Assembly (NCBI GenBank): GCA_044892525.1
Contig: CM097886.1
Location: 161,138,001-161,202,000 of the forward strand
Origin: Schmidtea polychroa
Lineage: Eukaryota
Direction: 5' to 3'
DNA: 64,000 bases
A program made the position numbers and the translations under genes. Under the pieces are notes generated by a model, which made no database searches, was not told the DNA's origin, and was given only the letters and a program-made list of their open reading frames with translations. This document shows positions 1 through 64,000 of this stretch, piece after piece; position 1 is the first letter of the stretch; each line of letters starts with the position of its first letter.

Positions 1-359
1 AGAGTTTGGAAGCTCTCATTGCATTCTTTAGTCCAATTTATATCTTTATCGCATCCAGATGTTGCAGCGTATAATGGTTCGGCGATTTTGGCATAGTCTT
101 TGATGAATCTTCTATAGTAGTTCGTTAATCCGAGAAACGATCTCAATTGTTTTGAACATTTTGGTACTTCTGCTTTCTCGATCTCTTCCACTTTCTTCCT
201 GTTTGTCTGGATACCCTTCTCGTTAATTGTGTGACCAAGGAAACACAATTCTGTTTTATTGAATTTGCATTTTTCTGGATTTATCTTCAGTCCTGCCATT
301 TGAATTCTTCTGAATATTTCCCTTAATAGCTCATCGTGGTCTTTTTGACTTTTACCATA
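1..359 (-). mobile_element. Gypsy/Ty3 LTR retrotransposon pol fragment (RT C-terminal/thumb region)
   Basis: Stop-free manual translation on -: YGKSQKDHDELLREIFRRIQMAGLKINPEKCKF...FLGHTINEKGI...QLRSFLGLTNYYRRFIKDYAKIAEPLY...WTKECNESFQTL. Runs off the window edge and is cut just after the expected YxDD position by the element at 363. Confidence 0.9.
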
Positions 360-362
360 TAC

Positions 363-432
363 CAGGGGTGGGCACGCATGAGGTCCTAGAGAGCCACATG
401 GCTCATCAAAGAGCCGCACTTGCCCACCCCTG
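363..432. mobile_element. 70-bp hAT (Buster/Charlie-like) mini-MITE
   Basis: Perfect 12-bp TIR caggggtgggca...tgcccacccctg. Termini and internal gagcc motifs match the hAT element at 58174-59080. Flanks (ccatatac / gtatatag) are not a clean TSD. Confidence 0.8.
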
Positions 433-607
433 GTATATAGTGTAGTGAGACATGTATTATTTAAATATTGCTTATAAAAAGAATCAAACAAGGTAGAATG
501 TAATAAAGAAATATTAAATTTTGATTCTAAATACCGCCATCGAATGACACTATAAATTTTAATTCTGTTTACACCTATTTTGTGACACAGGTAAAAATGA
601 ACTAACC

Positions 608-753
608 ATGAAAATACAATTGCAACAAAAAATTTTTTTTAAAAATTCAGTTGAAAAAATTTCAAAATAAAAAAAATCGAATTCAATTTTCAAATTCAAT
701 TATCAAAAATTCAATTATCAATGAGCCGCAGTTTACTCAACGAAGAGCCGCAT
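608..753. mobile_element. Fragment of the same hAT family (subterminal region)
   Basis: Direct match to 58918-59048 (atgaaaatacaattgcaacaaaaaa...atgagccgcagtttactcaacgaagagccgcat). Confidence 0.75.
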
Positions 754-906
754 AACAAGTCTTAATTAATTCACAAAAACCGCCAATTCACAATTATTTA
801 AACAAACAGATTTCTAACTATTTATATACCTATTGAGTTTTTTTGAGTTTTTTTGGATCAATTAGTGTGCTATAAAACTATAATTATTATGGTTTATAAT
901 TAGGTA

Positions 907-1085
907 NNNNNNNNNNNNNNNNNNNNNNNNNNNNNNNNNNNNNNNNNNNNNNNNNNNNNNNNNNNNNNNNNNNNNNNNNNNNNNNNNNNNNNNNNNNNNN
1001 NNNNNNNNNNNNNNNNNNNNNNNNNNNNNNNNNNNNNNNNNNNNNNNNNNNNNNNNNNNNNNNNNNNNNNNNNNNNNNNNNNNNN
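907..1085. other. Assembly gap (N run); further gaps at 6343-6691, 27322-27500 and 54811-54958
   Basis: Runs of n in the sequence. ORFs spanning them are artefacts. Confidence 1.
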
Positions 1086-1192
1086 TTAAATGATAATTTA
1101 GGCATTTGTTGTCAAGTATATATTTAATAAAATGAAATATAAATTCAAAATATAAATTTGCCACTAAAATATTAATAATATATAACTACGAC

Positions 1193-4100
1193 TTGTTTAT
1201 TTTATATTTATCAGGTTCTTTATATCCTCGATGCTGTGTATCTGGAATCGGGCATAACTCCAAATGCCATGATCGAATGACATCATATTACGGTCGTAGA
1301 TTCAACGGAATCGAATACTTTATATGTCCCAAATGCAAGACTATTTTTTGCAAGACTACTTCTACTTTTAAAGAGTTTTATAGTGAGCACTCTACACATT
1401 TAAATCAGTTTTCATCAAATAAGAAGGAAATGTTTAGAGAAATCTTTAATAGGCAATCTGTTAATATAATTAATAATAATAATAATAATAAAAGGCATGC
1501 AGCAAATAAAAATAATGTTGTCGCCACTACAAGTATTAAAAAAGATAGGCAAAATCTTAAAATAATTAATAATAACAATAAAAGGTCTGCAGAAAATAAA
1601 AATGAAGTTGTCGCAACTAAAATTATTAAAAAGAGATTATAATTATAAGTGACGATGAAACCGATGTTGCTGATTCCCCTTGTATTCCTATTAATCAAGT
1701 AGGAGGGTCTTTATATGTAGGCGATGATCCTATTATAACTATCGAGTTTCAAGGTGCTCGAAAAAATCTAAGGTTTGATGTTTCTAAGCATCAATTGATT
1801 CAAATATCTTTAACCGATAAAATTAGCCACCGTCTAGCATTAGAAATAATGGGGTCTGTAAAAATACAATTTACAGATTTTATCCAATTTGAAAAAGATG
1901 GATAAATTAGGGACAACTATTTTTCAAATACAGCACTTGTTTTCTCGGATGATTTTTTGATTAAAGGGTCACAAAAATTAAAAGAGAAAATAGATAAATT
2001 TACACATCTCGGTAGTGGGTGGCGAATAAATAAAATTAAAGAAATTGGGTTTATCTTGACAAAATATTATCTAATTAATCGCTTATCTGGCCATTCATAT
2101 ATACCAACACCAACATCGTTGTATAATAAAACTGCAATAGTGAACATTAAGAATACAATATGTGCTTTATATATAGTGTACTTGCTGTATTAAAACATGA
2201 TCAGATTAGAAATCATTGGAATAGAGTGAGCAAGTATACCGGTTTCTTGAATGAGATTAATTATGACCCTATAACTGATTGTCCCATGACACTGTGTAAT
2301 ATATCGAAATTTGAGAAGAAAAATTGTCATCTAAACCTTGCTATAAGTGTATTTTCATACAAACATGTAATTATTATAGACAATGACAGTAATAATGATG
2401 ATGCTTATGTGCCACATCATCCTCACCTAGATTTTATACATAGATCCAAAGTTATTGATGGCATACCTGTGTACTTGCTACTTCTTGAAGATGGTGATAA
2501 CTATCATTATACGGCCATTATCAACTTGCAACGTTTAATAAATTGTCATTCTAATATAGATTGCTCGATAAGAATAAGAGTTAATTAGTGCCCTCATTGC
2601 CTTAATGGATTTCGATTACAACATGCTTTTGATAGACATGTTGCATTGTGTAGTAAAAATCAGATAGGAACGACTCTTTACACTCTTCCTACAAATAAAA
2701 ACTTGCAATTCGAAAATTTTGCAAAAACTATTCCCCACCATTTGTAATTTATGCCGATTTCGAAACGGTTTTACCTAAAGATGTAATACATCATCAAATA
2801 CATTATCCAATATCCGCAGGTCTTTTACTAATTAACAACTACACAAATACAAAATCATATTATAATTTCATTGGTACTGATTGTGTTTTGAAATTTTTGT
2901 GTAAGATTGAAGAGATTGCTGACACAATAGTTATCCCTTATTATGAAATTCATGGCAAAACACCTCTAAAAACTATGACTTGGGCCGAAAATCGCGCTTT
3001 CAGTTTTTCTACAACCTGTTACCTTTGTAAAAAATCTATTATTCGCAAAGTTCGAGATCATGATCATTTCTCTGGCAAGTATCTTGGTTCTACTTGTAGT
3101 AAATGTAATATTTCTCGGCGAATTCAAAAACAGCTTCCTGTAGTTTTTCATAACTTGAAGGGGTATGACCTTCATCATATTTTGAAATTTGGTCTTGATA
3201 ATTTTCCATCGTGGGAGTTGAATATTATTCCTACTAGCACTGAAAAATTTATATCATTAATCTCTTATATCAAAAAATTGCCTGTTCGTTTTATCGATAG
3301 TATGCAATTTGTTAATTTTCTTTGGCAAAGGCTGTAAAAACTCTGTCGGATCTTCCTTTGACGTCATCTGCTTTTGAAGGTTCTATTATGACTTGTAAAG
3401 GCATTTTCCCTTATAATTTTGCAACTTCATTAGAAATTCTAGAATCTAATCTTGAATTGCCACCAATTTGGTATGGTGTTACGGCAGATGAATATGCTAC
3501 TGCCCAACAAATTTGGACTCGGCAGAATTGTAATAATCTTTTGGACTACATGTTAACTTATCTTAAATTAGATGTATTTCTCTTGGTTGATTATTTCGAA
3601 CAATTCCGCGCAAAGGCCATTGCTTACAATGGTCTTGAACCTCTGAATTTCTATGGCATTCCTGGTATGTCATGGGCATCAGCACTCATGACGTTCCAAG
3701 AGCCGATCGAACTTTTGCAGGATATGGAAATGTTCAATTTTTATGAGGGAGGAATACGAGGAGGTTTGACATTTGTTAACAAGCATCATGTTTCAACTTC
3801 GGAGAATACACAATTATTATATATTGATATTAATAATTTGTATGGTTGGGCTCTTAGCCAAAACTTCCGTATGCCGATTTTACTTGGGTTTATAATAATC
3901 TTGAATCTATATTGCATGAGTGTATAAATTCGGATATTGAAACACTTTCATATGGTTACACTATGGAAGTCGATATAAATATCCCTAATCTGTTGCATGG
4001 TTATTTGAACGACTTCCCTCTTGCTCCGGAAAGATGTGTCCATCCGGTTCTAAAGTTGAAAATTTGATACTCACGCATTGGACCAAGAAGAACCATGTTC

Positions 4101-5014
4101 TTCATTGGAGATTTTTTTTAAACTTTATATTGAATTGGGAGCAATCGTTGTAACTGTTCATCGTGCCATTAAATTTAAACAAGCATCAATTTTTAAAACA
4201 TATATTGACAAAAACACACAATTACGAGCGACTTCTACCAGTGAGCTTTATAGAGATTTATTTAAGCTTTATAATAATAGCCTGTATGGTAAATCAGTCG
4301 AAAATTTAAAAAAGCGCATGAAACTCCGCCGAAAAGCTTATTACATATGCATCAAAACCTCAATTTAGAAAATCTATCACAATTTCTCGTGATTTAGTTG
4401 CGGCACATTTAAATAAGGATCAAATCTGTTTAGATAGACCCAGCTATATTGAACAGTCTGTACTAGATCTGTCTAAACTGCGCATGTATCAACTTCAATA
4501 TATTGAATTGGACAAGTATAGGTGCGAGTTTAATTGTAAAATAAATATTGTTGCCGGAGATACAGACTCTTTCTTTTTAGAAATTAAAGACTGTAAATTA
4601 GATGTATTATTACCGGCAATGATTAGAGATAATCTGCTTGACACATCCAATTATGACCCTTCACATCCGTTATTCTCTAGAAAACTCGATTCTGTTATCG
4701 GCAAGTTTAAGGATGAGAGTAAGTGACTTGGAAATAGTGAATGGGTTTTCTTGAGACCAAAATGTTATAGTCTTTTAGGCACTAAGACTAGTATGAAAGC
4801 AAAAGGAGTTAATTTAGTGGGAACTGAAATTAATCATCAGTCATATGTCGATTGTTATAACTCTAACGAGATATTTTCAGTACCACAATCTAGGATAGGG
4901 TCGCGTAACCATCAACTTTACACATTTAAAAATATAAAAATTGCATTGTCAAACAATGATGATAAGCGATTATGGGTAGGGAAAATACTAGTCTTGCATT
5001 TGGGTATTATTTAG
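1193..5014 (+). pseudogene. Polinton/Maverick protein-primed family B DNA polymerase (pPolB), frameshifted
   Basis: Collinear ORF pieces with GSGW...SYIPTP...IVNIKN, ExoI IYADFETV (about 2745-2770), ExoII VFHNLKGYD, an endonuclease-VII-like CYLC...DHDH...CSKCN insert, motif A YIDINNLYG, motif B KLYNNSLYGK, motif C GDTDSF, and C-terminal LRPKCYS and DDKR. Manual translation of 1640-1956 links it to the 1193 ORF via a frameshift. Confidence 0.93.
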
Positions 5015-5210
5015 GTATCGATGAACTTAATGACTATGCGAGTGATATGATGGAGCGAGAAACAGTTCGAGAACTTCAAAACGGTTGAAATATTTACAGA
5101 CTTGTGTGTGTGTGTGTGCATTGTTGTTTAATATATTTTTTTAAAATATTTTTCAATCTTCAATTTTTTATTTATTAATTCATTTATTTATTATTTTAAT
5201 TTACAAACTA

Positions 5211-5251
5211 CCGCGCCTGCCCCTTTGGGGTGGCGACGGGTGGCGGGCGTG
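5211..5251 (+). other. GC-rich hairpin downstream of pPolB
   Basis: cgcgcctgcc (5212-5221) pairs with ggcgggcgtg (5242-5251) using 8 WC and 2 G-T/U pairs, in otherwise very AT-rich DNA. Confidence 0.4.
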
Positions 5252-5341
5252 TAAGTTGTTGATTTTAATTTTTTATTTGAATAACTTGGACATGCATGTT
5301 TTGTGTATGAATTAAAAAAAAACAGACTTTAATTTTTGTAT

Positions 5342-5650
5342 CTATTTAAAATTTTGCCTTGGAAAATTTTGGGAAATTTGTGTTTTGGGGCTTTTTAAAT
5401 TTTGGGAAATTTTTGAGTTGGGAAATTTATTTTGGGGATTTTGTGATTTGGAAATATTTTGTAAATATTCCTTGTGATTTTTTCTAGTAATTTGTTGATT
5501 TTTTCCAAGTATTTTTATATAAAAAATTTCTAAGTGTTGTGACCTTAAAATTTTCAAATTTATCCAGGCATTTTTATTTTTCAAAATTTTTCGATGTCAA
5601 GTGGTGTGACCTTCACTTAAAGGTACTTTAATATTTTTAAAAATATTTTT
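5342..5650. repeat. Strand-asymmetric degenerate ttttgggaaattt repeats (possible Polinton subterminal region)
   Basis: Repeated T/G-rich units plus two gtgacctt motifs. Confidence 0.4.
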
Positions 5651-6700
5651 CTAAGTATTCTATTAAAGCTTTTGATCATTGTCCCACCGTGTGTTGAAGA
5701 ATATGATCTTATTTCGATAATATAAGATTTTCTATGTTTGATAATATATGAATGATGTTAAATTATGGCAATTGATGTTGAAGTTTGAGATTTTGGAGCT
5801 CATTTTCCATGGAAACTATGCATTTTTTCTATATATAGACTATATAATTTTATGTTTGTTATGAAATTCCGAGTTAAAAAAAATTTTTCTCCAGGGGGGG
5901 GGATAGTGGTGTGGAAGGGACATATCCATCTACTACCTATATTATATAGTTTTAAAAATAAACACACACTTCGAAGTTATGACGCCTCAAATTTTTTAAA
6001 TTAAAGTAAATTATGAGTTCAAATAATTAGATATAGTCTAAAATTTTATATTAAAGTAAATTATGGTTCTAGACTCTAGAATTTTAAAATTATGTAATCA
6101 ATGGTAAAAGATTTTAAATTTAAGTAATAACTTATTACTAATAAGTAAATTAAAGTAATTAAAGTTAAAAATTTTTAAATAAGTAAATTAAAGTAATAAT
6201 TTTAAATTTAGTATTAAAAATATTGAATAACCACCATTGTTTGAGAAATGAAATTTTTTAATGGAAATTTTAATGAAATATTTTTCAAAGTCAATTTTAA
6301 ATCTAAATTTTTATGAAATAATTTACAAAGATAATTTTTAATNNNNNNNNNNNNNNNNNNNNNNNNNNNNNNNNNNNNNNNNNNNNNNNNNNNNNNNNNN
6401 NNNNNNNNNNNNNNNNNNNNNNNNNNNNNNNNNNNNNNNNNNNNNNNNNNNNNNNNNNNNNNNNNNNNNNNNNNNNNNNNNNNNNNNNNNNNNNNNNNNN
6501 NNNNNNNNNNNNNNNNNNNNNNNNNNNNNNNNNNNNNNNNNNNNNNNNNNNNNNNNNNNNNNNNNNNNNNNNNNNNNNNNNNNNNNNNNNNNNNNNNNNN
6601 NNNNNNNNNNNNNNNNNNNNNNNNNNNNNNNNNNNNNNNNNNNNNNNNNNNNNNNNNNNNNNNNNNNNNNNNNNNNNNNNNNNNNNNNNNNTAATAATAA

Positions 6701-7005
6701 GATATATAGCTCATTCGAAAGGTCTTGCAGTGGGATTTAAAATGAGCCATCGTTAAATAAAGTCAGTTGGTTGGAACTCTCAAAATTTAAATGTAAAAAA
6801 TATGACCTTGAAAAAATAATAATATCTTTACCAATAATATTGATAATACGGATATTTATAGCTCATTCGAAAGATCTTGCACTGAGCCTTAAAATAAGTC
6901 ATCGCTCAATAAATTCCATTGGCGGGAACTCTGAAAATCTGAAAATATTGTCTTTGTCCGAACTTGCTCATGTATTTAAAAAAAATTGACCTTGAAAAAA
7001 AATGT
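6701..7005. repeat. Degenerate tandem repeat, about 150-bp period
   Basis: gatatatagctcattcgaaaggtcttgcagtg at 6701 recurs as gatatttatagctcattcgaaagatcttgcactg at 6851. tgaccttgaaaaaa occurs in both units. Confidence 0.65.
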
Positions 7006-7084
7006 CTTTGTATAAGGGGTATAGGGTATTTGTGCCAGCGGGCTCGTGGTCTAGCAAGCTCACATCTTTCTACTTATGACCTTT

Positions 7085-7400
7085 TTTACAATTGAACTCG
7101 TTACGATATTTTTCTAAATCAACATATTGGAATTCATACATTCTAAGTTAAGATAGATCAAGTACAGATTGTCCAATGTAACTTGGTTTGGCTAAACACA
7201 TAGAATCAGGATTTAACATTGCTGCTATTAAATCATCTTCAATTTTAAAAAGTAAGTTTAGAAGTATATGTTACTAATTTATTATCTGTAGTGCAAAGTT
7301 GAAAATTCATCCTTCTCCTAAGATTTTAAAAAGTTTTGCCATACAAACTGTTATTTAATAATTTGTGCAGTGTAGCGTTATGTTATTTTTTGATTTATAA
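7085..7400 (-). pseudogene. Second, diverged pPolB fragment (motif B region)
   Basis: Manual translation KLLNNSLYGKTF*NLRRRM...IEDDLIAAMLNPDSMCLAKPSYIGQSVLDLS*LRMYEFQYVDLEKYRNEFNCK. 36 of 53 residues are identical to the equivalent stretch of the + strand pPolB (about 4382-4540). Confidence 0.85.
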
Positions 7401-7429
7401 TTAGAGATTGTAATGAAATTTTATTCTTT

Positions 7430-7594
7430 GTTGTCACTTGTCACGTACGGTGGTAAATAAGAAAAAAACGATATAGCGATAATTCACTATATTCACATTG
7501 AATTTTGAAATTCGAGATTAAATTTACTTGCTTCATTATCAGGGAAAATAAAAGGACAACTATTACTAGGTAAGATTATATAAAAATCTTTCAT
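7430..7594 (-). pseudogene. Polinton minor capsid (penton/PX)-like N-terminus, truncated
   Basis: MKDFYIILPSNSCPFIFPDNEASKFNLEFQ begins 5 nt after the integrase stop. It resembles the FYxxLPSN...FPDN...F start of Polinton minor capsid ORFs (recognised from memory). Confidence 0.5.
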
Positions 7595-7599
7595 AATAC

Positions 7600-8860
7600 T
7601 TATTTAATCAATTGATTTTCAGATATCCAAGTTGGAGTTTCATAACCATGCCATTTAACATAGTATTGTTTATATTTTCCATCATTTTTGGTTTTTAAAA
7701 TCTTTTGAATTCTGAATATTGTAGGAGCAGGAATAATAACTTGGGGTTCTTGTTCATAGAATTTACCAGTGATTGGATTGTTTTCATGATCAGTTATCAC
7801 ATACATGACATGATTCTGTTTTGTATCGACTTTCAAAATTTGATATACTTCATCACTCCAATTATTATCAAAATCCTTGATGAATGGTGAAGATTTGATT
7901 TTACTAATTCTTACATGATCACTGTAAAGAATAAGAATAATTGATAAATTCCAAAAACTTTACTTAAGAAATTGTGGTACTATTTATAGTTCCCGGTGTG
8001 TCGACACCAACACAATCACCAATAGCTTTTGGGGAAATAATAATCAGTGACATAATTTTAGGACCCAGACAATCAAAAATAATAAATCACACATGCAGGC
8101 ATTACATAATATAGGGTAAAGGTTAAGGAAATCAAATATCCCATTATAATTACATCACAATCACCAACCTTGTATTTTGGTTTATCGATTTTTCTACCTT
8201 TGGTAGTTTATTATTAAAATCAACAGGTCTCTGACCTTTTAATCCTCTATGCGGTGAATGATTGTAACTGAAAATATTTTTTGGCAAAACATTTATCCAA
8301 GTTTTATTACCATGATATACATAATAATTTTTAATCATTCTCTTAAAGTTCGATTAAATTGTTCTACGTGAGCAGCTTTGAAATGAGAAAATACCGAGTA
8401 ATGACTTATTCCTTTGATAACTTCTTTAACTTTGCTGCTATAAAATTCTTTACCTAAACCAAATATTTAAAAATAAATTAATTAAATTTAATTACCTAAA
8501 TCGGTTTGTAAATTACGAGGTTGCCATCTGCAAACATTTCTTTAATCGCATCATCCATTTCATTTGCAGATTTAGTTTTTGTAGAAACAGCACGAGCATA
8601 TCTATTAAAAACATCAATACAAGTCAGAATATATTTGTACCATTTGTTGATTTTTGAATAAGGTATCATTTCCATCAAATCCATTTGCCATAAATCATTG
8701 ATTTCAAATGTTTTGTATGGTCTTGTTGGAAATCATTTCAATATTGGTTTATTTAAACTATACGCTAATTGATTAGATAACCATTTCTGAGTTTCTTTCT
8801 TTGAATTAAAATATAAAAATCTACAATATTTTTATTTGGTAATGAACTATTGATACCCAT
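7600..8860 (-). pseudogene. Polinton retroviral-like (RVE) integrase with C-terminal chromodomain
   Basis: WQMDLMEM, YILTCIDVFNRYA, LQTDLG-KEF, KAAHVEQFNRTL, YNHSPHRGL, KYKVGD|HVRIS, NWSDEVY, chromodomain YYVKWHGYETPTWISE. Contains stops and frameshifts and is split by the 7923-8159 insertion. Confidence 0.92.
7923..8159. mobile_element. Solo LTR (237 bp) inserted in the Polinton integrase
   Basis: Starts TGT, ends ACA, with 5-bp TSD atcac (7918-7922, 8160-8164). Removing it restores KVGDHVRIS. Confidence 0.72.
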
Positions 8861-8871
8861 TAAGAACTTAA

Positions 8872-9198
8872 TTATGTAATTGCACTAATTGCAGATAAAA
8901 CTATAGGAATTTATGCACCCAAGAACCCACCTTTTTGTTTATATATTATATTTCTCGTTAGACGCCGAATTTTTGTATCAACTAACGATAAAAGGGATCT
9001 TTTGTGTCCTTGTAATACTAATCTTTTAGCTTTAGTAATATTTACATTACCACGAACAACATTTATAATAACTTCAAGCAAATCATCGATAACAAATAAT
9101 GGAAAAGATTGTAAAATTGATATTCGTTTTGAATTTGGAGCCTTCATTAAAACATTAAAATATGATAAACTTCGTTCAAATTTCATTGTTACTACCAT
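8872..9198 (-). pseudogene. Small Polinton ORF with adenovirus pX-like C-terminal amphipathic segment
   Basis: Ends IIYKQKGGFLGA*IPIVLSAISAIT* (one TAA probably from TTA). Compare adenoviral pX RGGILPLLIPLIAAAIGA. Confidence 0.55.
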
Positions 9199-9226
9199 TA
9201 ATTAACGCGACAGATTGTTTATAATT

Positions 9227-9352
9227 TTATCCATTTCTTAGTTTGTTTCTTATCTTTCTTACTTTTCTTAATTTTCTTAGTGCGTTTTGTTTTCTTGTTT
9301 ATTTTTTGGAAACAATTAGAAGATTTTTAACAATTACTTTTTAAAATGTCAT
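9227..9352 (-). pseudogene. Degraded lysine-rich small ORF (possible DNA-binding core protein)
   Basis: NKKTKRTKKIKKSKKDIRNKLRNG* between ATPase and pX-like ORF. Needs one frameshift and one stop repair. Confidence 0.3.
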
Positions 9353-9374
9353 GATTAATTTAATTTTAATTGTT

Positions 9375-9975
9375 TTCAGTTTTGTTTATAAATTGTTACA
9401 CCATTTATATTAAAAATATAAGATCTAATACGCATATCATCAGGACATTGTTGCGTAAAAAATGAATACGCGTGGGGAATTTTGGTCGCATCTTGGAATG
9501 ATTCTATTAAAAATTTCCTATTATTAAAATAAGCTTGTCTTGCAAGAAAATCAATTATTTATTGATCTCAAGGATTTTTGAAAATAATCAAATATTGAAA
9601 ATTTAAATTACGTGTTCCATGACTTTCACCTTGATGAAAAAGATTTTGTGTTATGAAAATACCTGTAACACTGCAATGTCTACTGATTTTTGTAAATAAA
9701 TTAATAAATATTTTTCTTTATTTGCTTCCTGATACAAATCATCGATAATAATAATATCACCTTGAAGTAATCTGGATGACCAAATTTTATCAAATCCTTT
9801 AATTATTGTCATTTTTAATTTACAGAAACTATTTTGAGTTAATCCGTGCTCTTCATCTGCACCTCTATGCCAAAATATTTTATTAAATTTTGATTTAAAC
9901 ATGTTTGATTTTAATAAATTACATAGAAATAAAATTTTTTCACTTCCACTAGGTCCTATACTGCATCATTTCTTA
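9375..9975 (-). pseudogene. Polinton A32/FtsK-like genome packaging ATPase
   Basis: Degenerate Walker A IGPSGSEK (9959-9936, in frame with the 9902 ORF), Walker B IIIIDDL, then after a frameshift SRH...IFITQNLF...FKNP*D. Start and end approximate. Confidence 0.85.
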
Positions 9976-10034
9976 TTTCCAAATTAATTAAATTATTTTA
10001 TTTTATTTGTTTATAATTAGAATAATTACAAAAA

Positions 10035-10491
10035 ATGATAAGAAACATCAATTATAGACGAAGATGTATAGTAAATGGAATGAAATTCCCATTAGGAAAA
10101 CCTCAACATGTTGTGGACAGAAGCGGAAAATATCCAATTTTGTTCTTCAAGAGTGGGAAATGGGATGTACAAAACCTTTACAAGATGGTGATCTCAAACA
10201 TCAGATTCAAGACTTGCAAATACAATCAATTACATTAACTTAAGATATTGGTGCTGGCTTTGATTTAAATGCATTGTCAATGAAAACCAATAACTACCAA
10301 GTAACTACGAACCTGAAATATTTCTAGCTTTACGAATTCTCAAGTATAACCCTCTATGTGTCAATGTTTTTACAAGCGGCAAAGTGGTTATATTAGGAAT
10401 TAAAACATTTGATTGTTTTAATCATATTCAAGAAATTCAGAATTTCATAAAATCATTGACTTTTTTTATATTTATATATTACAACAAATGA
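10035..10491 (+). pseudogene. TBP (TATA-binding protein)-fold protein, two repeats, frameshifted
   Basis: Repeat 1: MIRNINY...PILFFKSGK/MGCTKP. Linker: IQDLQIQSITLT*DIGAGFDLNAL. Repeat 2 (10303-10491): NYEPEIFLALRILKYNPLCVNVFTSGKVVILGIK, versus TBP [34 protein letters not shown]. Confidence 0.8.
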
Positions 10492-10863
10492 AGAAATTTT
10501 GGAATATTTATTAAGTTAATTTTCCATCAAATCATAAAAAATGACTTCAAAATAGAAATTCATGAAGCACTCCATTATTCTTGAATTAACCGAATTATAA
10601 ACCATTTAAAATGTTATTATTATTTTATGTTAGTATTGCCAAAGTCCTTGTTTTCATTGTTTTTCTTTGAGTAGTCATTCTGTATTTTGCAATGTTTGCA
10701 TGTTTCTAAGTATTTTAACAAGTATCACAACTAATATTTACAAGACGTTGTCATTGGAATTTATTTGTTGACGCTTCCAATAGTGAATAAATATATGATA
10801 TGAATAAATTTATGAAATGAAATGCTTTTATTTTTGTTAAAATTGAATAAAATTATTTTTCTT

Positions 10864-10865
<2 letters not shown>

Positions 10866-10952
<87 letters not shown>
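10866..10952. repeat. (TA)n microsatellite
   Basis: Perfect dinucleotide run. Its last TA doubles as the target site of the Tigger end at 10953. Confidence 0.99.
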
Positions 10953-10955
<3 letters not shown>

Positions 10956-12539
10956 TTAACCCTCAATAATCCGAAAAATTAGAAATCGATTTTCTTTCGG
11001 ATTGTGAATTAATTCGGATAATGAAAGAAATTAAAATCTACATGATCGCCAGATTAATAATGAAATTATTAAGAAAAGGACAATTATTTATTTACAAAAA
11101 TCATCTAAAGTTTTTTGTAGAATTTTCTTTGAATGAATTTCTGTAAATCATCTTTGACTTCTTTAAAATTTTTTACTGTATCATTGGTTATGTTTTGAGT
11201 AGAGCTGTTTGAAGAAGAATCTGATTTGATGACAATTTTAATTGCATGTAAATATTGCTTGGACTTATGTTGTAACTGTCGACCTAATCATCTTCAGCAC
11301 TAAGTACAACATCTATAACAGTGTATTCTTCTTGACATAGTTCAATGATTTCATCGTCATTATTGACTTCTTCTGTTTGAATCATATCCTCTTCAATCAT
11401 TATTTGTTCAAGCTCATTCTTATGCATCTCAAGAACCGGATCTGATGACAAGTTTTCTTCAGCATAAGATCCGCGAAGACCTGGAATAATCGCAACCTTT
11501 TTCAAACAATTTTTGAAACAATTTCTTTCACATATTCCCAAGTTTCATGAAGTATCAATATAGTTTTCTTAAGATTAACAACAAAGGCTTTTGTTTGATC
11601 AAGCGAGTTCATGTAATTAACTACTAACTTTATTTTGTAATGATGCTTTAAATTTTTTATTATACCTGCATCCATGTGCTGAAGATGAGCGGTTGAGTTC
11701 TTCGGAAGCATTATAACTTCAATGTTCTGAAACTTTTATTCAAGCTATGACTTGGAGCGTTATTAAGAAGAAGATAAAATTTCTTTTCGTATTTTCTCAG
11801 TTCATCATGAAGATGCTGCATAAAAGAAATTATAGAAATCGGTGGTCATCCATGCGTGGTAATTATAGTATCTTGCAACATTAAATTCTTTAAAACATCT
11901 TTTGTTCTTACTATGTTCAATAAAAAAAGGTGTAATTTTAATTAATCCTTTAGCATTTGAACATAAAGCTATGGTTATTCTAACTTTAGATTGTTTTATG
12001 CCTTTTCTTTCACTTGATGAAATCTTTCTTGTTGGAAATGCTTGAAAGTTTCATTGTCCAGTTTCATCCACATTGGGTATAACTTTTGGGTCAATTCCTG
12101 CCAACTTTTCAACCTTTTTTATCTATGGGCTGAAACATCAACATCATTTATTGAATTTGCTTCTTCATGGATAACTTTCAATTTCAGATTAAATCGATTT
12201 TTGAATCTATAGAGTCATCCTTTACTGAATTATAGGTCATCAATATTTAGTTTTTCTCCAAATTCCTTTGCTTCTGTAATGATAATTTTATCAGTCACGT
12301 AATCATTTATCACATCCATTTGAGATATACATTCGATCAATGAATTCTCAATCAGAGAATGAATTTTCGAAGATTGTCTGGAGTAAGTGTTTGAGGTTTC
12401 ACAATTTTCCCATCTCGCTTTATTTTTCTAAATTTCTGATAACGTATAAATTCCAGGTTTAATTCTATTCTGATAATTTGATACAATTCACTCACTTTGC
12501 CTTTTGATGAATTGAAATTTCTGTTCTTTTTCTAGCCAT
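10953..12539 (-). mobile_element. Tigger/pogo DNA transposon remnant (HTH-CENPB + DDE_1 pseudogene)
   Basis: TA|cagttaaccctcaataatccg end at 10953. On -: MARKRTEISIHQK..., KG*LYRFKNRF, NVDETG, RITIALCSNAKG, LPKNSTAHLQHMDAGIIKNLK, QKTLDDF near 11090. The other TIR was not found. Confidence 0.88.
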
Positions 12540-13310
12540 ATGGATATTTAATTTAAATAAATAAAAATTGTAAACAAGCTTAATATTTAAACAACATTAA
12601 TCGGAAACTTTTAAAAATTATTAGAAATTTAAAACAAGTTTAAATATAAATCATATTTACTACTGACCTATATAATGAATTGACACCCAAAAGAACTTTT
12701 CCTTTTAATGGAACTATTTCACTTGAATAATTTTCAATTAATTTCCATTTGTCGGGAAAAAATTATTGGACATAAATAAATCTTATTTTTTTTGTTTTGT
12801 ATTTGCAAAAAATTAATCAAAATTTAATAAAATGGGATTATTAAAACAATAGATAATGAATGACAAAACAGAAAAACTGATAAAGCATATAAAATACAAG
12901 ATTAAAAATAAATAATATATTAATTAAAATATATTTTAAAGTGATAATAATTATTTGACTTAGAAATTAACTATTTTTATTGAAAATGAAATTTTATTTG
13001 AAAGGGAAAAATGAATTTTGGTTTTATTGCTGTAGGATTTCGGCAGTCACCTAGCGAACCAGTAGTATTGGTTGGTAAAGTTTATAAAATGCAGTGAAAT
13101 TGGTTTAGAAATTGGTGGACTGTATTATTTGCAGAGTTATGAAATGAAAGAAACATTATTATTAATTTAGAAGTCGTTATAAAATTAAGCTTTACTCAAT
13201 AAACTCACCAATAAATACGATTTAATCAAATAATGCTAACTTACTTTTTTTAATTTTCAGTTGTCCTTCTAGTCTTTAGATTTTTAATTAAATGAATATA
13301 TTTTTAAATA

Positions 13311-13405
13311 AAATCACAATCATCATCAGGTTACCTACATTTACGACGGATGAATAGTTATACTATTGAAATATATAGTGAAAAAGATATACGAATGGCG
13401 ATTTT
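13311..13405. repeat. Rearranged fragment of the PLE-2 3' pseudo-LTR
   Basis: atcatcatcaggttacctacatt...gacggatgaata...tatacta matches 30264-30310 directly. ctattgaaatatatagtgaaaaagatatacgaatggcgat is the inverse of 30217-30256. Confidence 0.6.
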
Positions 13406-13551
13406 TATTAATAAAATCTTTACCATGTTTATTTAAGTATTTATTTCAAATAAAAATTCTTTGAAACAAATTATTAATTTTTTCAATTTTCACCACTGAT
13501 TTTTTTTTAATTGACATTGTATTTATTAAAAAAACTTGAATATGATCAAAA

Positions 13552-13625
13552 TCACTTGAAAAAGGCAGTGCCGAAAATTCGTCAATATCAAAGACATCGA
13601 TATCTTTACTGACTTATAGTCAAGC
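13552..13625 (+). repeat. Dispersed repeat carrying a hammerhead-like motif (copy 1)
   Basis: tcac TTGAAAA a ggc agt gcc GAAA at TC gtca. Homologous to 31895-32020 and to both arms of 54586-54784. Confidence 0.6.
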
Positions 13626-14899
13626 TTTTTAATAAATACAAATTATTAATTATTATTATTTCATTTTTCAATAAAAAATATTAAATATATTATTATATTA
13701 CAATATTGAAATATTTATTTTAATAATGACTTTGAATGTAAATATTGTGTAATTGTGAAATGTAAAATTTCAATAATTTTTAAAAATTTTTCAAAAATTA
13801 CTTTATCAAAAAATATTTTCTCTCCTAGTTAACAGAATTCTGGTTGGGCTTCTCACTACAAGATTGAAATTTCTAAATTTCTAAATCACAAATTAAAATT
13901 AATTCCTAAATCTGAACTATTTGGCATAAAAGTAAACAAATGTTTTTTTTGCTGACCAAGTCCATTAAAATAAAAATATAATAAGGACATAATTTAGATT
14001 CCATATTTGGTTTATTTGAATATTCTCGAAGAAATTCTAAAAAGTAATTTAAGATCTCTATTTGTTTAAATTTCGTTGGCATGTGGGAAATTTAATTATA
14101 AATGGAATTTGGTAATTTAATTATTTCAAGACCTGAAATCTTAATAAACAAATATATCCGTCTATTATAAAATTAATTACTGTTATAAGGATATATTTAA
14201 AGCATGTTTAAATGTATATGAGAAAATTATTTATTTATTTAAACAAAATAACAAAAAAAATTATTTTCTCATTTATTTTTATATCTTGTTTAACCTATTT
14301 AGAAATTTTCAATTAAATTAATTTTGTTTATTCAAAATAGTTGTTGGGTGATAATTTCGTATGAGAGCATGATTAATGATATCGGTTTGTGAAATAGGCT
14401 GCGTGATTAGGTCTGGGATAGATTATAATGGATAAATTTCTAGTTAGGTATTTATTTCCCATTTAATTCTGAATTCAATTATTTTATTATTTTAAATTAA
14501 TTTAATTTATTATATTAATACAACAAACGCATTTTTTTCTTTATGTCAATACTAATTGAAACCCATTAAAATATAACCAAACCGAATGTATTATAATGCC
14601 AAGTCTTGTTTTAATGGTTTAATAATTATCTCAAAGTTTCTTGTTTAAATTAAACCAATACATTCACAATTTGCAATATTATTATAGTCTCTTTGATTAT
14701 GAGTCCACTCCATGCTTTATATAGTATAATCCAATAGTATATGTATATAGTAAATTTGGATTGATTGTACCGGAGTGACGACTGTTCCCTCTTGGGATTC
14801 TTCTCGCTGAAGAAATAAATAATAATCATTTATGAAATTCAGAATAAATATCTTCTAAAAGGGATAAGCAATGACAGTGACGACCTCCAGTTTAGGCAG

Positions 14900-15946
14900 T
14901 TGATTATAATTTTGGTAAATGAAATGGTATTCTGTATTTTGTTTTGTTTTATTATTCAAAGATAGTTTTAGTATGAGATTTAAATTTAAACAAAAAATTA
15001 CAGTAATTTGTAGAACATTCTAGCCAAACTGCACTAATTTTTTCCGTATCGCTAAAGAGAAATGAGGTCTAGCGTTATCTTGATGGAAAATTATCTCATA
15101 GCGATTGGAGTTTTTCATCGATTGGTGCATTCAAAGAGTTCAATTTGGAGCAGTACTCAGTGGTATTAATAGTTTCATTTGGAGGAATAAATTTGTAATA
15201 TACCACTACAACCATATATACAACCTTTTTAAGTTAATATATTTTTCTTTGGTGTTGTTTGTGGAGATTCATCTTGTTTTCCCCATGATAAACAACCCAT
15301 TTTTCATTACCTGTTATCATGTGTTTGAGGAACGACCCCTTTCCATTTCTATTGAGTAACGAATCACAAATAGACACGCGGTAAATTAAGTCTTTTCAGT
15401 TAAGTTGTGAGGTAGCCAAATATCGTAACGGCTCAGGTAACCATGAGTCAGTAAATGGTTCACAACTGTTTTTTGGGATACGTTGATTATCTCTGCAATT
15501 ATCCGTGTCGTGTAATGTGGATTGTTTTCAATCAATGTCTTGATTTAATTATCATCCGCCACTGATGGAATACCAGAACCCTCATTAGCTTTACATAAGG
15601 TATTTCCACACGAAATTTGGAAAACAAAATTTGACACACTCTCTCACTCACAGTACCTTTTCCATATACAGCACATACTTTCTTTTTCGTCTGTGATGTA
15701 TTTTTACCTTTGCACTAGTAATAAAGTATTAAACATCGGAAATACAATTTAGTTTTTCAGTTTTCGAACCCATACAAAATAATAAGTATTTAATGTAATT
15801 AAACAAATGATTTCTTAATACACACTCGGAAACTTTATTTTTCAATAACATATGAAGGTTTTACAATACAACTGACATTTATTTGCAAATCTTTGGTCTT
15901 TTGCTATCTATAGCCAAATAACGAAATTACTTTCTACTCAACCCAA
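14900..15946 (-). mobile_element. mariner (DD34D-type) transposon remnant
   Basis: ATG at 15773 (MGSKTEK), VCAVYG...TVSERVCQ, IENNPHYTTR, WLPHNLTE, PNETIN...YC, IIFHQDNARPH. TIR-like ttgggttgagtagaaagtaatttcg ends at 15946 followed by TA. 3' boundary approximate. Confidence 0.88.
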
Positions 15947-16083
15947 TAGTTTGAAAGAATAAAATTTTAATTAAACGATACGCAATAATTACTGACTTGT
16001 AAAAATTATTAAATATTCATAAAATAAAATGTCAAAATAAAGTAAATTTCAAAAATCGCGTGAAAATTTCATTTTATAAGTTA

Positions 16084-16589
16084 CTAGCTGTTGTATCCGG
16101 CTTCACCCGAGTTCACATTTATTATAATAATTCATTTAAATTAATTTTTTGTTTAATGATGTTATTACGTTTCAGTATTAATTTTATAACAGCTTCAATT
16201 CCAGGTTTAATTCACAATAAGAAAAGCTTTCAAAATAAATTTCAATTTGTAAAATCGATAACGCACTCCAATTTAAATCGAAAAATAACTGGCAATATTT
16301 TTCCAATTCTTGATGTTTGAATTCTGCTTTGAAAACTTTTGACTAAATTATATTACTTTCAACTGCAAGTAGCAAGCATATAATAAATTTTTATTTATAT
16401 GGTAAATTGCTGACCGGACAGACAAGCGTTAGAGTACCCTAGTGGTGGTCAGCTGGGGTTGAAACATAGCCTATGACCTGTCCCGGGTAAAATGAGGTTT
16501 ACATGCAAAATTTTAGCACCCTAGGTCCAACGGTGGGGAATTCTATGGATAACAAACAAACAAGCAAACTTTCACCTTTATATATTAGA
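16084..16589 (-). mobile_element. Non-autonomous Helitron
   Basis: On -: 5' A|TCtaatatataaaggtgaaagtttgcttgtttgtttg, and 3' cgggtgaagccgg hairpin followed by acaacagCTAG|T. Inserted between A and T with no TSD. Confidence 0.75.
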
Positions 16590-18001
16590 TTATTATTATT
16601 TCTAACTATAACTGTTTGTATTATTTTATTTATTTCTATTAATTATCACAGAAATTTAGAATTAACACTATAATAATATTATTAATGTTATTATTTATTA
16701 TTATTACTAATTCCTGACCGTAATATGTTATTATTTTCTCTGTTAATTATTAATTTCTGTTAATTTATTATGCTATTAATTATTAATTATTATCAATGCT
16801 ATTATTTATTCTTAGTATTTTACAGTGATTAGGGTGAGTTTCGTAGTTGAGTGTGCTGTTAAATTATAAGAAGTATTTTTGAGAAAGAATACGAATGGGA
16901 AGGTGTCCAGGAAGAGGGATTTCTCTTTCTGAAAAAAATATTTTTAGAGTTTTAATTGTAAATAACTTTTTTGCACAAAATATTATATATTTATTATTAT
17001 ATTATATGTTATTATTATATTATATACAGTATAAAATAGAGTAAATTTTAAATTTCAGTGAGATGGGAAGTTTTTATAAAGTAAATCCCTCGTCTGCATT
17101 ACTTACATTCATTATATACATTCATTATTTTCTTAATTCAATTTACTGTTAATATTGCATTTTACATTTCATATACATATTGTTAGCCGCAACAACGTCG
17201 AATTCATGTTCAATCTCCATAATTAATAAATTAACCAAATAAAATTACTAAATTTATTTTATTCACAAAACTGCTCTTTTTTGTAATATTCAAACAATCT
17301 GTTCGAAGCATTTTTATTATTTTAATTTATTTTTATATTTTAAACTTACTTTAATTTATTAATTTAAATATTTATATAAAAATTTATGTAATCTGATAAA
17401 TACAATTTAAATGTTTATTAACAATATTCAGTTTTAACTTAAACGTGAATTTTACCATTTCACATATTATTATACATTTCATTAAAAAGAAAAACAACTT
17501 TTAATTAAAATTTACACGTTAAATGTTAAAACAAATGTCAAAAAGTTCATCATCCTTTTACAAGTTTTTGATGCTTTTTGTTCGAAAAGTTTATTGATGC
17601 ACATGTCTGAAATTTTCTCTAATAATTGAATAAAAATTTACATTTTTCTTTAAATTATTTGAAAAATTAAATTTTTCTAATTTAAAATCAAGTCAATATT
17701 ACCAATTTATTATTTTATTATAAGAACCTTTTGTTCTTCTTCTTATTTCTTTTTAAAATCTAATAAAGTCCAATGCAAAATGATGTATAATATTTTAATT
17801 ACGAATTTAAAAATTAAATTATTCCAACAATATTTATTTCAACCCTTATCAGAAAATTATTGAGTAAATGAAAAAATATTTTCGACCAATCAAAAATAAT
17901 TACTCTTGCCTATAATTGGATGAAAATAATTAAAAAAAAACATTTTGTAAAAGAATTTATGAATATTTATCAAAAAGAATATAAATTCTACAACTTCTGA
18001 A

Positions 18002-18709
18002 ATGCAAAATTTCAATGAGCTTGAATATAATTCCAAATGTCTATACAATAAAGAAACTGCTTCAAATTCTACAAATGTTTCAAATAAAAAAATTCTTAAA
18101 AAAAGATTAAAAAAGAAAAATAAATTAAAAAATCTTAAAAAGTCAAATGAGAAACGGGAAAATTTCGACGAACAGATAAAATTGAAAAAATCCAATTCTA
18201 AATCAAATATTGGGTTATATTTCCTACTGAAACATGAATTAATTGCATTTTGTCAAAATACCACAATGCGAGGAATACCAAGAATTATTAAAGCACAAAG
18301 TCGAAATCTTCGAATTCTTTGGATTACATTTGTAGTCATTTTATTCATCGGTCTACTCTTGTCTATGTTATTTTTGACAAAACAATACCTTGAATATAAC
18401 GTTATTCATCCACCAGTTATTTTACCTGACCAAGAGCCACCATTCCCATCAATAAGTCTTTGTAATTTACGACCATTATCTAGATTTGGACTGGAGTTTC
18501 TTAAGAAAAACAATTGGAGAAATCCACGTGAATTCGGAAACAATCTCAATGTATATGTTGCAAACAAATGGTATTACAATCAAAGCACTAAACACTATTA
18601 TACGCAATTAACAACTGCAATTTCAATGAACGGGTATCTAGAAAGCGTTCCATTTGATGTGCTAGATAAGCTTGGGCATTCCCTTGATGAGCTGGTCATT
18701 CATTGTTTA
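18002..18709 (+). CDS. First coding exon of a DEG/ENaC (amiloride-sensitive) channel
   Basis: FCQNTTMRGIPRI pre-M1 motif, hydrophobic M1 (LWITFVVILFIGLLLSMLFL), FPSISLCNLRP post-M1 motif, and LDELVIHC followed by a phase-0 GTAAGT donor at 18710. No disablements over 236 codons. Confidence 0.9.
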
Positions 18710-18799
18710 GTAAGTTTCTTTCAATATGAGAAGGATAAATATCATAAACTGCTAAATAAAAACATTATTCCAACACCAATCAACTAATAAATATGTGAG

Positions 18800-21100
18800 G
18801 ATATTTCAGCATGATTACATCAAGTTCATGAACTATCCTTAAATTATAATTATCAATATGTCAACATGTGATGTCAAGGCCAATCACATGTTTGACATTG
18901 TATATTACATAACCCTTATCGATAAGCATGAGTTAGCATTTCTAGTTAAACGAACTGGATAATTGAATAAGGCATCCATATTTCGAGAAATAATCAATAA
19001 TTCCAAAAATATACTTGTTCTCATGAGCTTCCATCATCAATGGTCCAGTGATATCATTTGCTATCATTTGAAATGGTTATTACCATATTTTGGAGTGGTG
19101 CTCTTATTCTTCTCCTTTTATCTTTCAACTTCTAACAAGCTTTGCACATCAATATACTGTCTTTCGTATCTATTAATATATCTGGCCAAAAGTATTCGTT
19201 TTTTATTGCTCTGGAAGTTTTTTCAATTCTAACATATCCAAATTGGGAATGAAATTTGTTTAATATGTCTTTCCGTTTATCCACAGGTACCACTTCTCGA
19301 TAAATTCGATTTTCTAATAAATATAACCAATCACCACGATACTCTAAGTTTGTCTTTATTTTTCAAAATTTTTTTAGAATCGTCTGATAGATTTTAAAAT
19401 ATCTCTTCAACTTTGCATTAATTTTTTACGTAATGGATTAACCTATCAATTTCTCCATTAATCTCGATGTTTTCTTTATTTACAGCACACAATATTCTTT
19501 CAGAACTTGTTTAAGATTCGGAGTCTGGTCTATCATACACCTTAACATCACGTCTCTTATGCGGTTCTTTATGTTGTAGTTCACATTGTTCACATTTTGG
19601 AAGTATTGATAAGGTATCAGTATTTATGTGATCTTTACCCATTTGATATTGAACCTCCATATCATATATTTCTAATTCTGCCTTCCACAAGCATAATTAT
19701 GATGTATGTGAAGACTCCCATTTTAGAAACCACTTAAGTGCCTGATGATCTGTTCGTACAATAAATTTCCTACTTAACAGATAATGTTTACATTTAAGAA
19801 CAAACGCATAAATGACCAGAAGTTCAATACTTATGCTGTGATTTTGTAAGACATTTCGATCTCTACACTATTACTTTTTCGAAGTCATTTTGAAACTGAG
19901 ATTGTACAGCACCAAAGCAGTCATGTGAAGCGTCTGTATCAAGAATAAAAATGCCATCATCGATTGGTGAACTCAGAATTGTAGTTTCCGTTAATGATTT
20001 CTTCAGTAAATAAAAAGCTTCTTTACCCCGTTCATTCCATACGAATCCGTTTTCCTTTCGTATAGTTCTGCTTTTCTGCGTAATTTTTAATAAATTGTCT
20101 ATAATACGCACACATTTCAAGAAAGGTTTGATATTCTTGAATCGTTGATGTTGTTTATGACTGTAATTTTATCAGTATTCACTTTAATACCTTCTCCACT
20201 TACGATATGGCCCAAATATTTAACTTCTTTCTGAAGAAAATTAAATTTATTTGTTGATAATTTAAGTCCTCTCTCCTTTATTCTTGATAATATTTCTCGA
20301 AGTCCCTGATTATGCTCCTCTAAAGTTTCCCCAAAAATCATCACATCGTCTAGATAAATTACACAAGATTCCCAATTTTCATTTTGTAAAATTGTACTCA
20401 TCATTTTTTGAAATCTATCCGGAGCTGCGCATAATCTGAAAGGCATTCTTGTAAATTCAAACTGTCCACATCTTGTACTAAACGCTGTCTTCTGAATGTC
20501 AGATTCGTTAAGCTGTACCTGATAGTATCCACAGATTGAATCGCTTATGTAATCAAATATTTCAGCGCTACTAAATATCGAAAATATTGGTCGAGTTGTT
20601 TTCTCATTAAAAGCTCGATCATCAGCAATTATACGCATATCTCAATTTCTTACTTTACGACAACAATTGTAAAATTCCACGGAGATCTGCTTGATTGTAT
20701 TTTCCCACAATCTAGCATTCAAATGGCTCTCAACCCCTGGTTCAATTACTTTGGTATCCGTCTAGGCTTAAACGCTATAAGATTTTCATCAGTTGTGTCG
20801 ATATAATGTTTGATTACATTTGTTTTCCCAATATCCTATTTGCTTTTGCTATGCATTTCAGAAAATTCCCATATCGTTTTAGCAATTCCACTTTTCCGTA
20901 ACATTGATATCTTCACCGCAAACTTGAACTTTTCCAGTTATTCTAAGAAATCTGATTCTCCAGAAAATAACTTTATGAGATTGGCATACCTCGATTACAT
21001 TTTCTAAAAATTATTCAACAAAAGATTTACTAACGCATTTGTCTTAAATTTAAACAAATTATATAATTTAATTTTACAGACATTATTTGTACAATGCCAT
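18800..21100 (-). mobile_element. Decayed Gypsy/Ty3 pol (RT-RNase H-integrase), inside the presumed ENaC intron
   Basis: SRSPWNFTIVVVK, KTAFSTRCGQFEFTRMPF, VIYLDDVMIFG, FILDTDAS, FIVRTDHQAL, integrase YFWP...CKAC and DITGPL...IIDYFSK, in Gypsy domain order. Boundaries approximate; LTRs not seen. Confidence 0.9.
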
Positions 21101-21457
21101 TTTTGATTAGAATTAGTACCTTTTTAATTCAACCTTTTGATAGAAATCTTCTGATTCTCATTGCAAGCCTTGAATTGTCATTTCCAATTTATTATTTATA
21201 AAAGCTAAAGGTTTCATTCGTTCAAATGCAATACAGTATCTGCTTGAACTTATATTCCTGAAACACAATAAACTGCAAAGGGAACTCCATCAGTAACTCT
21301 CAATACTGGAGTCATTTCATGGCTAAAATCAACTTGGCCGAAAGAATATTAATAAATTGACCAGAAATCATTTTTCCTCAGTTTTGCCAACCTCACTTAA
21401 AACCACAGGAGGAACCACTTTGATGACTGCTAAATTATATTTATTCATTTCATTATA

Positions 21458-22160
21458 CACGAATCCCTCGATTTACGCGATAGATACGTTCCAAGAAACT
21501 AACGCGCAAATCGAAACCGCGTAAATCAAAACTTCAAATTTATACAAAAATGATAGATAGGTTCCAGAAAATAAAAATTTGCGTAAATCGAGACTTCAAG
21601 TTCATTTAAAGTAAGTAATAGATGGGTTCCAGAAACTCGCGTAAAAAAATACAATTTTATTTAGAAATAGATTTAAAAAATCGACATTAAAATTTTAAAT
21701 TGTAAAATTTTCATAGTTAAAAGGTATATTAAAAGGCATAATTGTAATTTAATTATTCCGCCTCCTCACTACTATATTCTAATTCAACCAATTTTTTCTT
21801 TTTGGTTGGCTCGAAATAGCTACTATCATCGGATTCAAATCCAGTAGCGTGGTCTTCTTCTCGTCTTATTAAATAGTCTGTAACCAATTTTTGTGTTTTG
21901 TTTTTTTTAATCTTTGTAAATTCACTATATTGCGCGCAAAGGCTTTTAATGTCTCACTGAAATTTAACAGCACGGTCAATATCAGGATCAGTGGCCAAAA
22001 CCTCATGTTCTAAGTTACTGGCCAATTGTAAAATTTCAGAAATGTCTTTTACACGCTACTTTCAACATACTCTTGTTCGTTTCTTGACACCATATAAATC
22101 AATTCTTCTTCGTCTATTTCCTTTTCAATAAACTATACGCATCTGAGAGACACTTGCCGC
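21458..22160 (-). mobile_element. Tigger-like 3' end remnant
   Basis: TA|cacgaatccctcgatttacgcg end with repeated cgcgtaaatc subterminal motifs. On -: LEHEVLATDPDIDRAVKFQ...YSE, resembling Tigger C-termini. Confidence 0.6.
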
Positions 22161-24270
22161 CAAATATGTTTGATTTCATTAAAAATTTATATTATTTTTT
22201 ATGACCGTGTAATTCGAGAGATTGGTGTACATGCAAATAGCTGTGAATGTAACTGTTTTTATTTTATTATCATGTTTTTTAAACAGCAATGTTCTTTTAA
22301 ACAAACAGTAAAAATTTCCAATCTAAAAAATATTGGAATTTTCCATTCATTGAGAATTTTATAATTAGATTTTTTGGAAATTTATTTATTAAGTAATTTT
22401 TTGCATTCAAGTAATTTGAAAATTCTAGCAATTCTTCATTTCTAAGTAATGAAATGAAATTCTAAATCAACAAATCATTTTTGTGATTATTCTATTTCTT
22501 ATTACTATAGAAATTTTATAATTAAATTATTTAAATTAACATTATTTATGCAAATTAAAATACATTGATGTCGATGAGATAAATTATCAGATTGTGAATA
22601 TATTTCAATTAATTGTTCTTCCGTGGTTTATGAAAAACAAGAGGTCTCTGGAATTAGCAAGTGAAAATGAGAAATAATTTCTGTAGCTTTCATGAATAAA
22701 TTATGCTTACCAAATGATATAACAAAACAAAATAAACTTATATTTATTCTAAAACAAAAAATGAATTAATTTTAAAAAAATTTTTGAAAAATATTTGTTT
22801 GAATGAATTGTATATAAAACAAAATATTTTTATTTATTCTTAAAATATGACTACTATTTTTAGAAGAATAATTTTATATTTTTATGATTCAATTATTTTT
22901 TTCTTAAAATGAATAATTCATTTGGAAAATATTATAATTAATTTGATTTGAATTTTAAATAAATTATTAAAAGAGAAATTTGGATTTTAAGATATTGGGA
23001 ATACAATTAGGAAATATTTGGATTAATATAGGTCAAAGTGCAAACGTTTATTATTTACCTTAAAAATTCATGATTTAATTATTGTTTTAAATTAAAGTTG
23101 AAATATAATCCAATAATACACCTGAAAAATTATAATAAAAATACTAAATTTTGTCAATTAAACTGTTTTGGCCTATAAAAAAGCTATTTATTTTTAAAGG
23201 TTTTTAGAATGTTTTCATTAAAAAATTTTAAATGTGCGCTATTTACGCCATTTGATAAACTCCGTGATCAAGTCTGTCAAACGTGAACTGTGTAGAGAAA
23301 ATTTCTCCATTTCAAATCAAATAAAATGAATAGTTTGTTTAAAGATTCGTCAAAATAATTTCAATGAAATGGCTATATTCAAGTTTAATTTATTTTGCTT
23401 TTCACATTTTTTGTTTTAGTTAATGGAGAATTGTAACAACTTTTACTTCAATTAAAATTTATGTGAGAATCATTTGAAAAACAATTTCTACAATTAATTA
23501 TTTTAAAACATAGAAAATATATCTAAAAGTATCAATTTTAGTCGTTTTCAATTATAATAATATTTTGATTTGATTGTAAAATTCCATTGTTAATTGATTC
23601 TTTATAACCCTAAGAGTCATTCGTCCAAATTCAAAGTAAATAAAATAATTAATAAAGTAAATTTTTTTTCATAATAAAAAATAAATGAAAAATAAATTTT
23701 GCTTTGAGATAATAAATGAAATTAGCATAAAGTCTTATTCCATCCTGCAGCGGGATTGTTTATACAAACAATTCATATAAATGGATAAACCTTTTCCCCA
23801 ATGTTTTTTTTTATTTTTGACTTAAAATTGTTCCTAAAATAGTTCTTTCTAATTGAATTTTTTTTTCACTTTAGCTTCACTTGTTTTATGTGGTGAACAT
23901 CAAGAGAAGCAAGAAGAAAGTAAAAATTCTATCGGAAATTTCTACAAATTTTGAATTTGTGTCGAAAATAATAATCATTGAGGACAAAGCTTACCCACTT
24001 ATTTAAATTATATTTTTTTAAATGTATTTCTTAATTTTTGAATTTTTATTTAATTAAAATGATAGAGTAATAAGACTTTTCTACTATGATTGACTTGTTG
24101 TTATGATAACCCGTAAGGGTATGACTAAAAATATGTTGCTAAAGCTGCATTTGTATAAATAAAAATATACTATTTTTATTATTTTCCTGATTATTTTTTA
24201 TATTTTTCTTGAATATTAGCATTGTCTATACTTATATACAATAATATTATAAATGTAATTATTAAAAATA

Positions 24271-26426
24271 TAGGGGCAGGCAAAAAAAAATCAAGGTTAA
24301 CATTTCTCAGGTAGATCTTTCTTAGGTAAATTTTCTAAGACAGATTATTAACAAGACTGGAAAGTTTAAGATTTAAATTATAGCAAATTGCTTAGAGTTT
24401 GTAAATGATTCAGCATAAAAGATTTAAGTTTTAATAAATCGATTAGACTTGATTATATGATTTAGAATGAAAAATGAAGGTAATGCAATGAGACATAAAT
24501 TTCTTCGTTGCAACTTTAACACGAAATAACATTTCGGCTACCGAAATCCACCGCTTTCTTGTCGAAAGTTGGGATGCAGAGAACGTCGTTAGCCTTCGAA
24601 GAGTACACCAGATTACCAGATTGCAGGAGAACAGCGAACACATTTTGAGCGAAAATAAGGTTCAGAAAGACCAAGAACGAGATCTGCAGTAGTGCGTAAA
24701 ATGATTGAAGAAGATTGCCACTTAAGTTGTTTAGCCACTTCAAGAGCCACAGACATTGAAGAAACGAGTGTTCGCCGCATATTGAGACAAGAAATTGGAA
24801 AGAAGTCACTTTGCAGCAGATGGGTTCCTCACATTTTGACTGATAATAACAAAACAATCAGAAACACTTGCTGTCAAGAAATGTTGAATGTTTATTCGGC
24901 AAGAAGGGCTAAGGAAAATATCATTGTGATCAATGAAAAATGGATTTACCTTCAAGACGTACCTCCAGAAAAATGCAACCTTATTGGGGTGGATGGCAGT
25001 GGCGTAGCTACCATATAGCAAGAGTAAGCAATGCATAGGGCCCCACAAGACACGGCGGCCTTTTTTCCAAGTTTCCTTAATTTTCTTCAAAAAAAAATGT
25101 CAAACAACGGCACGGTCGGCACCAGTAAACAGGGACCTCCAAATGATCGATTTGTGGTTTTATGTAATAAAGCTCCGCTGTTTTGTTTACTTATTGCATT
25201 AAGTACATTATTTACCTGCATTTTACCTATTTATGCAATCCCCTCTGTCTGTCCCTCACTAATAACATACTGTATAAGCAAGCAACTTTAGTAATCTAAG
25301 TAAATCGCCCATTCATATAGGGGTCGAAAAATTTGTTTCGCTTGTCGGCTATACACATTTGTCGCTGATACATTACTATCATTTTATAACGATTTATACT
25401 GTTATATTGTATATTGAGCTCTAATTATTTAATTAAATCATCTTTCCAAAGAGGACCCAAAAATGTTTTGTCTGCGGCGCAAAACTCCTCTGTAACTATA
25501 AGCCCTTCTTTCAATTAACACTCTCCCCTCCCCCTTAAAAAATCTTGGGTAGGCCTACGCCACTGGTATTATTCCGTACAAAATAAACAAAGTGTTCCAA
25601 CAAAATTTCGAGAGTTACAAAGTGTTCCGTCGCAGGAAAAGTTTGGGAAACCCTGGTCTAATTCAATTGTGCCTCCAAATGGGGCCAAAAAATATTTTTC
25701 CTGCGGCGCTCCGCTTTATTTCACTTGTGTTGAAGTATAGGGGGCCCATCTATGACTCATTGGATAGGGGCCCAAAATCTCTAGCTACGCCACTGGAGGA
25801 TTGCACAGGTGATCTTGCTACTATCGCTGGACTGACAATATCTGATTGCAAAGTTCTAATTATTGTTGCCAGCAACTATGAAAAATCATTGACGTATTTC
25901 GAACTTCTTCACGACGGTGGATCTATCAATGCTGAGAGATACCTACAATTTCTGCAGAATATGATTTCAAACTTTCAAACAATACTATCTGCTTGCGAAA
26001 TAGTCATTCAGCATGACAGTGCCAGACCTAACATAGCACAGTTGATTATACTTTGGATTGAAGAACACCCTGTGTCTCTATTAAAGCAGCCGACACAATT
26101 CTCATGAATCGCTTTACCTTCAGGAATTACGAGTGCTATCGACGTGGAAAAAACATCAGTAATTCAGGAGAGTTAAGCAACAATTTTCGCCAATATTTGG
26201 AGTCAACATCGGAGGCCAAGCTCACAAGCAAGTTTCAAAATTTTACAATTCACTTCCAGAGTGTCATTGAAACAGATAGAGACTATTTCTAGGCTCTGAT
26301 ATAGTTTACACTTTAAGTATACTTGCACATGCGATTTTCACAAATAAATGTTTTGAATTGTATATTTTTAGATTTTGATAAGATTTCATCGACGTAGAAA
26401 AACGAAATATTTTTTGTAGGCCCTTA
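24271..26426 (+). mobile_element. mariner-family element interrupted by a hAT insertion
   Basis: Imperfect TIRs taggggcaggcaaaaaa / ttttttgtaggccctta with TA on both sides. Transposase NNISATEIHRFL, RWVPHILT, VINEKW, YFELL...SINAERY, IQHDSARP. The frame is restored on removing 24997-25803. Confidence 0.88.
24997..25795. mobile_element. Non-autonomous hAT element (799 bp)
   Basis: Perfect 14-bp TIR cagtggcgtagcta / tagctacgccactg. 8-bp TSD gtggatgg / gaggattg (6/8). ggggccc subterminal motifs. Extra internal right end ctacgccactg at 25555-25565. Confidence 0.85.
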
Positions 26427-28045
26427 TATTTACTATTTTATACTATTTTATATTTCTGGAATCGGATCGAAATTGTTTATAATGCCTATTATGGACAATT
26501 AGCAAATAATTGACATATAAATAATTTTAATTCAATTTTATTTTGACATTTTTTAACTGACAGTTTTTCCAAAATTAAAAAAAATATGAAAATCTTTTTT
26601 CTCATTGATTTTCAACATTTATTTGTTCTGTTTTCAGCTTTTCTATCTTTTCTTTTGATAGTCAAATTTTAAATTTATTCTTGAGTAGTTTACTACATTA
26701 TAATGATTTAAACAAATGTAATTATTAATTGAAAATTATTTTATGATAATTCTCAAATGATTCGTTATTAAAAGGATTTTAACATAATTTATTACAGTTA
26801 AAAGAATATTATAAATGAAAACTCTAAATTAGGAACCATTAAAAATATATTATTTATCTTTATCTATATTTCTACCTTAGACTTTATGATAAAAATCTTT
26901 TACATTTCAATTAAAATTTAATAATTCATTTTTCAATGAATTATTGCGAATTTTAATTAAAAAGGAAATATAAAATGATCGAATATTTTACAATAGAAAG
27001 TTAATTTTTCATTGAGATTTATTTGTTTGAAATAATTTTTTATATATTTATTATATTTGTGATTTATTAATTATAAAATTATTATCAAATAACTAATTGT
27101 TTTATTTTATGAATATTTCATTAAAAAATGTATTAGAAAACTTTATTAGTACTTTTTTCTTGAATGCTGTCTAGTATAATTCTATAAAAGTCTGGCTGCA
27201 AAATAATGAAATAATTGATTATAATGAAATAATTGTTTATAATTAAAATTATTAGCTTTACAATTTGAAAATAATTAAGAAAATTTATAGTAAAAACATA
27301 ATTTATGGGGATTTTGATAAANNNNNNNNNNNNNNNNNNNNNNNNNNNNNNNNNNNNNNNNNNNNNNNNNNNNNNNNNNNNNNNNNNNNNNNNNNNNNNN
27401 NNNNNNNNNNNNNNNNNNNNNNNNNNNNNNNNNNNNNNNNNNNNNNNNNNNNNNNNNNNNNNNNNNNNNNNNNNNNNNNNNNNNNNNNNNNNNNNNNNNT
27501 TGGTAGCAGCATTTATTATTTAAAACAATAAAATGATAATTTAAGCCTTTCGCTGCAAATAATGTATTTAATGAAAAAATTTTGACTATAAGATAGTACT
27601 TGTCAATCTCCAGGAATTTTGCAATGTTCTTCCCCAAAATACCTTTCAATCTTTCTTTTATTTCCTTTCTCTTAATTCTCATTGGTTGTAAATATAATGA
27701 ATTTTTTATTAAAAACTTTTAAAATTTTACTGAGAATTAAAATTAAAAATAATAAAATAAAATAAATACCATTTAAAATTTCAAAATGACACAAACTAAA
27801 AATTTTTAAATTTTTTTATACAGATTCTATAATTAGCTTCTAGAAGCCTAATAAAATATTTCAAAATATTCTAAATAAAGCCTCCAATAACCACTTATAT
27901 ATGCTATTTAAATATTTCAATAAATGTGTCAATTTTGATTTTCAAATCCAATTTTTTAAAATGTTTCTATATTTTTCTAATTATTACTTTTTAATTTATT
28001 ATAATTTCTTTTAATTTCTTTATTTATTGCCAGTTATTCTCAAAG

Positions 28046-29515
28046 TCAATGACAACAGATCAAATTCATGACTTCATTGATTTCTTCTTTAGTGTTGATC
28101 TTTGGCTGTCTGTTTATGATGAGAATTGCTTCTTTGAATCTGACATTTTTTTGTATGTTTCCATTAGCTATGATTTCTATTGAAATATTTTTTCTTTCCT
28201 CTGTTGGCTGACACTGCCGGAGATGTCTGGCCAACGAGGATGTTCCACCAGGATCTAGATGTTCTTTAACTCTTTGGTGCAAGGTCCTGAGTGTACTTCC
28301 AGTGTAGATTTCATTACATACATTGTACGTGATGCAATAGACGATGTTTTTTCTAAAGCACATATCTTTCGGTGTCTGACAGTTTTTCATTGTGCAATTG
28401 TTTTCTCTATTTATGTTGCTTGCCAGAGCCCTTCTCAATGTCCAAGATTTATGTGTTATCCGAATTGGAAGAGCGGTAAGTTTGAGTTCTTTCAGGATCT
28501 TGTAGTCGAGTATGTCACTAATGAATTCAGATAGAAATATTTCTGATTCTTTTGTGTTAATTCCCTAGATCTTCTTGGGGTAGAATTCATTCTTTCAATG
28601 TCCTCACCTTGATATCCGTTTCGGTGTAGGATTTTATTGAAATTTGATTGTTCTTTAAAGTTTTCGTTTTTTTCCGTGCATCGATTGGCTATTCTTTGTT
28701 TCTCGTTTCTTATGACATGTACTTTATGTAAATATGGAAGCGCTGATCTTTGTGCATAAATATTTCTTTGTGAGCTTGTTTTCTGTAGAACCCGTGTGTT
28801 GGAGTATTTGCTTCTATTTTAATTCTCAAATCCAATAAATTGAGGGATCCATCTTCTTCCGGATATTCGATTTCGAACTTAATATTTCGGTGAGCCGCAT
28901 TGAACGTATGAAATATTTCCTCCGCTTCTTTTCTGCTTTTGGTCGTGATGAAGATATTATCTACATATCTTGCGTAGAAACCGATGGGTTGTATGGTCCT
29001 CAGTGCCTGTCGTTCGAGGTTATCCATAAAGATGATTGCTAGCAGTCCTGATATGCTAGAACCCATAGGTAGACCTTTAACTTGTTTATAGATATTTTGC
29101 TCAAAAGGTAAGTAGTTTGGTGATATTCTTGATATTCATTTCCTTTATTAACAAGTTGCAACTTATGTTCAATAATCTTTGATCTTTTCCAATCGTTAAA
29201 ATTATCATATTCCAAATTTCGATTAGTCATTGTTCATAAATTGCAATTCACTTTTAAACTTTAATATTAGAAAACCTTTTAAACTCAAAACTTTTATTTA
29301 AACAAAATACAAAATTTTAAAAATTCACCTTTTTAAACAAATTAGAGCAATTAACGATTCTGAAAAAACAAATCAATTCAATCCAATTTAAATAAAAACA
29401 CAAGTTACAAGTTCCAAACAATACATTGTTCGCGACAGTGTGCGCACACATAAAACCATCACACTCCCAAACCAACGTGCACACAGACGCGACAAATCAC
29501 ATCAGGATTAACCAT
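28046..29515 (-). mobile_element. Penelope-like element 1 (RT C-half + GIY-YIG endonuclease), internally deleted, with 5' leader
   Basis: IYKQVKGLPMGSSISG, YARYVDNIFI, LNLLDL, and GIY-YIG VYCIT...YTGSTLRTLHQRVKEH...RFKEAILI...PKIN. Short N-terminal ORF start at 29230. GC hairpin at 29430-29492. Confidence 0.9.
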
Positions 29516-30216
29516 TATACTTTATTATTATTATTCTTATTATTTAGCTATATTTTATAGATTTTATGAACAAATTTTATTAATTTTTCTTAAATATATA
29601 AAACAAATGTTCTAGTGGTGCTTTTTTATAATAAGACCATTGCCATGTTCATTTAATTTATTTCTCTTTTTATTTTTATGCCAACTTACTAGAAATCTTT
29701 TCTGGACAGTTAATTAACGACTTTGACATAATAATTTTTGAACCATTTTAGGATTTGTAAGTCATTTAAATCATTTATTTCATTTATCCTAACGATTATA
29801 ATCTCAATGTTGATTGTAATATATAAAAATATTGTAATTATTTTATTTAACTATTTACTATAATTTTGGAATCCATTTATATTAAACATTAAAAACGTTT
29901 AGTTAACTATTAAATAATATTAATTTGTTTGTATAAGCCATCAGTCTTGATTTTCTTTCAGTTATTCAGTTTCTACGTCAGTATTTATTCTTGATAAATA
30001 AGCATTAATTTTGCTGTTATATGTTACAATATGCCTTTATTATTAAAAAAATATTTAATGTAATAATTGTTCTGATAATAAATAATAAAAATGTTTAGAA
30101 AATATTATTAAAATGAATTCGTTTCAAATATCACCTTGTTTATTTCTTTAATTATATAGTTAATTGTTAAGAACTAATATTGTTTAAATAAACAATTTTT
30201 TCAACATCAACTGGAT

Positions 30217-31710
30217 ATCGCCATTCGTACATCTTTATCAGTATATATTTCGATAGCATCACTATCATCATCATGTTACCTACATTCACGACGGATGAAT
30301 AACTATACTATATTGATAATATATAAACAAATTATAAAATCTATAAATTTTAAATTATAAATACAAATTTTAAACAATTATTTTTTAAATTATTTAACAT
30401 AACTATTATTAATATACATCAACATACAAAAACTTAATTAAAAACATTCAACGCACACGTATTCACAGCATTCTGCACATTGATTTTAGGATTAAAAGTT
30501 TTTATCAATTATGCTTCACATATCACACGCTCCAAACAATTATCAAATTTTTTGATAAGATTTTAAAATCTGACATTCCTAATTCTCTCATACAGGCTTT
30601 ATTATGATCCTTAATATTGGACACTCCTTTCGGTCAACAATGTTCTTGAACTCGAGTACAGAGATAACTGGAAGTCTCTCCAATGTATGTGGCATTACAC
30701 CCATTACATATGAATTGATACACGAGATCCGATATGTACTTTGCACGATTTTGAAACAATTCTATAATTCAATGTACCCAGCTGTTTACCAATCTTTCTT
30801 TTGAAATCTTCATATCCTTCAGAATACGGCAATACCATCGTATATTTTGGCTCATCTTGTTTGTTAGTATCAATACTCATATTCACTAAATCATTCGACA
30901 TATCAGTAAATTTACATTCATTCATACTACGATCCTTACCATTATTCATACATTTATCAACAGTCTCTTTCAACATTAACAATAAAAACCGTTTTGAGTA
31001 GCCATTCTTCACCAGTAATTCAACTAATTTATCTACATTTTTTTTACTGAATTTTTATAAGTGGAAGATAAGCACAATGATCGATAAACCAATCCTTTCA
31101 CCATGTTTTTTTATATTTAAATTCACAAAAACTCTCTGGGGCCGGTATCTGTTGGTTTTCTATAAATTTCTGTCTCATATTGTTCATCTTTACGTTTAAT
31201 TAACAAGTCAAGAAATGCTATGGATGAATCCTTCTTAGTTTTAAATGTGAATTTAATATTCTTATGCAATCCATTCTGTGATGCAAAAAAGGTTTCATAT
31301 GATCCTTATTTTTAAATATCAGAAAAATATCATCAACATACTTTTTATACAGAATTGGCTTTTCATATCGGAAAGAAGCTATTTTCTTTTCTAAACATGC
31401 CAAAAATATTGACGCCATTGTTGGCGCTAGGGGCGACCCATAGCCACTCATACCATTCATTATTAAAAAGAAAATTAACTTTGGAAGTTGCAAACTCTAA
31501 AAGCTTCCTAAATGCATTTCCATCACACATATTATGCGCATTAATATTTTCATTCCATAATTCACAACATAAATCGATTGTTTCTTTCAACGGGACATTA
31601 ATAAATAAACTACATACATCAAACAAAACCATATACTCATTAACATTATTTTTATTCAATTGTCCTATACATGATGCAAATTCGATAAATAAATATTCTC
31701 ACCGCTGATC
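30217..31710 (-). mobile_element. Penelope-like element 2 (RT + GIY-YIG), 5'-truncated, with 3' pseudo-LTR
   Basis: FDVCSLFINVP, GSPLAPTMA, YKKYVDDIFL, LPYSEG, and VYQFICNGCNATYIGETSSYLCTRVQEH. ORF stop at 30438. Downstream repeat region shared with 13311-13405. Confidence 0.9.
30236..30280 (-). ncRNA. Minimal hammerhead-ribozyme-like motif in the PLE-2 3' pseudo-LTR (degenerate)
   Basis: On -: aTGATGA t GATAG tgatg CTATC GAAA tata TA. The paralog at 13322-13328 has the canonical CTGATGA. Stem I is not resolved. Confidence 0.45.
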
Positions 31711-31894
31711 ATGGTTTTTATATTATTAATATTCGGTGTAGAATAATGAAGTATTTTCACAGTAAATCAACAATGGCTGATTGCTGATGAAATGTTCAAA
31801 CATACAAAGGGCGAATATAAAAATAAAATGATTAACATTTTAATGTTTTCAATTTGTATGGGATAATGAAAAATTTATTTAAATTTTAATGAAT

Positions 31895-32020
31895 TTCACT
31901 TGAAAAATTCAGTGCCGAAAATTCGTGAGTATCAACAAACATCGATATATTACTGATTTATAGTCTTCAAACTCTCTTTTCAATTCAATGGATAAAATAA
32001 TCAGTGGTGAAATTGGAAGA
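31895..32020 (+). repeat. Hammerhead-like dispersed repeat (copy 2)
   Basis: ttcac TTGAAAA a ttc agt gcc GAAA at TC gtgag, then the tail atcaacaaacatcgatatattactgatttatagtcttcaaactctc...atcagtggtga shared with 54692-54810. Confidence 0.65.
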
Positions 32021-32444
32021 AATAAAAGTTCTTATATTAATAATATATATATCCATATTATGAGATTCAAATTTTTACTTCTTTCTCATCTGATTTTAAT
32101 GACAATAAAACAATAAATTCAAGTTATAGCTTATGCAAAAGAAAAATAAAATATAAAAAAGCCATTTAAAGGACTAAATATGTTGTCGAAGGATTATTCA
32201 AACTGCACATTTTACGATATGGAGGTTTATTGAATTTATTAGAAAAGATCAAAGAGACAATATATAAATTGAAAAGAAATATTAAATTTAAATATTAACA
32301 AATTAATAAAATTCAACCAAAATTAAATTTTATTTTTTCCAATACATTTTATTATTATTTTATGAATTAAAAATTCTTTATAGATAAATATAGATAAAAT
32401 AGATAAAATTTATAGATAAAATAATGATCCAAAAATAACAAGTA

Positions 32445-33610
32445 TCCTAAGTTCTTGTCCAAAAGCCGCTTATCGAAGGAAAAAAGTTGTGTAAAAGAAA
32501 AAATAGAATATCTGGCTTATACACAAAATCAATTTATTAAAAAAAGTTATACATTTTTAAAAATTAATTTTTATTAATTAAATTCATCAAATTCCTCTTC
32601 AGATTCAATATTAAGGAATTTAAACACCTCATCCAAAAAATCTGGAATTTCAGATTCGATTTGATTTTCGAATTCTTCTTCAGATTCTTCTTCTCTATCA
32701 ATGGGACGAGATATCACAGTTGTTAGCAATTCGGTTGGATTTTCGCATATATTTGCGGCTTTAAATCCATGTTTAATGCAATCCGCGGTTACTTTACACC
32801 AACATTCGTCGATCCATTGACATACTTCACAAGAAGAGGCTCTTTTTGTTGATCCAGACTTAGTGAATGAATGGTAACCATTGACCATCCAGCTCTCCTA
32901 TTTCTCACGCATTTTGATTTTAAAAGATTAATTAACCTTAAGACCCAGTGTTTGTAATTTAGATGTCAGTCCTCCAGGAATAAAAGCCAATTGTGAATAC
33001 TTTTTCACCTTTTCTTTGATTTCTTCTGTGATGTGAGGTCGAGCCGAATCATATATTAAAACTGATTTCTGGCAAAAAAATGAATTTTTGCGTTAACGTT
33101 AAATGTTTTCTAACCAATAGCTGACCATATCCGCATCAACCCATCCCTTTACGTTTGCTGTGACAGGTTTATTCAGCCACCCGAGCGTGTGTTAACTCGG
33201 TGACGCCCAGAACAGAAAAAATACGCTCCAGCCAACAGCGCCATGCGGGGAGTGAGAGAAACACCAATATTTACACACACTCTCCTCTTAAAGAAATTAA
33301 ATAGGTGCGAGTGAGACCACTGACCTCCTTCCTATTACACCTGTTTGTACTGAATAAACGCATTTATAATATAAAACAAAAAATCAATATGTGTATATTA
33401 TATAAACATTCAAACTTACCTGTGTGTTGATTTTTATCGTTGCAATGAATAAACACATTTAATATAGAAAGTGAGAAAGTGGTAGAAAAGTTATAAAAAG
33501 TTATAAAAAGTTATTAAAAGTTATAGTACATTCGGCTTAAATATTATAGGAGTTTTATTTTAAAAATTCGTATGATTTTTGGTCTCCGGCTTATAGACAC
33601 TAACTTAGGG
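32445..33610 (-). mobile_element. pogo-like DNA transposon deletion derivative
   Basis: Imperfect 24-bp TIRs (19/24) tcctaagttcttgtccaaaagccg / ccctaagttagtgtctataagccg, TA-flanked. DDE C-half KGWVDAD...LIYDSARPHIT...FIPGGLTSKLQ...CIKHGFKAANI. Confidence 0.85.
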
Positions 33611-35617
33611 TAGTATAAAATTGTATGTCTTAGACATTCTTAAAAATTATGAATAATATTGTTGAAATTTAAATAAATACTGTTATAAATAGATATTAAT
33701 TTGAATCAATATTTTATCTATAGAATAATTTTTTATATATAAAATAATTTTTAATTTATAAAATAAGTAATAAAATATATTGGAACAAATAATATTTATA
33801 TCTTTTTGAATTCAACGTTATTTATTATTAAATTTGAAAATTTTCAGGAAAATATAATGATTGCACTAATTAATTATTTCAATATTGAAAAATTAATTTT
33901 CAATAAAAATCTTATTAAATATTTAAATGTTCGTAATTGCTCGTAATCTTTGAAATTTTCTTTCACATAATTGTAGGGTATTAAAATTTTAATCTTTAAC
34001 ATCCTTTTACATTTTTTGGACTCATTTTTTATATGTAAATTTGTTATATCATTGAAAAATAAAACAAACCGAAAAATTTTAAAAAATTAAATTTATATTA
34101 TATATTTCTTATAAATTAAAAATATATGGGTAGATGGAAACATGTTTTACTGTAATACAAAATAATGATAAATACATTAATGAATTAATTTTATATACAG
34201 AGCCAAAATAATTGTGTGTTGACAATAATTAAGAGAACATTTTGTTGGCATGATTTCTATTAATATATTCTGTTGAAAAGATAAATAATTTATTTTGACA
34301 AATAATTCTCAGATTTTTAGAGTACCATATTAAGTAGTGCTTAAGCAATAATTCATTGATAAAATGCAAACATTTCGATGACAATAAACTTTTAATGCTT
34401 TATTTTGATTAAAAAACATGTTTAAGTATATTTAAACTAATTAATTTGTTAAATTTTTCACAATCACTTTCAGAAAACTTATTTATTTAATGGATTGTCG
34501 ACTTTAATTGCTATCCTGTCACCCATATTAATTCGTTAGATTGAGGTTTTATGTATTACAAAATATTATATTATTGATTGTGCATAAAAATTGAATGTTT
34601 TATTAATGTTTAAATTGTTTTAATTAAGCTCTTATTTTCAAAGTATTACTTACATTTTTTGTTTAGTCAAATAAGGTGATAACGTTTTTTTTTCGCCCTT
34701 GCAGTCAAAAAAGTGAATGAATAATATTTTAAAGCCATAACAATAGGTTATTATAAACTACTCTTTCAGTCAGTAATGTTACTGTAGTTTAAAAAATTCA
34801 CTAATGCAAAGTTTTAAAGTAAGTTTTCGATACCGGAATTATTTATACATAATTCAAATAAATAAATAGGTTAAACGATTCCACAATTTTTATTAAATGA
34901 AATATTTTGACCTAAAATAAGTCATGTTTATCCCAATAACAATTAACCAAATATATATATATATATATTTCTTTCTGAATACGATAGAAATTTTAATGCA
35001 ATAATTATCATTTATAATAAAAATATAATAATAATAGTAGCAATTTCTAAAACGAAAATTGACAATATACATTATTTAAATATGATTACGATAACAAGCA
35101 CAAGGAAAGATCACCTAAATATTGTATTTGAATTCAATTTACTTTAGGTCGAAATCTTTAATTGAGGAAAAATCTTGCCCATTTATTTGAATTATTTTTT
35201 ATCAAAATTCTGCAACCAACGACTTTTCATAAATAATAATAATAATAATTATTATTATAGCAATTTTATATATACATACTGTATTTAATGTAAATAAAAT
35301 TATATTTATAAATCATATTTCATTTTATTAAATATTATCAATTCAATTATATAAAATCTAATTAAAATGAAAACTATTCAAAATATAAAATAAAAGCAAT
35401 CTTTTGTTAAGTAAACTTTGATATTTTAATATTTTCCTTATTTTTGAGATAACAAATGATTGATAAATAAAGATAATGCTTACATTAGAGATAGCTCATT
35501 GTCAATATTTGTGAGAAAATTTATTAAAAGAAATAGTAAAGCAGACTTATAAAATAGTGAAATTTATTATAAGCAATAAGGAGTAATAAGTAGAAATGAA
35601 ATTACTAGCAAATATTA

Positions 35618-35623
<6 letters not shown>

Positions 35624-35691
<68 letters not shown>
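35624..35691. repeat. (TA)n microsatellite
   Basis: Perfect dinucleotide run. Confidence 0.99.
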
Positions 35692-35692
<1 letters not shown>

Positions 35693-36045
35693 CATGATTG
35701 TAATGGACTTCTTTAAGGGTTGTACACTAAATAATTGAATAAAGGAATGATCTAATGCAATTTACTATAAAAAACGACATTTATAAAAGAAGAGAAAAGT
35801 TTTTTCATGTTTCTAACATAAGGAAAAATAATTATGAGGTTAAATTAGCCGATTCATTTCATGTTGTCATATTACTCTTATTATAATTAATTGAAGTTCT
35901 GTATCAATTTACATTAGATTTTATTTTCTCACATTATTTGATTGATAAATAATTTAAAATAAATTGACAAAATAATTATAACAAACTATTAAATAACAAC
36001 AGAAATCATATAAATATAAAAAACACATTTTTTTAAAAATATTTT

Positions 36046-36085
36046 TGCAATATATTTCAACAACCCAGTTTGCATCATCAGATAC
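36046..36085 (-). ncRNA. Hammerhead-like motif, PLE pseudo-LTR remnant (degenerate)
   Basis: On -: CTGATGA t gcaaactgggttgtt GAAA tata TT. An inverted partial copy gttgtcGAAAtatattgcaaa lies at 36217-36237. Confidence 0.4.
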
Positions 36086-37037
36086 TAAACAACAATTCAA
36101 ACGATAATTAAATTTGTGGAATCCTAAAAATTTATTAATCCTAAAATTTTAATTTAAGCACTCTCAAAATACACATCATTAATGCATTTTGTATGTGATT
36201 TTATATATTTCAGCAAGTTGTCGAAATATATTGCAAAGGCTTATTGTTAAAATTAGTGTCTTTTTATTTAAATAATAATAATTATTAGTAGTAGTATTAA
36301 TAGTAACTAAATTTATTATTATAATAATAACTATCAAGCTTTCAATTTATAAAGATTACCTTCAAAATCCACGAAATCGTGCAATAAATAAAACAGATAT
36401 TACTGCATAAGGAAAATTTTCACTATAAGATATTATTTATTTATGAGAAATAAATTTATTTCACAGATATTTACAACTGTCAATGGAAATGTCATTACCT
36501 TAATACTAAATAAACATTTTGAAAACATCACAGATAATGAAACTTTAAAATTCACAAGTAATATATTAAGTTTTGTTTTTTCGTTTTTCAAATAGCAAGT
36601 AAAAAAACATAACAAATCTTTTAAATAAAGAACTTAGTAAGTTTGTCCCTAATAATAATTCGTTCTCTATTACAAATAAATCAGTACATATAATACAGAT
36701 CAGTATTTTATTTGAAACAAAAAGACATGTCGGTTTTATTTTATTGACATTACCCCTATTAACATTGATGTAGTTACTTCAAAGATTTACGAAATACTCG
36801 CAATTCATTTTGAAGAAAGTCTTTTGGTCGAAGAAAGTTTATTCACATTTTTTTTTAATTCAGATCTATGAAAATTATATATTAAGAATGAAAACTATTA
36901 ACTTTTATCATCAATAAATATCCACAGCACACTATATAATATTTTAATACATGTCAGAATAATAAAACTTGAATCAAAAAATCAAATATAAAAGATAATG
37001 CAAATGGTCTCATAAGGCGAACATTTAATACTAAATA

Positions 37038-37273
37038 CTCCCTCTGTCCAAAAATGATAGTCCAGTTTGACTTTAAATCGTAATTTCTTTGCAATCACTC
37101 AAATGCTTAAAATGCAGTTTTGTTATTTGTTCAATCAAGAAAATAAAATTATTTAATGTGTTTTTACTGTAAACGGTTTTAAAAAACCGTTCAAATTTTT
37201 ATATTCTCTATAGACAATCATTTTGGGAAAAAGCCTAAAATGCAACTGGACTATCATTTTTGGACAGAGGGAG
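37038..37273. mobile_element. Stowaway-like MITE (236 bp)
   Basis: Perfect 30-bp TIR ctccctctgtccaaaaatgatagtccagtt with TA on both sides. Matches the Stowaway CTCCCTCCGT terminal consensus. Confidence 0.92.
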
Positions 37274-37524
37274 TATCTTTTAAAATTATATTGACTTGTT
37301 AAAATAATTTTCCAAAAAAGATTTTAGATTATTGTTTTACTGATAAATAAAATGAATTAATTAATTAATCTCTTAACATTTACTTGTACGTTTTACAGAC
37401 TTCCTAATCTGATATCTTTTAATTTTAGACTAAATTTAAATGAAACAAAGAATTATATTTATCTTTTAAAAAATAATTTAAACATTTCATTCGAAAGTGA
37501 ATTTAATAGCAGTATTAAATATAT

Positions 37525-37800
37525 CAGCGATTCTTAACCGAGGCCCACTGGTAGGCTGAAGAAACTTTGCAGTTGGCCGTGAAACAAAAATATTATTTTG
37601 AAAAATTTGGAAATGTTTAAAGATTTTAAAATAATTGTGACCAAAAATTAGAAAATCAAAAAATTTTATACCTAGTCGCCGATGAAATTTTTTACTAATC
37701 CATAAACACGCACAAATTGCGATGCATAATTTTTTTAGTGGTCCGCAAATTTCAGATTTTTTAGTTTGCGGTCTGCAAAGAAAAAGGTTTAAGAACCAGT
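37525..37800. mobile_element. Degraded hAT-like MITE
   Basis: cagcgattcttaacc...ggtttaagaaccagt termini and ggtccgc-type subterminal motifs. No TSD. Confidence 0.4.
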
Positions 37801-38115
37801 TTTGCTAATATTGAATGAAAAACAAACAAAGTAATTTGAGTAAAATTTATTGTTTAAATTGAAATATTTAAAATAATACATTTATATACTAATGATGATA
37901 TGACCTCTTCTGATAATTGATATATTCATTCTTTAAATTTTTAAGCATATATCATAAATATTTAATAATTTAATAAAACTATTTAGAAATTCCAATAATA
38001 ATTTAATTTTTTTAAAACTTTATAAAATTTAAAAATTTATTAAAAACTATTGTTACATTTACCTCAACCTCACCAAACACTCAATATAATTAATAAATTT
38101 TTGTTCTTTAAAATA

Positions 38116-39191
38116 CAGTCACATTGTGTTACTATGCCACCTCGCTATTATACCATTTTTACTAGATTCCAACAAAATTAAATATAAAATAAATTTACAA
38201 TACCACTCGCTACTCTCGCTACTATGTCTACATTGAGTAACTGTCAAAAGGCACGAGTTTTTAAAAACCTATGTTTTTGCATAATGCTCGATTATCACTC
38301 ACGTCCCAGAGGTGAAGCAATAAATTGCGTCTAACTTCAAACAACAACAATTAATACGTACACACATAGTATGACTGTGTTGCAGATGACAACTACAACA
38401 AGCAAATTACAAGATGTACAGCGACAAATCTACAACCAAAGCTAATAAAACCGTGAGCATACACAAACACTCACATAATAGTGACGTAATTTTTCTTCAA
38501 ATTCAATCCATAATGTCAGCTCAGAAACGCAAGTGAACTAACTTTACTCTAGAGGAAAAAAGAAAATCATCGATACTGCGTAAAGAGAGTCGAATCAAAC
38601 CAAGTTGGCCAGAGAGATTAATGGGAAATGGGACATCAAAGTTAAGAGAACCACTGTGAAGGGCAATCAAGTCTGATGTCCCATTGTAGCGAATGAAGTT
38701 GACACAAGCACACGACCCGAAGCTTGATAAAGGAGTGCTCATATGGCTAAAGCAAGCAAGAGAACAGAATTTACCTGTCAGCGGTGATTTGATCAGGCAA
38801 AAGGCAATGAAACTGACCGAGCTGATGCATATTCCAGACTTCATGGCGAGTGACGGTTGGTTAGACAATTAAAAAAAACGCCACGGCATCAAGTTCAAGA
38901 CGATATAAGTGTCGAGGAGGAAGTCGTTTCATTCGAGGAAGCTTATTGCGTTTAGAGCACCGTATGGAATTTCATGCACCAGAAAAGTGGAAAACCAGAT
39001 GTGATGCAAGCGTGCGATCAATTAGATTACGAGACGCGCTTGATCCACCAAAAGAAGATGAGCCAACCGACAATTCTTGAGAGCTGTGGTCGGACAAGTA
39101 ACTTGAGAAAATAAATCTATTTTTACAAGCCCCCGTTACTATGCCACTATTGCTCGATCCTGACAGGTGGCATAGTAACGAGATTTGACTG
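38116..39191 (+). mobile_element. Tigger-like element lacking the DDE domain
   Basis: 27-bp TIRs (23/27) cagtca...gttactatgccacct, TA-flanked. ATG at 38513. HTH-psq and CENPB motifs (LDKGVLIWLKQAREQNLPVSGDLIRQKA...ASDGWLD) are joined directly to the C-terminal tail. Confidence 0.9.
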
Positions 39192-40691
39192 TAATTAAAA
39201 CTAAATAATTTTACATTTTATTATTTCTTTCAATTTGAATTTTGTAAAAAATTATTAGTAATATTGATGAAATGCATTATAATTATTTTGAGCCGGCTGA
39301 AGGCAATTTGTAATTTTTGAACAAATTACATGAAATAGATTATCCTTAATAAACATACAAATACACCCGAAACTAATTATCCTTTAAATGATTTTTTTGT
39401 CATTTCTTTTGAATTATTTTAAAAACTAATTAATAATAATTTAGGAATTTAATATAAATTTTTATTTAATATTAAAATTAAATTAAAGCACAAAATATAA
39501 TTTCAAATAAAAATGTCTTTAGCAAGAAATAAATGACAATGTAAATCAAATAATAAATAATTTTAATAAAATTTAATTTAATGAAAATTAAATCATAAAT
39601 TATTTTATTGAAATTTAGTAACACGAAATCGATACATTTAAATTCTTTTATATGCATTTAAAATGTGTTATTTTTTAAATTGAAAGAAATTTAAAAAGGT
39701 TTTCAATAAAAATACTTCACATATGTTACATAAGAATTGCAGCTAATATTTTGCCTTTCCTTATTAGCATAATGAAAATGTTGCAAATCAAGGGTGCACC
39801 TAAAAAGGTACAAGATAACAGTGGCGACTTCTGTTAATAATAAGTCAATTCGAACATTGCCGCCGCTTATATATGAAGTTAAACCTTTGAATAAATAATT
39901 TTTGTATTTTTAGTAATATAAAAAGTTTTCCATTCACGTTCACATTAGATAAATGACTTCCGTGATGAATTACTGACGAGAATATGAGTAACAAAACATT
40001 ATCACTAAAAGCTAATCGAACTTCTTTTAAAATATCCAAATTAACGTTTCTTTTTTAAGACAAATGCAATTAATATATTGTATTTGACAGGTTTATATAC
40101 TCTGTAAACAATCTATGCAAAGTTCGGAAATACAGTAGATAAGATTACGTTGTAGAATGAAAGTAAGTGGAATGATCAACTTTTAATTTTAAAGCGATTC
40201 CTACACCTGAACCGCATGTTATAAAGTTTATTCTTATGAAGATTTACATTTATTTATAGAATTACAAAAAATTTTTCATCAACATAATATTATTTCAATT
40301 TATTATTAAAAATATTTTTCGTCCCCTTTAATCTGATTTTTGAAATTTCATTTATTTTCATTTTGACAAAAGATCAAATATCTTGTTATTATACTCAAGA
40401 AAAATATTTGATTTTTTGTTATAAAAGAAAAACGAAATTTAATCATTTTAAACACTATTTATTTAAAAAAAACCGATACTACTTTCCGACTCTCATGTTT
40501 CAATAATTTTTGCAAAATCAGAAAAAAAAACAATTATCTTTTTCATTAAACTATTCACATTAATAATTTACGTAAAATTATTTTTATTTCTTTTATTTTA
40601 TTTATATTATTTTTGTTTTGTAACATCCTCAAATAATCTGTTAATTGATATTGACAATTAAAAGAAATATTATTTGTTAATTGTTATTTAA

Positions 40692-40898
40692 CATGTTGAG
40701 CACCGTGAGAGGCATACCATGTTTTTCAGGTATTGTAGACATTTAAACTGTGTGAGACTGGTTTGGTCTCACGCATCATTTTTTCATTGAGTCCATGTAA
40801 CAAACTTTGCTTCTTAATTACATTCAAGTTATTGGGACTTCATAAAGCATGTTCTCGTGATTCAGACAAATTTCTATAGTATCGCGGCACTTAGGATG
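40692..40898. mobile_element. TTAA-flanked (piggyBac-like) MITE, decayed
   Basis: TTAA at 40688-40691 and 40899-40902. Imperfect TIR (11/18). Internal gtgagac...gtctcac hairpin. Confidence 0.5.
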
Positions 40899-43800
40899 TT
40901 AAAATGGAAAAGTTGTCACAAGAAATTTAAACCAAATATTTGGGCAAAACTATTTTAAATGAATACTACTACAGTAATTAATAAAATAAGTGTTGTTAAC
41001 AGAATACAAAATTAAATTAAATATAAATTCTATTTTAAATTAATTTCATTTAAAGTTTCAATTAGATAAGTGTATCTCAAGGACTTAAAGTGGAATAAAG
41101 CGTTTACGAATTTTTTTTAAATTAATTTCTGAAAAATAAATAAAAAGTGAATATATATTGCTGATTTTGATTAATGTTTATTTTTGGAGAATAGATCAAA
41201 TTTGTAAAAAAGTATTTATTAATATAATTATTTTGAAATTAGAAGTTCAATGCGTACCCCATTTAATACATCAATTATCATACAGGTCTTTCATATCTGA
41301 ATCGTGTTTGTCCAAGTAAGTGAGTTGATTTTACATGAGAATATTCAACGTTTATAGAACAACAAGCAACTTCGAATTTTTAGTTTCTATCACCAAACGT
41401 TACTATTTTCTTAAGACAAACAAAAATGGTTAAAACAATAGTATCAAGAACTTTTGTTTGAATTAATTAAAGTCCATTCAGCGAGCCGTGACGCAAACAT
41501 TTCTAATGATTCTTTCACGTTTCTAAAACTTCATATTTTTGTTTAAATTAACACAAATTATTTTTACTGCTTTCTAAGTTTTCATTCAAACTTTAAATTT
41601 GTAAATTTCCTGGCTTTGAAAATTTTAAATTTAAAAGAAAGAATAATTTGACGTAAAAGTATTTTCATCATTATACAATTTCGAATTTTAATCCTATTTA
41701 CAATTTTTAGTAAATTCTACTGATTTTTATCAGCAACTCTTTGAGGAAAATTCCAATATAAAACTTAAACAATAGATTATTAAAACAAACTATATATAAA
41801 TTATATATTATAATAGTGGTGGCGATAAAATTTCCGATAAAAATTATTTGTAAATATATATTAATGAATGAAAATTGTCATGTAAAAGTTGAAGCAATCC
41901 AATACAGATGGAATTATAGTATTTTTAATATTCTAACCGTTTTGAAATTAATTTATTATAGTATATTGGTTAATATGTATCAATTTATCTGAATCTTTCC
42001 GTCTTTTAATAGCATACCTACACACTGTTTTTGGTACGTGAAACTTCAGGCGCCATTGAATCATAAATCAGATAAGAAATACGAGGCAAAACAGTGATAA
42101 AAATTGAAGCTTTTAAAATAATTAAATTAAAATTCATTCATTTACCTGATCTGTATTAAAAAAATTAAAAATTAAAAAATGGTCCAAAGTTTTCTAAAAA
42201 GATATTCTTAAAAAGATATGTTACACTTATATAACAAATTTTTAACATAGGAAAATTGTCAATTTTCTTACACATTTCTTGCCCCTTATTCTTGATGTGC
42301 TCAAGGCAACTTCTTTTTTGTCGTTATATTAATATTGATGCTGATTATTAAAGAAATAATTGACATTAATCGTTTGTCTAGTCATCTTGTTAGCAACCCT
42401 CAAATGCACTAGAAATATGTATTTAGACAATTTTATTTAACTATTATATACACACTACATAAAAACATTAAGGCAAATGACCTCAAATGACAGTTTCGCC
42501 TAAGTTATATTGCCTAATTCCTGGCAAACATATATTTTTACTTATTCAAGGTAAGGAGAAGGTTAAAGTACTAATATTTTCATAAACCGACATTTTCGAA
42601 GAGTGCCACCAAAAAACATCTCATATCCATTTAATTTCAAGTCCGTGAAAATATCAGGATTGTCAGACAAGAAGTTGAATATTTTACAGGAAGTATTCAG
42701 AATTTCGAAATAGAACATATATTTTTTAATCAGCATATTGAGAACTGAAAGTATCATAAAATAATTATCTAAATATAATATTCAGTATTTATTGCTCTAT
42801 TTCTTATTTATAAATTTTTGAAACAACAAGTACCGAAAAATAATTAATTATTACAGTGAATATAATTGTATCTAGCATTCAAATTAATTAATTAAATAAT
42901 TTTTAATGGCCAAAAAATGTAATTCAACCATGTGGAAAAACAATTTAATAAGATATTAGTGATTCCCTTAAATTGTGTCTGTAAATCCTGAAAAAAATTC
43001 ATTTATATTTATTTAATTTTAATTTTTTAATTTTTGTTAATTAATCTTTAACTATATAAAATCTTATTTTTTATGATTTCTTTCACAACACATATTTACG
43101 ATATTTGAATTGTTTGAATTGAGCATGTTTAATCTGTATAATTTATCTTATTTCAGTACAAATATTACCAATTTCATTTTACTCTTTGAACAACTTTGTT
43201 ATTGTTGCAACACGTCTATTGTTGATGTTATATGTTCAAATTGTACATTTAATTTATACATTTTAATTTATAAGTAACCTAATTTTTCAGAAATTTCATG
43301 AAAATTGTAGTATCTCTTAGATTCTCTCAAAACTTATATTCATTAATGAAAATATTATTAAATGAAAAATTGGTTTTGTTTAAATATATTATAATAATTC
43401 ATTATTTATATCTTAAAGATATTAAATATTTAATAAATAATATAAATGTTATTGATGTTTTTCCTAATTATAATATTATAATAAATATAGCCAAATAAGA
43501 TTATGGATGTATGATAATCATATTTTCTTTTCTTTTATAATTTTGTTTTTATATAAAATTATATTACAACAAATATCGATGTAAAATATAAACATCAAGA
43601 AAATATTATTTCTTTGCCTAATTAATTTGTTTCTATTGGGATATGTAAAATACTTTTCTGTTCGATTTAAATTAAACAAATTAATAAATTTATTTGATAT
43701 TTCTCAATCTCTTAGAAACTGTCAATTTGAGTAGTCTAATAATTTATTACTTTCGAGAGGCTCTACAAATACATTGATAGACATGGAAATTGTGAAGATG

Positions 43801-46800
43801 AGATGCCAAAACGGTATTTTTACATAATAAGATAACGCAATCAGAGTAAGTGGGTAGCGTGTTCATTGATGATATAAACATCAGATACGAATAAATTAAA
43901 TTACATTTATTCGTATATGTTAAGTTTTCATTTCCGGAATTTAAGAAAATTTCATTATTTATTATTTGTTAAACTCAAATAAAATTTTGGCTTTAAATAT
44001 TTTAATTATTCTAATATAGTTTTTATTTCACGTTCTCGTATATATTATAAATATTTATTATTTTTAAATTATTCTATTTATAAAATTTAATTTTAAATTG
44101 AACATTAATTATTTTTATTAAATTTTGTTTTGAATATTAAAAATTATTAATCATTAATCAGTTTTAATGAAAATAATTATATATTCAAATTCTGCTTGAA
44201 CTAAATTCATTAACTAATTTGTAAAATAAATTGTTTAAATGTTATATCTGATAAAAAACACTGAGTTTTGAAAATATACATTTTTTTCATAAAGTTTTCC
44301 AGATTTTTTAACTAATTTTAGAATTGAAAAATAGAAGTTATTTTAGACGAAGATCAAGCTGTGATAATTTTCATCCGGATATTTGATCAAAATCAGTAAT
44401 TAAAAAAAATCACTGAATAAATTAATTCGTAAATTGTACAAAATAATAGCTTAGTTATCTCAAATGATTTTATTTAATCAAAATTAATTGTTTAAATCCT
44501 TGATTAAATTTAAGCTTAGAACTTAAATTTACATTTAAATTTATTGTAATTTATATTTGAAAAATTATTTAAATGGCAATTAATAAATATGTTAAATTTT
44601 GATTATTTTTTATTTTTTATGTGTGAGGCCTGAGAATTTGTCATTGAAAGCAAATTTTAAATATGAAGATTAGGAAGTGCAGACAAACTGATTATAATTA
44701 TATATAAGAAATTCAATATTTAGTTTATAAATGTAGATATTTATGAATTAATTGGGCATGATTTATCGTGAAACCGAATATTATTCTTGAAGCTATTATA
44801 AATGATAACAACTAAGGGTTTCGGTGTAAAAGATCCCCTTGAGGATCATCAGAAAGAGATCCATCTTGCAAAAATTAGAATAAAACCTTATGAAGCAAAG
44901 ATCAAACGTGAAAAAGCCATAAATCCATATATATTTATACGAGTTACTGCATTCTCTTCTTTTCTTAATAGTAATTTTATAGGGATATTCTGTTAAATTT
45001 CCATAAATGGAAATAAAATTTTATTTTTCGGATTTTATAGTAATATTTTGCAAAACCAAATATTTTTATATTAATATTTAAACTTGTCTATTGATGAAAA
45101 ATAAATAATTATTTTGTAGCTCAATCCATTTTAATAATTTTAAATTTGTCTCCTTTATCGTTTTGTGTTACTCATTTCATTATTATAAACAAAGGCAATT
45201 TTTTATATATATTTTTTATATTAAATAAATAAATATTAAATATACTATGACATTATCAGTGTATAAATTGGAAAGATTTTCCCAATTTATTTTATCAGAT
45301 TACTAAATTGTGTAAGATTCCTATATTCATCAAATCAAGATCTATCAATAAATTTTATAGTTTAATTCACTAATTTAAAATAATTCTTCCAAAAGTATGG
45401 AATTAATGACAAATAAAGTAATAGGTAGAAAGTTTTCATTGATAATGTCCATGCGTAAGTAATTTAATTGACTAAAAAATTTTAATAAATTTTATTAAAA
45501 AAAATTTTAATATAATTGTAAGATTCATTTGTTTAATTTTACATTTTAAAATTAAATAATTAAAAATATTTTTAAAAAACAATTAAACAAAATTTGATAA
45601 ATTAGTCAAATTGATCATTTAATCATTTTATAATAAAATATTAATAATTTAATTAATTAATTTTATTTAGTATTTAAAATGTTTTGAATGATAATATTTT
45701 TACATAACATTCATTATGGAAACTATCCTATTTTCTATCTTTGTTTCTTTTCTGAAAAGATAAATATTTTGTTTTATAGTCTGAAAAGAAATGATAATAA
45801 AGTAATATAAAATGATAATAATAAATGGTGAAAATAAAAAATATTTTACTCATTGATATTTATGTATTTTTCTTTTTAAAATTTATATATAAGTAAATTT
45901 TCTTTTCTCAATCATTTTTTAAGTCTTTAATTAAATTTAATCAAAGATTGAATTAATTACTTGTCTATCTAATCACTAACAAATCACTTCAATCAAATTT
46001 AAATAATAATCTCATTTTTTTTAAATTAGATTTTAATATACATAGATAATTCGCAGTTTTCAGCAAATAAAAGTTTAAAGCGGTAAAATTACTGTTAGAG
46101 AAATAGAACTTCTATTTGACTATATAAATTACATAAAATTTTCAAAATATAATAAATGAAAAATCAAAATTTCTCTAATAATCAAAAATAATCCATTTTA
46201 TCATTAGAGCATAAAATAGGTAAAATTTCAAATTCTAATTTGAAATGATTGATGGAGGCATTTCGTGTCTACTTTATCAAACAAGTTGTCGTCTGAAATG
46301 GAATAATTCTCCTAACTTTATTTTAAATGTAAAATGGATTTAAGCAGTTTTAAAATTTTAATTATATTCATTTACTTTTCAACTATAGATCAATACTTTC
46401 TATTTAACACAAATTTCAAACTGTGTTTTTTCAGGAGTTAATCCTCGAAAGTTTGTGTCAATCTATAATCCAAAACTAAATACATTATCTTCCGGATATG
46501 GTACAGTCGGATATTATATGTAATCGGATATTGTAACATTAGTGTGTGACAAAAGTTTTTGTGCTGTACACTGTACGTTCCATTTTAAGGAAATAGGCTA
46601 TTAAAGATTTCGTCATAATAAAAGGTTTTCTTGTAAAGGTATTTTATTATATCCTTAACTTAATGTAAATGCAAATAAAATCGTAAATGAAAATACGTTC
46701 AGTAGGAAATATGTACACGATAAATGATCCTAATGATATATAACAATAAATATATAAATAAATGGCTTCGTTAAACCCATTCATAAATGATAATAATGTA

Positions 46801-49800
46801 TAAAAAGACTAAAGTTTTAAAATTGTAAACAAAAATATATAACTGATTAAATGAATTTTAAAGTTAATAAGAAAATGTCATATGAAAATAAACCTTTACC
46901 TTATATAAAAAGTCTTTTATATAATAAAATTAAATATTAAAATAATCATAAATCAAATGTCTTAATTACATTCAGTATTTTTTGTTTAATAAAATCGTCT
47001 TTTAGTCACTATCATAGTTTCATCTCGGAATTTTGTAAAACAAAATTTTATTTTATTTTTAATGTTGACGTTAATGATTTAAACATTTTAATTTAAATTT
47101 ACATACTTTTTAATTTTCTGCAAAAATATTTACTAATTTTATTCTAATCAATTTAGTAATACCAACTGGAAATTATTGTACATTAATTCATATTTTGTTT
47201 AAATTTTACTAATAATATTTCATCATTTGAACATTGTCAATGAAATTGTCACAATAATTTATTCGTTAACTATATAATCATAAAATGAGTGACAAATTTT
47301 ATCAAATATCAATTTTCTGTCGTCATTAAAATAAATGTTCAAATAAATATTTTGATCAAATAAATTTAATATTTATATTTGTGCTGCGTAGAAAGAAATT
47401 GTTGATTTTTTTGTCAAAATGAAAATACCATTAAATTGAAAATACTGAAAATGTAATTTTGTCAAAAAATGAAAATCGATCAAAAGTGACAAAAATATAT
47501 TTAAAATTTTTAATAATGACAAAATATAATAAGAATATTTACTAATTTGCATTGTTTATCACTCGTCTTACTTCGACTTGTGTGACCATGAATTCTGAGA
47601 TAAAAAGTGAAAGGTTTCGAGGTCCATAATATTTCGTAGGTTCCATTTCATTTGAATAACACAGTCGAATTGTGAGAAAATAGAAAATTATTCGAAAGAA
47701 CCATCATTAATTGGATCTGAATTTTTTAAAATATTTGCAATTAGCATTCATGTTCATTAAATTAATTAATTAACAGAAAAATATAGGACTATATATTTAA
47801 AATACTATATAAAATAAAACTGAATTATTTATCAAAATTATTTCAGCTAATGGCAACAAATATGAAACTTAAAAAAAATTTTAAATCCTGAAAAATATTG
47901 AAAATTTACTCGAATTATTAATATTATCCAACAATTAATATTAATAATAATATTATTATTATCCAACTCTACTTATGTAATGATGATAGCATTTATATTT
48001 GACTGAATTTACCTTTAAAATCTATGAGTACGTCTTTGTATATTGAAGTGCTGCTAATATTTTTTTCCAAAGAAATTATTAGGGGAAATTTAAATTTAAA
48101 AATTTATCATTTTTATAATTGGAAAGAACCAAATTATTATAAACAAATTAATAATTCAAATAAAATAAATATTCATAAAAATAAATATTCTTTATTACAG
48201 AAAAACATGATGGAATAAAAAATGAAAAATTAGTCAGCGATAGGAATAACATAAGAAAAGCAGATTATAGAGATTATGAGTGTGAATCAACAGAAAATTC
48301 ATTACTGAAATTAACATTTTAAAAATGATTACGAAATGACACATGTGGTGGTAAATAACATAATTTAAAAAGTGTATTATTTGAAATTCTTAGAATAATA
48401 CGAAAATGCAAAAATATGTAAAAATATAGACATCAATAATTAATTAAAATAATCGAAAAATGTCGATAGTCGAAAAAGAAATGAAGATAAAAAAGAATAT
48501 TTGTTTAAATATTCAATTTTAAAAAGTTAAGTAATTAATTAATTCAATTTTATAAAGAAATGACAAACATATTTTAACATTTATTTATTACGTGCCGTGA
48601 ATTCTATACTTTTTAAAATTAATTTGTAAAAAAACAATTATAACTATTATTATTACCGTTGACACTTTTTTTATGTCATGAATATTACACAACATAATTG
48701 TGTATTTATAACAACTGAAAGATTTTCAAAGATTTAATATATAAATATCAAAGTAATAAATTTACATAAATTTATAAATAAGTCTAAAATGAAGAAGATG
48801 AAAATTATCACTCTGAAATTTTTGTTTTATCACTTAAGTTTTGAAAATTGTCAAGAAATGAAAAATCCGATCACGATATTGAAATTAACACTTGTGGAAC
48901 TTTCCAAGAAAATTTAATGCCAGAAAAATAGTATTATTTTAGTTAATAATAATTAATATTTATATTTTTGAATTATCAAAATTACAGAAAACTTAACAGT
49001 GCGAAAAACAATAACTAATGATTTGGAAAAGTAATTTCGGTTATTTTTATTGGCATATTACTCAATTTGTTTTTACTCATATTACACATATTACACAATT
49101 AACAATAAAACATATTTAACGAGGCGTTAATTAACCAATTGGATAATTAAATATTAATAAATACTAATATTAAGCTTTTCATTAGCAATTATTAATGATT
49201 AATTAAAGAATGTAGTGAAAAGTATATAGCCTGAATTTCCGCATACTTTCTGTAAATATTTAATAAAAAAGTATTAAAAACAAATATTCATAACAGAAGA
49301 CAACATTTATTAAAGAATATATAATGTTTTAATAACATTTTCTGGGCATATTTAATGCTACTTCCAGTATTGTTTTTTGATATGATATATTTGAAAAGTC
49401 CCATGATGGAGAGGTACTAAACAAAATTTGTAAATGTATTGAGTATCGCTCATCTTATTGTTTACAGTACATATCAACATCTTTTGTTGTTAATAACAAA
49501 AATTCTTAATTTTTTTTATGTTTTTTCTCATTTTCATGTTTTATTTACTTGTAGTTCTAATTTATTATCCGATATTTCATGAAATTCTAAATGATGTGAA
49601 TTTTCGTCATCCATAGCCAACAGTTGAGAAATACAAGACCGGAATTCACGTCTTGTATTCACTTTGTATTTAAATAATTTCAAATAATTTTAATTTGTAA
49701 TTAGTTTTTTTCTAGATTTGTTAGAATATTCGAAATTTATTTTATGAATTTTGGTTTTTAAAATTTTAACTTGAACCGACAAGAATTAAATAAATTTTAA

Positions 49801-51986
49801 TATTATTCAGTAATAGTATTGGGCGTAAATATTGAATATAAGAATATAAATGATCAAGAAACAGAGATTATATGTATTCATTTATATGTAATGGAAAAAT
49901 ATTTTTTTGATTAAATTTCCCTATGCTTTAAGCATTGATAACATTTAGTGGGGTTATTATATACTAAACAACATCATAAACTTTAAATGATTTTTTTCAC
50001 TTAATTTTTAAATGCATTTCAATGGCTTTAATCACTCAGAATGTCTTACTACATTATTCCTAAGACTGAATTTAATTTGCTGTAGATTGTTTAATAAAAT
50101 CTTTAACAAATTAGTGGACATTAAAATCATTGTGTCACTTACCTTTCATTCACTTTAGGGCTGTTAAACATAACATATTTAAATAGAAGTACAAATTTTT
50201 TTTATACATTGCAAAAAAGCTTGAATTTTTAATGCGTGTATTATTTCTAATTAGGATATTTGAATGCAATTTTTTAATTTCACTGTTATTATACATAATA
50301 TAGAAATAGAGTATTATCCATATGGATGTTGTTGATCCGGATCATATTTATACATTCATACATATTTATTATCAATGGCGTCATAAACATTATTGCTTTA
50401 TTCGAATTACATCAAGGTTATTGTGATAAATTTTGTATTATTATTAATAAAATTGATATCTATAATATTTAGAAAAAAATATATTAATATCATTTTTAAT
50501 GGCTAGTTTATGTGTTTGATATCTATTTTCCTCACTTTAATTTATTCTTGGTACTTAAAAAGAAATAAATTTAACTATTTTTGTCGACCCCATGATAATG
50601 ATATTTAAGAGTATTATGATAATTTGTTAGACTATCATTTCTTTATTTAATTACACAATATTAAGATCTTTATAGTCAAATTATTCCCCATACAATTTCA
50701 AAAGCCTTAAAATAAATTTATTATATTTTAAAATAATTTTGTTTATAATAAAATTTTTTTTCAATGTTTAAAATTTCATAATTTCTGGAAACAATATAAA
50801 TTTTACTTTTGGTAGATTTTTTCGAATTTTATAAAAAACATGCTATTAAAGTCTGTTTTATAATAATCATTATTTAGAAATTATATAGTTAAAATTCTAC
50901 AATTCACAAACAACATTTCTATTAAAATATAAAGTATTATATTAAGATATAGAATTAATTAAATATCATTGATTTTGAAGAAAGAATTACTAAAATAAGG
51001 AATTTCTTTTTGAAAGTAACAAATACTCCAAGACTATATAATCTAAAAAAGAATCTAATTTTAAGGAAATATTTCATTTCTGCAAAGATCTTATAAATAA
51101 ATAAAAAATTAATTAATTAAATACTTTGACAGTTTTCTCCAATAAAAAATAAAAAAATCTTTCTCCTTCTTCCTTTCTAAATGAATCTTTTTTCCAGCTT
51201 ATTTTTATTTTTATTCTTATGCTTAATGTTTCAAAGAAATACAACAATTTAAATAAAATTAAAATACTTTTAAAAATTAAACTCAAAATTTTTTTTGTTT
51301 TTTTTCTTTTGTCTATTTACTTTCTGTGTGATGCAGTAATTTATTCAGTAATTTATTCTTCGTTATCAAAAGTTCTCCGATTTCTCGTTATTTAAAGTCT
51401 CTTAGATAAAGAATTACTTTTTTAAGTCAGTTCTTTTACAAAGTTCAGTAAATTATATCAGTTTTTAAATATTACTTATTTAGTAACTTCAATGGCAACG
51501 TGTATCTCAGTAAAACACTAGATAAAATTTTAATAAGCACAAAAAAATATTATAATAAATAATTAAAGTCAAATTTTCTTTTAGAGACCCTGCAAAATTA
51601 TGATGAAATTATCAATATCGAATCTCAAAATACCTTTTGGTATTGTGATTTTCATTTTGTAGTTTGAAATGGTATTATTTTCAAGCTTTTTTGACATTTA
51701 TTTTTATTACAATATTTTATTATATTATTAAAAACACAAATCAAATAAATAAATAGGTAAACCCATTTCACAGTGTTTATGACATGGAATATTTGGATCT
51801 AAAGTAATTATATCCTATTCACTCCAATAAGAAATTAACCAAATCTTTCACTCTCTTCCTTTCTAATCGAATCTCTTTTTCCGGTTTCTTTTGTTTTAAA
51901 CTTGATATGTTTCAAAGATTTATAAAAATTTAAATAAAATCCAAAAAATTTAATGTTTCAATATTAAAATCCACCTATATTTATAC

Positions 51987-52453
51987 TAGGGTTTTTCAAA
52001 AACAGTACTTTTCATAAAACAGCTGCTACTGTTTTTATTTTTGTTGAATTTTACAAATAAAAAAATAATTATATTTTAACATCGATAATATATTGATAAT
52101 TTATAAAAAATTTTTACTCATATAAGTGATATAAGTTTATATAACTCATAAGTTTACCGAAACCCTGTAATGGCAAAAGATCTATTTAATGATTAAATTT
52201 TAATCTAATATTTTACTTACTTTTGCTATTAATAGAGCTGTATTTTAATTTAAAATATTGCTCGAATAATTAAATAAATAACGTCGCTAAGTATACTAAA
52301 AGTGAAAACAGGTATAAATTAATAAATATCGATAATTTTAAAAATCGGTTTTCTGTTTTGGCATTTTAGTTGAAGAAATTCTTTTACAAAAAAATTCAAA
52401 AAAACAGTAAAAACAGTCTAGGATTCACTGTTAAACAGTTTTGAAAAACCCTA
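51987..52453. mobile_element. hAT MITE (467 bp)
   Basis: Perfect 15-bp TIR tagggtttttcaaaa and perfect 8-bp TSD atttatac (51979-51986, 52454-52461). Confidence 0.92.
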
Positions 52454-54585
52454 ATTTATACGTTTTAAAAAATGTAATTCCTTTTGAAATTCAATAAGTT
52501 TCGGTTATTCGACATTAAGTCTGGCTCTGACTGCAATAGATAAACTTTACAATATTTTGTCGATAGCGAAGTTATTTATTTCAACAGTGTTCTCTTGATA
52601 TCTTTATTATATTATTAATTATTATTATATTTAATTATTATATTTCTTTGAAACATATCAAGCGAAAGACGAAGAAAACTGGAAAGGAAAATTTGATTAG
52701 AGAGAAAGAAAGAAATATAAATCTGGCTAATTTCTTATTGGAAAGAACAGGACTTATTTTAGGAAAAAATATTTAATTTAATAAAAATTGTGTAAATGCC
52801 TTAACTATTTATTTATTTGAATTATGTGTTTATAAATAATTCCGCTATCGTCAATTTACTTTAAAATTTTACATTAGAGCTTTCTTTAATTCTAGCAACA
52901 TTACTGACGGAAAAGGTAGTTTATAATAAACTATAGTTATGGCTTAAAAATATTATTCATTCACTTAACTGACTGCAAAGCAGTAACTTAATAACTTCAT
53001 AACCTTATTTCAGTTAACAAAATAATGTGCAATAATAATTTAAAACTTAATTAAAGAGCAAAATGCTGTGAACACTGTCAATGTTTTCAAGCAGTGTGGA
53101 TTGTTGTTTTTTTCAAATTTATTAAATTATCAAATAAAATAATTTCTAAATATCAATTTTTTAGGAAATATATAGATTATATAATATATATAGATCATAT
53201 AATATATAGATTATTATATGGCGTATGACGTAAAACGAATATCGGAGTCGGTGTTTTCTTAGAATTAGCACATTATCATGTTTGTTTAATTATTTATACT
53301 AAATAAATATTTCAAAAATAAGAATCACCTGTAAAAAAAGTAATTTTTTTTTAGATATATATTACATAAATTTACAACATTACCACATTAAATTGCATTT
53401 GAAATCTTGATTTTTTTGTGACCGATGCATATACGTGCAAGTGACCGTAATTATTCAATTATATTAAAAACTGTGAAAACTATATAAAATACATTTTGGT
53501 GATAAAAAATGGATTTTTTTGAAAAACAAAACATTAGTGATAACAATTAATATTTTTCAAAGGATAACCAAAAATAGATTTAATTAAAATTTCAATTAGT
53601 AAATACACTAATGACAGCATTGACAACAAAATTTACAGAAATCAAAATGAATTACATATACAGAGATTGAAATTGAGTGGATTATTTTTGAAAATCTCCC
53701 GAAAAAATAAATTAAAAATATAAATTAGATAAGATTGAAAAAAATCAAAAAGACAATCAAAATGAATCAAAGGATAATAAAAAAAAGAATATGGAAACTA
53801 AAAAAAATTTAAAAAAAACTAACAGCGAGCCGACGATCTTATAATAAAACTAAAGAAAACTTCGAAATATAATTAGGATCAAGATCAACTAATAATCAGT
53901 TAATAAAATTATAAAAAAACAGAAATTTAGACTGTAACAGTAATTATAAAAAGTTAGAGGAAATAATTACAATATCTTGATTTATCTAATAATTAAAATA
54001 ACCGTCTGTAAAGTATTCTATATATCATGCTAATTCTGATTTATTTCTATATTAATAAATGTTAATATGTGTACCATAAAACCCCATTTTGGATTCTGAT
54101 TAAATATTTCCAAAATAAATGAGAAAAATAATTAGAAAAATCTAATCCACTGATTACAAAAAACATGTAACGACTTCTAAAAGTTTTATCTATATCTCGA
54201 AACAATTTAAAAATTTTGATTTTGAAAAAAAACTATAAGCATTTTTTACTTTTTTAGGAATAATTATTAAGAAAGTGATTTTTAAAAAAGAAATTATTTT
54301 GAAATGAAATTTATATTTCAAAAACAAATATAAAAGTGACAGATTATTTTTTTGAAAATAAAATTTAAAAGAATATAAAGCAAAGAAAGAGATCAGGATT
54401 AGGATATGATTATAAGGCATTCATTGGGTTATGTGTATATAAATTCGTTTATACAATTCAAATACTTTTCATTTATAAGATATAGTTTGTATTGCTTTTG
54501 TTTTTATTATTAATAACAGCAAGAAAATAATTTTTACAAAATAAAATTATATTATTATTATTATGTTTTTATTTTTATTATTATT

Positions 54586-54784
54586 ATTTATTAAAAAGAG
54601 AGCTTGAAGACTATAAATCAGTAATATATCGATGTTTTTTGATACTCACGAATTTTCGGCACTAGCTTTTTCAAGTGAAATTCAACTGAAATTCACTTGG
54701 AAAGGCAGTGCCGAAAATTCGTGAGTATCAACAAACATCGATATATTACTGATTTATAGTCTTCAAACTCTCTTTTTAATAAAT
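54586..54784. repeat. Long inverted repeat made of two head-to-head hammerhead-like repeat copies
   Basis: Arms 54586-54679 and 54692-54784 are near-identical reverse complements with a 12-nt spacer. Confidence 0.9.
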
Positions 54785-55794
54785 TCAATGGAAAAAATAA
54801 TCAGTGGTGANNNNNNNNNNNNNNNNNNNNNNNNNNNNNNNNNNNNNNNNNNNNNNNNNNNNNNNNNNNNNNNNNNNNNNNNNNNNNNNNNNNNNNNNNN
54901 NNNNNNNNNNNNNNNNNNNNNNNNNNNNNNNNNNNNNNNNNNNNNNNNNNNNNNNNNNGAATTTAATAGACATTTCTTATCTTTTATAAATTAAAAGAAA
55001 AATTTAAAATTCAGTTTTAATTAAAAAGAGCTACTGGAATAATTAAATCACTCGAAAGCATTAGCATGAAAAATGTTTCAACTATTTGTCTAATAAGTGA
55101 GTAAGATTGTTTTGTTTTCAATTAATAATTAATCAACATTGACATCGTGAAATTGCGCTCATTCAAAATTCAGCCAACTAGAAGTGATGAATTTTATTCT
55201 ACAAAATGAGAAAACATCTCATTTAGTTAGAAATGTTTAATTAATTTTTTTTTCATAAGGAAATCAGAATTCTCCAAAATAATTGTCAAAATAATTATCA
55301 ATTTTTAATATTATTGGCTAATCTATTTTTATTTTTTTGTCATTTTTTTAAAGTTACATTTTTCATAAAAAGTTTATTAGTGATTTATTTGGACTCCCAA
55401 ATAAATCTTAATATTTACCTTTTTAATGAGCCTCCATAAATTAAAAACTATTTTGATAAAAAAAAAGAATAAGCAAACAAATAAATTTATTTTTAATACC
55501 TGTATAATATTTATTATTTTTAAGATAATATTAAAATTTTATTTTGTTTAATGGCAAGAAATAAATAAAGTTTTAACGGTAGCAGTAATTTTTGGCTATT
55601 TTTTCTGAAGTATTTATATTAAAAGTTCCTTAATAATATTTTGACGTTTTCTAAATGTGAGTTTAATTTAAAAATTCATTCTTTAAACGAAATAATATTG
55701 GAAAAAAAGTCAATTATTTAAATAGGTCACAATGTTCATTTTTAAAGTCAATATTTTTGGATAACAACAATTTGTCCATGTCTATAATCGAAGA

Positions 55795-56078
55795 TACCGC
55801 CATCATTGAACATCCTAATGGTCGCCTTGGTGCCGATTGGGAATGGAATTGAGCCATATCCGCCATATCCTGTCGCAAGGCATTTCATATCCATGTTTAT
55901 ATCTAAATCGAGCTGCTTCCATTTGTGCACGACATACTTGAGATCGACAATCAGGGATCATACCAATCATAACGCCTCCAGTACTTTCAGTAATATTAAA
56001 CAATCTTGTAGCTGAACTCTTCTCAATCATTTTATCTGGAACCTGTCTTCGTGTAGCTACACATAAATTTGATCTCAT
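55795..56078 (-). pseudogene. PSMA6: Proteasome alpha-type-6 (alpha1) internal fragment, intronless
   Basis: CVATRRQVPDKMIEKSSATRLFNITESTGGVMIGMIPDCRSQVCRAQMEAARFRYKHGYEMPC, then after a frameshift MADMAQFHSQSAPRRPLGCSMM. Compare [63 protein letters not shown]...RPLGCCM. Confidence 0.88.
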
Positions 56079-56105
56079 ATTATTCCTTTCTGAACACAAA
56101 ACAAT

Positions 56106-56384
56106 ATCGATTCGGCCATTTTGATCTTGAGCACATTTCAACAAATTTGTTTGATCCATATTCAATTCACCAGGTACAGATTGAACTAATTGCCGGTCTC
56201 GAGATGATGTGATTAGAGAAAATTCATTACCCAGAATTTTAATAGATTTGACAGATCTGATAACATCGTCTTTACAAATAGTTTCTCTTTCCATTTTGCT
56301 GCGGGTTCCATTCAACCTTGCCACTAAATCATCGAGATCCATCAATCCCCCGTTATATTTAGATGTTGCCATTGTAATTTCCAA
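56106..56384 (-). pseudogene. SNF8: ESCRT-II subunit SNF8/Vps22/EAP30 internal fragment, intronless
   Basis: MATSKYNGGLMDLDDL...KDDVIRSVKSIKILGNEF...LVQSVPGELNMDQTNLL...QNG versus SNF8 NGGLITLEEL...QDDLIRAIKKLKALG...LIQSVPAELNMDHTVVL...KNG. Confidence 0.9.
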
Positions 56385-56517
56385 AAAAACCCAATCGAAA
56401 TAAAACTCAATAAACAAAGAAGATTTCCATTGCCATCAAATACAATCACACAAAACCTAATAAAACTCTCTAAATTAAAATTACAACTCACCCAACCAAC
56501 AAAATTGAAAAATACCT

Positions 56518-56675
56518 CTTGCTCGCGCCTGTGTGCGCACACAGCCAAAACAAAGAAAAGAAAAGCGCACACAGACGCGAGATCAACTAAAAACCCAACA
56601 TAAAAAATTACATTGCTCGCGTCTGTGTGCGCACACAAATTCGTCACACAATACAACGCGCACACAGACGCGCAT
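56518..56675. promoter_or_regulatory. Two GC-rich inverted-repeat units upstream of the chimera (putative PLE-type leader/promoter)
   Basis: Arms 56522-56538/56565-56581 (16/17) and 56618-56632/56658-56672 (15/15). Each unit contains the palindrome tgtgtgcgcacaca. 24/27 match to 29424-29450. Function is inferred only. Confidence 0.45.
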
Positions 56676-56701
56676 TGAGCTAATAATTCACCACACAATG
56701 T

Positions 56702-56896
56702 ATGTCAAATGATGTAAAAATGTTGGTATGAGTTATGATCAAAAGTTCGTACGTATTTGTGAGTTTAATTTAAAAATTCATTCTTTAAACGAAATAATAT
56801 TGGAAAAAAAGTCAATTATTTAAATAGGTCGCAATGTATGTCAAATGATGTAAAAATGTTGGTATGAGTAATGATCAAAAGTTTGTACGTATTTGT
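56702..56896. repeat. Local tandem duplication, 136-bp period
   Basis: 56702-56760 matches 56838-56896, and 55656-55735 matches 56758-56837 (few substitutions). Confidence 0.92.
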
Positions 56897-57699
56897 ATGA
56901 ATTATATGCCACGTCACATTTATTAAAAACAGTATATAATATAAAAAATAATCAATAAACTATATTTTAAGATACATACTCAAACTCACCTATTTCAGTT
57001 ACACCTGACAATTTATTATAGGATTCCAGCTAGAATAGGGAAAATTAATAAATATATACAAACACGGTGAGTGCAATTTTTATAATAAATCTAAAATTAT
57101 TGTTTAAAAATTATTTACACTATATTAGAAAATATTTTACAAAAACCTTGATAAAACAGTAAATTATGGGCAACTGAGTTTATAAATTTTGATATTTATT
57201 TAATTATTTAATAAATTTAAAAATTAAAAATAACTTACTTATTTCTCAAATAATTTTGCATTAAAACCCACATAATTAATTGAAAATGTGAAATTTCCAT
57301 AATTTCTAATAAAATCATGACAATAATTTGTAGGCAGTTATTACTCATTTTTCTTTTGTATTAAAATCCTGCCAACAAATTGTAAAAGATTTTGGAAATC
57401 ATCTAAAATTGTATTTAATTAGAAAAAATAAGCGTCGAACAGATTTATCTGGAGTATTATTATCAAAATCATAGGTCTCCCAAGATTCTATGGAAACTAT
57501 TTTAACCTTTAAAGGTTAATCCATGTCAAAACCTTAAAGGGTTAAAAAAACTATACTTGAAATTTTGCTGAAACATAATTTGAAAGATTGTAGACATCAT
57601 GGAGAACATGTTGGAACATATCCTACAATGTTACACAATGGTCGAAGGTCAAAAGTCAAAAAAACCTGAACTCCGAGAAAATGAGTCAACATTTTGGTG

Positions 57700-58010
57700 G
57701 CGGTACGTAGCTCAGATTCTTGGTTTGCTGTTTTGATTCTTGTTGGATCATTCATAATTCAATTTTATTGAAAGAGGATCTTTTATTAAAGGCTTAAAAG
57801 ATTCTTTTGCCTTTTCAATTAATATTCCAATAGAATAGATCCCGCTTAAAATTTCTTTGACTTTTGGTAAATCTTTACATTAATAAATGGCTGATTTCAG
57901 ACAACTTGACAATCGAGTTAAAATTACTGCCGGTGGACTACCAATACTATCGAATTTCATGATGTCTGTCTTGTTCTCAATGGTTATGACATTAACATAT
58001 GGATATGACT
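57700..58010 (-). pseudogene. Degraded hAT (CGGBP1-like) transposase fragment
   Basis: SPPAVILTRLSSCLKSAIY*CKDLPKVKEIL...GILIEKAKESF resembles the PP.PxITRWGTWL.AA.YY motif. A copy lies on + at about 63783-64000. Confidence 0.45.
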
Positions 58011-58173
58011 TTATTTATATGACTTTATGACTTTATTTAGACTGTGCTCTTTTTATTCTCTTCATACTATAAATAAAAGGTTGATTAGGAAATTAAATTG
58101 ATAATAACATATTTTAAAATTCAAGAAATCAAAAAAGAACAAATATAAAAATGTCCCAAATTATAGTATAAAT

Positions 58174-59080
58174 CAAGGGTGGGCACGCATGGGTTCAATA
58201 AGAGCCATTTTCCGAAAATTTATTTTTTACAGAGCCACCATAGTAAAGTACATATTTTTTTTTATTTCATTAATTTGATTAAAGAGACTTAAACGCTATT
58301 AAAAAAAACAAAATAATTATTTCAAACATTAAGTAACAAACATAAAAATCCATTAATAAAAAGTAATAAAATTTCTTGAATTAACGAAGACTTTTGGTCA
58401 AATCTTTGAAATTTGGTGTATACTTTGTTAAAGCTGTTCGCAGCAATTCTGTAAGATGCTGATTGGTCAACTGTGAACGATATTTCGACTTTACGAACTT
58501 CATTGTGGAGTACAAAGATTCACAACAATATTTTGTACCAAAAATTGAAATTAGACGGCAAGCAGCTTGTTTTAAGTGTGGATATTTTGCCTCTGGTACG
58601 AGTTTCCAAAATTCAACTGTAGAAGTAGATTTATGGTGCATTTGCAAAGCCTGGTCCTCTTTCATATCTAATAACTCCAATTCCCCAACCGCTTTTTTAA
58701 GAAATATTACTTCAGAAATTGGAAATCCATCTTCAATAATATCACAAATAAATGGGTTCACAAAAAATGCAAATGTAGATTTATAACTTTTCAAATCTTC
58801 AAACCTACATTTGAAATCCACTTGCAATTCTTCCAATTTTTCACTGTATTCGTTTACTTTTTCTTCTGTAATATCAATTATATTAGCTTTTATTCGTGGA
58901 AAATGATTAAATATATTATGAAAATACAATTGCAACAAAAAATTTTTTCTCAAAACATTTAGTCAAAAATTTCAAAATAAAAAATCGAATTCGATTATCA
59001 AGAATTCAATTATCAATGAGCCGCAGTTTACTCAACGAAGAGCCGCATGCGGCTCTAAGAGCTGCATTGGCCCACCGTTG
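58174..59080 (-). mobile_element. hAT (Buster/Charlie, GTF2IRD2-like) deletion derivative with intact C-terminal dimerisation region
   Basis: Perfect 8-bp TSD gtataaat (58166-58173, 59081-59088) and imperfect ca.g/cggtgggc TIRs. ORF 58381-58953 has FVNPF...VEFWKLVPEAKYPHLK...FGTKYCCESLYSTMKFVKSKYRSQLT. The empty site is present at about 63615-63622. Confidence 0.95.
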
Positions 59081-62047
59081 GTATAAATTATAGTCCGTAC
59101 CTTAATGCTTTAAATCTTGTTTTTTTTCAATCCTATCCAATCACTACAACATCAAGGTTCTCCGAAAACTATTGATGAATTAATTGAATGTATTCAGAAC
59201 TCATTCAACGAATTAAACAAAGATAAACTTGACAATGACAGTGAACTCGATATTTTCTTCAAATTAAAATCATTAACCTTTTATTAACATGACATCGACT
59301 CTGTTATAACGTTGTATTTCGATTTTTTAATAGCAAGTACTTGGATTATTATTTCCAAGATCCGGCATACAAGGTATTATAATTATTTTTGGTCTCCGAA
59401 TTTATCCGCATTCATGGTATTGAACTGGTTAATAATAAATTAATAATATTTAAACTAATATTTACAATAAGAACAGAATGTATTCTATTGCGTGATTTTA
59501 TTATTTATTTGGCATTAATGAAAAATTTAATAAACCCAGCAAACTGAAAGATCAATTTACAAAATTCTTAATTGTATATTCTCTTATAATAATAAATCTT
59601 TTGGATGAGTACATCTTGAGTATTTTCGTAATAAATTGCTCGATTTTCATTTAAAAAATGCATTTTTTGTAAAAATTATATTTCTCTGACAGGAAATATT
59701 CTTCGCAATTTTATTTCATCATTGGCCTGTCAGTTGTTTATTAATGATTAAATAAATTTATTCAAAAATCCAAGTTATATAATGCGTTCATTTCATCCAC
59801 ATTGAGTTCTTTATGAACCTCCTTTGAATCTATTTGTGTATTTGGTATATATTTTTTAATTTTCTATTAGTTTTTACAATCGAGAAATACTTTTTTGCAA
59901 ATTAATCTTTTCATTTATCATTTCGATTAGATGACCAGGGAGATATTTTTGAAAACTTGTGTTTGATGCTGTAAACTTTCAAATTTTTAGTAATTATTCT
60001 TTTGGTTCCCGGTTGGACTTTGTCTATTTTTTCATTGTCTTGCTAATTTGATGGTATTTAGAAAAATTGTACATTAATTGATAATAAATTAATTTTGAGA
60101 TAGTTGTAACTTAATCGTTTTAATGTCAAGATTAGGATTTTTTAATAACGGTAAAGTGAGAAAAATTAATACACCAAACACCGCTAAGATACGTTTCCTA
60201 TAATATAAGAAAAAAATCAATAATCTTACATTATAGAAACATACATACTTACTTCGAATTCATATTGATGTTCTCATTAATAGTGTAATGAGATACATCT
60301 TACACTATAGAAATCTAAAAAGTGGAAGAAAAATTAAATACTACACACAAACATAACACATACTAAAAAATACATGCAAACTTTCGATATATAGGAATGC
60401 GCCGCTGAGATGCGTTTCTATAATAACTATATTTTAGACAGTTTTTAGAACATAAATTATCCCTGAAAGTGTTTTTAAAGGTATTTTTAAAGAAACTATT
60501 GTCATGAAAATGACGAAATATGATCGTGAGAATTATTTTTGAGTTAAAATTAAGTTAAATATTCAATAGGATGTCTGATATTTGCTTTAGGAAAATTTTA
60601 GAAAAATATACATTTTTGGCGATTGATTTAATTATAATTAAAAATATATCTGACTTATATTATCGAGCGTTTTTAATATTATTTTACTTATATCAATTTC
60701 AATTTGGATAATAAATATTATGATGTATGCTTATGTGTTTATAATTAACACAATGTACATAATAGTAAATATTGTATCTTTGTTAAGGCTATGCTGATAA
60801 TGTGTGTAATACTAATAATGTTAGTCTATATAATGAGGAAATTTGTAGGCCTCAACCGAGTCTCCTTTAAAACTTGTATTGGGACAATTTGGGTGAGTGT
60901 ATATCTAAGTTGCATGTGTGTATGATTAACAATTAGAATTAATATCAATTTAGTTATAAAAAATAATAATATAAATGTTTACAATGTAGAACAAAAAAAA
61001 TAAACCTTCAATTTCAATTCATAAATGGCTTTTATTTGTATTTTCCAATCTTTGCAATATTGGTTGGTTATTATTTAGATTTTTTCGCTTTGGGTTTATT
61101 AATTTTTGATTGATTATTGATTTTTTATTCTTTTAAATTTTAATTTGTTATGTTGGTTAATTGCCCAAAATAATGAAGAATAAAAATAACAAAAATAAAA
61201 AGATCCCATGCAGCACAATAAAAAACTGGAAATATAGTGGTGTGTTAACTACAGAAATGCATATGTATCGACAGATAGAAAATAAATATTTAGAAATGAA
61301 AGATTACTACGTACGGTTTTCTTTTACAAGTTTCATATATATTTTACAAAATATTAAATATCGTCGAAAACTAAATGAAGGTTAAATAACATTATTTACA
61401 GATTTAATTTTTTTTCTTGATAAAATTGTTTACAAAAGTTAAAATTGCTGCCGAAAATATTTTAGTCAAAAATGAGAAATGAATAAATATATTTTCAAAT
61501 CATAAATACCTATAAATATTGTCAAATTTGAGCTATGTATTTCCTGAATAGTTAAAAAAGATTTAAATTGTAAATACTTTTGTTTAGTAGAAAAATTCGA
61601 ATTTGTTTACCTGGTAAAATAATCAGGGTTTCAAAAATAAATATTTACATTTTGTGGTGTTTTTCTCAATTGGTTTTCTCATATGAAGTTTTCAATTTGG
61701 AGTTAATAAATTCTAATAAAATTTGATTGCTGAAATTATTAGATGAAATTATGAAATAAATTTTTGAACATAAAATGAATGGAATAAATTCAAAGTTCTT
61801 TAAAAATAAAATCCTCATAATGCATTACAAGGCCGAATAAAAGAACTAAATACGCTACCCCAGGGCATCTAACAATGAAGTACCAATAGAAAGAGCATGG
61901 AATTTTAAGTTAAAATAATTATTAATAAAATAATACGATTTCAGAGGTTTTTGGCTTGTATATTATTGTTTTAATTAATATATTCGATAGTATAAAACAA
62001 TTATGGTTATTCCTTTTTATTTCAAGTTAATGGTTATATTATATGAT

Positions 62048-62156
62048 TTTAACTTCAATAAAATCTAAAATGTAAGTTCTAGTACAGAATGTTTTATGTG
62101 GAAAGCATATTACGTGAAGAAAATGGTGTAGGAACCTCGAATCATGATAAAATAAT
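62048..62156. repeat. 109-bp direct repeat (second copy at 62961-63069)
   Basis: tttaacttcaataaaatc...ggaacctcgaatcatgataaaataat, near-identical in both copies. Confidence 0.92.
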
Positions 62157-62790
62157 ATAGTCGAGACAATTAAGAAATAATAGAAATCTCCAAAGTTTAA
62201 TAGGTAATATCTTGGTGATCAGTTGAATATACGCTAAAATATTTGATCAACTTCCACGTCAGTGAATTTGACTGAACCGGTATTAGGTTGAACAGTGAGT
62301 TTATTAACTTCTGTGGATGCATTGAGAAGTATACCGGGTTGGATGACGAGAAAATCGAGTAGATTAGTACGATAATGATGAACATTCCAAAATATATGTT
62401 GGTTGAATCTGTTGATAGAACTGAGGTCCGATTGTCTGTTTTGTATCTGAACACACAATGATCGAAGTTTTTGTAAATTGAACTTTTGATGATCATAGAA
62501 ATAGTGATTGCTTGTTTCAGAATTTAAAAAGTGTGTAATTAAAAAATGTGATTAAACCGGGTTTGATTGTTATTCAGTTTAATAATGCATTTGTAATTTA
62601 ATTATTAAATTAATATATCTATTAAATTGGAATGTCTGAGGCACTACATATGGTACGACAAAAAATTGATAACAGAATAGTAAAAGTGTGAAATATAAAT
62701 GGTAATGTAGGCAAAAGAACTATGATTATGCACCGTTTAAATCCCTTTAATTGCTATATGTTAGAAAAATTTTCTAATAATAAACATATA

Positions 62791-63635
62791 CTCCATCTAT
62801 CCCAAATTATAATATACAGTTTCGATTTGTTGTTGCCACAAATAATGGTATAAAAATAATGATTTTTGATTTTTTATTGTAGCTAATAAGTAAATAACTA
62901 GCTAATTGGATCTGCAGGGCTCGTTTTTCGGTTTCGTTAAAAATAAAAGATGTAAAATATTTTAACTTCAATAAAATCCAAAATGTAAGTTCTAGTACAA
63001 AATGTTTTATGTGGAAATCATATTACGTGAAGAAAATGGTGTAGGAACCTCGAATCATGATAAAATAATTAGACTACAATTTCAAATATTTTCTGAAAAG
63101 CATTAATAAGTTGAAGACGAACTGCTAAAATTGCAAATAATTTAAGTAAAGATTTTCGGTTATTCTTTTTCTTTTTATTGTATTTTTTGTCATGGTGTTC
63201 TTATAGTGTATAGATTAATAATTTGGTGTGTATAATTAAATGTAATTAGTAATATAGTGTTTATATTAGTAATATAGTGTGTAGATTAGTTTTGGCCGTA
63301 AAATAATATTACAAATTATGGATTTCATATTTAAATTTTATTGATTAGTATTCATAATATTTTGTCCTACCGTATTAAATGCGTCTTGACTGCATATAAT
63401 AGATACTGGTAAACGACCCTTTGCTATCATGGTTGATTCTATACAAGTTTGTAATTTTAAAAATACATTCTCAAGTTTATCTTTGTTTAATTCGTTGAAT
63501 GAGTTCTGAATACATTCAATTAATTCATCAATAGTTTTCGGAGAACCTTGATGTTGTAGTGATTGGATAGGATTGAAAAAAACCAAGATTTAAAACATTA
63601 AGGTACGGACTATAATTTATACTATAATTTGGGAC
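62791..63635 (-). mobile_element. DD39D (plant-mariner/Stowaway-associated type) transposon deletion derivative
   Basis: On -: SPYLNVLNLGFF-N-IQSLQ...PKTIDELIECIQNSFNELNKDKLENVFLKLQTCIE (family motif SPDLNVLDLGFF). TA|ctccatctatcccaaattata end at 62791 and partial inverse tataatttgggac at 63623-63635. Confidence 0.7.
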
Positions 63636-64000
63636 ATTTTTATATTTGTTCTTTTTTGATTTCTTGAATTTTAAAATATGTTATTATCAATTTAATTTCC
63701 TAATCAACCTTTTATTTATAGTATGAAGAGAATAAAAAGAGCACAGTCTAAATAAAGTCATAAAGTCATATAAATAAAGTCATATCCATATGTTAATGTC
63801 ATAACCATTGAGAACAAGACAGACATCATGAAATTCGATAGTATTGGTAGTCCACCGGCAGTAATTTTAACTCGATTGTCAAGTTGTCTGAAATCAGCCA
63901 TTTATTAATGTAAAGATTTACCAAAAGTCAAAGAAATTTTAAGCGGGATCTATTCTATTGGAATATTAATTGAAAAGGCAAAAGAATCTTTTAAGCCTTT
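63471..64000. repeat. Inverted duplicate of 57788-59232 lacking the hAT insertion
   Basis: The reverse complement matches 57788-58173 plus 59089-59232 almost perfectly, with a single copy of the 8-bp target. Confidence 0.95.

Follow-up and report, generated by a model that had tools for sequence, protein, structure and literature searches.

An SNF8-PSMA6 chimera in the Schmidtea polychroa genome lies in a solo LTR of a BEL/Pao retrotransposon whose full-length copies place ubiquitin before Gag

Analysis of a 64,000-nucleotide stretch of the Schmidtea polychroa genome (assembly GCA_044892525.1, contig CM097886.1, positions 161,138,001 to 161,202,000 of the forward strand; the whole stretch is called the window below) had revealed a short element in which pieces of two host genes, SNF8 and PSMA6, are joined in one open reading frame. 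The preliminary description had placed this element at 55736..56693 between the copies of an 8-bp target site duplication (TSD), had assigned no known ends to it and had explained it as a vehicle derived from a Penelope-like element (PLE). We asked what kind of element carries the fusion and how the host pieces came to lie within it. Comparison with the other copies in the genome indicated that a BEL/Pao retrotransposon has left a solo LTR at 55733-56693, an identification that is near certain. The element and its surroundings are as follows.

55656..56896, plus strand: 136-bp tandem duplication, the insertion target; the empty site lies in the second unit, at 56830-56837
55728..55732, plus strand: 5-bp TSD CACAA, beside the LTR 3' end
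55733..56693, minus strand: solo LTR of 961 bp, TG...CA, with ends as in the full elements that have a primer site and a purine tract
55733..55754, minus strand: LTR tail; the window copy is without about 18 nt that carry AATAAA in relatives
56519..56672, minus strand: two related hairpin units (56617-56672 and 56519-56581) in the LTR head, a clan-wide motif with a putative U3 promoter role
56694..56698, plus strand: 5-bp TSD CACAA, beside the LTR 5' end

Forty scored relatives with 91-98% identity over most of the LTR length were obtained from the same genome (the 2105 first-look candidates of this search are not a copy number), and many near-full LTR copies were paired about 4.1 kb apart. 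Among 29 relatives, 13 were solo LTRs with a perfect 5-bp TSD and 15 were 5' or 3' LTRs of longer elements, the one left over being assigned to neither class; a 5-bp TSD was present in all 13 resolved solo relatives and in the window copy. The 8-mer CACAATGT does exist at 55728-55735 and 56694-56701 as had been reported, but the true TSD is 5 bp long; the TGT at 55733-55735 belongs to the LTR end, and the element begins at 55733 rather than at 55736. An 8-bp TSD of the hAT type was rejected on account of the 5-bp TSD of the solo relatives. The empty site next door was confirmed as CGCAATGT, with one mismatch, in the neighbouring unit of the 136-bp duplication, and neither terminal inverted repeats (TIRs) nor a poly(A) tail were seen, in agreement with the preliminary description; the ends, on the contrary, are the TG...CA ends of an LTR, and in full copies a primer site comes after them or a purine tract before them. 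A DNA transposon of the Pack type (hAT, MULE) was also rejected, since TIRs are lacking, the TSD is 5 bp and not 8-9 bp long, and the PSMA6 intron is absent from the captured piece. The window copy is 28 nt shorter than its relatives, a 10-nt loss shifting the frame and an 18-nt loss removing AATAAA. It is a decayed solo LTR, immobile by itself, which is probably the product of recombination between two LTRs or the remnant of such a copy.

The hairpins of the LTR head fold significantly (z -5.9, reached by 0 of 200 shuffles) and their units are common to sister LTR families. Minimal hammerheads can escape detection by Rfam; within the window no Rfam family, hammerheads included, was matched at the gathering score. 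The hairpins had been described as shared with the leader of a PLE (PLE-1) of the same window. The likeness to 29416-29490 is real (59/76, E 2e-12), but the sequence taken for a leader belongs to a sister LTR family, of which it is the head. All 14 other copies of this PLE lack it and continue into the PLE frame, and its identification as a PLE leader was rejected.

29163..29514, minus strand: initial 352 bp of an LTR from a sister family, abutting a PLE that is truncated at its 5' end; the remainder of the LTR lies outside the window

The truncated PLE at 27500-29159 has reverse transcriptase (RT) and GIY-YIG domains. The sister family is about 570 bp long and older, its copies being 69-89% alike; the copy at locus L060 has the same purine tract in front, one near match to a TSD was seen for the family, and the copy at 29163-29514 contains a small frame that matches no Pfam family. 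The last codons of the chimera, in which a resemblance to the start of the PLE-1 frame had been seen, are PSMA6 (MDKLLLSK, host EMDKPLLFK). A non-LTR vehicle derived from a Penelope element and flanked by an 8-bp TSD would account for the repeated 8-mer and for the hairpin likeness, both of which exist; set against the TG...CA ends, the 5-bp TSD, the primer site, the purine tract, the BEL/Pao domains, the absence of the head from the 14 PLE copies and the lack of an Rfam match in the window at the gathering score, its probability is negligible. PLE RT and GIY-YIG domains were absent from the full copies of the element.

The full elements have direct terminal repeats of the form TG...CA, a primer site after the 5' LTR, which we take to be a match to the initiator Met tRNA, and a purine tract before the 3' LTR. 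The LTRs of a pair are 97.2-100% identical, and 99-100% identical in young complete elements. Among 40 full-element rows, 25 carry an exact 5-bp TSD and two a TSD with one mismatch, the others being boundary-calling failures or tandems (11 rows) or rows without an LTR pair (two). One LTR pair read in detail encloses ubiquitin and a BEL/Pao capsid domain. In the complete element L106 a frame of 2161 aa begins in the 5' LTR and contains, in order, ubiquitin, DUF1759, RVT_1, Peptidase_A17, an integrase zinc finger and DUF5641. The frame that runs from the LTR to ubiquitin in young complete elements translates the primer site itself as HGSRAWF. In gag-only copies with the SNF8-PSMA6 LTR the frame has 1143 aa. 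The SNF8-PSMA6 LTRs also flank the pol-bearing elements L126-L130, and some pairs enclose a Peptidase_A17 match; L126-L129 show 97-99% aligned identity to L106, and L127 has the same 222-aa leader, 98% identical across LTR positions 290-942. In full-length copies the chimera forms the beginning of the ubiquitin-Gag(-Pol) reading frame of the element itself, a point absent from the preliminary description. Three loci (L036, L037 and L141) are tandem arrays or duplicated blocks of a 4-5 kb gag-only element, with one TSD common to L033, L036 and L037. A second Gag lineage (L122, L151, L156, L181 and L202) has a tandem pair of ubiquitin units, of which the first is near canonical (LRLRGG) and the second diverged.

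The intronless, in-frame fusion of SNF8 and PSMA6 on the minus strand, 166 codons from MATSK to YEMPC, was confirmed. It has the following parts.

55755..56060, minus strand: captured PSMA6 piece, exon 2 and exon 3 joined at about 55892/55891; a 10-nt deletion near 55864 shifts the frame
55815..56372, minus strand: open frame, 185 codons long in the window copy; 8 of the 12 solo copies examined have 222 codons and no stop before the LTR end
56061..56084, minus strand: 24-nt linker (NNMRSNLC), a relic of older cargo that is still present in L178-type LTRs
56085..56381, minus strand: captured SNF8 piece, host codons about 105-203; the internal ATG at 56372-56370 opens the frame

Pfam identified EAP30 (E 3.6e-9) and Proteasome (E 6.6e-11) in the chimera, whose frame stops after 185 codons in the window copy; the best solved-structure matches of a sister copy were proteasome alpha type-6 and SNF8, and the nearest named proteins are from flatworms. 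The proteasome identity of the second piece was upheld, while its in-frame extent, given before as about 95 codons, is only about 66 codons because of the 10-nt deletion. The two pieces move as a unit, as had been proposed, the 29-nt joint between them having 286 exact matches in the genome and its reversed control none.

The SNF8 piece is identical to the host gene (locus L091) at 291 of 303 nt (96%). The host gene is a single-exon frame of 244 codons, so that intron loss provides no test of RNA-level capture for SNF8, and of the comparison with the parental genes that had been suggested only the PSMA6 half is informative. The PSMA6 piece of the LTR lacks the 43-nt intron 2 of the host gene, exon 2 joining exon 3 precisely, and the PSMA6 piece at least must have been captured from spliced mRNA. 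The host PSMA6 gene has three introns. Cargo of other LTRs shows the same trait: the PSMA6 cargo of a sister family (L082) crosses two introns, and a coatomer-gamma-like cargo joins seven exons over six host introns, one of which is 2.7 kb long. The 5' part of the PSMA6 piece is 95% identical to the host and its 3' third (55755-55891) 73%; the latter probably stems from an earlier capture that a later one has overwritten in part. PSMA6 was probably in place in the LTR before the SNF8 piece was added, as suggested by the linker, a relic of L178-type older cargo, and by the 6-nt microhomology GAAAAG shared by SNF8 and the older LTR at the SNF8 3' joint. Capture by template switching, as put forward earlier, fits this microhomology, which was read at the SNF8 3' joint only and from which the chimera differs by one base. 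At L081 (1444-2244) and L086 pieces of three genes, PSMA6, a myotubularin-like gene and ClpP, form a mosaic in one frame.

The generality of the in-frame leader was assessed in a census of the first 100 of 351 exact matches to the LTR end plus primer site, chosen without regard to cargo. The frame that enters the primer site was open for at least 50 codons in 78 of these loci and for at least 100 codons in 70, against 3/100 and 0/100 open for at least 50 codons in the other two frames, the one scoring 0 being closed by the LTR end itself. The 78 open leaders, segmental duplicates included, fell into 41 clusters, and the cargo varied across the census (phosphatase, Rab, CCT, coatomer, RING, Hsp70). 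Pfam analysis of 24 leaders identified pieces of dual-specificity phosphatase, Ras, LIM, TCP-1, adaptin, RING, Hsp70, cofilin, ClpP, myotubularin and proteasome proteins; no Pfam family was found for eight of the 24, nor for the leaders of L106, L110 and L065. The 22 elements that have no long open leader count against the mechanism proposed below.

In 88/100 loci ubiquitin occurs no more than 1.5 kb from the primer site. Of 77 motif matches, 68 retain the Gly-Gly, and the first ubiquitin end is in the frame of the primer site in 54 of the 77. Among 76 leaders that begin with Met, 34 run without a stop to a motif-matched end, a few of these matches being capsid and not ubiquitin; a share this low would be expected if many inserted copies have decayed. 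The main-lineage ubiquitin ends in LRLCGG instead of LRLRGG, and its identity to the diverged unit of the sister lineage is 60%; these features count against cleavage. AATAAA was present 33-53 nt before the LTR end in 76/100 loci, compared with 3.5% of like windows elsewhere. Two ubiquitin units were counted in 25/100 loci and three in 3/100. A site resembling a splice donor follows the primer site in 58/100, ahead of an AT-rich stretch with a dip in RNA-like coverage (L136, about 2696-2860); it may suppress the poly(A) signal of the 5' LTR or yield spliced forms that bypass read-through.

The SNF8/PSMA6 joint was also found in three sets of contigs, as a loose end in X1 and within contigs of 525 and 545 nt in X2 and X3. 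They were treated as RNA-like because host introns are skipped (all three PSMA6 introns in X1 and X2, two in X3) and the flanks are uncovered; such contigs give no starts, ends or levels. X2 and X3 are labelled as another organism. Relative to the host PSMA6 exon they show 23 differences in 370 positions, yet relative to the LTR chimera only 4-6 in 451, at low depth (L136, L092); interspecies transfer, a hybrid or cross-contamination would each account for this pattern. A 58-nt GT..AG skip on L136 was rejected as a 5' UTR intron, the shorter form being present in 14 of the 15 genomic loci with its right side; it is a genomic variant of L136.

Database relatives were sought with Gag alone, ubiquitin being left out, and 29 proteins were obtained. 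In the three closest (P0126, P0127 and P0128; 34-37% identical) ubiquitin-GG or a remnant of it precedes Gag, and the Gly-Gly is kept in all three; the next four have no ubiquitin by Pfam. P0127 consists of a DnaJA-like piece (E 7e-5 to DNAJA1), GSRAWF, ubiquitin-GG and Gag-Pol, and P0128 of an HSP90 piece, ubiquitin-GG and Gag-Pol. The peptide GSRAWF, which corresponds to the primer site, suggests that the cargo piece of P0127 is likewise placed in the LTR.

These results bear on the possibility that the cargo is a U3 sequence, situated before the transcription start, and that no protein joins it to Gag, its continuity with the Gag frame descending from a few founders. Related copies are indeed not independent of each other. 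The open frame is nevertheless shared by leaders with unrelated cargo and different LTR tails and by the leader of a relative only 36% identical, and, as weaker evidence, coverage by the RNA-like contigs extends over the cargo but only a small part of the LTR head. We consider a U3 location very unlikely.

Ratios resembling omega were calculated from variants common to at least two copies, the element body being represented by 32 loci aligned to L106. They were 0.40 for ubiquitin, 0.18 for the capsid, 0.12 for PR-RT and 0.09 for the integrase (p 0.01 or less), and 0.84 for the linker after the primer site. Compared with the host genes the cargo gave 1.17 for SNF8 and 0.61 and 0.71 for PSMA6, none of them significant, in a small test of 130 distinct LTRs, segmental duplicates included, in which PSMA6 values of 0.6-0.7 are compatible with weak constraint. 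Amino-acid constraint is accordingly not clear in the cargo and is present in ubiquitin, Gag and Pol. Stop codons shared between cargo copies numbered one against 6.4 expected (p 0.012), and private ones three against 6.0. From these comparisons the open frame appears to matter more than the cargo residues.

The same data weigh on the idea that the cargo protein itself is useful, in that pieces of SNF8 (ESCRT-II), proteasome, Rab and chaperone proteins on Gag would steer particles or act as decoys, with ubiquitin as a tag for budding or sorting and not as a cut site. Many cargo genes do function in trafficking or in the turnover of proteins, pieces of PSMA6 are found repeatedly in different subfamilies (150 scored PF10584 matches) and ubiquitin is under constraint. 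The cargo domains, however, are partial, freely swapped, shortened or tandemly repeated, the SNF8 and PSMA6 pieces are without significant amino-acid constraint, and abundant housekeeping mRNAs would by chance be captured most often; a function of the cargo protein is improbable.

A mechanism that combines cargo in R, translation from a cargo AUG and release at ubiquitin is probable as a whole. Transcription would start upstream of the cargo, past the LTR head, and the cargo would lie within a long R region; AATAAA is 33-53 nt before the LTR end, so that U5 is likely short. Strong-stop DNA would then have to cross R before its obligatory jump and could, by the route that we infer, hop to a co-packaged mRNA, copy part of it and return at short matches, after which the newly captured piece would be copied into both LTRs. 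Translation likely begins at an AUG inside the cargo, in which case only captures in frame with Gag would keep spreading. Host deubiquitinases are predicted to cut the cargo off Gag at the Gly-Gly of ubiquitin; if ubiquitin releases Gag in this way, the amino acids of the cargo would be nearly free to drift or to be replaced.

Selection may instead act on the cargo as RNA, often-replaced host-like RNA ends aiding escape from piRNAs or yielding small RNAs against host genes, and the frame being kept only against RNA decay. Cargo turnover is fast on a near-constant Gag-Pol (97-99% among pol-bearing subfamilies with different LTRs) and 41 leader clusters occur among 78, as selection on RNA would predict, but frequent neutral template switching predicts turnover as well, and selection on RNA is compatible with release at ubiquitin. 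As the main explanation it is unlikely. A wider proposal, which we offer tentatively and hold to be doubtful in its full extent, is that of a BEL/Pao clade older than this genome in which the LTR would serve as a replaceable cargo bay, ubiquitin would be the cut site uncoupling Gag from captured host mRNA, in-frame captures would supply the start codon and fast cargo turnover would itself be favoured, for example through piRNA escape. Such a clade would shuffle exons continually and would spread promoter-bearing mosaics of host genes by the thousand, as solo LTRs.

Comparison with known systems indicated similarities to several of them. LTRs, a 5-bp TSD and a single Gag-Pol frame with DUF1759, RT, Peptidase_A17, integrase and DUF5641 are traits of BEL/Pao as presented in the main text of de la Chaux and Wagner (2011, PMC3118150), in which planarian families (Flow superfamily) are also reported. 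The clan differs from the elements described there in that captured host sequence within the LTR provides the start of its frame and in that ubiquitin precedes Gag; the word ubiquitin is absent from that main text. LTR-mediated retroposition, according to sections of Tan et al. (2016, PMC5131818), shares with the clan partial intronless mRNA pieces, short matches at the joints, multi-gene chimeras and further rounds of movement. The retrocopy described in those sections is internal and replaces part of the element's reading frames, whereas here the cargo is in both LTRs, Gag-Pol is kept, copies number in the hundreds and the cargo is in the Gag frame. Maize Bs1 likewise contains exonic pieces of several host genes in a chimeric LTR element; in the portions of PMC5131818 and PMC7264820 that deal with it, Bs1 has one to five copies, fixed joints and cargo flanked by the element, in contrast to the many cargo sets that turn over within the LTR here.

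The Ty1 Gag AUG lies in the LTR. Ty1 has a short 5' UTR, and its primer site has been altered by 'silent' changes, that is, within the Gag frame; unlike the clan, Ty1 as covered in sections of the same source (PMC5454406) has no host cargo and no ubiquitin. Cassandra TRIMs have host-derived sequence inside their LTRs, but this is 5S rRNA promoter sequence, a single, non-coding cargo of a non-autonomous element (10.1101/2023.07.14.548913, in part). Terminons of the Athena PLEs resemble the clan as retroelements that carry host genes, but sections of PMC6431247 describe them as telomeric, with a 3'-end hammerhead, no LTR and genes captured between neighbouring units. For the ubiquitin, cytopathic pestiviruses provide a working analogy: host hydrolases cut the polyprotein at a captured cellular ubiquitin and thereby release the protein that follows it (PMC8310069, relevant sections). 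Those are sporadic recombinants of an RNA virus with cleavage established by experiment, while here ubiquitin is a fixed feature of a retrotransposon clade and its cleavage is predicted. No description of the combined architecture was found in the literature covered, which consisted of main texts, largely of open-access papers.

When an LTR element captures a gene, the event is usually a rare accident that cripples the element; in this clan capture appears routine, takes place within the LTR and is incorporated into a protein on which active elements depend. The clan would constitute a large natural record of template switching with hundreds of dated events, is a likely second case of a captured ubiquitin used as a polyprotein cut site, and offers a direct way of testing whether a transposon gains protection from small RNAs through host-like sequence. 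On the practical side, the genome and transcriptome receive from these LTRs hundreds of housekeeping-gene fragments with 95% identity, which in flatworms can mislead the annotation of genes, the mapping of reads and the design of RNAi.

Inspection of the rest of the window revealed a small palindromic element at 54586-54784, with 84-nt arms that are 95% complementary and partial copies at 31890-31984 and 13545-13591, and a 386-nt perfect inverted repeat at 57788-58173 and 63615-64000, which reaches the window edge. A C-terminal piece of a hAT transposase (PF05699) is located at 58384-58962. Broken frames occur at 2151-4726 and 7600-9965 and are presumably pieces of the polymerase, integrase and ATPase of a Polinton. 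An exon of an amiloride-sensitive sodium channel gene (PF00858) was identified at 17963-18784.
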